A stretch of DNA of 64,000 nucleotides from an uncultured Syntrophaceae bacterium (GCA_964540715.1 CAZINZ010000002.1:9630-73629), one strand, 5' to 3'. Counted from the stretch's first letter, positions 1 through 64,000 are shown. The notes: generated from the letters alone by a model not told the origin. Made by a program: numbers and translations.

Positions 1-474
1 ACTGCAATCAAGGTGCATGAGGCTAAGCTCGCACTGGAGGATGGCTGCAAAGAGCTGGACATGGTAATCAATATCTCTGCCCTGCTCTCAGGGCGCTATC
101 AGTATGTGGAGGATGATATCCGGGCCGTAGTGGATGTTGCAGGTGGAAAGACCACAAAGGTGATTCTGGAAGTGCACTACCTCTCAGAGTTTGACATCAA
201 AAAAGGCTGTGAGTGCTGCATCAAAGCCGGAGCACATTTTGTAAAGACCGCCACCGGCCATGCTGAAAGTGGGGCAACCGTTGAAAACGTCGCTCTGATC
301 AAATCGTTTGTCGGTGATACTATCCAGGTCAAGGCTTCCGGAGGCGTTCGTGACCTGAAAACGCTCCTCGAAATGTACAAGCTCGGAGCGACAAGGTTCG
401 GCATTAGTGCGAGTTCGGCGTTAAACATAATAGAGGAGTGCGATTCTCTGCCTGACGGAGCGGTTAATCTATAG
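1..474 (+). CDS. deoC: deoxyribose-phosphate aldolase, C-terminal ~157 codons (5' end lies upstream of the window)
   Basis: Frame 1 is open from base 1. The product has the DeoC class I aldolase motifs HFVKTATG and QVKASGGVRD. Stop TAG at 472-474. Confidence 0.85.
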   Translation, partial: TAIKVHEAKLALEDGCKELDMVINISALLSGRYQYVEDDIRAVVDVAGGKTTKVILEVHYLSEFDIKKGCECCIKAGAHFVKTATGHAESGATVENVALIKSFVGDTIQVKASGGVRDLKTLLEMYKLGATRFGISASSALNIIEECDSLPDGAVNL

Positions 475-781
475 TGTCCGGTCAATTACTTGCCGAAGCT
501 TTGCATTCAGGTAGGGGAGAACCAGATTAATCAATCAGAGGAATCCCTGGAGAGGCCAGGTTCGGATGGATGCTGATGCTACGCCATCTGGCACTTAAAT
601 ATAAACGGGAGATTCAAGATGGTTGAACTGTTGCACCCGTTACTGTCAAATTTAAATCCTGTGACCGGTCTGATGGACCCGTACGACACGCACCGCCAGG
701 TAGGTCCGCCTTGGCGATATGCCCAATCACTACCTTAGTGGTCATCTGCACGGTTCTTCAGCCTTGAACCAGGACACCGTA

Positions 782-1243
782 CTATATGAGGTATTTGAAC
801 GCAGTGTCCCTGAAAAGGCCGGAGACATGATTTGATCTTCCCCCGAAAAAGTGAACACCCAGTTGAGCTTCCATAAACAGCCTACCAAAGTCAACAGGAG
901 AAACATATCCCAGATATGAATGTCTCCTGATCCTATTGTAGAATACCTCAATGTATTCGAAGATACTCTGACGAGCCTGTGATCGGGTCCTGTATTTTTC
1001 AAAGTATACGAGCTCTGTCTTTAATGTATGGAAGAAGCTTTCAGTAACAGCATTATCATAACAATTCCCTTTACCACTCATGCTCTATACAAAATTATGC
1101 TTTTCCAGAAGCTTTCTGAATTCATGACTTGCGTACTGGCTTCCCCGGTCTGAATGAAATATCAATCCCACCTGCGGTCTCTTTCGCTGTATGGCCATTG
1201 AAAGGGCTTCTGTCACTATATCCTTCGTTATTCTTTTTCTCAT
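782..1243 (-). pseudogene. IS3-family transposase OrfB remnant (C-terminal half of the DDE/rve domain only, with an in-frame stop)
   Basis: Minus-strand translation from 1243 reads [79 protein letters not shown]... HSDRGSQY and DNAxxESFFxxLKxE are the second-D and E regions of IS3 DDE transposases. In-frame TAG at 1085-1087. No OrfA, no N-terminal half and no recognisable left end. Confidence 0.8.
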
Positions 1244-1251
1244 GAAGGCAG

Positions 1252-1275
1252 TTCCGGGGACACCTTACTTAATTA
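1252..1275 (-). repeat. REP-like 24-nt repeat on the left flank of the RAYT gene (inverted relative to 1966-1989)
   Basis: Minus-strand reading is TAATTAAGTAAGGTGTCCCCGGAA. It is 21/24 identical to 1966-1989 and 20/24 identical to 2370-2393. Confidence 0.6.
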
Positions 1276-1310
1276 CTGACAAAAGCCAGCGCATTTGATT
1301 TATTTTTAGT

Positions 1311-1976
1311 ATGGCACGAATGGCAAGAGCAGTAGTTCCTGGAATCCCGCATCATGTAACACAGCGAGGAAACAGGCGGCAGCAGACATTTTTCAACAAT
1401 GAAGATTACCAATCCTATCTGGAGTTAATGTCGGAATGGTGTATGAAGTTTCGAGTGGAGACTTGGGCTTATTGTCTTATGCCAAACCACATTCACCTGA
1501 TTGTTGTACCTGAAACAAAGGATGGTCTAAATCAGGTAATTGGTGAAGCGCACGGACGATACACAAGGCGTATCAATTTTCGAGAAGGATGGCGGGGGCA
1601 TTTATGGCAGGGAAGGTTTTCATCTTTTATCATGGATGAGATACACCTCTTAGCATGTACGAGATATGTGGAATTGAATCCGGTCCGGGCAGGCTTGGTA
1701 AAGAACCCCGAAGAGTGGCACTGGAGTAGTGCAGGACCACACATGAAAGTTCAAGATGATATCCTTGTAAGAACAAAGTTATTGCTGGAAATGGTAAATA
1801 AACCATGGGATGATTTTTTGGACATTGATGCTCAGGAGCCGGAAATAGAGTTATTTAGAAAACACGAACGGACCGGGCGACCTTTAGGCGTTGATTCTTT
1901 TATTGGAACAATGGAACTACTTTTGGGCCGAAAGCTCAAACCTCAAAAACCTGGACCTAAAAAGAAAAATAAGTAA
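1311..1976 (+). CDS. REP-associated tyrosine transposase (RAYT) / IS200-like Y1 transposase family protein
   Basis: 221-aa ORF with an HUH motif in CLMPNHIHLIVVPE and a downstream Tyr in TRYVELNPVRAGL. The N-terminus (HHVTQRGNRRQQTFF) is typical of COG1943-type proteins. The gene is bracketed by inverted repeats. Confidence 0.8.
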   Translation: MARMARAVVPGIPHHVTQRGNRRQQTFFNNEDYQSYLELMSEWCMKFRVETWAYCLMPNHIHLIVVPETKDGLNQVIGEAHGRYTRRINFREGWRGHLWQGRFSSFIMDEIHLLACTRYVELNPVRAGLVKNPEEWHWSSAGPHMKVQDDILVRTKLLLEMVNKPWDDFLDIDAQEPEIELFRKHERTGRPLGVDSFIGTMELLLGRKLKPQKPGPKKKNK

Positions 1977-1989
1977 GGTGTCCCTGGAA
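1966..1989 (+). repeat. REP-like 24-nt repeat on the right flank of the RAYT gene
   Basis: AAAATAAGTAAGGTGTCCCTGGAA. It overlaps the RAYT stop codon. The inner 20 nt (1970-1989) are the reverse complement of 1252-1271 with one mismatch. Confidence 0.6.
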
Positions 1990-2287
1990 TTTGCCCGACA
2001 TATTAAGTGCTTCTGACAGTTAAAAATAATACTTGCAAAATAAAAAATATGTGCTACCGATAGAAGAGCAGGCAGGTACAAAGGATATACCGCAAAAACT
2101 CATTTTCCTATATTTCTTGTTTTCTACAGTTCCTCTGACAGCAGCCTATTTTTCCATCTCCTCCTGCTTACCCGTGGTCTGACCAAGAACGCTCAGTTTT
2201 AGAGGTAAGATTGCAATAGATGCTGGATTTAAACTGGAATATTTTGATGAAATCGGATTTTAAGAGACTTGATGCAGACGAATAAGG

Positions 2288-2336
2288 CCTGTCTGTGATG
2301 CCGTTGATGTATTCGGCATTACAGACCGGTTTTTTT
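2288..2336 (+). terminator. intrinsic terminator with no adjacent annotated gene
   Basis: Arm 2288-2303 (CCTGTCTGTGATGCCG) pairs with 2314-2329 (CGGCATTACAGACCGG) over 16 positions, with 1 mismatch and 1 G-U. The loop is 10 nt and is followed by T7 at 2330-2336. Confidence 0.6.
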
Positions 2337-2369
2337 GTGTAGCCAGACGGAATTCCATTGGATAGCAAA

Positions 2370-2393
2370 TAATTAAGTGTTGTGTCCCCAGAA
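2370..2393 (+). repeat. REP-like repeat copy at the left edge of the GC-rich segment
   Basis: TAATTAAGTGTTGTGTCCCCAGAA, 20/24 identical to the minus-strand reading of 1252-1275. Confidence 0.5.
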
Positions 2394-2592
2394 TTCCCCG
2401 CGCATTGAAAATTTCCCCATGCCCGTCGGGAAAAAGGTGATCATGCGGGCAATTCCGCAATGGCGGGAGATGGGCACGGAAGCTTTCATCGCGGTGGAGG
2501 AAGAGCGGTATCGCTGCCCACAGTGTGTCCAGGCGCTCTTTCGCGGCGCCAAACGTTGCCGAAACTGCGGCAAAAACGTCGACCGGGATTGA
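2377..2592 (+). CDS. small zinc-ribbon protein, possibly only the 3' part of a truncated gene
   Basis: 71-aa ORF ending ...EERYRCPQCVQALFRGAKRCRNCGKNV (CxxC-x12-CxxC). There is no convincing SD or start. The ORF begins inside the REP-like copy. Confidence 0.35.
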   Translation: MLCPQNSPRIENFPMPVGKKVIMRAIPQWREMGTEAFIAVEEERYRCPQCVQALFRGAKRCRNCGKNVDRD

Positions 2593-2618
2593 ACGCCGTT
2601 TCGAGTAAGGAGGAACAA

Positions 2619-3668
2619 ATGACATCTTCAAGCAGACCCATTCTGCCGACGCCGGACGCATTGGTGACCGGCGGACAATTCAATGTCGGTACGTACAAGG
2701 AACCGTTACGCACGGTCAATCCGCTGGACGCCGCCATCGGCTCGCGACCGCGTTGGTGGAAAAACCTGCGCCTGAAGGAGTGGCAGCACTTCGCGCTGGT
2801 CAACGATGATTATTACCTCAGCCTGGCGCTATTCAACGCCAAAACCATCGGCTTGGCACAGGTGTGCGTGTACGAGCGGCGCTACGGCAGCATCAAGTTT
2901 TACGAGCGTAAAACGCTCCCGTGGAAAATCGAACTGCCCACGGCGTTGTGGAACGATCGCGCCGCGTATCGGGGCAAGGGTTTTTCGATCGAGATCGAAA
3001 ACGGCCTCGAGCGCGGTCGTCACGATATCTCGTTCGAACTGGCCGCCCAGCGCGATCTGCCGGCGCTGAGCGGGCGTTTCACGTTGCTGGAGGACCTGAC
3101 GTCCTCCGAGCCGCTCGTGGTTTGCTTGCCGCTTAAACCCAAACGCGCGATGTATACGCATAAGTACGTCTGCCCTGTCAAGGGTGAAATGACGCTGGGC
3201 GACGAAACCGTGAGCTTTGCGCCGGCAGCGAGCTACGGCCTGATCGACATCCACAAAGGATACTATCCCTTCGTAATGAAATGGCACTGGGCCACCGGCG
3301 GCGGCTACAATGAAACCGGCCGTCTGTGCGGTTTCAACCTCACCGATAACCAGGTCAAGGACCAGGAAGCCTACAACGAAAATTGTCTCTGGATCGACGG
3401 CCGGTTGTTCCCGCTGCCCCCGGTGAAATTTAAATTCGTCCACAAGGACGTGATCAAACCCTGGCGCATCACCGACGCGGACGGGCTGGTGGATCTGACC
3501 TTCACGCCCGAAGTCGTGCGCACGATCGACATCAAAGCGCTGATCCTGCACAGTCGTTATCGCGGACCCTTCGGTTCCTTCTCCGGCCGATTGCAAACGG
3601 CGGACGGCGAGGAACTGAATCTCGACCGTTATTTCGGAATGTGCGAAGACTTCTACCTGCGCACTTGA
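2619..3668 (+). CDS. hypothetical protein, tentatively DUF2804 family
   Basis: SD TAAGGAGG at 2606-2613 lies 5 nt before ATG 2619 (MTSSSRPIL...), giving 349 aa. The family call is from memory of DUF2804-like features (LKEWQHFALV...) and needs an HMM check. The segment is clearly more GC-rich than its neighbours. Confidence 0.7.
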   Translation: MTSSSRPILPTPDALVTGGQFNVGTYKEPLRTVNPLDAAIGSRPRWWKNLRLKEWQHFALVNDDYYLSLALFNAKTIGLAQVCVYERRYGSIKFYERKTLPWKIELPTALWNDRAAYRGKGFSIEIENGLERGRHDISFELAAQRDLPALSGRFTLLEDLTSSEPLVVCLPLKPKRAMYTHKYVCPVKGEMTLGDETVSFAPAASYGLIDIHKGYYPFVMKWHWATGGGYNETGRLCGFNLTDNQVKDQEAYNENCLWIDGRLFPLPPVKFKFVHKDVIKPWRITDADGLVDLTFTPEVVRTIDIKALILHSRYRGPFGSFSGRLQTADGEELNLDRYFGMCEDFYLRT

Positions 3669-3863
3669 TCTCAAGGGGGACAGGTGGTCAAGTCTACGCT
3701 TGACCCTTGTTGCTGATTGCTAATTAAAACCTTCTATTGTGGTTGTAGGTTTTTAAAACAACAGTACAGGAAGTTATACGTAGCATATTCAGTATTCTTA
3801 AGATAATCCATGAAAACTTAAAAATACTTTTTTTGAAAGGTTAAAAGTGTACGTTCAAATCCA

Positions 3864-4742
3864 TCAATTCTCGAACCTGATCTTTCCCGTGTCTTTAAGA
3901 TTGTAGCCGGGGAGATTTTTGGACAAACTATTTATCCTGACCGGATCTATGTAATCCATGAATCCTTTTATAACGCTCGTGGAACACAGTTCACCGGGAA
4001 TAACAAGGTCAAACATCTCCTCCTTGAGCGGCAGGAAATCCAGACCCAGGGGATATGTAACATATTCTATGCCGAGGCCTACGTCCGCCTCACCGAAAAA
4101 GACCTTGAGGGCCACATCCATATGACTGTCGGCTTCTTCATTGAAACCGGTAACATCCCTTTCGTTTAAGCCCTTCTCTCTCATAAGATATTCCAGGAGG
4201 ACGCGTGTTCCGGACCCCTCGTTTCTGTTTATGAATCTCGCCCCTTTTTCTATAACATCTTCCAGTCCCCGCAGTCCCACGGGATTGCCCCTCTTCACAA
4301 TCAGTCCCTGTTTCCTGCGCCACAGGTTAACCACTACATATCGCTGTCCTGAGAGAACTCTGTCGAGAAAGGGAAGATTATATTCCCCCGTCTCCATGTC
4401 CAGAAGATGCGTACAGCATACCTGTCCTTTTTTCAGAGAGAGGGCGTGCACACCCCGTGAACTGCCCATTGATGAATAGAAAGCCACTGATCCGGGGAAG
4501 TTCTCATGGGAATAGAGAAGCACGAGTTTTTCCATAAGGACATCATTGCTTCCCACTATAAGGATATCCCTTTCCCTCTGCACATTCTCATCTATCCATC
4601 TCGTGACATGCCTCTCCGGAAAGAGCCACTTGCCGGCAATCCGCACATGGGGAATATTCCCCTCCTTTACAAGCTGATATACCTTCTTCTCATTCAACCT
4701 TAGAAGCCCGGCCAGCTCTTTTGTCGTAAGTAATTTATCCAT
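3864..4742 (-). CDS. HTH (excisionase/MerR-type) + periplasmic-binding-protein-like domain regulator, TunR-like candidate molybdate/tungstate-responsive regulator
   Basis: N-terminus is MDKLLTTKELAGLLRLNEKKVYQLVKEGNIPHVRIAGKWLF (HTH_17-type), and the C-terminal ~220 aa are PBP-like. The gene is divergent from wtpABC. The start was moved to ATG 4742. Confidence 0.7.
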   Translation of the reverse strand: MDKLLTTKELAGLLRLNEKKVYQLVKEGNIPHVRIAGKWLFPERHVTRWIDENVQRERDILIVGSNDVLMEKLVLLYSHENFPGSVAFYSSMGSSRGVHALSLKKGQVCCTHLLDMETGEYNLPFLDRVLSGQRYVVVNLWRRKQGLIVKRGNPVGLRGLEDVIEKGARFINRNEGSGTRVLLEYLMREKGLNERDVTGFNEEADSHMDVALKVFFGEADVGLGIEYVTYPLGLDFLPLKEEMFDLVIPGELCSTSVIKGFMDYIDPVRINSLSKNLPGYNLKDTGKIRFEN

Positions 4743-4794
4743 AGCCCGAAAAATACCACGCAAGATAAGGAAAATCAATATGAATGAAATAATA

Positions 4795-4825
4795 ACTATT
4801 AATATCTTAAACTGACTATTAATAT
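4795..4825. promoter_or_regulatory. direct repeat ACTATTAATAT x2 (20-nt period) in the tunR-like/wtpA divergent intergenic region
   Basis: ACTATTAATAT occurs at 4795-4805 and 4815-4825. AT-rich, promoter/operator-like context. Confidence 0.3.
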
Positions 4826-4872
4826 TTAATATTGACGTGAAATAACAAATATGGTAGGTCTGCCACGTAAAA

Positions 4873-4898
4873 TACGGTTACCGGTTTACGGTTACCGG
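4873..4898. promoter_or_regulatory. perfect 12-nt direct repeat TACGGTTACCGG x2, candidate operator upstream of wtpA
   Basis: Copies at 4873-4884 and 4887-4898. Each contains the near-palindrome CGGT-T-ACCG. The pair ends 30 nt upstream of the wtpA ATG. Confidence 0.35.
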
Positions 4899-4928
4899 GA
4901 ACAAATCCGAATCGAAAAAAGGGGATTT

Positions 4929-5918
4929 ATGATGAAAAGAAAAAGCGTTTTAAGTTCTGTTGTTATGTTGTTGTTATGCGCAGTTGTTATGCTCCTCCCG
5001 GTATCCGCGATTGCCGAGCCTTCCGGCAAGCTGATCATGTTCCACGCGGGCAGTCTTTCTGTACCTCTCGCGGCCATGGAAAAGGTATTCGAAGCCAAAT
5101 ATCCCGGTGTCGATCTCCAGCGTGAGGCCTCCGGAAGCCAGAAGTGTGCGCGAAAGATAACGGATGTAGGCAAACCCTGCGACATCATGGCGTCGGCGGA
5201 TTATAAGGTGATAGACAAACTGCTCATACCCGGTTTTGCTGGCTGGAATATACGCTTCGCCACCAATCAGCTCGTTCTCTGTTACACGGACAAGAGCACC
5301 AATGCCGATACGATAAACGCGGACAACTGGTATAAAATCCTCCAAAAGAAGGGTGTTGTATGGGGGCATTCCGATCCGAATCTCGATCCCTGCGGATATC
5401 GTTCTCTCATGGTGATGCAGCTCGCGGAAAAGGCACTGAACGAACCCGGCCTTTACAAAAAACTGCTGGCAAACCGACCCAAAGAAAATATCAGGCCCAA
5501 ATCGGTGGAGTTGATATCCCTACTCCAGACCGGGAATATGGATTATGCCTGGGAATATCTCTCCGTAGCGGTTCAACACGGACTGAAATACATTGTCCTT
5601 CCGGATGAAATTAATCTTGGAAATTACAAGTACGATAATGTATATCAACAGGCCTTCGTAAAGGTTACCGGCAAAAAACCGGGGACTCATATGATCATCA
5701 AAGGCAAATCGTGTACTTATGGCGTAACCCTGATCAAAGAGGCGCCCAACAGAGAAGCGGCCATAGCTTTTCTGGAATATATGCTCGCCCCTGAAGGCGG
5801 CCTTAAGATACTGAAAGAAATGGGGCAACCACCTTTTATACCCTGCAGGGTACCCACCGCAGAGATGAAAAAGGCTCTACCGGAGGCACTGCAAAAGCTG
5901 GTTGAGGTCAAAGACTAA
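4929..5918 (+). CDS. wtpA: tungstate/molybdate ABC transporter substrate-binding protein, WtpA type
   Basis: Signal peptide [23 protein letters not shown]. Matches remembered WtpA features: [36 protein letters not shown]. Start set to ATG 4929. Confidence 0.8.
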
Positions 5919-6704
5919 GTGACAAAAAAGGAACCTTTTTTCTGGGTTACCGTCTCCTGCGGCATCGTAATTATGGCTTTTATTCTACTGCCCCTCATCG
6001 AGATGATGACGGCGCCATCTTTCGCGATGCTGAAGGAAACAATCAAAGATAAGGACGTTGTCAGGTCGATCTGGCTGAGTATTTACACGGCCGGACTGGC
6101 AGCCCTGATTTCATTTGTCTTCGGGACACCACTCGCCTACGTGCTGGCCCGTACCGATTTCAGGGGTAAAAAGCTGATAGAGAGCATAATAGACCTGCCA
6201 ATAGTCATACCGCATCCTGTTGTCGGAATAGCGATACTCAGCGTTGCCGGAAAGAACCACTGGATAGGAGAATTGTTCAATCAGGTCGGCATACGCATCA
6301 TGGGAAGCGTTACCGGCATAGTTGTGGTGTTGACCTTCGTTGGAATGCCTTTTTACATAAATGCCGTCAAGAGCGGATTTGAGAGCATCTCCCCCAGACT
6401 GGAGAAGGTATCACGCAGTCTGGGGGCATCCATGTTCAGCACATTTTTCAGGATAACTTTCCCCCTTGCATGGCGCAGCATGCTTGTGGGTATTGTCATG
6501 TGCTCAGCCCGGGCGATAAGCGAGTTCGGCGCCGTGGTAATCGTCGCCTACCACCCCATGATTGCCCCGGTACTGATATATGAGCGATTCGAGGCATACG
6601 GCCTTAAATACTCTCAGCCTGTGGCGGTATGGCTGGTGTTTATCTGCCTGACACTTTTTCTGATTTTGAGAATACTCACTCTCCACGACAGGGAAAAGGC
6701 ATGA
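5919..6704 (+). CDS. wtpB: tungstate/molybdate ABC transporter permease
   Basis: Polytopic MetI-type permease of 261 aa with a GTG start directly after the wtpA stop. EAA-like loop SRSLGASMFSTFFRITFPLA. Confidence 0.8.
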   Translation: MTKKEPFFWVTVSCGIVIMAFILLPLIEMMTAPSFAMLKETIKDKDVVRSIWLSIYTAGLAALISFVFGTPLAYVLARTDFRGKKLIESIIDLPIVIPHPVVGIAILSVAGKNHWIGELFNQVGIRIMGSVTGIVVVLTFVGMPFYINAVKSGFESISPRLEKVSRSLGASMFSTFFRITFPLAWRSMLVGIVMCSARAISEFGAVVIVAYHPMIAPVLIYERFEAYGLKYSQPVAVWLVFICLTLFLILRILTLHDREKA

Positions 6705-7738
6705 TAAGAATAAGAGACCTGAACATCCACCTCAAAGAGTTCAATCTGTTCGACATCAATCTGGATATAGGAGCAAATGAGTTTTTCATACTGATGGGAC
6801 CAACAGGCGCCGGAAAAACTGTTCTCCTCGAGGCAATAGCCGGGCTTATCCCGGTAAAGAGCGGGACCATCCATATTGGCGAGAAAAACGTTACAGGACT
6901 CGCTCCTGAAAAACGAGGGGTAAGCATAGTATATCAGGACTACTCACTCTTCCCTCACCTGACTGTCCGTGAGAATATAATCTATGGCTTGCATTTCCAC
7001 AGGATCGACAAAGATCGGTCCGATGAAACATTCGACCGCCTGGTGGAAGATCTGAATCTCTCCTATATTCTGAATCGCTTTCCGCTCAATCTGAGTGGCG
7101 GAGAGCTGCAACGGGTCGCCATGGCAAGGGCCCTGATGGTGAACCCGGAGATCCTACTCCTTGACGAACCCCTTTCGGCCCTGGACCCCGGTTTCAGAGA
7201 GGAGATCAGGGCGGGGCTTAAGAAACTGCACAGGGATTCCAACGTTACTTTTCTCATGGTTACACACGATTTCGCGGAAGCGCTTTCGCTGTCAGACCGG
7301 GCAGGGATAATGAACGATGGGAAAATCATACAGACAGGAACAATGGAAGGTATATTCAAGCGCCCGGATTCCACCTTTGTCGCTGATTTTGTCGGTATGA
7401 AAAATCTCTTCGCCGCGCAATTTCATGGGACAAAAGCATCCACAGGAAACATAGAGATCGAGTTGGGTGCAAAACCTGCGAACGGCCATGGATACATAGC
7501 CATCAGACCGGAAGACATTGTTCTCAGCCGGGAGGAATTAACCTCAAGTATGAGAAACTCTTTCGCGGGAAATATAACCGAAATATCCGACCATGGATTA
7601 TACTACGAAGCGGGCATTATGGTGGAAAACATCACATTCAAGTCCCTGATTACAAAAAGCGCCTTGCTTGACCTCCAACTCGCTGAAGGAACCGGCATAT
7701 TCGTCTCTTTCAAGTCAACCGCCATTCACACATTTTAG
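6701..7738 (+). CDS. wtpC: tungstate/molybdate ABC transporter ATP-binding protein with C-terminal TOBE-like domain
   Basis: Walker A GPTGAGKT, signature LSGGELQR, Walker B LLLDEP. ATG 6701 overlaps the wtpB stop (ATGA). Confidence 0.8.
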   Translation: MIRIRDLNIHLKEFNLFDINLDIGANEFFILMGPTGAGKTVLLEAIAGLIPVKSGTIHIGEKNVTGLAPEKRGVSIVYQDYSLFPHLTVRENIIYGLHFHRIDKDRSDETFDRLVEDLNLSYILNRFPLNLSGGELQRVAMARALMVNPEILLLDEPLSALDPGFREEIRAGLKKLHRDSNVTFLMVTHDFAEALSLSDRAGIMNDGKIIQTGTMEGIFKRPDSTFVADFVGMKNLFAAQFHGTKASTGNIEIELGAKPANGHGYIAIRPEDIVLSREELTSSMRNSFAGNITEISDHGLYYEAGIMVENITFKSLITKSALLDLQLAEGTGIFVSFKSTAIHTF

Positions 7739-7931
7739 TCCTGCCCACAAATTAATTTTTCACATTGACCACCGAAAATAAAAAGATTATACGTAGAAAA
7801 AACGCTGAAGCTCTCGCAAACCATGTGTTATCGGAATCTCCTTAACTCACAAAGGCGCTTGCCATATACAGGAGACTGTTCGAGAATACTTTTCTGCTAC
7901 GGGTGGCTGCACGTTGCAAAGGATAAGGTAT

Positions 7932-8600
7932 ATGAAAATCACAATTGTTTACGACAATGAAACATCAAGAAGAGACCTTACCCCTGACTGGGGATTTGCC
8001 TGTCTCGTAGAGGCACACGGAAAGAACATCCTTTTTGATACCGGCGCTAATGGTGCCATACTCCTTGACAATATGAAAAATCTCAACATCGATCCGGAAT
8101 CTATTGAAATAATTGTAATCTCACATGCCCACTGGGACCATACGGGAGGGCTGGCGGATTTTCTCAGAGAGAACAGCAGCGTCAGGTTATACATTCCTTC
8201 ATCGTACAACATCCCACCCGATTCGGCCAGGGAGGTTATAACGGTGAAAGAACCCATGGAAATCTGCGAAGGAATTTTCTCCACGGGAGAACTTCAGGGG
8301 TTCGAACAATTACCCTACGGTGACGAGATTGAACAATCACTTGTCGTCACCACGGACAGGGGACAGGTTGTGATAGCCGGTTGTTCTCACCCGGGTGTAA
8401 GGAATATACTGGAAGCGGCTTCCATACATGGAAGAATCCGCGCTCTTATAGGGGGCCTCCATGGCTTCAGTGAATTCGATCTGCTCAAGGGGATAGACAT
8501 AATCTGTGCCACCCATTGCACCCAGTTCAAGGCGAAGATAAAATCATTGTACCCCGATACATATATCGAGGGCGGCGCGGGACTGATAATCGACATATAG
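7932..8600 (+). CDS. MBL-fold metallo-hydrolase (COG1237-like)
   Basis: MKITIVYDN... with the HxHxDH motif ISHAHWDHTGG. Start set to ATG 7932, preceded by AAGG. Confidence 0.7.
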   Translation: MKITIVYDNETSRRDLTPDWGFACLVEAHGKNILFDTGANGAILLDNMKNLNIDPESIEIIVISHAHWDHTGGLADFLRENSSVRLYIPSSYNIPPDSAREVITVKEPMEICEGIFSTGELQGFEQLPYGDEIEQSLVVTTDRGQVVIAGCSHPGVRNILEAASIHGRIRALIGGLHGFSEFDLLKGIDIICATHCTQFKAKIKSLYPDTYIEGGAGLIIDI

Positions 8601-8638
8601 AGAAACCAAGGGCCGGAAATTGGAGATTGGAGTATTTT

Positions 8639-9313
8639 ATGAAACAAGACAACGTAAAACAGATGATGGGAAAAGGACCATTTGAAACACATACGGATGA
8701 ATACGAAGAGTGGTTTGAGAAAAACCGGTTCGTATATGAGGCTGAATTGCGAGCTGTGAAAGAACTGCTACCGACAAAGGGAGAAAGTATCGAGATCGGT
8801 GTGGGCTCAGGAAAATTCGCCCTTCCACTTGGTATCAGGCTTGGAATTGATCCGTCCCTGAAAATGGCTGAGATTGCCGTCAAACGGGGCATAGAGGTTT
8901 ATGAAGGTGTTGCCGAAGATCTTCCATTTGACAATGGCCGGTTTGATTTCGCACTAATGGTCACGGCAATCTGTTTCCTGAACGATGTAAAGGCCGCCCT
9001 GCGTGAGGCATACAGGATACTGAAGCCGGGCGGCGCGCTTGTGATTGGCTTTGTCGATAGCACCAGTCCTGTCGGAAAAAAATATGAAAGATATAAAGCC
9101 GAAAACAAATTTTACAGGGCAGCATCTTTTTATTCAACGGACAAGGTTGTTTCCCTTATGACAGACTCAGGGTTCGGAAATTTTGCATTTACTCAGACAA
9201 TCTTCCGTGATCTGAAGAACATAGACCATACAGAAGTGGTAAAGGATGGATACGGCGAAGGTTCGTTTGTCGTAATCAGGGGAGAAAAGCAGAAAGCTGA
9301 AGGAGGTAACTGA
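8639..9313 (+). CDS. class I SAM-dependent methyltransferase
   Basis: SAM motif I SIEIGVGSGKF and Methyltransf_11-like RILKPGGALVIG. Start set to ATG 8639 after GGAG. Confidence 0.75.
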   Translation: MKQDNVKQMMGKGPFETHTDEYEEWFEKNRFVYEAELRAVKELLPTKGESIEIGVGSGKFALPLGIRLGIDPSLKMAEIAVKRGIEVYEGVAEDLPFDNGRFDFALMVTAICFLNDVKAALREAYRILKPGGALVIGFVDSTSPVGKKYERYKAENKFYRAASFYSTDKVVSLMTDSGFGNFAFTQTIFRDLKNIDHTEVVKDGYGEGSFVVIRGEKQKAEGGN

Positions 9314-10561
9314 GTGGGATTTTTTAAGATATTTTCAGGTAAAAGCCCCGAAGAATATGAACGAAGAGGAGACGGTTTCTTCGAGACCATGGAATACGGG
9401 GCAGCCAGGCTGGAATATGAAGCAGCTCTGACCAAGATAAATAAGGGAGGTCCGGACGATAGAGACCTTGAAAATAGCCTCCGGGAAAAAATGGTCAGAA
9501 GCAGTGAAGCACTGGCCCTGCAGCACAAACAAAACGGGAAATTACTGAGAGAATCCGGGAACTATGAAGGCGCGTCGGAACTGTTCCACCTTGCGCTGGA
9601 ACTGACAGAAGATTCTAAGCTTGCGGCCGGACTCGAAGAACTGCTCGGCATGACTCATAACGACATCGGAGATAATAACTTAGAGGCGCCCTGGTTTCAC
9701 ACCACGGAAGACAAAGCAGAAGACCAGGAATGGAACATACAGGAAGGCGAGTATTTTACAGCCCTGTGCGGCGCGCTACCCGACGAGACACAGGACGCCT
9801 ATCGGAGCTATGGCGACGCATTCAGGACCGGATATGTTGCACTGAACCAGGGCGAATACGAACTGGCCCTGACAAAATTATCGCAGGCTCTCGAGGAAAA
9901 TCGGACGGACAGTCTGATCCCCCTTGAACTCGCCACTACCTGTCTGAACATGAAAAGATACGAAGAGGCCCTCACTCTTCTTGAACGATTCATCGAGGAG
10001 CACCCACGTTCCACACACGGGTACCATATCTTATGCGAAACCCTCTGGACAATGAAAAATTTTGATGAGGCCGATGAACTGCTCTTTTCCTGTCCGGGAG
10101 ATCTTGCAGAGACAACGCCAATCCTGCATCTCAAAGGGGAATCGCTCTATCGGTCCGGAAGACATCGGGAGGCGGAGGCCTTCTATCTGGATATCCTTCA
10201 ATCTCACGACTGGGATGAGCATACTGCCCTGTCACTGGCGGCAACATATGAAGCGCTGGGGGAAAACGACGCGGCTCTTGAAATGTACAGCGAAATAATG
10301 GAAAAATGCACCGGCTGCGGCGTGAAGGTTGCACCCTTTATCAAACAGAAGTACGCGGATATATCGACGGAACTTGGTGATTATTCTGCGAAGATACTGG
10401 AAATATACCTCTCTCTGATTGAAGAAGACCCCGCGGGCAGGGAATATTACTTCAGAAAAGTGGCACACATATACACCTCCATGGGAAACGAGAGAGAAGC
10501 AAGGAGGTACCGATCGTTCGCCGATAACATGGGCGGACCATCCACAGAATCCGATTATTAA
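9314..10561 (+). CDS. tetratricopeptide-repeat protein
   Basis: 415 aa with multiple TPR-like A..Y/F..AL helical repeats. The GTG start immediately follows the upstream TGA. Confidence 0.6.
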   Translation: MGFFKIFSGKSPEEYERRGDGFFETMEYGAARLEYEAALTKINKGGPDDRDLENSLREKMVRSSEALALQHKQNGKLLRESGNYEGASELFHLALELTEDSKLAAGLEELLGMTHNDIGDNNLEAPWFHTTEDKAEDQEWNIQEGEYFTALCGALPDETQDAYRSYGDAFRTGYVALNQGEYELALTKLSQALEENRTDSLIPLELATTCLNMKRYEEALTLLERFIEEHPRSTHGYHILCETLWTMKNFDEADELLFSCPGDLAETTPILHLKGESLYRSGRHREAEAFYLDILQSHDWDEHTALSLAATYEALGENDAALEMYSEIMEKCTGCGVKVAPFIKQKYADISTELGDYSAKILEIYLSLIEEDPAGREYYFRKVAHIYTSMGNEREARRYRSFADNMGGPSTESDY

Positions 10562-10564
10562 AAA

Positions 10565-11344
10565 ATGAAAATTAAACTTTTGCTGATAGACGCACTCAAC
10601 CTCATCCGCCGCGTGTATGCCGCACAACCTGGAGAAGACGGACCTAATCGCGTGGATGACGCCTTAAAAACAGGCGTCCACTCCCTTCGGCGTGCCCTGC
10701 GTGAATGCCGGCCCACCCACGCGATTTGTGTCTTTGACAGCCACGAACCGAGCTGGCGCCATGACCTGTATCCCGGTTACAAGGCCGGACGGCCGCCAAT
10801 GCCCGAGGATCTCAATTCGCGGATGAACCGGTTCAAGGACGCGTTTTCGGAGATCGGAGTCCGCTCTGTGTGTTTCCCCACACTCGAAGCGGATGACATT
10901 ATTGCCACACTTGCCGGAAAGATAGCATCCCGAAGTGGCAAGGTTGTCATACTTTCAACAGACAGGATGTTTCTGCAGCTTGTTTCAGATTTGATAGTGG
11001 TGCGCGACCATTTCAATAAACTGGATATGGATCAGGCATACGTAAAGGAAAAACTGCACGTACAGCCGGATCAACTGGTGGATTTCTTCGCGCTGACGGG
11101 ATACGCCACCAACAACATACCCGGAGTCCACACAGCAGGTCCAAAGACAGCCGCCCGGCTGCTGAACGAACTGGAAAGCCTGGATAATATTCTGTCGGTT
11201 GCCTATACCATCAAGGGCAAGTTGGGCGAGATGTTATGCAAACATGCCGGAGAGGCGCGCCTCTCCCAATCCCTGGTTCGCCTGAAAGATGATATAGAAC
11301 TGGGGCTTAATCTGAAATCATTTCGATACACGACGGAACCCTGA
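10565..11344 (+). CDS. xni: flap endonuclease Xni / 5'-3' exonuclease family
   Basis: MKIKLLLIDALNLIRRVY, YPGYKAGRPPMPEDL, LEADDIIATLA, and an H3TH-like GVHTAGPKTAARLL. Confidence 0.8.
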   Translation: MKIKLLLIDALNLIRRVYAAQPGEDGPNRVDDALKTGVHSLRRALRECRPTHAICVFDSHEPSWRHDLYPGYKAGRPPMPEDLNSRMNRFKDAFSEIGVRSVCFPTLEADDIIATLAGKIASRSGKVVILSTDRMFLQLVSDLIVVRDHFNKLDMDQAYVKEKLHVQPDQLVDFFALTGYATNNIPGVHTAGPKTAARLLNELESLDNILSVAYTIKGKLGEMLCKHAGEARLSQSLVRLKDDIELGLNLKSFRYTTEP

Positions 11345-11498
11345 TGCTAAATGCTGAAGATTCTGGTTCTTGAGTAGAATAGCGCTAATTTTATCGTGTC
11401 ACTCGCGCCAAAAAAGGGTATAGTACGCGGCACTGTCGTGATAGGCTTTATCGAGAAGAAAACGGGGGTTTAACCTGAACTTTCGGGAGAGAGATACC

Positions 11499-12647
11499 AT
11501 GAATTTCAAAATGGACCGAACTTCAAGAAAATCTTTTCAAGGTTCATGCAGGGTGTTCCTGGTCACTTCCGGTGTTGCCCTGTTAATATTATGCCTGTCA
11601 GCAACAACTGTCGCTTCAGGGGATGCCATGTCTAAGTTTACCCTCCTCGTAGAACAAGACAGTGGATTATCCGCAGCGGAAAAGGAACAATGGACATCCA
11701 CTACCATGGAAGCGTTTCGGGACAAGGAATTCACTTTTGACTACAGTCGCCTGATCTATGGGATTCTTTCACAAGGAAAATTCGATGAAGTCACAATGGA
11801 TAAGACTATTCAGGTGGCTCTTCATTCAACCATGGCTATGGAACAGGGAGCGCCCGAAGAGGAAGTTGGTGAGCTTGCCCTATTCGCGTTTTCAACAAAT
11901 CTTCTTCCCGAAGAAATCCGGCTGTACGCAGTCACAACAAAGAAGTGCAGCGCCGCCGGAGTACCGGTTTACGTTACGCGGGAAATGATACGTCATGCCA
12001 AGGAAGAACTCTGGCCCGAGAATACCTTTACTACTATAATGAATGGTCTGACAGAGTCCGCCAGGCGCAACATGGCTACCGAAAAAATCGCTCTCTTCAT
12101 GCTTATTTCAGTAGCACAAAAGCTTGGAACTCCGGAACAGATCGTCCGGGACGCGCTTGAAGATGCCCGACAACGTAAATCCGCCCCACTGCAGAAAGAG
12201 CGAACCATACCGACGACCCCAACACCTGCCGTTACTCCAGCACCCTTAACCCCAAGGGTAGCCCTTAACTTTGACGCATTCAGACAGTCTGTCGAATCAT
12301 TCCTCGGCACGCCCTATAGATGGGGAGGAAATAGTCGAATGGGCGTCGATTGCTCCGGGTTCACCAGTCTTGTCATGTATGAAAACGGCTACCGGGTCCC
12401 CCGCGTGAGCGGTAATCAGGCAAGGGTGGGGGCACCTGTTTACAAAAACCAGCTTCAGTTAGGCGATCTTGTGTTTTTTGACACAAAGGGTAGTGGAAGA
12501 ATCACCCATGTGGGTTTTTACCTTGGAGGAAACCTTATGGCACACGCCTCTTCGAGCAAAGGAGTGACCATAGTTTTTTTCAGTAACAGGTATTTCCAGT
12601 CACGTTATGTAACAGCCCGCCGGATTATAAGATACGTAAACAGGTAA
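11499..12647 (+). CDS. NlpC/P60 (C40) family peptidoglycan peptidase with N-terminal signal/anchor
   Basis: The C-terminal domain reads GTPYRWGGNSRMGVDCSGF ... ITHVGFYLGG (catalytic Cys and His). Confidence 0.8.
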   Translation: MNFKMDRTSRKSFQGSCRVFLVTSGVALLILCLSATTVASGDAMSKFTLLVEQDSGLSAAEKEQWTSTTMEAFRDKEFTFDYSRLIYGILSQGKFDEVTMDKTIQVALHSTMAMEQGAPEEEVGELALFAFSTNLLPEEIRLYAVTTKKCSAAGVPVYVTREMIRHAKEELWPENTFTTIMNGLTESARRNMATEKIALFMLISVAQKLGTPEQIVRDALEDARQRKSAPLQKERTIPTTPTPAVTPAPLTPRVALNFDAFRQSVESFLGTPYRWGGNSRMGVDCSGFTSLVMYENGYRVPRVSGNQARVGAPVYKNQLQLGDLVFFDTKGSGRITHVGFYLGGNLMAHASSSKGVTIVFFSNRYFQSRYVTARRIIRYVNR

Positions 12648-12842
12648 TATATTCGTTGCTGAGGGTGCCGTATGCGTGTAGCTACCTTTTTTCTTTTGGA
12701 GACAGATACGATTTCCCTCGAATTCACAAACCAGTTCACAAAACATTTTGACACAGACAAGAAATCGTGCAAAAAGATAAATTCTATTCAGTTCTCAGGT
12801 TGGCAGTGAATTGTCGGGTGGATTAGCCCACTGGAAAACATC

Positions 12843-13730
12843 ATGAATAAAAATGATAATCAAGGCATGAAAGACGACATCAAGGTGACCTTCTGGGGTG
12901 TTCGTGGAACATTGCCGGTTCCAGGCCTGAACTCAGTGCTGTACGGGGGAAATACTTCATGCGTAAGCGTTGAATTCCCAAACGATAATTTCTTCATCTT
13001 CGATGCCGGAACTGGGATCAAGGAACTGTCAAATTACTTTATATCTAAACACGCATGCACAAAAGCAACAGTTTTTATTTCGCATCCTCACTGGGATCAT
13101 ATAAACGGCATCCCCTTCTTTGCGCCACTGTATACAAAGGGAAACGAGTTTAAAATCTATGGCCCGCCTAATGGAGGCATGTCCATGCGGAAATTGATAT
13201 CAGGGCAAATGGACGGTGTATATTTTCCAATAAACATAAAGGGATTCGAGGCGAAAGTTTCTTTCCACAATCTCGGGGAACAAACGTTCACTATAAACAC
13301 ACTGCAGATACAAACAATGTTCTTGAATCACCCGGGGCAATGTCTTGGTTATCGTCTGAATTACAAAGACAAGTCCGTCTGTTATATCACCGATAACGAA
13401 ATTTACCCGCAGTCCAGCAGACTCTACAACGAGAGTTATGTAAACAAACTGAAAGACTTTGTCTCAGATACGGATGTATTAATAACTGACTGTACCTACA
13501 CGGATGACGAATATGGAGGGAAAATCGGATGGGGACATTCATCCGTAAGTCAGGTAGCGCAACTGGCCGACATGGCCGCAGTAAAATCCCTGTTCCTGTT
13601 TCACCATGACCCTGATCAAACTGACACTGACATAGACAACAAACTGAAGATGGCCCGGGCCATCTTGGAAATGAAGGGCTCCTCCACCAAATGCATTGCA
13701 CCGAAAGAGAGAGAATCTTTCGACGTATAG
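12843..13730 (+). CDS. MBL-fold metallo-hydrolase
   Basis: IKVTFWGVRGTLPVPG and the HxHxDH motif ISHPHWDHINGIP; 295 aa. Confidence 0.7.
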   Translation: MNKNDNQGMKDDIKVTFWGVRGTLPVPGLNSVLYGGNTSCVSVEFPNDNFFIFDAGTGIKELSNYFISKHACTKATVFISHPHWDHINGIPFFAPLYTKGNEFKIYGPPNGGMSMRKLISGQMDGVYFPINIKGFEAKVSFHNLGEQTFTINTLQIQTMFLNHPGQCLGYRLNYKDKSVCYITDNEIYPQSSRLYNESYVNKLKDFVSDTDVLITDCTYTDDEYGGKIGWGHSSVSQVAQLADMAAVKSLFLFHHDPDQTDTDIDNKLKMARAILEMKGSSTKCIAPKERESFDV

Positions 13731-13776
13731 TGGATAAGACTGGGACTGAGGCGTTTCATCACAACACTCAAGATAG

Positions 13777-14136
13777 ATGGCAGAACCCCTTAAAAACCAA
13801 CCGATTAGCGGGATCAACAACACAAAGCGGATGACATGTGACCCGCCGCAGAATGAGCGACCCCAAAAGTTCAGTCTCAGATTCTGGATAGGAATAATCC
13901 TCCTGACAACCAATCAACCGCTTGGCTGGGTGGCCCTGCTTGTATGTAGTGCCCTGGCCATAGATGAACACAGCGAATTCATCTTCTTCTTTGGGATAGC
14001 GTTATATGCTCTGACCTGGGGAATGTTGGGACTGGGTGCATTACTGGCTGGACCGGAAGGTCTCCGTTATTCTCACCTTCTGTTGACAAAGTCATGGCGG
14101 TATATTGTTCGTCATCTTAAGATACGGCAGAGGTAA
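13777..14136 (+). CDS. hypothetical membrane protein
   Basis: 119-aa ORF with 2-3 hydrophobic segments (FWIGIILLTT, WVALLVCSALAI, FFFGIALYALTWGMLGLGALLAG). No recognisable family. Confidence 0.35.
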   Translation: MAEPLKNQPISGINNTKRMTCDPPQNERPQKFSLRFWIGIILLTTNQPLGWVALLVCSALAIDEHSEFIFFFGIALYALTWGMLGLGALLAGPEGLRYSHLLLTKSWRYIVRHLKIRQR

Positions 14137-14347
14137 AGAGACAGGGCAACATTTCACCATACCATAGCCTGTCACCACCAGTTTCGTGATCTACTCCAGG
14201 GTTTTCAAGTCTCTTCAGCTTTTCGCAATTGACTTCGCATGATATTCTGGATCTATGATGCTGTTACTTATTTTCGGACGGCCTCCTGACCCCGGTAACC
14301 GCGATAAGTGTGTTAGCGAAATTTGTCTGCAAAAAATTTCTACCTTA

Positions 14348-15523
14348 CTAATCCGCCTGTCTCCTCAGAAAGGCAGGTGTTTCAAAGTCGGGATTATCAT
14401 CATCGAGTATCGTCCCCATACTTACGGCAGCAGGTTTATCTCCTGTCTTATCGTCTCTGTTTCTCATAAAAGTTGGCCTGGCAATGTTTCCCTTTCTCCT
14501 GGTGTTGCCTGGTTGCAAGGTGGAAATCTCAGCCGTCATCTCACAATTACGCTCATTTGAATCGAATCCCGTTGCAATTACGGTAATCCGTACCTCGTCT
14601 CCCATACTGTCATCAACAACCGTTCCGAATATGATATTTGCGTCTTCGTGCGCCTCGGCCTGTATCAGTGATGACGCCTCATTTACCTCAAAAAGTGTCA
14701 TCTCGGACCCGCCTGTTATGTTGAGAAGTATCCCTCGAGCCCCCTGAATTGAATTATCTTCGAGCAGGGGAGAGGATATCGCCTTCTGTGCGGCTTCAAT
14801 CGCCCTGTTGTCACCACTGGCGATACCGGTACCCATAAGTGCCAGTCCCATCTCGGACATGATGTTCTTTACGTCAGCGAAATCGAGATTGATCAGACCG
14901 GGGACCATGATAAGGTCGGAAATCCCCTTAACTCCATTGTACAGGATATCATCGGCCTTTTTGAAGGCATCCGGCAAAGTCATGTTTCTGCCGCTGATAC
15001 TCAGAAGCCGTTGATTCGGAACCACAATGAGGGTATCAACCACCTTTCTTAATTCGGCAAGACCCTGTTCCGCCTGTTTAGTTCGTTTCTTGCCCTCAAA
15101 TTGAAACGGTTTTGTGACTACCGCGACAGTCAGCGCTCCAAGCTCCTTTGCAATTTCAGCTACAATTGGCGCGCCGCCAGTCCCTGTGCCTCCTCCAAGA
15201 CCTGCTGTCACAAAAACCATGTCCGCTCCATCCAGGATTTCCTTCAGCCTGTCCTGAGATTCGATGGCTGCCTTTTTACCCACTTCAGGGTCAGAACCGG
15301 CACCGAGACCCTTTGTAATCTCTGCCCCGAGTTGTACCTTTATTGAGGCACTTGACGCTGTCATAGCCTGTGAATCTGTATTTGCCACAATAAAATCCAC
15401 CCCGGTGAGTTGATAAGCAATCATCATATTGACGGCATTCCCTCCGCCGCCTCCGACACCTATTACCTTGACCCTGGCGGCATTGTTGTTATCACCGCAT
15501 TTTACCAACTCAAACATAACCAT
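14348..15523 (-). CDS. ftsZ: cell division protein FtsZ
   Basis: Tubulin signature [16 protein letters not shown], and the C-terminal peptide [13 protein letters not shown]. Confidence 0.97.
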
Positions 15524-15535
15524 TCCCCCTCTTTC

Positions 15536-16762
15536 TTAAAAGAAATCGTTGAACCATTTTTTAATTCTCGTCTTTAGCCCTCGTAATATTTTTCTCTCGC
15601 TTCTATCCATTTTAAAGTCAGAATAATCGTTACTTCCACGAACAACCAGTCCCACTCCCGTCGCATACATCGGATGATTAATCACATCTGTAATACCTCC
15701 GACACCAGCAGGACACCCCTTTCTTACCGGTGAATTAAATATCTGCTCCGCCAGTTCAGTTATTCCTTCAAGCATTGCGGTCCCCCCCGTAAGCACAACA
15801 CCTCCGGCGAGTAGATCATCATACCCTGCTTTAACAATCTCCCTGAGCGCAAGACTGAGAATCTCTTCCACACGCGGCTCGATGATCTCCCCCAGCACCT
15901 GTCTTGAAATATTTCTCGGATTTCTTCCACCCACACTTGGAACCTCAATGATTTCATTTTGTGGAATCATTTTAGTATATGCGCAGCCATATTTTATCTT
16001 TATCTTTTCAGCTTCCTGAACCGGGGTCCGCAAGCCCACAGAGATATCACTTGTTACATAATTACCCCCCAGAGGCAGGACATGAGTGTGCTGAATACTT
16101 CCCTCAGCAAATACCGCTATGTCAGAAGTGCCTCCACCGATATCGATCAGGGCAACACCGAGTTCCTTTTCATCCTGACTGAGGACCGTCTCGCTTGAGG
16201 CCATTTGTTCCAGGATAACGTCATTGACATCCAGACCCACACGATTAATCGACTTTATTATGTTCTGTACGGATGTAATTGCAGCAGTAACAACATGGAC
16301 CTTGGCCTCAAGCCTGACACCCGACATCCCGATTGGTTCTTTTACTCCATCCTGATCGTCAACCATATAGTACTGTGGCAATATATGAATCACTCTCCTA
16401 TCCAGAGGAATGGCAACCGCCCTGGCCGCTTCGAGGGCTCTCTTTACATCATATTCATCAACTTCACCGCCCTTAACCGCCACAATGCCATAGCTGTTCA
16501 ACCCCTGTATGTGACTTCCGGCAATACCTGCGTAAACCGACCTTATTTCACATCCCGACATCAATTCCGCTTCTTCCACGGCCCTCTTTATTGAATCAAC
16601 GGTACTGTCAATATTAACTACCACCCCTTTTCGAAGACCGATTGACCGATGAGTGCCAATCCCGATTATATCTATTCCCACGTTCGTAATTTTTCCGACG
16701 ATGGCACATACCTTGGTCGTTCCTATATCCAGCCCAACTATGATATCTTCATTTCTTGCCAT
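15536..16762 (-). CDS. ftsA: cell division protein FtsA
   Basis: Actin-like ATPase: IVGLDIGTTKVCAIVG, DIGGGTSDIAVF. Located between ftsQ and ftsZ. Confidence 0.95.
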   Translation of the reverse strand: MARNEDIIVGLDIGTTKVCAIVGKITNVGIDIIGIGTHRSIGLRKGVVVNIDSTVDSIKRAVEEAELMSGCEIRSVYAGIAGSHIQGLNSYGIVAVKGGEVDEYDVKRALEAARAVAIPLDRRVIHILPQYYMVDDQDGVKEPIGMSGVRLEAKVHVVTAAITSVQNIIKSINRVGLDVNDVILEQMASSETVLSQDEKELGVALIDIGGGTSDIAVFAEGSIQHTHVLPLGGNYVTSDISVGLRTPVQEAEKIKIKYGCAYTKMIPQNEIIEVPSVGGRNPRNISRQVLGEIIEPRVEEILSLALREIVKAGYDDLLAGGVVLTGGTAMLEGITELAEQIFNSPVRKGCPAGVGGITDVINHPMYATGVGLVVRGSNDYSDFKMDRSERKILRGLKTRIKKWFNDFF

Positions 16763-16781
16763 TAGCTTTTCCTTTCCGACA

Positions 16782-17633
16782 TCATATCTCCATCTTGCGA
16801 TCTTTTGTCAGGTTCCTCGGACCGAAAACATTTCCACGCTCGACTGCAATCCTGCTGCAATCCACAAGATCAATACTCAAAAACTTCCTGTCCAAACCCC
16901 TTTGCTCCAAATCGGCCATAACCCTCTTAAGCCTTTTTAACTTGGCTTCGTAGTCCCCAAAACCAATATTCAAAAACAAATGGTTGTCCGTAAAGACAGA
17001 AAAGGCATATACATCATCTGCATAAATCTCGGACACATTCCATTCCATTGGGAAATTATCTCTTTTAGAAAGACAGTTCAGAAATTCAAAGGCATTCTCC
17101 AGCAGGCCTTTCCTTACGCCGCCATTTCTGTAGCTCCCTGTAATAACAGGGGCATCCACCATATCGCCGGTCTCAAATCTTTTGAACACCACTCCGTTAC
17201 GACCCACAACGTACATTTCCTTGTCATTTTTAAGGAGAGCGACGGCATCTCTCTCAACAATTTCAATCACCAGCCTGTCGGGAAATTCCCTCCCGACGGA
17301 GGCATTCCTGATCCACGGATCATTTTCTATCTCCCGCGCCATCTTTCTGAGATTTACAGTCAGGATATTCATGGAGGATGATATCCCTGCCAGCTCAATA
17401 ACTTTCTCCCTGCTGATCTTGTCGCAACCCCTGACAATAGTATTTTTCAACCTGAAATAATCCGCGCACATGGCAAAATTATACGCATATACCATTAAAG
17501 TAGCTAACAGACCTGCAACGCTGATAATTGCAAGCATCTTGAAGATTTCACCCGGCATCACCCCTGATCTGTGTTTCAATCTGTTCTTCCTTGCCGAACG
17601 GGTTGTTTTGAAGGGCTTCCTCAAAGTAGTCAC
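16782..17633 (-). CDS. ftsQ: cell division protein FtsQ (POTRA domain)
   Basis: Single TM (MLAIISVAGLLATLMVYAY) followed by a POTRA/FtsQ-type domain. 4-nt overlap with the murB stop. Confidence 0.85.
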   Translation of the reverse strand: MTTLRKPFKTTRSARKNRLKHRSGVMPGEIFKMLAIISVAGLLATLMVYAYNFAMCADYFRLKNTIVRGCDKISREKVIELAGISSSMNILTVNLRKMAREIENDPWIRNASVGREFPDRLVIEIVERDAVALLKNDKEMYVVGRNGVVFKRFETGDMVDAPVITGSYRNGGVRKGLLENAFEFLNCLSKRDNFPMEWNVSEIYADDVYAFSVFTDNHLFLNIGFGDYEAKLKRLKRVMADLEQRGLDRKFLSIDLVDCSRIAVERGNVFGPRNLTKDRKMEI

Positions 17634-18583
17634 TCCCCTATGATCTTTATTTCTGTTTCAAGAGCAATTCCCCTCTCATCGAGGACCCTCTTTTGAGCCA
17701 GGTCAATCAGGGCAATAATATCCCCTGCTTTCGCATTGCCCAGATTCACAATGAAATTTCCATGTTTCCCGGATATTTCCGCATCCCCTACCCTGAGGCC
17801 TTTAAGCCCGGCTTCTTCAATCATTTTTCCTGCCGGATAATCGGGAGGATTTTTGAATACTGATCCCGCGCTCCGGTACGCGAGAGGATGCTTCTCCCTG
17901 CGCGCCGCACTAATGTCCGAAATCTTTCCCTGGATTTCATTTCTGCTTCCACTTACAAGGTAAAACTCGGCGCCGGTAATAATTGCCCCCGCGGGAAGGA
18001 CAAGATTCCTGTACTCAAACGACAGGGCCTCTCTTTCTATCTCTCTTATCTTCGCGCCGTTATCGAGAATGGAGACTGATTTCACTACATCCTTCATCTC
18101 CCTCCCCCACGCGCCGGCATTCATTTTTACGGCGCCGCCGACACTGCCCGGTATTCCGGCACAGAATTCCAGCCCGGCAAGCGCTTCTCTGGCCGAAAAA
18201 ACGACAATGTCGGAAAGTAAAACCCCTGCCTGAGCGTAAACGCATACTCCACCGGCATATTCTTCTTTTAAGGTAGATCCACTGGGAAGATTTCCTCCCC
18301 CTATCTCCATTCTTCGCAGTGCCTCAAGCGAGATCAGCGCTCCTCTGTAACCACCATCTCTCACGATAAGATTCGAACAGTTCCCTACGGGCATAAAGGG
18401 AACATCTTCTTTATGTAAAAGTGTCACCAGATCTTTCAGTTCACTCACAGTATCAGGAACGATCAGCGCGTCAGCCCTTCCCCCGACGCCCATGGAGGTA
18501 TGCATGGACATTGGTTCATCAAAAAGCACCCTCCCGGTGACCGTGCTGACTATTTCGTTTCTTAACTGTTTGTCTGCAATCAT
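17630..18583 (-). CDS. murB: UDP-N-acetylenolpyruvoylglucosamine reductase
   Basis: FAD-binding PCMH domain (MGVGGRADALIVP, PVGNCSNLIVRDGG) and C-terminal SAGSVFKNP. The start was moved to ATG 18583, which overlaps the murC stop (ATGA). Confidence 0.9.
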   Translation of the reverse strand: MIADKQLRNEIVSTVTGRVLFDEPMSMHTSMGVGGRADALIVPDTVSELKDLVTLLHKEDVPFMPVGNCSNLIVRDGGYRGALISLEALRRMEIGGGNLPSGSTLKEEYAGGVCVYAQAGVLLSDIVVFSAREALAGLEFCAGIPGSVGGAVKMNAGAWGREMKDVVKSVSILDNGAKIREIEREALSFEYRNLVLPAGAIITGAEFYLVSGSRNEIQGKISDISAARREKHPLAYRSAGSVFKNPPDYPAGKMIEEAGLKGLRVGDAEISGKHGNFIVNLGNAKAGDIIALIDLAQKRVLDERGIALETEIKIIGE

Positions 18584-20013
18584 TTGTCCTGACCCCTGAC
18601 CCCTGACCCCTGACCCCTGACTCCCTGACTCCCTGACCCCCGGGCTCTGAGCCTTTCCAGCAGTTCCACTCCCGTCTTCCATACATCTCCTGCGCCGAGT
18701 GTAATGATCACATCGCCCGGTTTCACTGATTCTGACAGGTGATCGACAATCTCCTTAAAACTTGAAAGATATATTACATCCCCATGGCCATGGTCCTTTA
18801 TGCCTTTTCCAAGATTCATGGAATGAACACCTTTTATTTCCTTTTCACACGCGGCATATATGTCCGTCAGTATCAGCGCATCGGCATCGTCAAAGGAATC
18901 CAGAAATTCATCAAACAAGGCCTTGGTGCGTGAATAGCGATGGGGCTGAAACACAACGACAAGCCGCCTGTCTTTCCATGCATTTTTCGCCGCTTCCAGC
19001 ACCGCCTTTATTTCAGTCGGATGATGACCATAATCATCAATCACTATAACACCGTCGGCCTCTCCCTGGATATCCAGTCGACGGTGTACCCCTTTATACG
19101 CGCTGAGACCTTCCTTTATCGTAGAAAATTCCATTCCCAGCTCAAGAGATACAGCCACGGCGGCCATTGAATTGTAAACATTGAACAGGCCCGGAACCTG
19201 CATCTCTACTTCACCGAGCAGCGCTTCTCTGCGGTAGAGAGAAAATCGTGATGTCAGGCCATTGAAGGATATATCGGTCGCCCTGAAATCGGCATCGTTA
19301 TGCACCCCGTAGGTAACGACTTTTCTCTTTATCCGCGGCAATATATCCCTTACATTATCACAATCTCCGCACAGGATAGCGGCCCCGTAAAAAGGGACCG
19401 AGTTAGCGAATTTCAGAAAGGCATCCTTGATCTCTCCTATTCCGGGATAATAATCCAGATGTTCACGATCTATATTCGTAATCACGGCGATGTACGGGTT
19501 CAGTTGAAGGAATGAACCATCGCTCTCATCGGCCTCGGCAACGATAATATCCCCCTCGCCCAACCTTGCGTTGCTTCCGATGCTGTCCAGTCTTCCCCCT
19601 ATCACCATCGTAGGATCAAGGCCGCCATGTGCAAGCACGGTTGAAATCATGGAAGTTGTTGTCGTCTTTCCGTGACTGCCCGACACGGCTATGGAATATT
19701 TCATTTTCAGGAGTTCAGCGAGCATCTCGGCCCTCGGAATTACCGGAATATTTCTGCGGTGAGCCTCCATTACCTCCGGGTTGCTCTCACCGACCGCTGT
19801 TGATTTCACTACCACATCGGCATCGATGAGATTTGATGGTTTGTGGCCTCGACAAATCGTGGCACCGAGCGATTCCAGCCTCGAAGTGATATCGGACATC
19901 TCAATATCAGACCCGCTGATCGTATAGCTCAGATTCAGCAGGACTTCGGCGATACCACTCATCCCGATACCGCCTATCCCGACAAAGTGTATATGTTTTA
20001 CTCGTCTATACAT
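18580..20013 (-). CDS. murC: UDP-N-acetylmuramate--L-alanine ligase with a repeat-encoded C-terminal tail
   Basis: HFVGIGGIGMSGIAE, VSGSHGKTTTTSM. The tail RARGSGSQGVRGQGSGVRGQDK is encoded by the heptamer array. Confidence 0.95.
   Translation of the reverse strand: MYRRVKHIHFVGIGGIGMSGIAEVLLNLSYTISGSDIEMSDITSRLESLGATICRGHKPSNLIDADVVVKSTAVGESNPEVMEAHRRNIPVIPRAEMLAELLKMKYSIAVSGSHGKTTTTSMISTVLAHGGLDPTMVIGGRLDSIGSNARLGEGDIIVAEADESDGSFLQLNPYIAVITNIDREHLDYYPGIGEIKDAFLKFANSVPFYGAAILCGDCDNVRDILPRIKRKVVTYGVHNDADFRATDISFNGLTSRFSLYRREALLGEVEMQVPGLFNVYNSMAAVAVSLELGMEFSTIKEGLSAYKGVHRRLDIQGEADGVIVIDDYGHHPTEIKAVLEAAKNAWKDRRLVVVFQPHRYSRTKALFDEFLDSFDDADALILTDIYAACEKEIKGVHSMNLGKGIKDHGHGDVIYLSSFKEIVDHLSESVKPGDVIITLGAGDVWKTGVELLERLRARGSGSQGVRGQGSGVRGQDK
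18588..18633. repeat. tandem heptamer/octamer array (CCTGACC)3-CCTGACT-CCCTGACT-CCCTGACC; GGGTCAG on the coding strand
   Basis: Read directly from the sequence. It lies inside the 3' end of murC and 5 nt upstream of the murB start. Confidence 0.9.
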
Positions 20014-21148
20014 TATGTGTATCCTCTGATCCCTGATCCCTAATTCCTGATCCCCGGCCCACTATTGCCATACACTCATCAACGATACGCTCTGCCGCCT
20101 TTATATTTCCCAGTCTTTCGGATTTCTTTTCCATCCCATCTATTGTCTCCGGGCTGTCTGAAAGCCTCCTGATAACCCCGGCAAGGGTTCTCCCGTCAAG
20201 GGCATCCTCAAGGATCATCTCGGCCGCGCCCGCATCTGCCAGCACGCGCGCGTTCAGCTCCTGGTGATTTCCGATCGCGAACGGGAAGGGGATAAGTACA
20301 GACGCCTTTCCACTCGCGGTTATTTCGGCAATGGATGTCGCACCCGCCCTGCATATCAATAGATCAGCTGAACCATACGCCGAAGACATGTCGGTAATGA
20401 AGGGATGCACTCTCGAATCCATCCCAAATTCATGATAGACGGCGGATACTTCATCGAAGTCTTCCTTCCCCGTTTGATGGGTAATCGTCAGTCTGTCCCG
20501 CATGTCCTCCAGATATTCCATAGCTCCCACAACCGCTCCGTTGATGGCCCGTGCCCCCTGACTTCCTCCGAATATCAGAATGGAAAATTTATTCCCTTCC
20601 TTTCGGAATCTTTTTATGCCCTTTATAAATTCCCTCCTCACAGGGTTCCCTGTTACTACAACCTTCCCGTCAGCAAAACACCCTTCCCTGTCGGGGAACG
20701 AGACAAATATTTTATCCACAAACCGGCCGAGCTTCCTGTTCGTATAACCGGGAAGGGCATTCTGTTCCGCAATTGCCGTTTTGATACCCATAAAATGGGC
20801 GGCTATCACCGCCGGCCCTGATGCATAGCCCCCTACCCCCAACACAATATCGGGACGGAGTTTGCGTATGATAGAAACCGACTGCATAATGCTCCTCGGA
20901 ATCTTCAGGAAACTGGCTATCATCTTTACCGCGTCTTTGCCCTTAACCCCCTCCACATTTATCGTATATAGTGTAAAGCCCCTATCGGGGAGAATCCTGG
21001 ATTCCAGCCCCCTTTCAGTCCCAATAAAGAGGACATCTGCCACATACGGTCTTTCCAGAAACTCGTCGGCAATTGCCACGGCGGGAAATACATGCCCACC
21101 AGTACCTCCGCCCGCTATAATAACCCTGATGCCCCTCTCCATACTCAT
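20006..21148 (-). CDS. murG: undecaprenyldiphospho-muramoylpentapeptide beta-N-acetylglucosaminyltransferase
   Basis: IIAGGGTGGHVFPAVA and GGSQGA. The C-terminal tail GSGIRDQGSEDTHNV is repeat-encoded and overlaps the murC start by 8 nt. Confidence 0.95.
   Translation of the reverse strand: MSMERGIRVIIAGGGTGGHVFPAVAIADEFLERPYVADVLFIGTERGLESRILPDRGFTLYTINVEGVKGKDAVKMIASFLKIPRSIMQSVSIIRKLRPDIVLGVGGYASGPAVIAAHFMGIKTAIAEQNALPGYTNRKLGRFVDKIFVSFPDREGCFADGKVVVTGNPVRREFIKGIKRFRKEGNKFSILIFGGSQGARAINGAVVGAMEYLEDMRDRLTITHQTGKEDFDEVSAVYHEFGMDSRVHPFITDMSSAYGSADLLICRAGATSIAEITASGKASVLIPFPFAIGNHQELNARVLADAGAAEMILEDALDGRTLAGVIRRLSDSPETIDGMEKKSERLGNIKAAERIVDECMAIVGRGSGIRDQGSEDTHNV
20023..20055. repeat. degenerate tandem heptamers CCTCTGAT-CCCTGAT-CCCTAAT-TCCTGAT-CCCC
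   Basis: Read directly from the sequence. It lies in the 3' end of murG, immediately upstream of the murC start (20013). Confidence 0.7.
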
Positions 21149-21151
21149 CGC

Positions 21152-22291
21152 CTAAGACCGGTCATCCGCCTCCCCGCTCCGCTGTTCCCGTCGGGAAGAT
21201 ATATTCAGCAGCATCCCGACAGCCATCATGCATACAATCAGCGATGTGCCACCGTAGCTGAGAAACGGAAGCACCAGCCCCTTCGTAGGAACCAGCCCCA
21301 TAACTGCCGCCATATTTATGAATGCCTCAAGTGCGATAGTCGTGGTTAATCCAAAGGCCAGCAGCATTCCGAACAGATCCGTGCAGTTAAAAGAAATCGC
21401 GTAACCACGAAAGACAAGGATGCTGAACAACACAATAACAACTACAACTCCGATAAAACCACCCTCTTCTGCAATTACCGAAAGTATGAAATCGGTATGC
21501 GGCTCTGGAAGATAAAAAAGCTTTTGCATACTTTTTCCAAGTCCGACTCCGAAGGCACCGCCAGAGCCGAAGGAAATAAACGATTGTATTATCTGAAATC
21601 CTGTCTTGGTCGGATCTTCCCATGGATTTAGAAACGACATAATTCTCTGCATGCGGTAACTTTCATGGATAATCAGAGCCACTCCCACGGGGATTACGAC
21701 CGCTGCAAGACCTGCAAGATACAAAATCCTGCTACCCGCAAGATAAAGCATGAGCATAAACACTGTAATCATGATGGCAGCAGCGCCAAAATCCGGTTGA
21801 CACAGGACAAGACCGACAATTATAAACATTATTATCAACGGAACCGCAAAAACGCGTGAAAACTCCTTTATGTACCCTATTTTCTTTGTAAGATAATGAG
21901 CCAGAAATACAACCAGCATGATCTTTACCATTTCGGAGACCTGAAAAGGCATATATCCCGTGCGAAGCCACCTCGTGGCACCGCCGGCCTCTACCCCGAA
22001 ACCCGGAATAATAACCAGGATCAGCAGAACTATGGATATAAGCACGCCGGGATAAGCCACCATTTTCCAATGCCGATAGGGTAATCTGGACACTACCGTC
22101 ATTACGAGCATCCCGAGCAAAACAAGCAATATCTGCTTCTTGATATAATGGTATCCGTCGCCAAATTTCTCTGTGGCAATTATGGAACTCGAGCTGTATA
22201 TCATCACCGTCCCGATGACAATCAGCATTATTGTAACGGTAAAAAGCGTGATGTCCATTCTGCCAACCATTATTGAAGTCCGTCTGCCCAT
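21152..22291 (-). CDS. ftsW: peptidoglycan glycosyltransferase FtsW (SEDS family)
   Basis: 10-TM SEDS protein (LPEPHTDFILSVIAEEGG) in the murD-ftsW-murG position. The exact start is uncertain (Met 1, 8 or 12). Confidence 0.9.
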   Translation of the reverse strand: MGRRTSIMVGRMDITLFTVTIMLIVIGTVMIYSSSSIIATEKFGDGYHYIKKQILLVLLGMLVMTVVSRLPYRHWKMVAYPGVLISIVLLILVIIPGFGVEAGGATRWLRTGYMPFQVSEMVKIMLVVFLAHYLTKKIGYIKEFSRVFAVPLIIMFIIVGLVLCQPDFGAAAIMITVFMLMLYLAGSRILYLAGLAAVVIPVGVALIIHESYRMQRIMSFLNPWEDPTKTGFQIIQSFISFGSGGAFGVGLGKSMQKLFYLPEPHTDFILSVIAEEGGFIGVVVVIVLFSILVFRGYAISFNCTDLFGMLLAFGLTTTIALEAFINMAAVMGLVPTKGLVLPFLSYGGTSLIVCMMAVGMLLNISSRREQRSGEADDRS

Positions 22292-23670
22292 ATCCCCTGA
22301 TCCTTTTGAGCCTTATCACAACCCATTTGATCAACCATGTCCTTGAATACAATCCCCCGCTCCTCATAATTTTTGAATTCATCAAAACTTGAGCAGCCAG
22401 GCGACATCAACACAATGTCGCCGGATAGCGAATTATCGCGGGCCATCTTGACGGCATCCTTCAGGTTGGCCGCAATCTCAGTCTTGGCGATTCCACCGAT
22501 AATGGCATCAATCTTTTTCCCGGCTTCACCGAAAACGATCAGCGTTTTGACCTTTTCTACTATAAGTTTCGCAAGTATTCCAAAGTCACCACCCTTGTAT
22601 CTGCCACCCACAAGTAGCACCACAGGACCGGAAAATGACTCAAGCGCCCTGTGAACCGCGTCCACGTTGGTTCCTTTGGAATCATTGTAATACTCCACAC
22701 CATCTACTGTTCCTGCAAATTCTATCCTGTGCGGGATACCGGAAAACGCACCCAATACATCGATAATCTCTCTGCGTGAACACCCGCACATCCTCGATGC
22801 GAGCACTGCGGCCATCACATTCTCCAAATTGTGAGTGCCCTTCAATCTTATCGACCGGATGGGATATGCTTCCTCCAGTCCGGCAGAGCGGTATCTCAGA
22901 AACTCGCCATCAATGAACATCCCCTCCTTCAACCTTACCGATGAGCTGAAACATGATATATGTGCGGCTGACAGCCTCCTCGAAAGATCTGTTGATACCG
23001 GGTCATCTGCATTCAGAATGGCAAGGTCCCCTTCCCCCTGACAAGCGAATATCCGTTCCTTAACAGACCGGTATTCTTCAAGTGATCCGTGATAATCAAG
23101 GTGGTCAGAACTGACATTCAGGAGCACCGCGATAAACGGGTGAAAATCCCTGACCCACTGCAACTGGAAACTGCTCACTTCTATTACCGCATAATCGTCT
23201 TCCTGCGGGCCGTTCACATACGATATGAGCGGATTGCCAATATTGCCGCCTACAAAAACCTTTTTGCCGCAATGCTCAAGTATCCTGCCAAGCAGACTGG
23301 TCGTGGTTGTTTTCCCATTTGTGCCGGTAATCGCGATAACCGGTTTTTTCAAAAACCTGGATGCAAGTTCCAACTCGCTCAAAATCGGAATTCCGATTTT
23401 CCGGCCCTCGGAGAGCAGAAAGTTAAATGGTGAAACGCCCGGTGAAGGCACAATCATGTCCGTGCGTGAAAGAACACCCGTATCATCCTGCCCGATGCAC
23501 AGCTCCACATCCGCCAGCCCAATAAAGGCCTCAGTGACATCTTCAAGCTCGGAAGCCGGTTTTTCATCGGTAATCATAACCCTGGCACCCTTCTCAAGCA
23601 GAAACCAGACCGTCGACACGCCCGTTCTGCCGAGACCGATCACCAGAATTCTCTTTCCGCTTAGATCCAT
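22270..23670 (-). CDS. murD: UDP-N-acetylmuramoylalanine--D-glutamate ligase
   Basis: MDLSGKRILVIGLGRTGVS and ITGTNGKTTTTSL. The start was moved to ATG 23670. Confidence 0.9.
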   Translation of the reverse strand: MDLSGKRILVIGLGRTGVSTVWFLLEKGARVMITDEKPASELEDVTEAFIGLADVELCIGQDDTGVLSRTDMIVPSPGVSPFNFLLSEGRKIGIPILSELELASRFLKKPVIAITGTNGKTTTTSLLGRILEHCGKKVFVGGNIGNPLISYVNGPQEDDYAVIEVSSFQLQWVRDFHPFIAVLLNVSSDHLDYHGSLEEYRSVKERIFACQGEGDLAILNADDPVSTDLSRRLSAAHISCFSSSVRLKEGMFIDGEFLRYRSAGLEEAYPIRSIRLKGTHNLENVMAAVLASRMCGCSRREIIDVLGAFSGIPHRIEFAGTVDGVEYYNDSKGTNVDAVHRALESFSGPVVLLVGGRYKGGDFGILAKLIVEKVKTLIVFGEAGKKIDAIIGGIAKTEIAANLKDAVKMARDNSLSGDIVLMSPGCSSFDEFKNYEERGIVFKDMVDQMGCDKAQKDQGIWADGLQ

Positions 23671-23733
23671 GAATATGCACCAACTCTTGACCTTATTACA
23701 AATGCACCCACCCGCAACTCCAGGCTGTCCCAA

Positions 23734-24813
23734 TTACCTGAGCTTCAACGTGCTTATGGCGATTAGCGCAAGGATAATGGAAATAATCCAGAAACGCACA
23801 ATCACCTTTGGCTCCGCCCATCCCTTCAATTCGAAATGGTGATGAATGGGCGCCATCCTGAAGATGCGATTTCCGTTCGAGACCTTGAACCACCCCACCT
23901 GAAAAATGACGGAAATGGTTTCAATTACAAACACCCCCCCTACTATCGCGAGGAGTATCTCCTGCTTAGTAATAACGGCTATCGTACCCAGGGCGCCTCC
24001 GAGAGAGAGTGAACCCACGTCCCCCATGAAGATTTGAGCCGGGTAGGTATTGTACCAGAGAAAACCGATACCAGCTCCGACCATGGCGCCGCAAAAGACC
24101 GCAAGTTCTCCCACCCCAGCCACATATGGAATCTGGAGATACCCGGACAACTTTATATTCCCTGCAAAATATGCGAAGAGAAGATATGTTGCGAAGCATA
24201 TAGTTACCGGGCTTATGGCAAGACCGTCAAGGCCGTCTGTAAGATTCACGGCGTTTGCCGCCCCTACAATAATAAACGTGGAAAGGACAATATAACCCCA
24301 CCCAAGATCCGGGAGAACTGTCTTAAAAAACGGCACAGTGAGGTTCGAGCTGAAATCCGGGTTCTGGTACAAGACAATACTCACAAAAAACGCTAACGTA
24401 ATCTCCGCGACAAGCCTGACTCTTCCCGGAACCCCCATGCTGCTCCTGGATATCAACTTACGGTAATCATCAAGCAAACCGATGAGCCCGAACCCCACCG
24501 TCACCATGAGTGCAATCCAGACATAATCCACGTTGAGCTTTGCCCAGAGAAGTGTTGACACGACAACAGAAAAGATGACAAGGATGCCACCCATTGTGGG
24601 CGTCCCCTCTTTCGAAAGGTGAGAGTCGGGACCATCACTGCGTATGGGTTGTTCCACGCTGAGGGAGTGAAGTTTACCGATCACCCAGGGACCGAGGATA
24701 AAACAGATGGCCAGGCCGGTTATCGCGGCATATATCGTCCTGAAGGTGATATAGCGAAATACATTAAGCCACGAATATGTATCGCTCAATGAATATAAGA
24801 AGTGGTAGATCAT
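23734..24813 (-). CDS. mraY: phospho-N-acetylmuramoyl-pentapeptide transferase
   Basis: [13 protein letters not shown] and [13 protein letters not shown]. The start was moved to ATG 24813 (MIYHFLYSL). Confidence 0.95.
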
Positions 24814-24883
24814 AGATCCGTCCTCCCGGTCACACCCGCAAGAAGGGGTGAAATATGGTCCTCTCTCCATGCAGGGTTAGTCT

Positions 24884-26302
24884 TCAACCAAACTCCTCCA
24901 TTATTGCGTGGTGAAATTCCTCCATTTTCATACTCCTCGATCCTTTTATCAGGACCCAGTCTCCTTCACCCAATAACGAATGGAGAGTTTCCAATATACC
25001 GTCCGGTGTTTCGGCAAAATATATATGGTCCTCCCTGAACCCTTTTTCGATAGCGCCCCTCGCCACAGCTCCGGCAAAATCTCCCCTGAGGAATATACTG
25101 CCCGCGCCGGTATCAGCCATCGCCCTTCCTATCTCTTCGTGCAGCCTTTCAGACTCTTTGCCCAGCTCGAGCATATCTCCAAAGATAACAATACTCTTAT
25201 TCTTTCCCTTTAAATCGTTCAACGTCTTAAGGGCTGCCATTGTCGAGGCGGGATTGGCGTTGTATGTGTCATCAATAACGACCGCTCCATCCTTCAGCGT
25301 GTATACATTCATACGTCCCGGTATCTTCTGCCTGAATGCAGACAATCCTTCACAAATCAGATCATATTCAATATCCATGGCGCAGCAGGTCGCCGCGCAG
25401 GCCAGGGCATTGTATATATTGTGTCTGCCGACAACGGTCATATCTATCCCTTTGCCTGTTTCCCCTATCTTTAGGGTAAAACTTACACCCCCCTCATTTC
25501 TCCTGAATATTCGTTCAGCGCGGACAAACGCGTTTTCATCGATACCGAAACTTATGTTTCTACCCATCCATTGATCCGCCAGTATCCTTGAAAATTCATC
25601 GTCTCTGTTGATAATTGCCACTCCATCCTCTCTCAGATTAAAAAAGAGTTTCCCTTTCTCCACCATTACTGCATCCACAGATCCAAATCCCTCGAGATGA
25701 GCGGGCCCTATATTGGTGATAACACCTATATCCGGCCCGGCGATGGCCGCAAGCCTTTCTATCTCACCTTTTCTGCTGGTTCCCATCTCGACTACAGCCA
25801 TTTCATGTTCGGCGTTCATCTCAAGCAGACTGAGGGGAAGCCCCACAAGATTATTATAATTCCCCTTGCTCTTTAAGACGTTTGCGGAAAGCCCCGCCAC
25901 CGTGGCTATCATCTCTTTTGTTGTTGTCTTGCCGGAGCTTCCTGTTACCGCCACAACTGGGATGGTGAACTTGTTTCTCCATAAATTGGCTATATCGCCC
26001 AGCGCACGCAAGGTATCGTCAACAAGAACCACTGAAACATCACTCGATACTATATCTGTTGTCTCCATCCTGCCCCTTTGAACCAGCAGGCCGGTTGCGC
26101 CGTTTTTTATCGCGTCCGGGACAAAACTGTGTCCGTCAAATCTCTCACCCGCGAGAGGGATAAAGAGATTCCCTCCGATTACCTCCCTTGAATTCGTAGA
26201 TAATCCTTCGAAAACACTATCAGGATTCCCCGTTACAAGCGTTCCTTCTGTTGCTGCCACTACTTCTTTCATCTTCAAAACAGGCGACTTCATGGTTTTC
26301 AA
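24884..26302 (-). CDS. murF: UDP-N-acetylmuramoyl-tripeptide--D-alanyl-D-alanine ligase
   Basis: AVTGSSGKTTTKEM; Mur ligase central and C-terminal domains. ATGA overlap with the murE stop. Confidence 0.9.
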   Translation of the reverse strand: MKTMKSPVLKMKEVVAATEGTLVTGNPDSVFEGLSTNSREVIGGNLFIPLAGERFDGHSFVPDAIKNGATGLLVQRGRMETTDIVSSDVSVVLVDDTLRALGDIANLWRNKFTIPVVAVTGSSGKTTTKEMIATVAGLSANVLKSKGNYNNLVGLPLSLLEMNAEHEMAVVEMGTSRKGEIERLAAIAGPDIGVITNIGPAHLEGFGSVDAVMVEKGKLFFNLREDGVAIINRDDEFSRILADQWMGRNISFGIDENAFVRAERIFRRNEGGVSFTLKIGETGKGIDMTVVGRHNIYNALACAATCCAMDIEYDLICEGLSAFRQKIPGRMNVYTLKDGAVVIDDTYNANPASTMAALKTLNDLKGKNKSIVIFGDMLELGKESERLHEEIGRAMADTGAGSIFLRGDFAGAVARGAIEKGFREDHIYFAETPDGILETLHSLLGEGDWVLIKGSRSMKMEEFHHAIMEEFG

Positions 26303-27816
26303 CGCCCACCTTTCGACCTGCGATCGGAAAGGGCCTCCCGTGCGATTATCCTGTCATCAAAAGGGAATTTCCTCGTTCCCATGATCTGATAATCTTCATG
26401 ACCCTTCCCCGCGACTAATATAACATCAGATTCGCCGGCTACGGATACCGCCAGTTCTATGGCACTTCTCCTGTCAGCAACAATCACATAACCTTTTTCA
26501 TTGAACCCATTAATGATATCGTCAGGGGAGTACTTGTTCGAATCTGCATCAATCCCCATCTCTATTTCATTTATGATCCCCAAGGGATCTTCCGTCCTCG
26601 GATTGTCCGAAGTGATTATGGCCAGATCACTCAAGCCGGTCGCTATTTTACCCATAACAGGTCTCTTCGTGCGATCTCTGTCACCCCCGCATCCAAAAAC
26701 CGCTATGATCCTGCCCTCTCTAAAATCAGACAGATTTTCAAGCACCTTTTCCAGAGCGTCTCCGGTATGAGCATAATCCACAAATACCGAAGGTTCACCG
26801 GCTTCACTCACTCTTTCCAGACGACCTGGGACGATTTTCAGTGCGCCTACACCGGATTGGATATATTCCTCCGGTATCCCGAGCGAGATGGCTGCCGCCA
26901 CCGCAGCGAGAATGTTGTAGAGATTGAATTTCCCAACCATGGCGGACGATACCTGAAATCCATCATCCTGCCCTTCTATCTTCGCATTCATTCCATCCAT
27001 GGAGTGGGTGACATCGGAGGGTGACACATCACACGATCTCTCCATGCCAAATGCAACCTTCGGCATTTTTATCTCATCAAGGAGTCTCGCTCCCCACGGA
27101 TCATCACCATTAACAATCGCTGCTCCCCCACCCATCACATCCGTAAAAAACCTTTTTTTCGCCAGGAAATATTCCTCCATGGTGTGATGATAATCAAGAT
27201 GCTCTCTCGAAAGATTCGTAAATATACCGACATCATACTTACATTCATCAATCCTTTTCAGGTCAATCGCGTGAGACGAAACCTCCATCACGACATGAGT
27301 CACTCCCGCATCAACCATTTCCCTCAGCATTCTGTGGAGGTCAAGCGACTCTGGAGTCGTATGTGATGCGGGAAACTGCTTTCCATCATATCTGTAATTT
27401 ACCGTCCCGGTAACTCCGGTACAAAACCCGGCCGATTTCAAAATAGACTCGAGAAGATAGGCTACCGTCGTCTTTCCATTTGTCCCTGTGACCCCAATCA
27501 TGCAGAGGTCGCGGGCGGGGTTGCCGTAAAAATTCTTTCCCAGCCTGCCCAACGCGAGGCGACTGTCTTTCACCCTTATGAAGGTCGCCCCCGGTTCAGT
27601 TAAAATGATTTCTTCATCATGTACAATATAGCCCGCTCCACTTTTCACCGCGTCGCGCACGAAATCATGGCCGTTGAACTCCGCTCCGTCAATCGCAACA
27701 AAGACGGATCCCTTCCCGCATTTTCTGGAGTCATAGCAAATATCAGAAGCTTCACCGGTATCGTCTCCCGATATTCTCAGGACATCGATTCCATTCAGCA
27801 AACGTGAAAGTTTCAT
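26299..27816 (-). CDS. murE: UDP-N-acetylmuramoyl-L-alanyl-D-glutamate--2,6-diaminopimelate ligase
   Basis: GVTGTNGKTTVAYL. The DNPR motif (TSDNPRTEDP) indicates meso-DAP specificity. Confidence 0.95.
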   Translation of the reverse strand: MKLSRLLNGIDVLRISGDDTGEASDICYDSRKCGKGSVFVAIDGAEFNGHDFVRDAVKSGAGYIVHDEEIILTEPGATFIRVKDSRLALGRLGKNFYGNPARDLCMIGVTGTNGKTTVAYLLESILKSAGFCTGVTGTVNYRYDGKQFPASHTTPESLDLHRMLREMVDAGVTHVVMEVSSHAIDLKRIDECKYDVGIFTNLSREHLDYHHTMEEYFLAKKRFFTDVMGGGAAIVNGDDPWGARLLDEIKMPKVAFGMERSCDVSPSDVTHSMDGMNAKIEGQDDGFQVSSAMVGKFNLYNILAAVAAAISLGIPEEYIQSGVGALKIVPGRLERVSEAGEPSVFVDYAHTGDALEKVLENLSDFREGRIIAVFGCGGDRDRTKRPVMGKIATGLSDLAIITSDNPRTEDPLGIINEIEMGIDADSNKYSPDDIINGFNEKGYVIVADRRSAIELAVSVAGESDVILVAGKGHEDYQIMGTRKFPFDDRIIAREALSDRRSKGGR

Positions 27817-27833
27817 CCCGCGCCTCCCTCTTT

Positions 27834-29810
27834 TCAGACGCCTCTGCCAAACAGGACATAACAGCGCTGATTTTCCACTATCCTGACACCAGGGGCCGGA
27901 TTCTGTCTTAAAGCCCAGCCACTCCCCGCAATCTTTACATCTATCCCCCGGCCCTGGGAAATCCTCAGCACCTCCCTTATGGACATACCCTCAAAATCAG
28001 GAATAACCGACTTATCCACTTGTGTGCTTCGACTGATTATCTCCGTCACAGTGGATGCCTGGATTATTTTTACTCCTTCGTTACCTTCACCTGCGGCAAC
28101 ATCCCCCAGTTTCATACTATTATTGGAGCACCTCAATATCTGTTCCGAAATCTTCCTGAAAACCGGCGCGGCGGCTGTCCCTCCCCATCTGTCTTTCTCC
28201 GGTTCATTCAGTACAACAAAAATTACCAGATGTGGATCATCGGCAGGGAAAAACCCGATGAAAGAGGCCTCCACCTTGTCATCCGAGTAACGTCCCCGAT
28301 CGAAATCAAACTTCTGAGATGTACCGGTCTTACCCGCCACAGAAAGGTTGGCTATGCGTGCATTCCTACCGGTTCCTTCCTCGCCCTCCACTACGTCGGT
28401 CATTATTGAAGCAATTCTATGCGAGGTCTCTGGTGATATAACCCGCCTTACCTCTTCAGGTTTAAACTCCTTCACCACCATGCCTTTTTTGTTCACCATG
28501 CATCGGACAACGTGCGGCTTCATCAGTACGCCATCGTTTGCTATGGCTGACATCGCTGCAACTAATTGTATGGCTGTGACCGAAATGCCCTGGCCAAAGG
28601 CTATCGTCGCGAAATCGATATCATCCCAGTCATTTGAATCTCTCAGTATACCGCTTGATTCACCCGGAAGATCAACTCCCGTCTTTGAACCGAATCCAAA
28701 CATCTTAATATAATGATAAAATTTTTTCCTTCCAAGTCTCTCCGCGACTTTAATCGAACCTATGTTGCTGGAATATTTAATAATTTCTGCCAAGCTAAGT
28801 TCCTGAAATTTTTCGTTCTGCGCATCATGAACAACTCTGTTCCCCACCGTATAAGACCCGTTTTCACAGTCAAATGTATCCGATTCCGCAATAAGGCCTT
28901 CCTCAAGAGCGGCAGCGGCCAGAAAGGGTTTGAAAACCGACCCGGGATCAAAACAATCGGTAACCGCCCTGTTTCTTCTGGCATCCGCGGGATATATGGA
29001 AAAGGTATTGGGATTGAACATGGGTTCATTGGCCATCGCCAGCACCTCCCCTGTCCGGGGATCCATAACGACAACGCTCCCACCTCTCGCGCCGGTACCT
29101 TCAATGGCCTCTCTTAGCTGAGATTCAACAATATATTGAATCTTACTGTCGATGGTCAGGAATAGACTGCAACTACCATCATCCATACCGTCCGCGTTAT
29201 CACTCAAATAGATTTTCTGTCCCTTGGCATCTCTCCCCCACACAACTTCTTTGGGAACGCCCTTCAGGTACTCATCGTATTTTACTTCCAGACCCTCCAG
29301 ACCGGTGGAATCCAGACCGGCAAATCCGAGAACATGGCCTGCCATTTCCCTGTGCGGGTAGAATCTCTTGGGTTCCTGTATCAGGTGAACACCCTCCAGA
29401 TTCAAGGCGCGTATCCGCTCCGCTTTTATCGGAGAAATCTGCCTGGCAACCCAGCGGAAGCTTCCCTGGTTTGAAAGCGCTTTTACAATTTTTTGCCTCT
29501 TAATACCCAATATGGACGAAAGCTTCGACGAAACCTTTCTGTGCTCTTTAACATTCGATGGGTCCACATATACAGAATCCGCCATTACAGTAGCCGCAAG
29601 CTTCTGTCCGTTTCTGTCGAAAATAAATCTTCTTTCCGGATACAACGTCAGGCTCTTTTTGTGCTGCCCGTCAGCAAGCTTCTTCAGAGTCTCCCCTGAA
29701 ACAACCTGAAGTTGAAACGCCCTTGACGCCAGCGCCACATACAGCACGAGGAAAAGAATCAAAATCGACGCCACCCTGAATCTCAACCATTTTCCCGATT
29801 TCGCACTCAT
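27834..29810 (-). CDS. ftsI: peptidoglycan D,D-transpeptidase FtsI (class B PBP) with C-terminal PASTA domain
   Basis: SxxK (GSVFKPF), SxN (YSSNIG), KTG (AGKTGTS). The last ~60 aa (IPDFEGMSIREVLRISQGRGIDVKIAGSGWALRQNPAPG) are PASTA-like. Confidence 0.9.
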   Translation of the reverse strand: MSAKSGKWLRFRVASILILFLVLYVALASRAFQLQVVSGETLKKLADGQHKKSLTLYPERRFIFDRNGQKLAATVMADSVYVDPSNVKEHRKVSSKLSSILGIKRQKIVKALSNQGSFRWVARQISPIKAERIRALNLEGVHLIQEPKRFYPHREMAGHVLGFAGLDSTGLEGLEVKYDEYLKGVPKEVVWGRDAKGQKIYLSDNADGMDDGSCSLFLTIDSKIQYIVESQLREAIEGTGARGGSVVVMDPRTGEVLAMANEPMFNPNTFSIYPADARRNRAVTDCFDPGSVFKPFLAAAALEEGLIAESDTFDCENGSYTVGNRVVHDAQNEKFQELSLAEIIKYSSNIGSIKVAERLGRKKFYHYIKMFGFGSKTGVDLPGESSGILRDSNDWDDIDFATIAFGQGISVTAIQLVAAMSAIANDGVLMKPHVVRCMVNKKGMVVKEFKPEEVRRVISPETSHRIASIMTDVVEGEEGTGRNARIANLSVAGKTGTSQKFDFDRGRYSDDKVEASFIGFFPADDPHLVIFVVLNEPEKDRWGGTAAAPVFRKISEQILRCSNNSMKLGDVAAGEGNEGVKIIQASTVTEIISRSTQVDKSVIPDFEGMSIREVLRISQGRGIDVKIAGSGWALRQNPAPGVRIVENQRCYVLFGRGV

Positions 29811-30097
29811 TTTAAGAAAATCACCTGATCCCTTTCCGGATAACGCATCCCAAGCTTGTTCCTTGCTATGGATTCTATATTGCGTGGAGATTTCAGTGTC
29901 GCGATCTCAACCTTCAATTTTCTGTTTTCCTCTAAAAGGGAGCTCCCGCGGTGCATCTCCTCGGCTATCCGATAATCGATCTTTGTGATACTTACCCGGA
30001 ACCACACGGAGACAAGGGCCGTGGCCATGAATACGAGCGCGATCACAATAAGGCGAAACAGCTTCCGTCCTGTTTTTATTTTATCTGCTGCCGCCAT
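29807..30097 (-). CDS. ftsL: cell division protein FtsL
   Basis: 96 aa with a single TM (LFRLIVIALVFMATALVSVWF) and a coiled-coil-like tail. Conserved position between rsmH and ftsI. Confidence 0.7.
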   Translation of the reverse strand: MAAADKIKTGRKLFRLIVIALVFMATALVSVWFRVSITKIDYRIAEEMHRGSSLLEENRKLKVEIATLKSPRNIESIARNKLGMRYPERDQVIFLK

Positions 30098-30099
30098 TT

Positions 30100-31041
30100 T
30101 CAGATCCTTACAGCCGTCCTCAGTCTGGCGCTTCTCGCCCTCGGATTGAGCCCCGTCTCGGCTTCGCCCGGCATGATGGATTTCCTGGTCAGAACTTTAA
30201 GTTTGCTCTTCCTGTTGCAACAACAGACCGGAAAATCCGGGGGACAGACACACCCCTTTTCCCAGGAACGGAATGCGTTCTTCACCATTCTGTCTTCGAG
30301 TGAATGAAATGATATTACGGAAAACCTGCCCCCTTTCTTCAGCATGTCAATTCCGTTCTCTATTGCATTGTGTAGATTTGTCAGTTCATCATTGACAGCA
30401 ATTCGGAGGGCCTGAAAAGTCTTGGTGGCTGGATGTATTCTCTTTTTCTTCAAGTAGCCGGGCAGAGAGCCTGTAATAATCGCGGCAAGTTCACCCGTTG
30501 TTCTTATGGGAGACAGCTTCCGCCTTTCCGAAATTGCTCTTACAATCCTTCCGGGCATCATCTCTTCACCATAATCTTTTATGATCTTTTTCAGCTCTTC
30601 TTCCGGGAAACCATTCACTATATCTAACGCCGTCAAACCATCTTCCCGGTCCATCCGCATGTCGAGAGGCGCATCCTGAGAAAAACTAAAGCCTCTGTCT
30701 GGTGTATCTAACTGGTGTGACGAAACCCCCAGATCCAGCAAGATCCCATCTACCCTTTCAATCTCCAGGCTGGACAATATCTCACTGATGTCGGAAAAAT
30801 TTCCCTTTACAAGCAGCGTTCGATCCCTGAAAGCCCTGAGCCTGTATTCAACCTCTGACAGGGCATCCCTGTCACGATCAACACCGACAAGAATTCCATC
30901 CGGGGCTGTTCTTTCAAGAATCTCAAACGCGTGTCCACCGCCCCCCAGGGTACCGTCAAAATATATTCCACCCGGTCTGCAGCTTAATGAATCTATGGTT
31001 TCTCTGAGCAGAACCGGTTCATGGAAGAATGGCCTTATCAT
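30100..31041 (-). CDS. rsmH: 16S rRNA (cytosine1402-N4)-methyltransferase
   Basis: [31 protein letters not shown]. Confidence 0.95.
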
Positions 31042-31484
31042 ATCCCCAGATCAGCCATATAATCGCTGAAGACCTCAACGTTCTGACTGGAACTGTCAAT
31101 CTCTTTCTCAAACATTTCTCTGTTCCAGATTTCTATGCTCCGCCCCATACCGGCAATAACGATGTCTTTTTCGAGCTTTGCATACTCCCGGAGAGTAGGC
31201 GGGATAAGCACTCTTCTCTGAGCGTTGAAAGAACAGTCAACAGCGCCGGACATGAAAAAACGCTGAAATGCACGCACTTCTTTTTTTATTATGGATTGCT
31301 GGAACACCTTCTCTTCTATCGCGATCCACTCATTGTAGGGAAAAACCAGGAGGCAGCCATCCCAGTTTGTTATCACCATCCGCTCGTCGTACTTTTCGGT
31401 AAAGACCTGACACAGCCTCGCGGGAAAGATAACTCTTCCTTTTTCATCGATGGTGTGATGGTATCTCCCCCTGAATACAGACAT
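31038..31484 (-). CDS. mraZ: transcriptional regulator MraZ
   Basis: [21 protein letters not shown]; two SpoVT/AbrB-like halves. The start was moved to ATG 31484. Confidence 0.9.
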
Positions 31485-31498
31485 TGACAAGATTCCTC

Positions 31499-31523
31499 CC
31501 CACAATTATCCACTTTGCTCCAC
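31499..31523 (-). promoter_or_regulatory. candidate MraZ operator: three GTGG(A/G) boxes with exact 10-nt periodicity
   Basis: Minus strand reads GTGGAgcaaaGTGGAtaattGTGGG (boxes at 31519-31523, 31509-31513 and 31499-31503). It lies between the -10 hexamer and the mraZ ATG. Confidence 0.6.
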
Positions 31524-31531
31524 TTGGTTGA

Positions 31532-31560
31532 ACTATAGAGACGCTTTTCGGCTTTGTCAA
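31532..31560 (-). promoter_or_regulatory. sigma70-type promoter of the dcw cluster (Pmra)
   Basis: On the minus strand: TTGACA (31560-31555), a 17-nt spacer, then TATAGT (31537-31532). Confidence 0.65.
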
Positions 31561-31572
31561 GAAAAAAGATTA

Positions 31573-32580
31573 CTATTTTTTTCTTTTAATCTGATATTTT
31601 AGGACTGCTTTGTTATGGTTTATAAGGTTGGATGAAAACTGGTGGGAACCATTGTTCTTCGATACAAAATACAGGTAATTTACAGGCGCCGGATACAGGA
31701 CGGCCATAATCGCCTCTATGCCGGGATTACAGATAGGTCCGGCGGGCAGGCCTTTTATCATGTAAGTATTGTAAGGGGTCCTTTTCCTGAGGTCACTCCT
31801 CCTGAGATTACCATCAAAGTCCTTGATACCATAGATAACTGTCGGATCACTTTGAAGTCTCATGCCCTTCTTTAATCTGTTATGGAAAACCGCCGATACC
31901 AGGGGCTTTTCTTCACTCGGGCCTCCCTCTTTTTCAATAATGGAGGCAAGGATCACAACCTCATCCGACGTAAGTCGGATATCGTCCACCCTCTCCATCA
32001 TGGCAGGTGTCAAACCCTTCGTAAACTGCTTCACCATAAATCTTATAATCCCCTCCTCCCCCATTGATTTATCCAGTTTATAGGTATCTGGAAAGAGATA
32101 GCCTTCGGCATTCTTTCCCTCTATACCAAGGGTTGACAACAGGCCTCTGTCAGATGCGAGTCCGATAAACCTTTCTCTGTCCACAAGGCCCTCATTTTCA
32201 AGACGGGAGGCTATCTGACGTAACGTAAAACCCTCCGGTATAAAAACAAAATACTCCTTGACCTTTCCCTGTACCAGCCTGTCTAACACCGCTGCAGGAG
32301 TCATGGCGCTGCTCAATTCATACTCGCCAGGCTTGATATGCTCCGAAGCGTCCTTTAATAACGCCTGGAGGTAAAACGCTTTTTTATGTCTGATCAGTCC
32401 AGCTTCTTCGAGTATGTTCACAGTCTCTGAGAAGGAGCTGCCCCTTGGTATCTCCACGGTAAACTCCCTGTATTTAAAATCTATCGGGCTGTCCGCATAA
32501 TTACAGAAAATCAGACACGACAAGGCCACAATGGCTACGCATATGACAGCTATTATTTTAATCCATCGTACAATGTTCAT
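31573..32580 (-). CDS. mltG: endolytic murein transglycosylase MltG (YceG-like)
   Basis: N-terminal TM, LASIIEKEG, and YNTYMIKGLPAGPICNPG. The start was moved to ATG 32580. Confidence 0.85.
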   Translation of the reverse strand: MNIVRWIKIIAVICVAIVALSCLIFCNYADSPIDFKYREFTVEIPRGSSFSETVNILEEAGLIRHKKAFYLQALLKDASEHIKPGEYELSSAMTPAAVLDRLVQGKVKEYFVFIPEGFTLRQIASRLENEGLVDRERFIGLASDRGLLSTLGIEGKNAEGYLFPDTYKLDKSMGEEGIIRFMVKQFTKGLTPAMMERVDDIRLTSDEVVILASIIEKEGGPSEEKPLVSAVFHNRLKKGMRLQSDPTVIYGIKDFDGNLRRSDLRKRTPYNTYMIKGLPAGPICNPGIEAIMAVLYPAPVNYLYFVSKNNGSHQFSSNLINHNKAVLKYQIKRKK

Positions 32581-32605
32581 CTTATTCCCACGGTCTCCGG
32601 CAGTT

Positions 32606-33046
32606 TCAAGTGTCGGGCGTGTCCTTTTTTGAATGTTGTGAATGATGATCCAGGTAATCCTGGAGAATAACGGCTGCCGCAAGCTTGTCAACAACCAGCC
32701 TCCTTTTCCTGCGATTCATATCCGCCTCGATAAGCAGGCCTTCCGCTACCTTTGTGGAAAGGGCTTCATTCCACTTCACAACAGGCACGGAAACACCGAC
32801 TTCAAGAATATCGACGAACCGGTTCACCTTTTCACACTGGATTCCCTCAGTACCGTCCAGCCTGACGGGATATCCTATGACTATTTTTTCAATATTATAT
32901 TCCGTGACAAGCCCCGCTATCTGTTCAACATCCCTCTTCCAGTACTTCCTGGCAATGGTGGCAAGCCCCCTGGAGGTCATACCAAGTTCATCACAGATCG
33001 CCACTCCTATTCTCTTTTCTCCGTAATCAAGGCCTAACACTCTCAT
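32606..33046 (-). CDS. ruvX: Holliday junction resolvase-like nuclease RuvX (YqgF)
   Basis: MRVLGLDYGEKRIGVAICD. The start was moved to ATG 33046. Confidence 0.9.
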   Translation of the reverse strand: MRVLGLDYGEKRIGVAICDELGMTSRGLATIARKYWKRDVEQIAGLVTEYNIEKIVIGYPVRLDGTEGIQCEKVNRFVDILEVGVSVPVVKWNEALSTKVAEGLLIEADMNRRKRRLVVDKLAAAVILQDYLDHHSQHSKKDTPDT

Positions 33047-33188
33047 AATAGCCGAGACCCTATAGCATACTCGCAATGATATTACAAAACCCGAAAGACA
33101 ATCCTCTTGTGTAAATCACCAGTTTTTGTTATTGCCCAGAGAACAAAAAGGCAACGCCAACGACAGGTAAAGCTACCGGACAGGAAAT

Positions 33189-35099
33189 ATGAAACACATA
33201 GTTTTAGGCACAGCGGGGCATGTCGACCATGGGAAAACCGCACTCGTAAAAGCACTCACCGGCATAGACACCGACAGACTGAAGGAGGAAAAGGAACGCG
33301 GGATTACTATCGAGCTGGGGTTCGCCCCCCTTGTCCTCCCAAATGGACAGAAGATCGGGATCGTGGATGTCCCCGGTCATGAAAAATTTGTGAAGAATAT
33401 GGTCGCCGGCGCCGGTGGGATAGATATGGTTGTCATGGTAATCGCGGCGGACGAGGGCGTAATGCCGCAGACACGAGAGCATCTGGAAATATGCGGGCTT
33501 CTTGGCATAAGCAGGGGACTTGTGGCTCTCACAAAGGCAGACATGGTGGATGAGGACTGGCTGGCCCTTGTACAGGAAGATATCAAAGATTTCATGAAGG
33601 GAACTTTTTTGGAAAATTCTCCGGTAATTCCACTGTCATCAACTACAGGCGCCGGACTTTCGGACTTCCTTGCAGCGCTGAGTGAAATCATTTCCACCCT
33701 GGATGAGCGAACAGACTCTGGACTCTTAAGACTGCCGGTGGACAGGGTATTTACCATGAAGGGTTTCGGGACTGTGGTGACCGGGACACTGGTATCCGGA
33801 AAGATAGCGGTCGGCGATACTGTGGAAATCATGCCCTACGGAGCAAAAGCAAAGGTAAGGGGCATCCAGGTTCACAATGAGACGTCGGAAGGAGCGGAAG
33901 CCGGACAGAGAACGGCCATCAACCTCCAGGGAGTCGATAGGGCAACGATAGAAAGGGGATATGTCCTCACCCACGCCTCCACATTTGAGGCGTCAGATCG
34001 CCTGGATATTCACATAAAATATCTTCCCGAAGCCGGAAAAAAACTGAAGAACAGGACGCTTGTAAGATTCCATACGGGGACCAGCGAGACTATTTCGAGG
34101 ATCATACTGCCGGACAGGGAAGAAATCGAGCCTGGAGAAGAAACATACGCGCAGATTATCCCTAAAACTCCTGTGGTGGCCATGTCGGGAGACAGATTCG
34201 TTATTAGAAGCTACTCTCCTGTCACCACAGTGGGAGGCGGAGAGATAATAGACTCTCTCGCAAAAAAGCGAAGAAAACACTCAATGCCGGGCGAAGCAGA
34301 AAAGCTCCTCAGAGGAACAGGGGAGGACCGAACAGACGTAATACTGGAAAGGGCCGGCCTTTCCGGCATCTCAAGCCGGAGACTTTCGATAAGGACCGGC
34401 CTTTCACCCGGTGAACAGGAAAAGGTTCTTGAGAAGTTGCTGTCTGAAAAAAAGGCCCTCCTGATCGACCGGGATGAGCGCAGGGTTGTCTCTTCCCATG
34501 CATATAGAGATTTTCAGGACAGGATAATGCTTGAGATAGAGACATACCATAAAAGACATCCCATGAAAGAGGGACTTTCGAGAGAGGAGCTGAGAACCAC
34601 TCTCGGAGATTTTTTAGATCCCAAGTTATTTAACAAAGCCCTTAAAGACCTCGAGGATGACAAAAAGGTAGTCGCAGACAAGGAAAATGTCCGGATCGAA
34701 GGACACAGAGTCAACCTGAAAGATGAAGAGGTACTGCTCAGGGAAAAGATTACACGCATTTACCGGGATTCCGGCCTGACACCTCCCTCAACGAAAGAAA
34801 TTATGGAAACATTCTCCAAGGAAAAGGACGCCGCAACCAACATACTGGCCGTCATGACCAATTCCAATGTTCTTGTCAAGGTCAATGAAGATCTGTACTT
34901 TTACAGCGAGTCCATCGACAGACTGAAACAGGATTACAGGGAACTCCTGATCAGAGACGGTAAGTCATCACCAGCCAGTTTCAAGGATATGACTGGCCTG
35001 TCACGCAAGTTTATAATTCCACTCATGGAATATTTTGATAAAACGAAACTAACCATCCGGGTAGAAAATCACCGAATGCTGAGAGAGAGAACAATTTGA
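33189..35099 (+). CDS. selB: selenocysteine-specific translation elongation factor
   Basis: G1 GHVDHGKT, G3 DVPGHEKF, G4 TKAD. The long winged-helix C-terminal extension (636 aa) is typical of bacterial SelB. Confidence 0.9.
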
Positions 35100-35863
35100 A
35101 GGCGCCCACGGAAAAAATCGATGTAAGTTTTTACAATGGGGAAAAGGTCTCCCATATCCTTGAACCAGTTGTCAGGGAGGAACCTGTAGAAATATTCCTG
35201 AACAACCGAAAGGTCGCGACCATTGCCTGCACCGGAATTCATCTTGAGGAACTGGCGGCGGGTTTTCTACGGTCGATCGATGCTATCGGAGCTCCGGGTG
35301 ATATAGAAAAAATATCAACATCCGTCGAAAAATCGCGAGTTGACGTACTGACAAAAGATGAATCCCCCTTGGAACTTGATTCTTCGGAACTATTTATCCT
35401 GTCCAGCGGCGCAAAGACAAAGGAATCGGGAAAGGCCCGGAATAACATCACCTCTGATGTTTCCATACCTGCAAAGAAGGCTGTGGAATTCATGGAGGAA
35501 CTGCTGTCCTCATCCCGACTCCACAAAATGACGCACGGCACGCACTGTTCGGGCCTCGCTGACACGGAGAAGATCATTGTTTTAAGGGATGATATCGGAA
35601 GGCATAACACCATTGACATGCTGGGGGGATATACCCTGCTGAACGGCATTGATTGTTCCGACAAAATTATAGTCAAGACAGGAAGGGTTTCCTCGGAAAT
35701 CGCGGAAAAGGTGTGGACACTGGGCATCCCCATCATAATCTCCCATTCGGTTCCGACCTCCGAGGCGGTCGGCATCTTAAGAAACGCGGGCATCACCCTC
35801 GTAGGCCACGTACGAGGAGGGGCTTTTAAGATATATTCCAATGAAAGGCGGGTAAGGTTTTGA
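35096..35863 (+). CDS. fdhD: formate dehydrogenase accessory protein FdhD family (atypical: no CxxC loop)
   Basis: DDIGRHNTIDMLGG, VKTGRVSSEI, IIISHSVPTSEAV. The TTG start overlaps the selB stop. Confidence 0.75.
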   Translation: MKAPTEKIDVSFYNGEKVSHILEPVVREEPVEIFLNNRKVATIACTGIHLEELAAGFLRSIDAIGAPGDIEKISTSVEKSRVDVLTKDESPLELDSSELFILSSGAKTKESGKARNNITSDVSIPAKKAVEFMEELLSSSRLHKMTHGTHCSGLADTEKIIVLRDDIGRHNTIDMLGGYTLLNGIDCSDKIIVKTGRVSSEIAEKVWTLGIPIIISHSVPTSEAVGILRNAGITLVGHVRGGAFKIYSNERRVRF

Positions 35864-36843
35864 ACACAAAAAACATCTATGTAAAAGATATACGTGCGGG
35901 GGACAGGGTCAGCGATGTATTCCTCGTTATGGAAAAGAATCTGGCGATGTCCCAGAAGGGAAACCCCTATCTGAGCCTTAAACTAAGGGATATAACAGGC
36001 GAAGTGGATGGAAGGGTGTGGGACAGGGCGACTGAGATGAACAACATATTCCAGACCGGTGACATAATCCATATACAGTCCAACGCCGTGAACTTCAGGG
36101 ATGTGATACAACTCTCCATTACAAAGATCAACATCGTAGATGACCCGGCAATCACCCCGACTGATTACCTGCCGTCATCAGCATTGGACGGTTCCGAAAT
36201 GTTTGAATCTCTCATGGGCATCATAGACACAATAGCTGACCCGCACCTGAAGGCCCTGCTCGAGATAATATTCCGCGATGAAAAGATTGCCGATTCTTTT
36301 CAAAAGGCGCCAGCAGCGAAAGGTTTTCATCACGCGTACATAGGCGGACTTCTTGAACATACGCTGTCTGTAACACAACTTCTCGATCTGACAGCAAATC
36401 ATTATCAACAGGCGAACAGGGACCTTATGATAACGGGCGGGATACTGCATGACATAGGAAAGATTTACGAACTCTCGTTCAAGGGATCTATGAACTATAC
36501 CGATGAAGGACGACTTATAGGACATATCGTCATGGCGGTGGAACTTGTGGACGCGAAGATTGCCGAAATCGCAAAATTTCCAAAACAGCTTGCGCTTGAG
36601 CTCAGGCACATAATCCTCAGTCACCACGGAACCCTAGAGTTTGGATCTCCGAAACGCCCCAAGACATTAGAGGCCCTCATCGTAAACTTCATTGATGATC
36701 TCGACGCGAAAATGAATGCGTTTGGGGAATTTATTAACAACTCCAGAGATAAATCAAGCTGGACGCCCTATCACAGACTGCTCGAAAGATTCATATACAG
36801 GGGTCAGGGGCCAGGGAGCGGAAACCCGGAAGATGGAGAGTGA
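35860..36843 (+). CDS. OB-fold + HD-domain 3'-5' exoribonuclease, YhaM family
   Basis: N-terminal OB-like region, then the HD domain HHAYIGGLLEHTL and GGILHDIGK. The TTG start overlaps the fdhD stop. The C-terminal tail RGQGPGSGNPEDGE is repeat-encoded. Confidence 0.75.
   Translation: MNTKNIYVKDIRAGDRVSDVFLVMEKNLAMSQKGNPYLSLKLRDITGEVDGRVWDRATEMNNIFQTGDIIHIQSNAVNFRDVIQLSITKINIVDDPAITPTDYLPSSALDGSEMFESLMGIIDTIADPHLKALLEIIFRDEKIADSFQKAPAAKGFHHAYIGGLLEHTLSVTQLLDLTANHYQQANRDLMITGGILHDIGKIYELSFKGSMNYTDEGRLIGHIVMAVELVDAKIAEIAKFPKQLALELRHIILSHHGTLEFGSPKRPKTLEALIVNFIDDLDAKMNAFGEFINNSRDKSSWTPYHRLLERFIYRGQGPGSGNPEDGE
36800..36821. repeat. three degenerate heptamers GGGGTCA-GGGGCCA-GGGAGCG
   Basis: Read directly from the sequence. 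Same family and same coding-strand orientation as the murC and murG arrays. Confidence 0.6.
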
Positions 36844-36850
36844 GATCGAA

Positions 36851-37555
36851 CTAATACACCCGCGCTCCGAATATGGCAGTCCCTAAGCGCACTATAGTTG
36901 AGCCTTCCTCAATGGCAACCACATAATCACCGGACATCCCCATTGAAAGCTCGCGCATTTCGACACCTTTTATATCCTCCGCGATAATCTTATCCCTCAG
37001 TTCCCGGAGTGCTACAAAGAAAGGCCTGGCATCGTCGGGGTCATCAAACCATGGTGGCATCGTCATAAGTCCCCGGATCAAAAGATTGTCAAGCAGCGAA
37101 ATTTGCCTTATCAGATCCGGTGCCTCATCCGGAGAAATACCGTTCTTGCTCTCTTCGCCACTCACATTTACCTCGACAAGGATGTCGGTCACACATCCTG
37201 CAACTGCTGATCTCTTGTCAAGCTCCACTGCGAGGGCCATCCGGTCAACGGAATGAACCATATCAAAGAGTCGGACCGCGTATTTCGCCTTATTGGACTG
37301 CAAATGGCCTATCATATGCCATTTCACATCTGCATCCATCTTTTCAATCTTTCTCTTTGCCTCCTGGATATAATTCTCACCCATTAAATCCACCCCGGCA
37401 TCTATGGCCTCCCGTATCCTGTCATCATCAACAGTCTTGGTTACAGCCATAAGCCTAACCTCGGAAGGCTCCCTCCCCGACCTCAGGGCCGCCTCGGCAA
37501 TTTTTTCTCTTATTTCCCTTATACTGTCCTCTATAACTGACATCATTTTCTCCAT
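36851..37555 (-). CDS. yggS: YggS family pyridoxal-phosphate homeostasis protein
   Basis: VRLMAVTKT (PLP Lys), HMIGHLQSNK, and ELSMGMSGDY. The start is chosen among Met codons at 37555, 37546 and 37543. Confidence 0.85.
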   Translation of the reverse strand: MEKMMSVIEDSIREIREKIAEAALRSGREPSEVRLMAVTKTVDDDRIREAIDAGVDLMGENYIQEAKRKIEKMDADVKWHMIGHLQSNKAKYAVRLFDMVHSVDRMALAVELDKRSAVAGCVTDILVEVNVSGEESKNGISPDEAPDLIRQISLLDNLLIRGLMTMPPWFDDPDDARPFFVALRELRDKIIAEDIKGVEMRELSMGMSGDYVVAIEEGSTIVRLGTAIFGARVY

Positions 37556-37775
37556 TCTGTTTACTTCTTCTCGTTTTATGCCGCGTATAGTATTGCACAG
37601 AACATGGTATATGCAAGAATGTTTTTTGAGCCGACCTCTTCGCCCAGAATCCACCGTCTAACAAAAGCTGTTGATATTTGGCTTGGTTGTGTTATGTGGA
37701 GCGGGTATCCGGGGACTATTATTCTTACTATGCAGGCCATAAGCAACAAATGTTATGGTTGAAATAAATTGTCAA

Positions 37776-37798
37776 TAATTTAGTATTGTGTCCCCTAA
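37776..37798 (+). repeat. REP-like repeat copy in the AT-rich islet
   Basis: TAATTTAGTATTGTGTCCCCTAA aligns to 2370-2393 (TAATTAAGTGTTGTGTCCCCAGAA) with about 20 matches. A partial inverted core TCCGGGGAC lies at 37708-37716. Confidence 0.45.
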
Positions 37799-38065
37799 TT
37801 CGTCTCAGTATTTGAGATCGACGCTATTGAACTTTAGTCCACGTCGTTTTATCAAGAGTTGATTCAGTGAAACGATTTGTCCAGGTTGTTGACGTAAGCC
37901 AGCCAAATGTCAAGTAAAAAAAGTGACTTAATATACTGATTTTATAACTTATTCACATGCAAAAACCCAACCGGAAATTACTGATTTTGACTAGTTATGC
38001 CTTAATTCGTTTGGCATGGAATAAGTTAAAAATCTCTCAGCGGCTGGTTAGCTGTGGAAAGACCT

Positions 38066-38548
38066 CTACCTTACACCGCCTGTATTGAGAAACTGCTGCC
38101 ACAACCCCTTAATACTAATACCGTCAGCATTGTACCAATGTGCTGGGCCTCGCACAGAATCGCTACTAAAACCAACTTTTTTTAATAGCTCCTTTGCGAG
38201 CTCACTCATCGAAAAGTGTTCATTATTCCAAATTAGATTCTTGCCTGAAATTTTAGCCTCGTACCCTTCAATCTTATTCCCCTGATAGTCATATAAATAT
38301 AGAACTTGCCCTTGATTGAGAAGGCCGGATTGAATCAGTTTGGGCAAATGAGTTTTTGGCTGTTTCTTGTTCTTTCTTATTAATTTGTCGGGTTGTGCGG
38401 GTTTCGGTACCGGGCTTTGGGGTTCCTTGGCCTTTTGGCTGTCGCCAAGCAAAAGCCTTCTGAGAGTCAGGTTTGGGGTTTCTACAAATGGGATAGCCTT
38501 GCTTTGAAGGTATCCAAACAATTCGTCATCGATTTCTATGGTTTGCAT
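38066..38548 (-). CDS. SeqA-N-terminal-like (RHH) + RAMA-domain protein, restriction-modification-associated type
   Basis: The N-terminus MQTIEIDDELFGYLQSKAIPFVETPNLTLRRLLLG resembles the SeqA N-terminal domain (MKTIEVDDELYSYI...). A Lys/Pro-rich linker follows. The C-terminal ~90 aa (GLLNQGQVLYL...FSMSELAKELL...VRGPAHWYNADG) fit the RAMA pattern. Family calls are from memory. Confidence 0.55.
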   Translation of the reverse strand: MQTIEIDDELFGYLQSKAIPFVETPNLTLRRLLLGDSQKAKEPQSPVPKPAQPDKLIRKNKKQPKTHLPKLIQSGLLNQGQVLYLYDYQGNKIEGYEAKISGKNLIWNNEHFSMSELAKELLKKVGFSSDSVRGPAHWYNADGISIKGLWQQFLNTGGVR

Positions 38549-38777
38549 CGTTGCCTCCTTATTCTAATTAATTTATAGAACAAGGATAAGACTAATTCTT
38601 ATTCTTGTCAAGTTAAATTAGAACAAGAATTGAAAAACTAACACTGTCAATAAATGGAATGTTTTACATGATATTGCCATTATAGCACTGAAATGATCCC
38701 ATCTATGCTTATATCCCAGTACATAAGCGGAAAAACATACCTCAATCCTTCCACTTTGTGATTTATATCATGTTATT

Positions 38778-39059
38778 ATGGAAAATAAGGGAAAATTCAG
38801 GCCGGACCCTCGGTTACGGCTTATGGATCAAGTTCGTCAGGTTATGCGCTATCATCATTACGCGTATCGTACCGAGAAAACATACTGTGAGTGGATTGAG
38901 CGGTACATAAAATCTCACGGCTGCACAAAACTTCCGGGAGATATGGGAAAAAGTGAAATTGAGGCGTTTCTAGGCCATCTGTCCACACATGAAAATGTTG
39001 CCGTGTCAACACAGTTTCAACAGAATGTTTTTTTGAATACCGGGCAGAATCACAAATAA
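38778..39059 (+). pseudogene. integron-integrase-type tyrosine recombinase, N-terminal SAM-like domain fragment only
   Basis: LMDQVRQVMRYHHYAYRTEKTYCEWIERYIKSHGCTKLPGDMGKSEIEAFLGHLSTHENVAVSTQ parallels IntI N-termini (e.g. [33 protein letters not shown]...EVEAFLSWLA...VSVSTH). Similarity is lost after about residue 78 and the ORF stops at 93 aa. The catalytic domain is absent. Confidence 0.7.
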
Positions 39060-39080
39060 TTGAAAATGACTCGAGATAAA

Positions 39081-39123
39081 AGAATCCCCCGTCCTTGCGC
39101 AAGGCGGGGGATTCTGGTTTTTT
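39081..39123. terminator. strong bidirectional intrinsic terminator
   Basis: AGAATCCCCCGTCCTTG / CAAGGCGGGGGATTCT forms a 16-bp stem with one bulge. It is followed by GGTTTTTT on the plus strand and by TTTTATC on the minus strand. Confidence 0.7.
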
Positions 39124-39149
39124 AGATTATACCAGGAAGCAAGGTCTCC

Positions 39150-39386
39150 TTACTGTTTTTTCATGTACATGCGCGCTTCCCCGTAAAGTCTCCAGATACA
39201 CAGGAATACAGCCAGTATGAAAAGGCCCAGCATGAAACTGGGTTCGGTATTGAGCCTGGCGTCAATCCAGCGACCGGCATAGAGGAACATGAACGATGAA
39301 GCAACGATTACAAAACCCCATACACTTATCTGTAATATCTGAGAGAGCGTTGTCCTAAGGTTCATTGAATTATGAGTGATCATCAT
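39150..39386 (-). CDS. small membrane protein, AtpZ/AtpI-like (tentative)
   Basis: 78 aa with two TM segments. The pattern FLYAGRWIDARLNTEPSFMLGLFILAVFLCIWRLY resembles the ATPase_gene1 family. There is no ATP synthase operon nearby. Confidence 0.4.
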   Translation of the reverse strand: MMITHNSMNLRTTLSQILQISVWGFVIVASSFMFLYAGRWIDARLNTEPSFMLGLFILAVFLCIWRLYGEARMYMKKQ

Positions 39387-39440
39387 GACTATTTCCTCCT
39401 TTCCTAATCGACTCCCCGTCCGAAGACAGGGGGCGAAAAC

Positions 39441-39716
39441 TTAACTTACCAGTGTCTTGAGCGCGTTCACAACAGGCGCCGTGAAGAGCGCAACGAGTAT
39501 CGCGTAGAGAGCGAAGGAACCGACGGCCTCGCCAAGATACAGTCTGGAATATTTGTGCTTCAGGGACGTAATGATCATTCCTCCAACTATCAGACATCCG
39601 AGATGAAAATAGGGAAAATTCCCTGCACCGGTCGCCGCATACTGAGCATAACCGAAAGAAGCGGTTGCCAGCACCACAAAAGCTGCCAGGATTAATGTTT
39701 GAAATATTCTTTTCAT
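39441..39716 (-). CDS. hypothetical small membrane/secreted protein
   Basis: 91 aa with a signal-like N-terminus MKRIFQTLILAAFVVLATASFGYA and two further hydrophobic segments. GGAGG lies just upstream of the ATG. Confidence 0.4.
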   Translation of the reverse strand: MKRIFQTLILAAFVVLATASFGYAQYAATGAGNFPYFHLGCLIVGGMIITSLKHKYSRLYLGEAVGSFALYAILVALFTAPVVNALKTLVS

Positions 39717-39934
39717 GGTTTATATCCTCCTTAGGATTATTTCATTTTGACCTTTGATAATGGAATAATCGTGCCAGATGCAGAGCTTCTGGCGAAAATA
39801 ATTATAACATGCTGAGTATATTGATATTATAGTGACAGGAGGGGCCGGGGGAATATGGTGTAAAATATCGAGATATGCGATTTATTAAAAGAAACGTCCA
39901 ATCCGGTTTAATGAAATGTTCAGGTCAGTCTCTG

Positions 39935-40105
39935 CACCCCTGCTGTGGGAAGCACGATCACCACTTCGCACAGTGGAAGACAAGTTACGTTGATGTATGA
40001 ACCATGGATTTCCCTGATGAAGAAGGATGCCTTTTTTCGGGAGGCATACCCTCCCCTCATCGTCGCAAGGTTTACCTGTCGTTATGTGCCGATTCATCCC
40101 TCCTG
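39935..40105 (-). pseudogene. degenerate duplicate of the maf 3' end (about 55 codons, frameshifted)
   Basis: 39960-40105 aligns to 41111-41255 (offset 1151) at about 75% nucleotide identity by hand alignment, with a 1-nt indel. Minus-strand frames read ...ITTGKPCDDEGRVCLPKKG... and ...PLCEVVIVLPTAGVQRLT*, compared with Maf ...GTNEPYDKAGGYAVQGKA...LPLCEVVTALKNAGVMRLS*. Confidence 0.6.
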
Positions 40106-40951
40106 CTGATCCTTTCTTCTGACAAGGATGGACACTATCTCCCCGGAGAAAAGCGTAATGGAGGCAATATAGAATACCCACAGTGCCGCATAAATCATTG
40201 CCTTAAGGGAACCATACACAAACCCTGCCGGGCTTCCTCCGCGGGAAAGATACATTAAGAACAGGTCTCTCGCTATCTCCAGCATGACGGCACATACTAT
40301 GCCGCCGATAAATGCGTGTATAAATGGGACACTCCTGTTGGGTATAAACCTGTATATCATTGTGAAAAACAAAATGGTGACAGAAAGTGGGATAACATAT
40401 CTGATCAGAGCGCTGTGAGCCAGCATCCCGCCCAATTCCCAGTGAGTAATATATTCGGTCAGCGTGGTTACTGCTAAGAAAAAGAGGATGGAACATAACC
40501 CGATGGGAATTATTGCCACGGACATGAACAGTGATTTGAATTTGCGTCGTTTTTTCGTCACTTTGAATATGGCGGTAAAGGCCGTCTCAAGTGAAGAGAA
40601 AAACATCGAGGAAGCCCACAGGAGAAACCCGAGGCTCAACCATCCCACATGACCTGTGATCCCCGATAACCGTTTGATCTCGGAGAGCAGTTTTTCCTCC
40701 ATATACGGGTGCAGATCCTTTATTAGTCCGGTAACTGCGCCATACGCGCTCTCCGAAGAGCCCAGTATAAGCGAACTTGCAAAGATAATCAGGAACAGTA
40801 CGGGAATCAGGGAAATCAGAAAATAAAATGCCACTGCTGCGGATAAATTTGGACACCCGTCATCAAAGAATGACCTGACCGCCTCGGCCAGAATTTTGAA
40901 TATATATATCAAATATCTCATTAAACCCCGCCCAACAATGGTTGTTTTCAT
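40094..40951 (-). CDS. YihY/virulence factor BrkB family membrane protein
   Basis: LSAAVAFYFLISLIPVLFLI followed by six TM segments, as in the YihY/RNase BN-like family. The start was moved to ATG 40951. Confidence 0.8.
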   Translation of the reverse strand: MKTTIVGRGLMRYLIYIFKILAEAVRSFFDDGCPNLSAAVAFYFLISLIPVLFLIIFASSLILGSSESAYGAVTGLIKDLHPYMEEKLLSEIKRLSGITGHVGWLSLGFLLWASSMFFSSLETAFTAIFKVTKKRRKFKSLFMSVAIIPIGLCSILFFLAVTTLTEYITHWELGGMLAHSALIRYVIPLSVTILFFTMIYRFIPNRSVPFIHAFIGGIVCAVMLEIARDLFLMYLSRGGSPAGFVYGSLKAMIYAALWVFYIASITLFSGEIVSILVRRKDQQEG

Positions 40952-41070
40952 TTTCCGGTCGCCTCGTAACTTGAAAATATTCGATTGGACACAGCTTCTT
41001 TCTCCCTCGTGGCGATCAGTTTGATCCACACTTCCACGACTCTTCCCTGGTTCTTCCGGCCATCATCTGA

Positions 41071-41652
41071 TCAACTCAAACGCATAACCCCGGCATTTTT
41101 CAGTGCGGTTACCACTTCGCACAGGGGAAGACCGATTACGTTAGTGTACGAACCGTGGATCTCCTTTATAAAGAAGGCTGCCTTCCCCTGGACGGCATAT
41201 CCCCCCGCCTTGTCGTACGGTTCGTTTGTCCCTGTGTACCAGTCTATCTCATCTCTCGAGATATCCTTGAATATAACGCAGGATTCAACGGTATCGTTTA
41301 CGATTATGCCCTCACCCTCCTTCACAATAGCAAAGCCGGTTATCACCCTGTGTGCTCTGCCACTGAGCATATCAAGCATCTGCTTTGCCTCAACGGCTGT
41401 TTTGGGCTTGCCGAGCATTTTTCCATCTATTATCACTACCGTATCCGCTCCCAACACCCATTTATCGGGTTTACCGCGGGATATTTCGAGTGCTTTTTCT
41501 CTTGACAGTCTCAGGACATGGTCTTCGGGCGATTCTCCTGCCAGAGATGTTTCATCAATCTCACTCGGAATTATTTCAAAATCCCGGATCAGCTCACCAA
41601 GGAGTTCTTTGCGCCGTGGTGAGGCCGATGCCAGGATAAAAGATGAATGCAT
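41071..41652 (-). CDS. maf: Maf-like nucleoside triphosphate pyrophosphatase
   Basis: FILASASPRRKELL, VLGADTVV, DKAGGYAVQG, GSYTNVIGLPL. The start was moved to ATG 41652. Confidence 0.9.
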   Translation of the reverse strand: MHSSFILASASPRRKELLGELIRDFEIIPSEIDETSLAGESPEDHVLRLSREKALEISRGKPDKWVLGADTVVIIDGKMLGKPKTAVEAKQMLDMLSGRAHRVITGFAIVKEGEGIIVNDTVESCVIFKDISRDEIDWYTGTNEPYDKAGGYAVQGKAAFFIKEIHGSYTNVIGLPLCEVVTALKNAGVMRLS

Positions 41653-41744
41653 ATTCAATACCTCTTGTCTCTTTCTATAATAGAAACGGGCATCAGGTGA
41701 GAACACCGTAATGCCTCGCCACAACAACCCCGGCAACCGAATGT

Positions 41745-42182
41745 TCAAACCGCGGAGATAACTCTGACCATAACTTTCCTCGTCCTTGGTCCGTCAAATT
41801 CACAGAAGAAGATCGACTGCCATGTGCCTAAAATCACATTGCCGTTCTCCACAAGTACAACCTCGGAGGAGCCAAAAAGTGAAGCCTTTATGTGAGCGGC
41901 TGAATTCCCTTCAATGTGTCTGTAATTGTCATCGAGAGGAATCGCCTTGTCCAGTTTCATCAATATATCTTTTGGAACATCGGGATCCGCATTTTCGTTA
42001 ATTGTAACCGCCGCGGTAGTATGCGGTACAAATACATAGCACGCGCCCTCAGTCACTCCGGTCATTTTTATGACAGATCTTATTTCCCTTGTGATATCGA
42101 CCATTTCAGATCTTGAGTGCGTTTTTACGACAAATTGATCCACACTACCCTCCTCCACAATATCGCGAGCCGCAAATAGCAT
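41745..42182 (-). CDS. yjbQ: secondary thiamine-phosphate synthase enzyme YjbQ (UPF0047)
   Basis: VPHTTAAVTINENADPDV and EGNSAAHIKASLFGSS. Confidence 0.85.
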   Translation of the reverse strand: MLFAARDIVEEGSVDQFVVKTHSRSEMVDITREIRSVIKMTGVTEGACYVFVPHTTAAVTINENADPDVPKDILMKLDKAIPLDDNYRHIEGNSAAHIKASLFGSSEVVLVENGNVILGTWQSIFFCEFDGPRTRKVMVRVISAV

Positions 42183-42215
42183 AATAACCAGCTGGAATCA
42201 TGCCAAATTTACCTG

Positions 42216-42244
42216 TTGACTTATTGTGACGCATTGTCTATAAT
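42216..42244 (+). promoter_or_regulatory. near-consensus sigma70 promoter of the Crp/Fnr-family gene
   Basis: TTGACT (42216-42221), a 17-nt spacer, then TATAAT (42239-42244), about 80 nt upstream of the ATG at 42325. Confidence 0.6.
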
Positions 42245-42324
42245 TTTTATAAGTGACTGAAAACGGTATATTCCGACATGTCAGGATTCACGATTAAAAA
42301 ATTGTCATATCAGGCGGGCATACC

Positions 42325-43014
42325 ATGAAAAATGAACTGTTCTTAAGGGGAGTCCACCTGTTCCAATCTCTCAGTCCCGCTGACAGCGAACACCTTGCCG
42401 CATCGCTGAAACACCGTTCTCTGAAAAAGGGAGAAGCGCTGTTCCGCAAAGGCGACGAAGGAACCTCACTTTATATAGTAAAGTCGGGAAGTGTCAAGGT
42501 TGTTCTTCCCTCAGAGATGGGGAACGAGATCGCGCCGGCAATACTGGCAGAGGGAGATTGTTTCGGCGAAATGGCTCTTCTCGACGCAATGCCGCGTTCA
42601 GCCGATATCGTGGCGCTCGAAGCTTCCGAGTTACTGGCCCTGAATCAAAAAGATTTTCTGACATTTCTGAAGGATAATGAGCCAGCTATACAGGCAATCC
42701 TTTCTTATCTCTCAATGCGATTGCGCAAGACAGACGATCTCCTGGAAGACGCGCACTTTCTAAACATATCAACAAGACTTGCGAGACGACTTGTTGAGTT
42801 GTCCAACAAATACGGATATCAGAGTGGAGAAAAATCCCCCGTTCAGATTGACCTGCGCCTGACCCAGAAGGATCTTGCCAGTATAGTTGGGACTACAAGA
42901 GAAAGCATCAACAAGGAATTGAGAATCCTGCGCGAAAAAGGGATGGTCAACACCGAAGGGCATACCATCCGAATCCTCGACCTGAAGCAACTCAAAAAGC
43001 GTGCCAACCTGTAG
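42325..43014 (+). CDS. Crp/Fnr family transcriptional regulator (cNMP-binding + HTH)
   Basis: Cyclic-nucleotide-binding fold (GDEGTSLYIVKSGSVKV, FGEMALLDAMPRSADIVA) and HTH (TQKDLASIVGTTRESINKELRILREKGMV). Confidence 0.85.
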   Translation: MKNELFLRGVHLFQSLSPADSEHLAASLKHRSLKKGEALFRKGDEGTSLYIVKSGSVKVVLPSEMGNEIAPAILAEGDCFGEMALLDAMPRSADIVALEASELLALNQKDFLTFLKDNEPAIQAILSYLSMRLRKTDDLLEDAHFLNISTRLARRLVELSNKYGYQSGEKSPVQIDLRLTQKDLASIVGTTRESINKELRILREKGMVNTEGHTIRILDLKQLKKRANL

Positions 43015-43090
43015 TTAAAATCCTTGCGTAAAAAACCCTCGGGACTGACTTCCTTCCGGAATTGGATTTCCATAAAACATCAATCGATCG

Positions 43091-43106
43091 TGTGATGTGT
43101 TTCACG
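43091..43106. promoter_or_regulatory. CRP-type palindrome TGTGA-N6-TCACG upstream of the pilD operon
   Basis: TGTGATGTGTTTCACG matches TGTGA-N6-TCACA at 9 of 10 positions. A TATAAT hexamer at 43153-43158 has no good -35. Confidence 0.45.
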
Positions 43107-43222
43107 CCAAAAGGATGAGGCGATTCATTGCATTCACCAATGATCTTTAGTATATAATCCTTAGTAGTTTCGTTTGCCCTGAAACTTCAGGATTTATTGA
43201 TAAATAACATGGGGTCACTGCA

Positions 43223-43999
43223 ATGGCTTTATACTCGGAATATTTGTTGGGAACCTTATCAGCGCTTCTGGGCGCCATCGTGGGAAGTTTTCTCAATGTA
43301 TGTGTCCACAGGATTCCATCGGGAGGATCAATCATCTTCCCAGCGTCTCACTGTCCGACCTGCAAGCATCATATAAGATTCTTCGACAATATACCGATCA
43401 TCAGCTACATCTTACTCAGAGGTAAATGCAGAAATTGCAATGAAAAAATATCCAGGATCTATCCCTCGATAGAATTACTGACAGCGGTAATGTCTCTGTT
43501 TCTATTTCAAAAATACGGCCTGTCATTCGAGTATCTTTTTTCCTTTGTGTTCACATGCACACTGATCGTTGTCACCTTCATTGATTTGAAACACCGGATC
43601 GTCCCTGATATGATCACCCTTCCCGGAATACCGCTATTCGCGCTTGCAGCTATCTTCTGCATGAACGTCACCTGTATGGACTCCATAATCGGCATCCTGG
43701 CGGGTGGAGGATTTCTGTTCTTGGTCGCCTTAGGATATAAGCTCCTGACAAAGAGAGAGGGAATGGGCGGAGGCGACATAAAACTGCTGGCCATGATGGG
43801 TGGATTTTTAGGGTGGCAGTCTCTGTGGTTTGTCATCATGGCAGCATCCTTTATCGGCGCGGTCGCTGGCATATCTGTCATGATCTGCAAGGGGAGGGAC
43901 TCGAGATATGCTATACCTTTCGGCCCTTTTTTGTCCATCGCTGCGGTCGCCTATATCTTCTGGGGTAATATGGTTATGAAACTTTTGTTTTACAGGTAG
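43223..43999 (+). CDS. pilD: prepilin peptidase (A24 family) / N-methyltransferase
   Basis: N-terminal Zn motif HCPTCKHHI...GKCRNCNEKI and aspartyl-protease motifs including GMGGGDIKLLAMMG. Confidence 0.9.
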   Translation: MALYSEYLLGTLSALLGAIVGSFLNVCVHRIPSGGSIIFPASHCPTCKHHIRFFDNIPIISYILLRGKCRNCNEKISRIYPSIELLTAVMSLFLFQKYGLSFEYLFSFVFTCTLIVVTFIDLKHRIVPDMITLPGIPLFALAAIFCMNVTCMDSIIGILAGGGFLFLVALGYKLLTKREGMGGGDIKLLAMMGGFLGWQSLWFVIMAASFIGAVAGISVMICKGRDSRYAIPFGPFLSIAAVAYIFWGNMVMKLLFYR

Positions 44000-44005
44000 A
44001 TAGAA

Positions 44006-44479
44006 ATGATGGCTGTCTCACCAAAGAAAGCCGGCTTTACGCTGGTAGAGTTGATGATCGTAATTGCAATTATGGCGATTTTAGCCGGCATTGCAGCGCC
44101 TAATTTCCAGGCCTATATGGCCCAGAGGAGATTAAACGGGGCAGCAAGGCAGGTAATGACAGATTTGATGGCGGCGAGGATGAAGGCTGTCAGTCTTAAC
44201 CAGAAGGTAAAGGTTTCCTTCACCAGTGATCATGAATACGAGATATGGAACGATGCAGATGGTAATGGAACCGTTGCCGACGACGAAGGTGATGATACTG
44301 AAAGGGACATCCATCCTGACTATCATGATGTAACCTTCAGCGCCTCAGCCGATCCGGTTTTCCAGCCAAGGGGAACTGCAACCTATAGTAAAATTACCTT
44401 AACGAGTGCCAGCGGACCGAAAAAATATGTTAAAGTTAGTTCTTGGACCGGGCGTGTAAAAATAGATGACACACCATAA
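44006..44479 (+). CDS. GspH/FimT-family minor (pseudo)pilin
   Basis: Prepilin N-terminus KAGFTLVELMIVIAIMAILAGIAAP and the GspH-like RRLNGAARQVMTDLMAARMKAV. Confidence 0.75.
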   Translation: MMAVSPKKAGFTLVELMIVIAIMAILAGIAAPNFQAYMAQRRLNGAARQVMTDLMAARMKAVSLNQKVKVSFTSDHEYEIWNDADGNGTVADDEGDDTERDIHPDYHDVTFSASADPVFQPRGTATYSKITLTSASGPKKYVKVSSWTGRVKIDDTP

Positions 44480-44515
44480 CCTCTGTGACAACTGTTAAAA
44501 TTAGAGGAAGGAAGA

Positions 44516-44905
44516 ATGAACAAGATCGCCAATTCCAGCGGGTTTACACTGATAGAAATCATGATAGCCATGTTTGTCCTTGCGGTCGGTCTTCTGGGTG
44601 CAGCGGGTGTGGTGATAACCGTTATCAATGGAAACGCATTGAGTAAGGAGATTACCACCGCGACGACGCTGGCCCAGGATAAAATGGAAGATATCATAAA
44701 TCTGGGATACTCTGGTACGCCATCATCAGATACAACTACAACGGAAGACTATAATTCTATTACATATTATCCGACATACAAAAGGGTTGCAGATGTAGAT
44801 GTTGACAGTCCGGCCGCCGCCATAAAAACCGTCGAGGTCAAGGTAGAGTTTCAATGGAAAGGCACCACGCATAACGTTACACTCAAGACAATGGTGTCAG
44901 AATAA
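44516..44905 (+). CDS. pilV: type IV pilus minor pilin PilV-like
   Basis: SSGFTLIEIMIAMFVLAVGLLGAAG; 129 aa; positioned between the fimT-like and pilW-like genes. Confidence 0.7.
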   Translation: MNKIANSSGFTLIEIMIAMFVLAVGLLGAAGVVITVINGNALSKEITTATTLAQDKMEDIINLGYSGTPSSDTTTTEDYNSITYYPTYKRVADVDVDSPAAAIKTVEVKVEFQWKGTTHNVTLKTMVSE

Positions 44906-45534
44906 TGAAACATCTCAAGAGAAAAATGGAAAAAGCGCTCTTCTCATCCACGGAAAGCGACCGCGGGTTCACCATGATCGAATTACTGATCGCCATGGCC
45001 GTCGGGCTCGTCCTCCTTGGAACCATGTACGGTGTCTTCACCATGCATAGCAAGACGTTTGGTACGCAGGAACGGATTGCCGAGATGCAGCAGACCGCCA
45101 GGGCCGCCATGGACATGATGACCAGAGAAATCAGGATGGCCGGATACAACCCGGCAGGTGCAACCTTTGATGGCATACCATATGACGCTGACAAGCTTGA
45201 GATATATGCGGATCTTGATGGCAATGGAGATACGAATGGCACAAATGAATATATAAAATATACCATGGATTCGGATTACCCTTTTGAGATCCGGCGAGAC
45301 ACCGGCGGTGGCAGACAAGAATTTGCCTTAAACATTCAATCCTTTAGTTTTGTTTATCTGGAAGCCGATGGTATTACGACGGTAACCACGTCTGCCGACA
45401 ATAACAAGATTCGACAGATACGAATCACAATAACCGCCAGGACCGCCAGTCCTGATCCGGATTACACGTCCAATGGCGGATACAGGAGTTATACCTTGAC
45501 ATCCGTTATAACCCCAAGGAATCTCGGCCTGTAA
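44905..45534 (+). CDS. pilW: type IV pilus minor pilin PilW-like
   Basis: DRGFTMIELLIAMAVGLVLLGTMYGVF and ARAAMDMMTREIRMAG. Confidence 0.65.
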   Translation: MKHLKRKMEKALFSSTESDRGFTMIELLIAMAVGLVLLGTMYGVFTMHSKTFGTQERIAEMQQTARAAMDMMTREIRMAGYNPAGATFDGIPYDADKLEIYADLDGNGDTNGTNEYIKYTMDSDYPFEIRRDTGGGRQEFALNIQSFSFVYLEADGITTVTTSADNNKIRQIRITITARTASPDPDYTSNGGYRSYTLTSVITPRNLGL

Positions 45535-45548
45535 AGGGGCAGCATCTT

Positions 45549-46781
45549 ATGAAGATAAAAAAACAGGTTGACGCGACAGGCAACGAAAAAGGGATGGTCC
45601 TCGTCGTAGTCCTTTTACTGCTTTCCGCTTTGATCATTCTTGGAACCACGACCATCATGCAGACCTCGACAGATTTGAAGATCAGCGGCAATTACAAGAG
45701 TAGTGTACAGGCATTCTATGACGCCGATGCCGGTGTCCAGTATGCCATTGCCAAGATGGAAGAAGGTCTTAAAAGCAGTCCCCAGACGTTTACGCTTCCT
45801 TCCGCGGGGAGTCCTGCTACGCTTACATACACAACACCAACCGGTTTTTCTTTTACTATTTCAACCATAGCTAATAATGCAGGTTCAAATACCTACACCT
45901 TCACCAGCACGGGAAATGGCCCGAATAACACACAGGCCGTCATAGTAGCCACATTGGGAGGAGACTCCGCCATCAATTACGCGATATTCGGCGACAGTAA
46001 ATCAGACACAAAAAGTGGCGGATCGACTCTGAGCTATGACAGCGGCAGCACGGATCCGACAAAAAACGATCCTTCAGATCCTTCGTTCGTGAGCACCCAT
46101 GAGGCCGATATCGGATCTAATGACTGGCTGGTGACCCATAGCGGAGCTTACATTGACGGAGACGGGGGATTAGGCGAACAGGACGATGGTTCTCTTGCAA
46201 CAGACGGTATCGATACGGGCACAACCTTCTATGGAACGGCCCCTGTCAATGTGGGGAGGATCGATCCCGACCCGTTAGGCATAAATTCCGGCGGCGAGTA
46301 TGATCCCTCTACCTACGCCACAATCAACGACAACGCCGCCGCCGGACTGGGCACTACTATAAAGACTGCTGCGTCGATTACACTTACGGCGGGAGATTAT
46401 TACTTCACGGACATCGAGCTGAAATCCGGCGCCGATCTCGTGATCGATCCATCAGCGGGGCCCGTTAACATATTTCTCACCGGCGGCCTAAGCGCCAAGG
46501 TTGGTTCGACGATCAATAATACGGGAAAGCCGACGGATTTGTCCATTTATTCCAATTCCAGCACCAAGATTTCACTCGCAAACGACGGTGAATTCAAGGC
46601 CTTTGTCTATGCCCCCTTTACGCCTGTGGACATGGGAAACAGTTCGAATACCTATGGCGCCATATGGGCAAGTAATGTAGATGTGAAAAATGGAGGGACC
46701 TTTTATTATGACGCGGCACTGAAAGACAAATACATGTCCAATGATCTGCTACTGACTGCCTGGAAGGATGACAGCGCCTGA
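45549..46781 (+). CDS. PilX-N-domain protein with large C-terminal domain (putative pilus tip/adhesin component), paralog 1
   Basis: EKGMVLVVVLLLLSALIILGTTTIMQTSTDLKISGNYKSSVQAFYDADAGVQYAI fits the PilX_N pattern. The central region is Gly/Asp/Thr/Ser-rich. The C-terminus is conserved with paralog 2. Confidence 0.65.
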   Translation: MKIKKQVDATGNEKGMVLVVVLLLLSALIILGTTTIMQTSTDLKISGNYKSSVQAFYDADAGVQYAIAKMEEGLKSSPQTFTLPSAGSPATLTYTTPTGFSFTISTIANNAGSNTYTFTSTGNGPNNTQAVIVATLGGDSAINYAIFGDSKSDTKSGGSTLSYDSGSTDPTKNDPSDPSFVSTHEADIGSNDWLVTHSGAYIDGDGGLGEQDDGSLATDGIDTGTTFYGTAPVNVGRIDPDPLGINSGGEYDPSTYATINDNAAAGLGTTIKTAASITLTAGDYYFTDIELKSGADLVIDPSAGPVNIFLTGGLSAKVGSTINNTGKPTDLSIYSNSSTKISLANDGEFKAFVYAPFTPVDMGNSSNTYGAIWASNVDVKNGGTFYYDAALKDKYMSNDLLLTAWKDDSA

Positions 46782-46834
46782 GTGTAAACCGTTGTATTAT
46801 CTCCCGGTGAGGTGCAGGTAAAGCCCGGAGGGTA

Positions 46835-47014
46835 CAAGGATTCCAGCTTTCAAGGGGTCCAGGATTCAAGGTTGTCCTATCTCGTTCCCACGCTCTAGCG
46901 TGGGAATGCATAATTCTCCTCTGACTTCTGTTTTTTTAACAGTGAACGGTTACCTAATTCTTTATCATTTCACTGGACTCCTCGAACCCTTGAATCCTGA
47001 CACTGGAATCCTTG
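46835..47014. repeat. 180-bp nested-palindrome (MITE/REP-like) element
   Basis: Outer inverted repeat CAAGGATTCCAG (46835-46846) / CTGGAATCCTTG (47003-47014). Inner inverted repeat CAGGATTCAAGG (46860-46871) / CCTTGAATCCTG (46988-46999). Central hairpins: TTCCCACGC-TCTA-GCGTGGGAA (46885-46906) and CAGTGAA...TTCACTG. Confidence 0.6.
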
Positions 47015-47041
47015 GTTCCTCTTGATTTTTTCCCCGTAACC

Positions 47042-47059
47042 GTCAAAATTTCTTGACTT
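47042..47059 (+). promoter_or_regulatory. conserved 18-mer GTCAAAATTTCTTGACTT (copy 1) with an embedded TTGACT -35-like hexamer
   Basis: Identical to 48778-48795. It contains the palindrome GTCAA-N6-TTGAC. TATATT or TATTTT lies 15-17 nt downstream. Confidence 0.4.
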
Positions 47060-47488
47060 CAGAATCGTATAATTATATTTTAACATCTCCTTCTGATCCC
47101 TCCATGGTTAGATCAATAATGGAGTTTTTATTCAGAGGGGTGTGACGATAAAGTAGATCACTGGTTAAGACCTGTTTTTGTAACTCATGTAACGGTGCAT
47201 CAGGTTCGCATCGGCATTATGTGTGATATATAAATCCGCAGACTTAATTCAGAATTACTCGGTTTTTCCCTTTTAGGATTCGTCTTTCGATATTATCTGA
47301 GGTGATACCGTTAATGATAAACCGGTGTCTTTATCTTGCAAAACAAGTCATTGAAGGTCCGGAAACAAGTGACGGACGTGCAGTGACCATGAGAGGAAAT
47401 ATACACTTCAATGGGCTATGGTTCAGAGAAATCTTTCACCCTCCCTCCTGATCGGGGTGAAGGCAATGATGAAAGTCAGGTGCATGAA

Positions 47489-48730
47489 ATGCGTTTAAGA
47501 CCGATATTCAGGCAAGTAAACAATGAAAGGGGGATGGTCCTCGTCGTAGTCCTTCTGCTGCTTTCCGCTTTGATCATTCTTGGAACCACGACCATCATGC
47601 AGACATCGACAGATTTGAAGATCAGCGGCAATTACAAGAGTAGTGTACAGGCATTCTATGACGCCGATGCCGGTGTCCAGTATGCCATTGCCAAGATGGA
47701 AGAAGGTCTTAAAAGCAGTCCCCAGACGTTTACGCTTTCTTCAGCGGGGAGTCCTGCTACGCTTACATACACGACGCCAACCGGTTTTTCTTTTACTATT
47801 TCAACCATAGCTAAGAATTCAGGTTCAAACACTTACAGCTTCACCAGTACCGGAAATGCCCCAAACAATGCGCAAGCAGCCATAGAAGCCACATTTGAAA
47901 GAGGGTCCGTAATAAATTACGCTGCATTTGGCGATGAATCGGTCGATAACCAGGGTACTTCATCTGTTAAAAGTTACGAACACACGCCCGGAATGACCCT
48001 TCCTCCGACAAGCTTCACAGGGGACGGGGATATAGGTTCCAATGGAGATGTGACTATTAAGTCCGGCGCTACAATTGACGGTGATGTAGCACTTGGAGAT
48101 GATGGAGAAGGTACCGAGGGCACCCTCGATAATAAGGGGATAATCACGGGCGAGGAAGGGACTGATGTAGCCAGGGTCGTTGCAGACCCACTTGGTGTTG
48201 TGGATGGGGAATATGCTACAAATTTTACTACCTACAGCACCAGTAATGATAATGCCCTTGCTACCGGGAGCGGGATTTCCGATACTGAGATAGATATAGG
48301 CAACGGCGATACTGCGACATTAGTGGGGAAAGCAGGGGGGGCCAACTATTATTTTACAGATATTGTGATTGGAAACGGTGGAACTCTTGATATCGACCCA
48401 TCAGCGGGTCCTGTCAATATTTATCTGGCCGGTTCTTTAGAGACCAAAAACGGGTCGAGCATCAATGTTTCAAGTGTTCCTGCAGAGTTTTCCATCTTCT
48501 CCAACTCGACCGATTCCATAGTTTTCAAACACGGGAGTGACTTTAAGGGGTTGGTATATGCACCTTACGCTCAGGTGGAGATGAAAAACAGTGCGGACTA
48601 CTATGGCGCCATATGGGCAGGGACAGTATTAATGCACAGCTCGGGAACCCTCTATTATGACACTGGCATGAAAGATAAATTTTCATCAGGTGATCTGACA
48701 CTCACATCATGGAAAGAAGATAGAAGCTGA
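47489..48730 (+). CDS. PilX-N-domain protein, paralog 2
   Basis: 47531-47810 is about 97% identical to 45591-45870 (7 mismatches in 280 nt by hand alignment). The central part diverges and the C-terminus is about 50% identical. The start is ATG 47489 or 47411. Confidence 0.65.
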   Translation: MRLRPIFRQVNNERGMVLVVVLLLLSALIILGTTTIMQTSTDLKISGNYKSSVQAFYDADAGVQYAIAKMEEGLKSSPQTFTLSSAGSPATLTYTTPTGFSFTISTIAKNSGSNTYSFTSTGNAPNNAQAAIEATFERGSVINYAAFGDESVDNQGTSSVKSYEHTPGMTLPPTSFTGDGDIGSNGDVTIKSGATIDGDVALGDDGEGTEGTLDNKGIITGEEGTDVARVVADPLGVVDGEYATNFTTYSTSNDNALATGSGISDTEIDIGNGDTATLVGKAGGANYYFTDIVIGNGGTLDIDPSAGPVNIYLAGSLETKNGSSINVSSVPAEFSIFSNSTDSIVFKHGSDFKGLVYAPYAQVEMKNSADYYGAIWAGTVLMHSSGTLYYDTGMKDKFSSGDLTLTSWKEDRS

Positions 48731-48777
48731 GTTTGAACAATTTGAATCTTTTTGTCATGAGTGCCAGAATTTCAGTT

Positions 48778-48817
48778 GTCAAAATTTCTTGACTTGAAAA
48801 GGCCCTCTATATATCAT
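48778..48817 (+). promoter_or_regulatory. conserved 18-mer (copy 2) plus a sigma70-type promoter
   Basis: GTCAAAATTTCTTGACTT at 48778-48795. TTGACT (48789-48794), a 17-nt spacer, then TATCAT (48812-48817). Confidence 0.5.
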
Positions 48818-48871
48818 CATATCATCAGAACAAAGTAGATTAAAAAAATGGACGACCGGAGGATTGTGCTT

Positions 48872-49042
48872 ATGGCTACAGATAAGAGATACTGCTCTAT
48901 ATGTGCGTGGAGAGGCACCTGCGCGAAACGGTTTTCAGTTTCCAAAGATTCCAGCGGACAAGTTCATTGTCCCGACTTTACAAGAGATCTTGCCATCAAG
49001 GATACCGATACCGATGAAATAAAGAACACGGACAAAAAATGA
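48872..49042 (+). CDS. small Cys-rich hypothetical protein (CxxC...C...C)
   Basis: GGAGGA at 48858-48863 lies 8 nt before ATG 48872. Product MATDKRYCSICAWRGTCAKRFSVSKDSSGQVHCPDF... The gene has its own promoter-like element and terminator. Confidence 0.45.
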   Translation: MATDKRYCSICAWRGTCAKRFSVSKDSSGQVHCPDFTRDLAIKDTDTDEIKNTDKK

Positions 49043-49101
49043 ATTGACAAAGCGGACGAGAAACTTGTAGAAGTGCGCCGTTTTGAGGCTTTTTGAGAAA
49101 G

Positions 49102-49130
49102 GTTGGCCTTCGGGCCAACTTTTTCGTTTT
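49102..49130 (+). terminator. intrinsic terminator
   Basis: GTTGGCC-TTCG-GGCCAAC followed by TTTTTCGTTTT. Confidence 0.75.
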
Positions 49131-49158
49131 CTGCATAAGAAGGAATTTTAAACAAATC

Positions 49159-50820
49159 ATGAAAAAGAGACTTGCCAGACTACTCGAAGAATCAATTAAT
49201 ACCTGCATTGAAAAGGAATTATTGAAGAAAACTGACATTCCCTTCATAGAAGTGGAGCTCCCGAGAGAGGGCTCTCATGGCGATTACGCATCAAATATAG
49301 CCATGGTTTTTGCATCCAGCCAGAAAGAAGCGCCTCGTAAAATAGCCGAGCGTATAGTCGAAAACGTCCATGACAGCGGCCTGCTATTGGACAAAATAGA
49401 GATAGCCGGCCCCGGTTTCATAAACTTTTTCATCAAGAACGGCGTATGGTCTACCCTTCTTGAAGAGGTGGACACTCTCGGGGACAGGTATGGTAATTCC
49501 GACATTGGAAAAAGCTCCAGGGTCCAGGTGGAATTTGTAAGCGCCAACCCCACCGGGCCACTTCATATAGGACATGCCCGGGGCGCCGTTATTGGCGACA
49601 CTATCGCCAATATCCTGCAGGCATCGGGATTCTCCGTATCCAGGGAATACTACATAAACGATGCCGGGAACCAGATGAACATGCTCGGAGAATCGGTTTA
49701 CTACAGGTATCTCGAACTGACGGGTGAAGATATTTTATTTCCCGATGATTGTTACCAGGGCCGATACATCACTGAACTTGCCGGGGAAATTTATGTCAAA
49801 TTCGGCGATAAGTTCCGTTCAGCCAAGGTGGAGGCGGTTCCCTTTATGACAAAATACGCGGCCGACTCCATTCTCGAGGGGATAAAAAATGATCTTGAAA
49901 TCCTTGGTGTAACCTTCGACCGCTATTTCAGTGAAAAGGAACTTTACATCAATGACGGCGTTGCAAAGATCCTCCAGAAACTCAGAGGAGAGGGCTTCAT
50001 ATACGAAGAAGATGGCACACTGTGGTTCAAGACAGAGAATTGCGGCGACGAAAAAGACAGGGTCGTTGTAAGGGGAAATGGCGAACCCACCTATTTTGCC
50101 GCCGATATCGCATATCATCAGGACAAATACTCAAGGGGTTTTGACAAGGTCATCAATGTATGGGGGGCGGATCATCACGGATATATCCCAAGAATGCAGG
50201 CAGGTATTCAGGCCCTCGGCAGAAAAAAGGAAGACCTTGAAATAGTCCTTGTTCAGCTGGTGAACCTCCTCAGGGATGACGTTCCTGTTCCCATGTCCAC
50301 GAGGGCCGGTGAATTTGTAACCACAAGAGAGGTAACCGATGAAGTGGGAAAAGACGCGGCCAGATATAACTTCCTGATGAGAAGATCAAACAGCCATCTT
50401 GACTTTGACCTGGAGCTTGCGAAGGCTCAATCAAGTGAAAATCCTGTGTATTACGTGCAATATGCCCACGCCAGAATATCCAGCATCATGAGAATCGCCA
50501 TGGAGCAGGGGCACCGGGTCCCAGCCTATGATGATATCAAACCCGACCTTCTTTCCACCCCGGAAGAACACGAACTTGCCAAATTAATCGACGCGTTTCC
50601 TGAAATTATTGAAGGGAGCGCAAAAACGCTCGAACCGCATCGCATACCCTATTACATTAACGATCTTGCCTCCACATTTCACAGTTTTTATAACAAGCAC
50701 AAAGTTGTTTCCGACAACGCCGAATTGACGAAAGCCAGATTGTTCCTGATCAAGACTACAGCAACAGTAATCCGAAATGCCCTCAAATTATTAGGAGTTT
50801 CCGCACCCGAACGTATGTGA
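49159..50820 (+). CDS. argS: arginine--tRNA ligase
   Basis: HIGH-type motif [14 protein letters not shown], the MSTRAG variant of KMSKS, and a DALR anticodon-binding C-terminus. The start was moved to ATG 49159. Confidence 0.95.
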
Positions 50821-51443
50821 AAATCGAGGACAAGCTAATGCCGCAGAAAACCGGAGATTTCGAATTCAGACTTGGCAGATTCGGGTTAATCTTTATCACC
50901 CTGGTCATCGCATTGCTTTTTTTGTTCTTCTTTGTGTGCGGGGTAATGGTAGGAAAAAATATTGACAGTTATCCTAAAAAGATCACCAGAGACATACCCG
51001 GCGCCATAAAGCAGAGATTTGTAAAAAGCGGTGTTATTCCGACTGATACAGACAAAGATAAAAGCGATGATTTTGAATTCACTTTTTATGACAAGCTTAA
51101 GGGAAAACATAAAGATATAAAGAAGACCTCTACCGCGAGGATGAAAGAGAAACCCTCTACCAGATCGAAGCCACATGAGAGGAAACAGCCTGGTGGAAAA
51201 TATGTAATCCAGATTGCATCATTCAGGGATAAGAGCCGGACAAAAGTCCTGCAGGCGAAGTTATCCGATATGGGTTATTCTTCAACCGTTGATGAGATTA
51301 ACCTGCCCTCAAGCGGAAAATGGTTCCGCGTAAATTTGCGCGGGATTGCGACACATGATGATGCGAGAAAGATTGCATCTCTGCTGGAAAAGAAGCTCCG
51401 CCGCATCAAGTGTCTCATTCTACAAAACACAAAATCAGGATAG
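50817..51443 (+). CDS. SPOR domain-containing membrane protein
   Basis: N-terminal TM ([23 protein letters not shown]) and C-terminal SPOR domain ([26 protein letters not shown]...WFRVNLRG). Confidence 0.7.
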
Positions 51444-51449
51444 ACCACC

Positions 51450-52784
51450 ATGTTTGAAAATTTGACCGAGAAACTGGACAATGTCTTCAAAAGACTCCGG
51501 GGACAGGGTATCCTCAGCGAGGAAAACGTAAAAACCGCCATGAAAGATATCCGTATGGCGCTCCTTGAGGCGGATGTCAATTTCAAAGTAACCAAAGAAT
51601 TTATCGAAGATGTCAGCGAGAGAGCTGTAGGGCAGGACATCCTGGACAGCATTAGTCCCGGTCAGCAGATAGTCAAGATTGTCCATGACAGGCTCGTTGA
51701 ACTGATGGGAAAAGAAAGTAGCCACCTGAACCTTTCCAACCGTACCCCCGCTCCGGTCTTGCTCGTAGGCCTTCAGGGATGTGGCAAGACAACAACCGCA
51801 TCAAAACTCGCGCGTCATCTGACTGACCATGGTCGCAGGGTTTCCATGGTTTCTGTCGATATCTACAGACCAGCCGCCATCGAACAGCTGAAAATCCTCG
51901 GAGACAGAACCAATACAAATGTTTACGATTCAACGGATCGGAGCGATCCGGTAACCATCTGCGTTGAAGCAATTGAAGACGCGAAAGCGAACGGCTTTGA
52001 CACACTGATCATTGACACCGCGGGCAGGCTTCATATCGACGACGAACTGATGGACGAACTGAAAAGAATAAAAGACACTATAAGCCCATCTGAGATACTC
52101 TTTGTCGCCGACGCAATGACCGGACAGGATGCCGTATCCGTAGCTGAAGAATTTGACAACCTCTTAGGTATAGATGGCGTGGTGCTGACAAAAATGGATG
52201 GCGATGCACGCGGAGGGGCGGCGCTGTCCCTGAAAAAGGTGACTGGAAAACCTGTCAAGTTCATCGGCGTTGGTGAAAAGACAGATGCACTGGAGGTCTT
52301 TCACCCCGAACGTATGGCTTCTCGGATTCTTGGTATGGGCGATATATTAACCCTCGTTGAGAAGGCCCAGACGACAGTAGACGAAAAAACCGCAAAAGAT
52401 CTGGAGAAAAAGATACGAAAGGATTCATTCACCCTTGACGATCTGAAAAGTCAGCTGACACAGATCAGGAAGATGGGGCCACTTCAGGATATTCTCGGGA
52501 TGATACCGGGGCTTGGAAAAATAAAAGCCCTTAAGAACGCGACCCCGGACGAACGAGATCTGATTAAGACAACAGCCATCATCGATTCCATGACAAGGAA
52601 GGAACGTATAAATCACAAGATCATAAACGGCCAAAGAAGGCAAAGGATCGCCAAAGGAAGCGGCACCACAGTGCAAGATGTCAACAAGGTCCTCAAGAAT
52701 TTTATAGAGATGAGAAAAATGATGAAAAAATTGACAAAAGGTGGAATGAAGTCCATGACAAGGGGCAATTTCCCCTTTAAATAA
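51450..52784 (+). CDS. ffh: signal recognition particle protein
   Basis: GLQGCGKTTTASKLA, DTAGRLH, TKMDGDARGGAALS, and a Met-rich M domain. Confidence 0.95.
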   Translation: MFENLTEKLDNVFKRLRGQGILSEENVKTAMKDIRMALLEADVNFKVTKEFIEDVSERAVGQDILDSISPGQQIVKIVHDRLVELMGKESSHLNLSNRTPAPVLLVGLQGCGKTTTASKLARHLTDHGRRVSMVSVDIYRPAAIEQLKILGDRTNTNVYDSTDRSDPVTICVEAIEDAKANGFDTLIIDTAGRLHIDDELMDELKRIKDTISPSEILFVADAMTGQDAVSVAEEFDNLLGIDGVVLTKMDGDARGGAALSLKKVTGKPVKFIGVGEKTDALEVFHPERMASRILGMGDILTLVEKAQTTVDEKTAKDLEKKIRKDSFTLDDLKSQLTQIRKMGPLQDILGMIPGLGKIKALKNATPDERDLIKTTAIIDSMTRKERINHKIINGQRRQRIAKGSGTTVQDVNKVLKNFIEMRKMMKKLTKGGMKSMTRGNFPFK

Positions 52785-52850
52785 GCTGACAGATGTGTTA
52801 GAAGGATACATTGAACTAAATTTTATTATCAGGAGGTAATAACCCGGCGA

Positions 52851-53126
52851 ATGGCAGTTAAAATAAGATTGACGCGAATGGGCGCAAAAAAGAAACCTTT
52901 CTACAGGATTGTGGTGGCGGAAAACGAGGCTCCGCGCGATGGCAGATTCATCGAAATCGTTGGAAATTACGATCCGATGAAGGATCCGGCTGAGATAAAC
53001 CTCAAGGAGAATCGGGTGACTGACTGGCTGTCAAAGGGAGCCAAGCCGACTCAGACAGTGTTGAGTCTTCTCAAAAAGAAGGGGCTTATTGCATCAAAGG
53101 CGGAGAAAGCGCGGACAGAGCGTTAG
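52851..53126 (+). CDS. rpsP: 30S ribosomal protein S16
   Basis: [23 protein letters not shown]. Confidence 0.95.
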
Positions 53127-53181
53127 TGCAACAGACGATCTACATCTTACTTACTCTTAAGAATCAGTGGAGGTTGCTACG

Positions 53182-53412
53182 ATGAAAGATTTGGTCAAGT
53201 ACATGGCTCAGGCTTTGGTAGACTATCCTGATGATGTTGTATGCACAGAGGTAATCGGTGAGCAGACCACTGTCATCGAATTGAGGGTCGCGAAGGATGA
53301 CTTGGGTAAGGTTATTGGGAAACAGGGTAAAACCGCAAAGGCAATGAGAACCATCTTAAGTGCTGCATCGGCCAAGATACATAAAAGGGCGGTTCTCGAA
53401 ATCATTGAATAA
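53182..53412 (+). CDS. KH domain RNA-binding protein (YlqC-like)
   Basis: GxxG loop [21 protein letters not shown] precedes ATG 53182. Conserved position between rpsP and rimM. Confidence 0.85.
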
Positions 53413-53922
53413 GTGAACAACCTGCTTGAGATAGGAAAAATCGTCAAATCCAGCGGTCTTAAAGGCCGCCTAAAGGTTCTTTCATATTGCGAATCAGCAG
53501 AGGTGATTAAAAAGCTGAAACTTGTTTTCGTAGGTGAGGATGCGGGGCACGTATCCCCATTTACCGTCAAGAGAACAGGCGTGAAACGAGGGTCATTTTT
53601 CGTAGAGCTTGAAGGTGTGGACACGCTTGAGGCAGCCGGTAAACTGGCGGGGCACCATGTCTTTATTCCCTCGAAAAACCTTCCTGACGGCGAGTATTAC
53701 TGGAAAGATGTAATAGGGCTTCGTATCGTTACAGAAGAAGGCCGGGAACTGGGTCGTGTAACATCTATTCTGCCTACGGGAAGTAATGATGTCTATATAT
53801 GCAGTGGGGGTGAAAGGGAAATCCTCATCCCTGCATTCGAAGACGTGGTAGAAAGAATAGACATCAAAAATGGCGTTATGGTTGTGAAGCTTCCCGAAGG
53901 GCTGCAAAATGATGATCTTTGA
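53413..53922 (+). CDS. rimM: 16S rRNA processing protein RimM
   Basis: [16 protein letters not shown] and a PRC-barrel C-terminus. GTG start. Confidence 0.9.
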
Positions 53923-54655
53923 TATTTTATCCGTCTTTCCGGAAATGTTTCAATCCGCAATCGGCAGCAGCCTTATGAAGAAGGCCATTGAAAATGGCCT
54001 CGTTGAAGTAAATCTCCACAACATCCGGGATTATACCAGTGACAGACACAGGACTACCGACGATGCCCCTTTCGGAGGAGGGGGGGGAATGGTCATGAGG
54101 GTGGAACCTGTTGCAACTGCCCTGAAGGCTATTGTACCTGACGATAGCAGACCGCTTATCATTCTTCTCTCGCCCCAGGGAGATACTTTCAAACAGAGAG
54201 ACGCGGAAGAACTTTCTCAATATTCCAGGATTGTCCTTATATGTGGGCACTATGAGGGGATAGACGAGCGGGTCAGGGAACACCTCATTGATCGAGAGAT
54301 ATCCATTGGGGACTATGTCCTGAGCGGCGGGGAGTTGCCCGCGATGATTTTGGTGGACGCGGTTTCGCGTCTTGTGCCCGGTTTTGTGGGAAACAGCGAA
54401 TCAGTATTGCTCGATTCTTTTTCGACAGGACTACTTGAAGGTCCCCACTATACGAGGCCCAGGGAATATGAGGGCTGGGGGGTACCGGAAGTTCTGCTCT
54501 CTGGACATCAGAAGATGATAGACGAGTGGAGGCACAGGGAATCCCTCAAAAGGACGCTACGGAGAAGACCTGATATGCTCGGGCAGGCTGATCTTACAAA
54601 CGAGGACAAAAGGGTGCTTGATGAACTCAAGTCGGGGGACCCTGATCTTGTATAA
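53909..54655 (+). CDS. trmD: tRNA (guanine37-N1)-methyltransferase
   Basis: [29 protein letters not shown], and [14 protein letters not shown]. Confidence 0.95.
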
Positions 54656-55208
54656 GAACCTTTATATTGCTCTCTTACATTACCCCGTTTACAATAAAAG
54701 AGGCGCTGTGGTTACAACGGCGGTAACTAATCTCGATATACATGATATATCAAGAGCCGCAAAGACTTATGGTGTGAGAGCTTTTTACATCATAACGCCG
54801 ATAGAGCAACAACGAGTGTTCGTCGAACGTATTCTGCAGCACTGGCAAAAGGGATATGGCGCCACCTATAACCCTTTCAGAAAACAGGCCCTCGACGTAG
54901 TAAGGCTGGAGAGCTCCCTTGATGATACGATAATTGCTATATCGCGGGAGACCGGGCTCAGAGTTAATGTGGTGTTTACAAGCGCTTCACCCCGGAAAAA
55001 TTGCCTGACTTGTGAAGAGCTGAGAGAAAAGATTTCGGAAAATCGCGAGACGTTTCTGTTAGTCTTTGGAACAGGCTGGGGAATAGCTGAAGAGGTTGCT
55101 GCAAAGGCTGACATCTTTGTGGAACCTATAAAAGGAAACTCGGATTACAATCACCTGTCCGTCAGGTCGGCTGCAGCCGTCACGCTCGACAGATTGTGTG
55201 GACAATAA
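54618..55208 (+). CDS. putative SPOUT-like RNA methyltransferase (Methyltrn_RNA_4-like, tentative)
   Basis: [39 protein letters not shown]...[10 protein letters not shown]...[16 protein letters not shown]. The start is uncertain: ATG 54618 overlaps trmD by 38 nt, and TTG 54648 is an alternative. Confidence 0.6.
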
Positions 55209-55239
55209 CTAATGATTTTTTAGAGGAGGATTTTGAACT

Positions 55240-55587
55240 ATGAATGTTCTCGACATGCTTGAGAAAGAACAGATGAGAGCAGATATTCCCGGTTTCAAAC
55301 CGGGGGATACCATAAAGGTGCATGTGAAGATTATAGAGGGCCAGAAGGAAAGGCTTCAGGTTTTTCAGGGATCCGTCATTCGAAAAAGGGCGGGACAAAA
55401 CCGCGCCACCTTCACCGTCAGAAAGGTATCTTCCGGCATAGGTGTCGAGAGGACATTCCCTCTCCACTCACCCATTATTGACAAAATCGAGATTGTAATG
55501 CACGGAAGGGTAAGGCGTTCAAGATTGTACTATCTGAGAGGACTAAAAGGTAAAAAGGCAAGGATAAAGGAACTTGGCAGAAGGTGA
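55240..55587 (+). CDS. rplS: 50S ribosomal protein L19
   Basis: [32 protein letters not shown]. Confidence 0.95.
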
Positions 55588-56173
55588 AATGCATGCATTT
55601 GAGCTGCGCTCCAATCGTCTTGGTTTTGACACGATTGCCGGCGTGGATGAGGCTGGAAGAGGGCCTCTCGCGGGTCCGGTTGTCGCGGCCGCAGTAATCC
55701 TTCCCTCAGGCTACACGAATGGGGAGATCAGAGACTCGAAAAAGCTGACTCCCCGAAAAAGGGAGGCCCTGTACAAGATAATCAGTGATGACGCCGTCTC
55801 CATTGGTCTTGGCGCTGTAGATGCTTTTGCAATAGACAAAATCAACATCCTGCAGGCAACACTGGCAGCTATGAAAACAGCTGTTTTAAATCTCTCCCCC
55901 CAACCTGATTATATCCTCATAGACGGAATAAATAGTATCGACATACCCATCCCGCAGGAAACAATCGTCAGAGGAGATTCCCTGAGCGTTTCCGTTGCGG
56001 CCGCTTCCATAATTGCCAAGGTATCAAGGGATCAGATCATGGATAGATATCATGTCCTGTATCCCCAGTATAACTTAATAAAAAACAAAGGTTACGGCAC
56101 AAGAGAGCATCGCGAGGCAGTCAGAGAATATGGCCTGTGCAAGATCCACAGAAGATCTTTCAAGATCAAATAA
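55574..56173 (+). CDS. rnhB: ribonuclease HII
   Basis: [20 protein letters not shown] and [11 protein letters not shown]. The start could instead be the Met at 55589. Confidence 0.9.
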
Positions 56174-56528
56174 CATTGTGAAGGGCAGAGAGGGCGAAGA
56201 TATAGCGGCCGCCTGTCTGCGAAAAGAAGGCTATAGAATCATTGAACGAAATTACAGATGTCGTTATGGAGAAATCGACATTATCGCCATGGATGCCGAT
56301 GATATAGTCTTTGTCGAGGTGAAGAGCCGAAAGTCGGATAACTTCGGATCACCTGAAGAGGCAGTCGGAATAACCAAACAGAGAAAGATTTCAAGAGTAG
56401 CTATCAATTATCTACAGGAAAAAAAACAATTCGACCATAATGCAAGGTTCGATATTGTGGCAATAAGATTCATGCCGCAAGGGAACCGGGTAAGACTTAT
56501 AAGGAATGCCTTTGACCTGAATCATTAG
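56130..56528 (+). CDS. yraN: YraN family (UPF0102) endonuclease-like protein
   Basis: GREGEDIAAACLRKEGYRIIERNYRCRYGEIDIIA...VFVEVKSR. GTG 56178 is an alternative start. Confidence 0.8.
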   Translation: MACARSTEDLSRSNNIVKGREGEDIAAACLRKEGYRIIERNYRCRYGEIDIIAMDADDIVFVEVKSRKSDNFGSPEEAVGITKQRKISRVAINYLQEKKQFDHNARFDIVAIRFMPQGNRVRLIRNAFDLNH

Positions 56529-56540
56529 CCGCAAACCGCC

Positions 56541-57434
56541 ATGCAAAAAGGTACATTATACATCGTAGCCACCCCCATCGGTAATCTAGAGGATATAACC
56601 CTGCGAGCCATCCGCATCCTCGGGGAAGTCCAATTGATCGCCGCCGAAGATACCCGCCGTACAAAGATTCTTCTTGATGCTCATGGGATTGACACGCCCC
56701 TCTCCAGCCTACACGACCGGAACGAGCTGAAGAAGAGCGTCCATCTGATAGCCAAGCTGAATGACGGTATGGATATCGCCTATGTTTCCGACGCGGGCAC
56801 CCCCGGTATATCCGATCCGGGATACATCTTCGTCAAACATGCCATCTCTGAATCAATCAGGATCGTTCCTGTTCCCGGACCGGTTGCCGCGATCGCCGCG
56901 CTCAACGTCTCCGGCCTTCCAATGGACAGCTTCATCTTCTTCGCGTTCCTGCCCACCCGCCGCGGAAAGAGAAGACATCTGCTGGAATCCATCAAAGAAG
57001 AAACTAAGACAATGGTCTTCTACGAATCACCCAATCGACTTGTCTCCACCCTTCAGGATATCAGCGATATCCTCGGGGACAGACAGATTGCCGTGTCCAG
57101 GGAATTGACAAAAATATATGAAGAAACACTGCGCGGAACGGTAAGCGAGGTCAGTGAATCTCTACTGGGGAAAAAGGTAAAAGGAGAAATCACACTGGTA
57201 ATTTCGGGAGCCGCGAAAAATTCCAGCAATTCGGGATATCAGGTCGAAATACTGGCAAGATTTAAGGAAGCACAAAGAGACCCCGGACTCTCCACGAGAG
57301 ATATCATAGATGCCCTCTCTGAAGAAATGGACATACCGAGAAAAGAAATATACAGGCAAGTACTCAATTTCATGGATGAAGATACAAATAAAGAAGCCTC
57401 CCGACATCCCTCAAAAGATACGGTTCCTGGATAG
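56541..57434 (+). CDS. rsmI: 16S rRNA (cytidine1402-2'-O)-methyltransferase
   Basis: GTLYIVATPIGNLEDITLRA, AEDTRRT, and SDAGTPGISDPG. Confidence 0.9.
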   Translation: MQKGTLYIVATPIGNLEDITLRAIRILGEVQLIAAEDTRRTKILLDAHGIDTPLSSLHDRNELKKSVHLIAKLNDGMDIAYVSDAGTPGISDPGYIFVKHAISESIRIVPVPGPVAAIAALNVSGLPMDSFIFFAFLPTRRGKRRHLLESIKEETKTMVFYESPNRLVSTLQDISDILGDRQIAVSRELTKIYEETLRGTVSEVSESLLGKKVKGEITLVISGAAKNSSNSGYQVEILARFKEAQRDPGLSTRDIIDALSEEMDIPRKEIYRQVLNFMDEDTNKEASRHPSKDTVPG

Positions 57435-57484
57435 GGGTAAAATGGTGGTTCACGTAGTCGATAGTCTCGACCAGATCCCCGACC

Positions 57485-57712
57485 TCAGTCATCAACCTCC
57501 TCGAGAAGTTCTTTTATGCCAGCCTTCACAAGCGCGAGATTAAAAATTAATTTAATCTTATTTGCGCCTCTGGCATCGACAAAGGTGTTGTCAAGGGATA
57601 ACTCGGCCTTTTTTAAGACTTCTATACTTCTGTCCATCAGTATAAAGTGGTAGTTCAGCGCCCCAAATATGAGACCCCCTCCAATTACGAGTAAAATCAA
57701 TATTTTTTTCAC
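57485..57712 (-). CDS. hypothetical small membrane-anchored protein
   Basis: 75 aa with N-terminal TM MKKILILLVIGGGLIFGAL. GGAGG lies just upstream of the ATG. Confidence 0.35.
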   Translation of the reverse strand: MKKILILLVIGGGLIFGALNYHFILMDRSIEVLKKAELSLDNTFVDARGANKIKLIFNLALVKAGIKELLEEVDD

Positions 57713-57841
57713 GATAAACCTCCATTAATTTAAGTCGGCAAAGTAAGGATGGGGGTAATACGGTGTAGCATTTGTTTTCATCAGTTGAACCTCTGCCCCT
57801 TTGAACCCTTCTTTGCAGTTTGTTTGCATTTCACACGGATA

Positions 57842-57856
57842 CCCTGATCCCTGACC
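57842..57856. repeat. two heptamer units CCCTGAT-CCCTGAC in an intergenic spacer
   Basis: Same family as the dcw arrays. Flanked by TTGAACCC/TTGAATCC motifs like those in the 46.9-kb element. Confidence 0.5.
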
Positions 57857-57945
57857 TTTTGAATCCTCCTGCATTAATTGCAGATAACACACTTATTTTG
57901 TCCTGGTTTACTACAATTAATCGGGAGCAAATTCAACCATAATAC

Positions 57946-57984
57946 TTGACATAAGAATTTATGGCTGGTATGACCTCTGACCAG
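57946..57984 (+). promoter_or_regulatory. promoter (TTGACA-17-TATGAC) overlapped by a FadR-box-like palindrome
   Basis: TTGACA at 57946-57951 and TATGAC at 57969-57974. CTGGTATGACCTCTGACCAG at 57965-57984 contains CTGGT...ACCAG and TGGTATGACC (compare the E. coli fadB operator TGGTACGACC, from memory). Confidence 0.45.
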
Positions 57985-57998
57985 AGGAGATACGCATA

Positions 57999-58706
57999 AT
58001 GGAAGCGAATAAACCTTTCCACCCTGCCCGGCACACGAAATACAGCCTGGTGACATCCATACTTGACGGCACCTATCCTCCAGGGTCGAATCTTCCGAAC
58101 GAACGGCTGTTCGCAGAGCAGATCGGAGTGACAAGGCAAACCCTCAGGGAAACTCTCCAGCGTCTCGCAGCCGAAGGATGGGTTACTATCCGGCATGGAA
58201 AATCCACCATGGTTAACGACTACTGGAAGGAAGGCGGCCTGGGTCTGCTCAGCTCTCTTGTAAAATATGGAGAATCTCTTCCCCATGGATTTATCACGCA
58301 CCTTCTTGAAGTCAGGGTCACCCTGCTTCCTCCTGTCGCTCGTCTTGCCATCGCCAACTCACCAGAGGTCTTCCGGGCACATCTCAATCTCTCAGGGAAT
58401 CTCGGGAGCAAGGCGTCGGCCTTCGCGGACTATGACTGGGGACTACAGGTATTATTCGTCAGGCATTCCGGAAACCCGATATATCCCCTGATTCTCAACG
58501 ATTTCTCCGCCATCTTCAAGGTCATGGCGCTTCGCTACTTCAGCCTCGAAGAGGGACAATCGTCATCACGCGATTACTACCTTCAACTCCTACGTTCGAT
58601 TGATCAGGAAAGAGGAGACCCCGAGCAGATTGTCCGTTCGGTGCTGGAAAAGAGTATCAGAATCTGGAAAAAGGTAAGCGAATACAATAAACATATTGAG
58701 GCTTAA
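57999..58706 (+). CDS. fadR: FadR-like GntR-family transcriptional regulator
   Basis: The N-terminal wHTH PNERLFAEQIGVTRQTLRETLQRLAAEGWVTIRHGKSTMVNDYWKEGGLGLL closely parallels E. coli FadR ([52 protein letters not shown]). Confidence 0.7.
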   Translation: MEANKPFHPARHTKYSLVTSILDGTYPPGSNLPNERLFAEQIGVTRQTLRETLQRLAAEGWVTIRHGKSTMVNDYWKEGGLGLLSSLVKYGESLPHGFITHLLEVRVTLLPPVARLAIANSPEVFRAHLNLSGNLGSKASAFADYDWGLQVLFVRHSGNPIYPLILNDFSAIFKVMALRYFSLEEGQSSSRDYYLQLLRSIDQERGDPEQIVRSVLEKSIRIWKKVSEYNKHIEA

Positions 58707-58710
58707 AAAA

Positions 58711-60276
58711 ATGGAAATTAACAACCTGCAGGAAAACTGGGATCTTGTTGTAATAGGGGCCGGCATAACTGGTGCCGGAATCTTCAGAGAGGCCACACGC
58801 ATGGGTCTCAACGTGCTCCTTGTGGACCGGAAGGATTTCGCATGGGGAACATCGAGCCGGTCCACAAAACTGGTTCACGGCGGGTTGCGGTATCTCAAAG
58901 GCGGTCACTTCCTGCTCACAAAGGCATCTGTTGATGAACGTGAACGGATGCTAAAAGAGGCCCCCGGACTGGTTGAGCGGGTAGGATTTCTCTTGCCCGT
59001 CTACAAGGGTGTATCGCCCGGCAAATTATCTCTAAATATCGGCCTTATTATCTACGACCTCATGGCTTGTGAAAAACAACACCGGTTTTACGACACAGCG
59101 GATTTTTCAGCACTTACCCCACACCTCAAGAGAAAGAATCTTGCGGGAGGGTTTCATTTTTATGACGCCCAAACTGACGACGCGAGGCTCGTGCTGCGCC
59201 TGATCAATGAAGCCGGCACAGCCGGCGGCTGCGCCCTGAATTACACGGCGGCAAAAGAAATACTCCGCAATGGTAATGGGCAGGTCACGGGAATATTGAT
59301 TGAAGATACAGAAACCCTTGAAACAAAAACGCTCTCGGCAGGTGCGATCATCAACGCGACTGGATCATGGGCAGAAGAATTGCATCCCTCACCTGATAAG
59401 AAGCAACACCTGCGTCCTCTGCGGGGAAGTCATATCGTTTTTTCCTCTTCGGTTATCCCGATTGACAGTGCAGTGACCATGGTTCATCCCACCGATAACA
59501 GACCTGTATTCCTGATCCCGTGGGAAGGAGCTGTGCTCGCTGGAACCACCGATGTTGACTACGGAAAAAACATGGATGATGAACCTTCGATCACAAGAGA
59601 AGAAATATCATACCTGATGGAAGCCATTCATGCGTTCTTCCCCTCCCTTGATGTGTCCGCGGATAACTGCATATCAACTTTCGCGGGAATCAGACCGGTG
59701 CTCAGTGAAGGCAAACTTCCCCCATCTGAAGAATCACGCGATTATGTCGTCTGGAAAGACAGGGGACTCGTCACCGTGACTGGTGGAAAACTGACAACAT
59801 TTCGCAAGATGGCGTGGGACACACTTAAGATGGCCAAACCTTTCCTGCCACCTGTCCGATTTGTCGGGAGAAACGACCCGGTCTTCTCCCCCGTTCCCGA
59901 CACAATCCCGGAAGAAGATTTTGGACTGACCGCCGAGACGTGGCGACGACTCTATGGCCGGTATGGAAGGGTCGCGGATGAACTCGTGAAAACAGCCGCA
60001 ACCGCCGATCTTACAACCATCCCGGGCACCTTTACGCTGTGGGCGGAGCTGCCCTTTACGGCAAAGCATGAACAGGTAAAACATCTTTCCGACCTTCTCA
60101 TGCGGAGAGTGCGCATAGGGTTATTGACACCAATGGGAGGTAAAGAGTATATTACACGCATACAGAAAATGTGTGAATCGTCGCTGCCATGGAATAAAGA
60201 CCGCTGGGAACGGGAGATAAGAGACTATCTTGATCTGTGGAGACAGTCCTATTTCATCCCTGACAGGGAGAAATAG
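58711..60276 (+). CDS. FAD-dependent glycerol-3-phosphate dehydrogenase family protein (GlpA/GlpD-like)
   Basis: [18 protein letters not shown] and [17 protein letters not shown]. Start at ATG 58711; TTG 58696 is an alternative. Confidence 0.8.
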
Positions 60277-60305
60277 TAATCAGCAAAAAACACCGGGGGT
60301 GTATC

Positions 60306-61862
60306 ATGGAAAACAAGGATCTGCTTCTCTCCATTGATAACGGCACACAGAGCTTAAAGGCCCTGATATTTGACCTGAAGGGCGAACTCATCGCAAAGGA
60401 ACAGGTTGTATTTGAGCCCTACTACTCTGAAAATCCCGGATGGGCTGAGCAGGACCCTGATGTCTTCTGGCAGGCATTGTGCCAGGCATGCCAGGGCATA
60501 TGGAAACAGGGGAACTACAAGGAACGTATTGCCGGCGTATCAATCACCACACAGAGAAGCACGGTAATAAATGTCGATGGCAACGGCAAACCACTTCGTC
60601 CTGCCATGATATGGCTGGATCAGCGCAAGACATACGGACTGCCGCCCCTTGGCGGAATATGGGGCCTGCTGTTCAAGCTTGCACGCGTCAGCGATACGAT
60701 ATCCTATCTCCAGACCGAGGCGGAGGTAAACTGGATCCGCACATATCAACCTGATGTCTGGCAGAAAACACACAAGTATCTCCTCCTCTCCGGTTATCTT
60801 ACCTACTTGCTGACAGGAGAATACGTCGATTCCATAGGCTCCCAGGTGGCCATGATACCATTTGATTACAAGGGTCTGCGCTGGGCGCCTCGCCGGGACT
60901 GGAAGTGGAAGGTCCTTCCTATAGCGCGTGAATTGCTCCCCGAACTAATTCCCCCGGGACAACCACTTGGAAGCATCACCCGGAAAGCCTCGGAAAAAAC
61001 GGGGATTCCGGAAGGCCTCACCCTGATAGCGGCAGCCGCAGACAAGGCGTGCGAGGTAATAGGATCTGGCAGCCTCGAACCTTCAACAGGCTGTCTGAGT
61101 TACGGCACAACCGCCACCATCAATGTCACAAGCAGGAAGTATGTAGAAGCGGTACCTCTGCTGCCAGCCTACCCCTCCGCGATTCCGGATTACTATGCCT
61201 TAGAGGTTCAGATCTACCGGGGATTCTGGATGGTAAGCTGGTTTAAAAAGGAATTCGGCCATCTGGAAGAGCAGGCAGCGTCCCTGCAGGGAGTAACTCC
61301 GGAGACACTTTTTGACAAACTTATTGACGATATTCCTCCCGGCTCCATGGGGCTGGTGCTGCAACCTTACTGGACCCCCGGCATAAAACTCCCCGGACCG
61401 GAGGCCAAGGGCGCGATAATCGGCTTTGGCGACGTGCATACGAGGGGACATGTCTACAGGGCTATTCTCGAAGGCCTGGGCTACGCACTCAGGGAAGGAA
61501 AGGAGCGGATAGAAAAACGAACCCGTATCCCTATAACGAGCCTCCGCGTGTCCGGAGGCGGTTCACAGAGCAGAAACGCCATGCAACTGACAGCGGACAT
61601 CTTCGGATTGCCGACAGCCAGACCTCATATCTACGAAACATCAGGCCTGGGAGCTGCGATAGATACCGCTGTCGGACTCGGCCTGCACAGTGATTTTGAA
61701 TCGGCGGTGAAGACCATGACTCATGTGGGCGAAGTATTCGAACCGAACCGAGAAAATCAGCAGCTCTATGAGCAGCTCTACAACGATGTTTATCAAAAAA
61801 TGTACAAGCAACTGAAACCACTCTATGAGCGGATAAGGAAGATTACAGGATATCCCAAATAA
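60306..61862 (+). CDS. FGGY-family carbohydrate/polyol kinase
   Basis: [29 protein letters not shown], and [19 protein letters not shown]. Confidence 0.8.
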
Positions 61863-61865
61863 CAA

Positions 61866-63179
61866 ATGGGGGCGATCATGGGTAAAAAACGTGAGGTAAT
61901 ATTTTCCGACACAAACCGGGGTATTGCCTCCGCGGTCAGTGAAGTCTTTGAACACTTCGGTGGAACCGACTCACTCCTGAAATCCAGCGGGGATGTCTAT
62001 CTCAAAGTAAACGCGGTAGATCTCAAGGATTATTCATTCACTGATCCCGAGGTAATCCGTGAAACAATACGATACTTCAGGGACAACGGCGCCGGAAATA
62101 TATATGTCATAGAAAATTGCACCCAGGGCAATTTTACGAGACTGGTGTTCAAGGCAACCGGCATAGAAAAGGTGTGCAGGGAAACAGGTGCCATACCCGT
62201 ATATCTGGATGAAACCGGAGCCTCGCCCATTTACCTCGAAGGCATGCAGTCTTTTATCGACATTTCCTCCTTTGTCTATGAACGCCTCGTGGAAGATCGC
62301 GAAAGGAATCTGTATGTTTCCATTCCGAAGCTCAAGACCCATTCCATGTCGCAAGTAACATTTTCAATCAAAAACCAATTCGGGTTTGTCCACCAGGCAA
62401 GCAGGATTGCCGATCACAACTTCAGACTGCATCAGAAATTCGCGGATATTTACCGCGTGGTACGGCCTGACTTTGCCATCATAGACGGAATCATAGCAAC
62501 CAACCATGGACATTATATCGCAAAGAGCAACGTCGAAGAATGCGTAGTACCGATGAACTGCCTCATCGGGGGAGACGATCCACTCTCCGTCGACGTGGTC
62601 GCCGCGGCCTTCCTCGGCTTTAAACTGGAAGAGGTGAAGCACCTGTCCCTCGCGGCGCAGACCGGCACGGGAGAAGGGAATCTGGATAATATTTCCATCG
62701 TTAACAGGCATCTGTTTGATGAACGTAAAAAGGACCTAACCTGCGAACTGCTGGACATCTTCCCGTCAGACCTGAAGATCCTTCGCGGGAGAGAACGATG
62801 CTGCAAGGAGGGTTGCAGGCGAAACACAGAAACAGTGGTGGAAGTTTTTTTCTGCGATCACAACGGCAGAGGTGATTTCACCATCCTCATGGGGAAGGAT
62901 ATCGACCCCGAAGAGGTGAAAAGAATAACTGGTCCGGTCCATATAGCGGGAAGTTGCGCCATTCAGGACTGGGGCATGGAACTGGTACGTCGCCTCGGCA
63001 AAAAGAATGTCACGATGAGTCACGGGTGCAATAATCTTGCCGAAACCGTATACGCCCTCGGCAAACACATGGGGATAAAACCGCTGCAACTCGCCGGTCT
63101 GAATCCTGTAAGTTCACTTGTCGCTCTCATTACGGCGCGGGCGAAAGGCACAAAGGCCATTATTCCGCCCCTGTTATGA
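61866..63179 (+). CDS. DUF362 domain-containing protein with a Cys-rich C-terminal region
   Basis: VYLKVNAVDL...TDPEVIRETIRYF...PKLKTHSMSQVTFSIKNQFG follows the DUF362 pattern. C-terminal cysteines: CCKEGC, FCDHNG, GSCAIQ, HGCNN. Confidence 0.7.
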   Translation: MGAIMGKKREVIFSDTNRGIASAVSEVFEHFGGTDSLLKSSGDVYLKVNAVDLKDYSFTDPEVIRETIRYFRDNGAGNIYVIENCTQGNFTRLVFKATGIEKVCRETGAIPVYLDETGASPIYLEGMQSFIDISSFVYERLVEDRERNLYVSIPKLKTHSMSQVTFSIKNQFGFVHQASRIADHNFRLHQKFADIYRVVRPDFAIIDGIIATNHGHYIAKSNVEECVVPMNCLIGGDDPLSVDVVAAAFLGFKLEEVKHLSLAAQTGTGEGNLDNISIVNRHLFDERKKDLTCELLDIFPSDLKILRGRERCCKEGCRRNTETVVEVFFCDHNGRGDFTILMGKDIDPEEVKRITGPVHIAGSCAIQDWGMELVRRLGKKNVTMSHGCNNLAETVYALGKHMGIKPLQLAGLNPVSSLVALITARAKGTKAIIPPLL

Positions 63180-63256
63180 AATTGTGTGAAATTGGGGACG
63201 GGTTCACATTAAATCAGGAAATTTCGGAAAAGGCAAAACGATAGACCTTGCCCCCC

Positions 63257-64000
63257 CTACTTGACAAACAGGGCATCCGCCACTTTGGGCATGCCATCCG
63301 TAATAATTATGGGGTTCAGGTCTATCTCCCTTATCTGCGGAAAATCCAGTGCCAGACGGCCAAGGGCCACAAGCATGGCCGCTACGACATCCATATCCAC
63401 GGGTTTCATGCCACGATAAGGGCCAAGCATGGCGCGTGAAGACAGGGTTTCCATCATAGAGACAGCATCATTATGACTTAGTGGCGCAAGACGTATCGCG
63501 TTATCCTTGAGCGCCTCGGTAAACACCCCGCCAAGTCCAAACATAATACATGGGGGAAATCCCGGAGCGTAGGTCATTCCGGCCATGAATTCCCTGTCCC
63601 CTGCGAGCATTTCCGACACCAGTATGGGGGATTCGCCATCATTCTTCCTTATAGAATTGAATGCCTTCTCAAGCGATTCATCATCTTCTATACCAAGGTG
63701 TACCATCCCCCGTTCCGTCTTATGCATGATATGCGGAGAACATATCTTCAGGGCAACCGGATATCCTATGGAGCGAGCATAGCCGATGGCCTCGTCAAGT
63801 GTATTGGCAAGGGCCTCATCGGTAACCGGAATACCGTACGCCTTCAATATTCTTTTTGCCGTATATTCATCGAAGGCGTTTGTGCTTACACTATCAACGA
63901 TATTTTTGACATTTTCCGGCATCTCCAGATTATCATCCGTCTCGTCATGCGAACGGTTCTTTATGAGAAAGTGCTCGTACAGGGCGGCCATCGCTCTGCC
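63257..64000 (-). CDS. ADP-forming acetyl/acyl-CoA synthetase family protein, C-terminal ATP-grasp part (5' end lies beyond the window)
   Basis: EYTAKRILKAYGIPV, GYPVALKICSPHIMHKTERGMV, and IREIDLNPII. The frame stays open to base 64000. Confidence 0.75.
   Translation of the reverse strand, partial: GRAMAALYEHFLIKNRSHDETDDNLEMPENVKNIVDSVSTNAFDEYTAKRILKAYGIPVTDEALANTLDEAIGYARSIGYPVALKICSPHIMHKTERGMVHLGIEDDESLEKAFNSIRKNDGESPILVSEMLAGDREFMAGMTYAPGFPPCIMFGLGGVFTEALKDNAIRLAPLSHNDAVSMMETLSSRAMLGPYRGMKPVDMDVVAAMLVALGRLALDFPQIREIDLNPIIITDGMPKVADALFVK

Follow-up and report, generated by a model that had tools for sequence, protein, structure and literature searches.

The window analysed here is a stretch of 64,000 nucleotides from an uncultured Syntrophaceae bacterium, and all coordinates refer to its first letter. 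At positions 1247–1995, it contains a compact unit of 749 nt in which a gene for a Y1 HUH nuclease of 221 residues (1311–1976, plus strand) is enclosed by two inverted repeats. The left repeat (TIR-L; 1247–1275, minus strand), read on the plus strand, is composed of an outer tail (1247–1255) and a core, GGGGACACCTTACTTAATTA, at 1256–1275. A leader of 35 nt (1276–1310, plus strand), with a -35-like hexamer, CTGACA, at 1277–1282, connects TIR-L with the ATG of the gene. The right repeat (TIR-R1, AAAATAAGTAAGGTGTCCCTGGAATTTGCC; 1966–1995, plus strand) includes the stop codon, TAA at 1974–1976. It is followed by an AT-rich non-coding spacer of 374 nt (1996–2369) and then by R2, a third, diverged copy of the repeat (TAATTAAGTGTTGTGTCCCCAGAATTCCC; 2370–2398, plus strand), which has the same orientation as TIR-R1. 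On the opposite side, TIR-L is adjoined by the remnant of an IS3-family transposase, the C-terminal half of OrfB (782–1243, minus strand). The unit is located in a patch of low GC content, 0.38–0.44 compared with 0.50–0.61 on either side.

An earlier note on this DNA had already described the reading frame and its bracketing by an inverted repeat, and these observations are confirmed. The minus strand of 1252–1275 (TAATTAAGTAAGGTGTCCCCGGAA) and the plus strand of 1966–1989 (AAAATAAGTAAGGTGTCCCTGGAA) are identical at 21 of 24 positions, and one mismatch falls within the inner 20 nt. As the note had said, the stop codon belongs to the right copy, and the left copy lies 9 nt from position 1243. 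Repeat finding shows that the inverted repeat is longer than first noted, extending over about 29 nt with one indel (1247–1275 and 1966–1995).

The best explanation of this architecture, and one that we consider very likely to be correct, is that positions 1247–1995 are a single TIRtron, with a Y1 gene between its cognate inverted repeats of ~29 nt, both of which consist of the core AATTAAGTAAGGTGTCCCC and a tail of the NGAAYT type. TIRtrons were described by Di Nocera, De Gregorio & Rocco in 2013 as units in which RAYT-like genes, the TIRYTs, are flanked by terminal inverted repeats (PMC3733652). Many of these repeats carry the motif GGGGWSAS, and the 3' repeat sometimes overlaps the gene (PMC3733652). 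The unit in the window has the same properties: its Y1 protein is RAYT-like and has a long extension at the C terminus, the gene lies between long terminal inverted repeats of a non-REP kind, GGGGACAC at 1256–1263 is its version of GGGGWSAS, and the 3' repeat overlaps the end of the gene. Nothing essential distinguishes it from the described class, the differences being the extra, diverged right repeat 374 nt further out and the adjoining IS3 fragment. The unit is intact and represents a further example of a class that is already known. TIR-R1 has CCCT in place of CCCC, and the unit seems to be a resident of this genome, perhaps one that is decaying on its right side.

Class of the Y1 protein

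The predicted product of the gene is a Y1 HUH protein of TnpA-Y1 subclass 2.1, or RAYT Group 1. The PNHIHLIV and TRYVELNP motifs pointed out in the earlier note are both present in the 221-residue frame, which matches the Pfam model Y1_Tnp with an E value of 3e-15. The catalytic residues are kept, namely H60-I-H62 and Y119, the latter within YVELNP.

Quentin et al. (2018) identify subclass 2.1 with Group 1 of Bertels et al. (2017) and equate it with the TIRYTs of Di Nocera et al. (PMC6006769; PMC5581495). Subclass 2.1 is defined by the motifs NH[VIYF]H, W[EQ], Y[IV]ELNP and SS and by an extra C-terminal tail, is prevalent in Epsilon-, Beta- and Deltaproteobacteria, and has no REPs (PMC6006769). 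All four motifs are found in the protein, as NHIH, WQ (in WQGRF), YVELNP and, after the core, WSS, together with the added tail; its length of 221 residues is below the subclass median of 238. The prevalence in Deltaproteobacteria, the low copy number and the occasional duplicates are also shared with the subclass.

In agreement with this assignment, the protein is 60% identical over its full length (220 aa, E 4e-98) to GSU2396 of Geobacter sulfurreducens, a named TIRYT that is included in the supplementary alignment of Di Nocera et al. (PMC3733652), whereas its identity to the E. coli RAYT is merely 26% across 89 aa. At least 8000 homologues are found, and the best 120 of these, 72–99% identical, come mainly from metagenome bins and isolates of Desulfobacterales. 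No record was found in an exact-sequence look-up of the protein itself. The earlier note had placed the enzyme nearer to RAYTs than to IS200 transposases, which is borne out by NCBIfam scores of 78 bits for REP_Tyr_transpos, just below the cut-off of 80, and 23 bits for transpos_IS200, for which the cut-off is 55.

By sequence, E. coli TnpAREP (4ER8, E 3.4e-4) is closer to the protein than any other solved structure, with ISDra2 TnpA ranking behind it. An AlphaFold (AF2) model of the protein, with a pLDDT of 87, again has 4ER8 as its top Foldseek match (E 1.9e-7, TM 0.73 on target), with weaker matches to IS608 and ISDra2. The C-terminal tail of 81 residues is helical in the model, residues 141–205 forming a helical extension. 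Searching the last 88 residues against Pfam gave no match up to E 10, including none to DnaA_C or HTH domains.

Anatomy of the locus and its homologues

The geometry of gene and repeats is conserved among homologous loci. Upstream of the gene, the order is the outer tail, GGGGACACCTTACTTAATTA, TTGACA directly after it, and then the ATG. Downstream, the stop codon lies within AAGTAAGGTGTCCCC, at the matching position of the AAGTAAGG core, and the inverted tail comes next. Both gene copies of a Syntrophales genome bin (L002) share the 20-nt core without a change, as do L004 and L098; one difference is seen in L005/L014, L116, L036 and L089. The distance between the core and the ATG is exactly 35 nt in the window, in both L002 copies, in L005/L014, L116, L036 and L098, and in a fossil unit elsewhere in the window; in more distant homologues, the left core ends 35–39 nt before the ATG. 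The geometry of repeat and gene is kept down to ~44–61% protein identity. Homologues at 31–44% identity are accompanied by diverged repeats, such as GGGGACATAACACATAATT, and repeat and protein therefore co-vary at depth.

The -35-like hexamer is CTGACA in the window and TTGACA in most homologues. This hexamer, at 1277–1282, may have a promoter role; it was not called as a promoter in a scan for consensus promoters. The absence of a tnpB partner, as reported in the earlier note, holds in the syntenic contig for 10 kb to the left and to the right, and no tnpB is found in any of the homologue contexts that were fetched.

Within the window, the repeat is present in four copies, three at the gene and one with the fossil unit at 37.8 kb. 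The 12-mer proposed in the earlier note, with at most one mismatch, has four matches in the window compared with 1.02 expected, and none of 100 shuffles reached four; the 19-nt core, with at most four mismatches, also has four matches, compared with 0.16 expected. Since these counts exceed expectation and the same pair of repeats flanks homologous genes elsewhere, the repeat match is not due to chance.

The fourth copy (37776–37801, minus strand) stands at the start of a decayed second gene, in which similarity ends after ~18 codons. Following the minus strand of 37687–37801, we observe the tail GAATTA, the core GGGGACACAATACTAAATTA (37795–37776), TTGACA, a 35-nt leader, an ATG at 37740 and the ~18 codons (MACIVRIIVPGYPLHITQ). 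This geometry is an exact match to that of the intact unit, the 35-nt leader included, and on these sequence features we identify 37687–37801 as the left end of a fossil TIRtron from a second lineage.

R2 is 79% complementary to TIR-L. Its TTGTGTCCCC variant recurs in the fossil copy at 37.8 kb and is similar to the L086 type of TIR. R2 is probably left over from a second TIR lineage, maybe the one to which the fossil belongs. The spacer that separates R2 from TIR-R1 includes a strong terminator-like hairpin and U-run (2286–2336, plus strand; -28.1 kcal/mol, z -5.9). Among the fetched loci, the spacer (1996–2369) and the stretch at 480–790 have matches in the syntenic contig L001 alone, apart from the window itself, and neither has similarity to the TIRYT protein. 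No Rfam family was detected in positions 1–4000 of the window at E up to 1.

The OrfB frame at 782–1243, with its in-frame TAG at 1085–1087, matches the Pfam models rve, rve_2 and rve_3, in support of its earlier assignment to IS3. It covers positions 251–368/369 of the NCBIfam profile transpos_IS3 and corresponds to residues 141–258 of an OrfB of 267. Of the OrfA, the OrfB with a complete DDE (rve) domain and the terminal repeats that make up an IS3 member, only this part of OrfB is present, and by its sequence the stretch is a remnant rather than an element, an adjoining fragment that is cut off at the repeat's edge. The IS3 homology ends ~4–10 nt short of the outer edge of TIR-L. The earlier note had suggested that the unit inserted into an older IS. 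Neither orfA, nor the N-terminal half of orfB, nor any other piece of IS3 is found in the whole window or beyond the right repeats; because the missing half is absent from the far side and from the window, the sequence does not show that the unit simply inserted into an intact IS3. We also considered whether a truncated transposase regularly abuts the left repeat. This was rejected as a pattern, being seen in two of ~14 distinct loci, namely the window (IS3) and L004 (an IS110-type fragment).

Dispersal, mobility and folding of the repeat

We scanned a collection of species-representative genomes for the exact 17-mer TTAAGTAAGGTGTCCCC, a search in which the copy numbers per genome are lower bounds. 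The 17-mer is found in at least 120 stretches from many phyla; the matches listed include Desulfobacterota, Planctomycetota, Nitrospirota, Alphaproteobacteria, Bacteroidota, Elusimicrobia, Acidobacteriota and others, with cultured isolates among them. About 100 of the 120 listed loci have no homologue of the gene in the stored stretch. An A occupies the two positions directly 5' of the 17-mer in 139 and 131 of the 147 listed copies, respectively, and the six bases on its 3' side follow NGAATT, so that the full consensus of the repeat reads (G)AATTAAGTAAGGTGTCCCC-NGAATT. As these flanks are conserved, the matches are genuine and not due to chance.

Copies of the core are scattered over these genomes, for the most part between genes, and occur singly, in direct arrays or in head-to-head doublets. 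Only 24% of the listed copies are located in long open stretches, compared with 83% of random positions (p 2e-53), although three of the six frames are already closed by the motif's own sequence. Considering partners within 120 nt, 57 of the 147 listed copies are paired head-to-head in inverted orientation, one tail-to-tail and 18 directly, while 73 are solo. The tail hexamer is reiterated outward, with 0–8 nt of core before it, in 43 of the 142 listed copies (~30%). The tails are inverted rather than direct and hence belong to the repeat; their interpretation as target-site duplications was rejected for the same reason. Repeat families that occur as singles, dimers or groups, in some members only, are a described property of TIRtrons (PMC3733652), and the presence of all three forms in some genomes is a further likeness. 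The 17-mer is absent from viral contigs, and plasmids have only protein relatives below 45% identity. No Rfam family was detected in six loci with doublets or arrays, and the motif string, when looked up in the literature, gave nothing but unrelated primer sequences.

The dispersal of the repeat that the earlier reading implied is thus clear in other genomes but not in the window, where no copies are found in 64 kb beyond the unit and one fossil. For this reason, activity of the unit in the present genome is unproven.

A direct indication of mobility comes from the Syntrophales bin L002, where two gene copies are located 1.9 kb apart. They share a block of 744 nt with four substitutions (99.5% identical), the edges of which lie exactly at the repeat tails; the flanks are unrelated and there is no target duplication. 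The whole unit has therefore been copied, bounded exactly by its repeats, and can move. In view of these two whole units, the earlier description of the transposase as domesticated rather than autonomous is too strong. A homologue at a fixed position is also observed, occupying the same chromosomal site in all ten contexts shown, of 18 contigs. This mixed behaviour, with a copied unit and a fixed site, matches the view of Bertels et al. that Group 1 is the most IS-like of the RAYT groups (PMC5581495).

The fixed site would suit a fully domesticated host gene, whose product moves no DNA and for which the repeats are operator, regulatory or chromosome-processing sites and the dispersed copies are binding sites. 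Such a role is also suggested by the high conservation of the protein, at 73–98% across many Desulfobacterales, by the overlap of the left repeat with a -35-like hexamer at a fixed 35 nt from the ATG, by the absence of close relatives from plasmids and viral contigs, and by the conclusion of Bertels et al. that RAYT groups are mostly housekeeping-like (PMC5581495). We nevertheless regard it as rather improbable. The duplication of the whole unit with exact repeat boundaries and unrelated flanks argues against it, as do the existence of fossil and truncated units, the occurrence of the repeat in arrays with a reiterated tail, and the patchy distribution of the exact core across many phyla, which implies horizontal movement.

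The folding of the repeat bears on its relation to REPs. When repeats were folded as single strands together with their flanks, three copies from the window performed no better than shuffled sequences, with z between +0.5 and +1.6. Doublets from other genomes, by comparison, reach -24 to -34 kcal/mol (z -8.6 to -12.8), and exact doublets form perfect stems of 21–31 bp, with one of 46 bp. The loops of these doublets vary even inside one genome. Because single copies do not fold, the units are not palindromes, and a hairpin arises only by the pairing of two units. The copies in the window also lack the GTAG tag. The designation of the repeats as REP-like in the earlier note is therefore not tenable, as they have neither a GT[AG]G tag nor a fold of their own and are instead of the GGGGWSAS type (PMC3733652; PMC6006769). 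The repeats at 1247–1275 and 1966–1995 are terminal inverted repeats of the TIRtron type.

These results also weigh on the reading of the locus as a classical REPtron, in which a domesticated RAYT gene is accompanied by flanking REPs that have spread genome-wide as REPINs. The known systems of this kind, E. coli TnpAREP (4ER8) with its REP/BIME sequences and the Pseudomonas REPINs, share with our locus the catalytic fold, the Y---NP tyrosine motif, inverted cognate repeats beside the gene, gene-less hairpin doublets, and a mostly chromosomal, low-copy habit; the closeness of the enzyme to TnpAREP and the REPIN-like appearance of the head-to-head doublets elsewhere are in line with this. In contrast to REPs, the present repeat is non-palindromic, carries no tag and forms a hairpin only from two units, its core is common to many phyla whereas REPs are species-specific, and there is evidence for duplication of the whole gene-bearing unit. 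Since a single copy does not fold, the REPtron reading is for the most part refuted, and it is further opposed by the low identity to the E. coli RAYT compared with the named TIRYT, by a RAYT profile score below the cut-off, by the report that subclass 2.1 has no REP-like sequences (PMC6006769), and by the lack of dispersal within the 64-kb window; we consider it very unlikely. A canonical RAYT/REPtron of subclasses 2.2, 2.4 or 2.5 was likewise rejected, there being no tag, no hairpin and four copies in the window. The placement of the enzyme among RAYTs was thus correct as to superfamily, the precise class being TIRtron and not REPtron.

The least credible reading, an autonomous IS200/IS605-type element that lacks its tnpB, can be practically discounted: the Y1_Tnp domain, the compact unit and its position in a low-GC patch next to another IS remnant speak for it, and, judging from motifs and fold, a presumed HUH/Y1 single-strand chemistry is shared with IS608 and ISDra2, but membership in subclass 1.1 is refuted by the tyrosine motif, which is Y---NP (YVELNP) rather than Y---Q, and by ends that are inverted repeats, absent from IS200/IS605 (PMC6006769), without the subterminal hairpins of that family, whose proteins moreover have ~150 rather than 221 residues, often come with tnpB, which no fetched context contains, and occur in high copy number, and whose profile the present protein matches below the cut-off.

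A possible mode of transposition

On the TIRtron reading, a mechanism can be proposed. Like its relatives, the Y1 enzyme may act on single-stranded DNA, by analogy with TnpAREP and IS608 TnpA. Two inverted repeats on one strand would then pair into a stem of 21–31 bp to be recognised by the enzyme. Such a stem, a hairpin in the doublets and a panhandle around the gene, would provide a structured substrate. By the same analogy, the strand would be cut and rejoined near the tail end of the stem, with the outcome that either the whole gene-bearing unit or gene-less doublets could be moved or copied in trans. Furthermore, binding of the enzyme at the left repeat would probably repress the adjacent promoter, since the left repeat sits directly on the -35-like hexamer.

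The solo copies, about half of those listed, are unable to form the proposed hairpin and count against this model. In addition, the loops differ between doublets of a single genome, which disfavours a simple model of copying the doublet. The mechanism accounts neither for the solo copies nor for the variation among loops, nor for the outward reiteration of the tails.

As a tentative proposal, and one we hold to be less likely than not, a single TIRYT clade and its near-invariant repeat of 25 nt may be common to at least ten phyla, and the occurrence of this repeat might record a mode of Y1 transposition that is as yet undescribed. Such a mode would involve a hairpin substrate built from two non-palindromic units, with cleavage and rejoining at the tail. 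Pairing in the head-to-head orientation only, with differing loops, the direct arrays, and the tail ladder in ~30% of the copies are pointers to it. In the literature that we searched, no experimental work on the TIRYT class was found.

For the window itself, the analysis provides the label TIRtron, in place of REPtron or IS200, and a second, decayed copy; little else changes. In a wider context, TIRYTs are the second-largest branch of the Y1 superfamily, and for a large clade of them the precise repeat, the fixed geometry of gene and repeat, the hairpin-forming doublets and one instance of whole-unit movement are now defined. Specific oligonucleotide substrates are thereby available for Y1 enzymes that use inverted repeats rather than palindromes, and so are two suitable organisms, namely Geobacter sulfurreducens and Desulforapulum autotrophicum HRM2. 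At the locus of D. autotrophicum HRM2, four copies of the repeat are found upstream of the gene and six downstream, in the opposite orientation.

Composition and spacer of the intact unit

The GC content is 0.38–0.44 over the stretch at window 750-2400, which comprises the IS3 remnant (a truncated OrfB at 782-1243, minus strand), the TIRtron, i.e., a RAYT-like Y1 HUH gene between terminal inverted repeats (1247-1995), and the spacer. Because these values are lower than those of both flanks (~0.50 upstream and 0.55–0.61 downstream, over the DUF2804 gene), they suggest that the patch is foreign or decaying DNA.

The non-coding spacer (1996-2369) separates the two right-hand repeats, TIR-R1 (1966-1995) and R2 (2370-2398), and contains, at 2286-2336 on the plus strand, a strong hairpin that resembles a terminator and carries a U7 run (-28.1 kcal/mol, z -5.9). 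Together with a weak promoter-like match at 2013-2041, this hairpin could bound an unannotated transcript of ~290 nt; the putative transcript region has no match in Rfam. At 2377-2592 (plus strand), a small zinc-ribbon-like ORF is observed, whose DZR matches are weak and under the Pfam cut-offs. Its listed GTG start falls within R2, the third repeat copy, and the true start is probably located farther downstream.

A second TIRtron remnant

A second TIRtron survives as a fossil of its left end on the minus strand at window 37687-37801. Its variant repeat, GGGGACACAATACTAAATTA, is followed by TTGACA and a 35-nt leader, after which come an ATG and ~18 codons. The fossil lies upstream of a gene with a Pfam Ala_racemase_N domain (36851-37654) and close to the gene for a SeqA_N/RAMA protein (38066-38548).

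Homologous units and repeats in other genomes

In Desulfonema ishimotonii (L004), an IS110-type transposase fragment at 9410-9865, limited to the Transposase_20 domain (151 aa), adjoins the left repeat, the same placement as that of the IS3 fragment in the window. No transposase fragment was found against the left repeat in the other ~12 loci examined. A Syntrophales bin (L002) carries a duplicated TIRtron within a region dense in mobile DNA (11032-17694), which contains an IS3 and a Mutator-type transposase, along with methyltransferase and restriction-like genes and a group II intron reverse transcriptase.

Arrays of four and six repeat copies flank the homologous gene in Desulforapulum autotrophicum HRM2 (L003, CP001087; 9520-9730 and 10700-10880). 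These arrays are interleaved with a AGATCTGG minisatellite. A second motif, GTTCCCGGAATGTCCCCCGGAATG, is located closer to the gene.

Across other-genome loci L015-L134, outward "ladders" adjoin the repeats. In these, reiterations of the tail hexamer, which is NGAATT or a variant specific to the lineage, number 1–5, and 0–8 nt from the 3' end of the core precede each of them. Such ladders are present in 43 of the 142 repeat copies, for example at L134 153-300, L086 ~5930-6030, L063 2314-2420, and L037 ~6540-6620.
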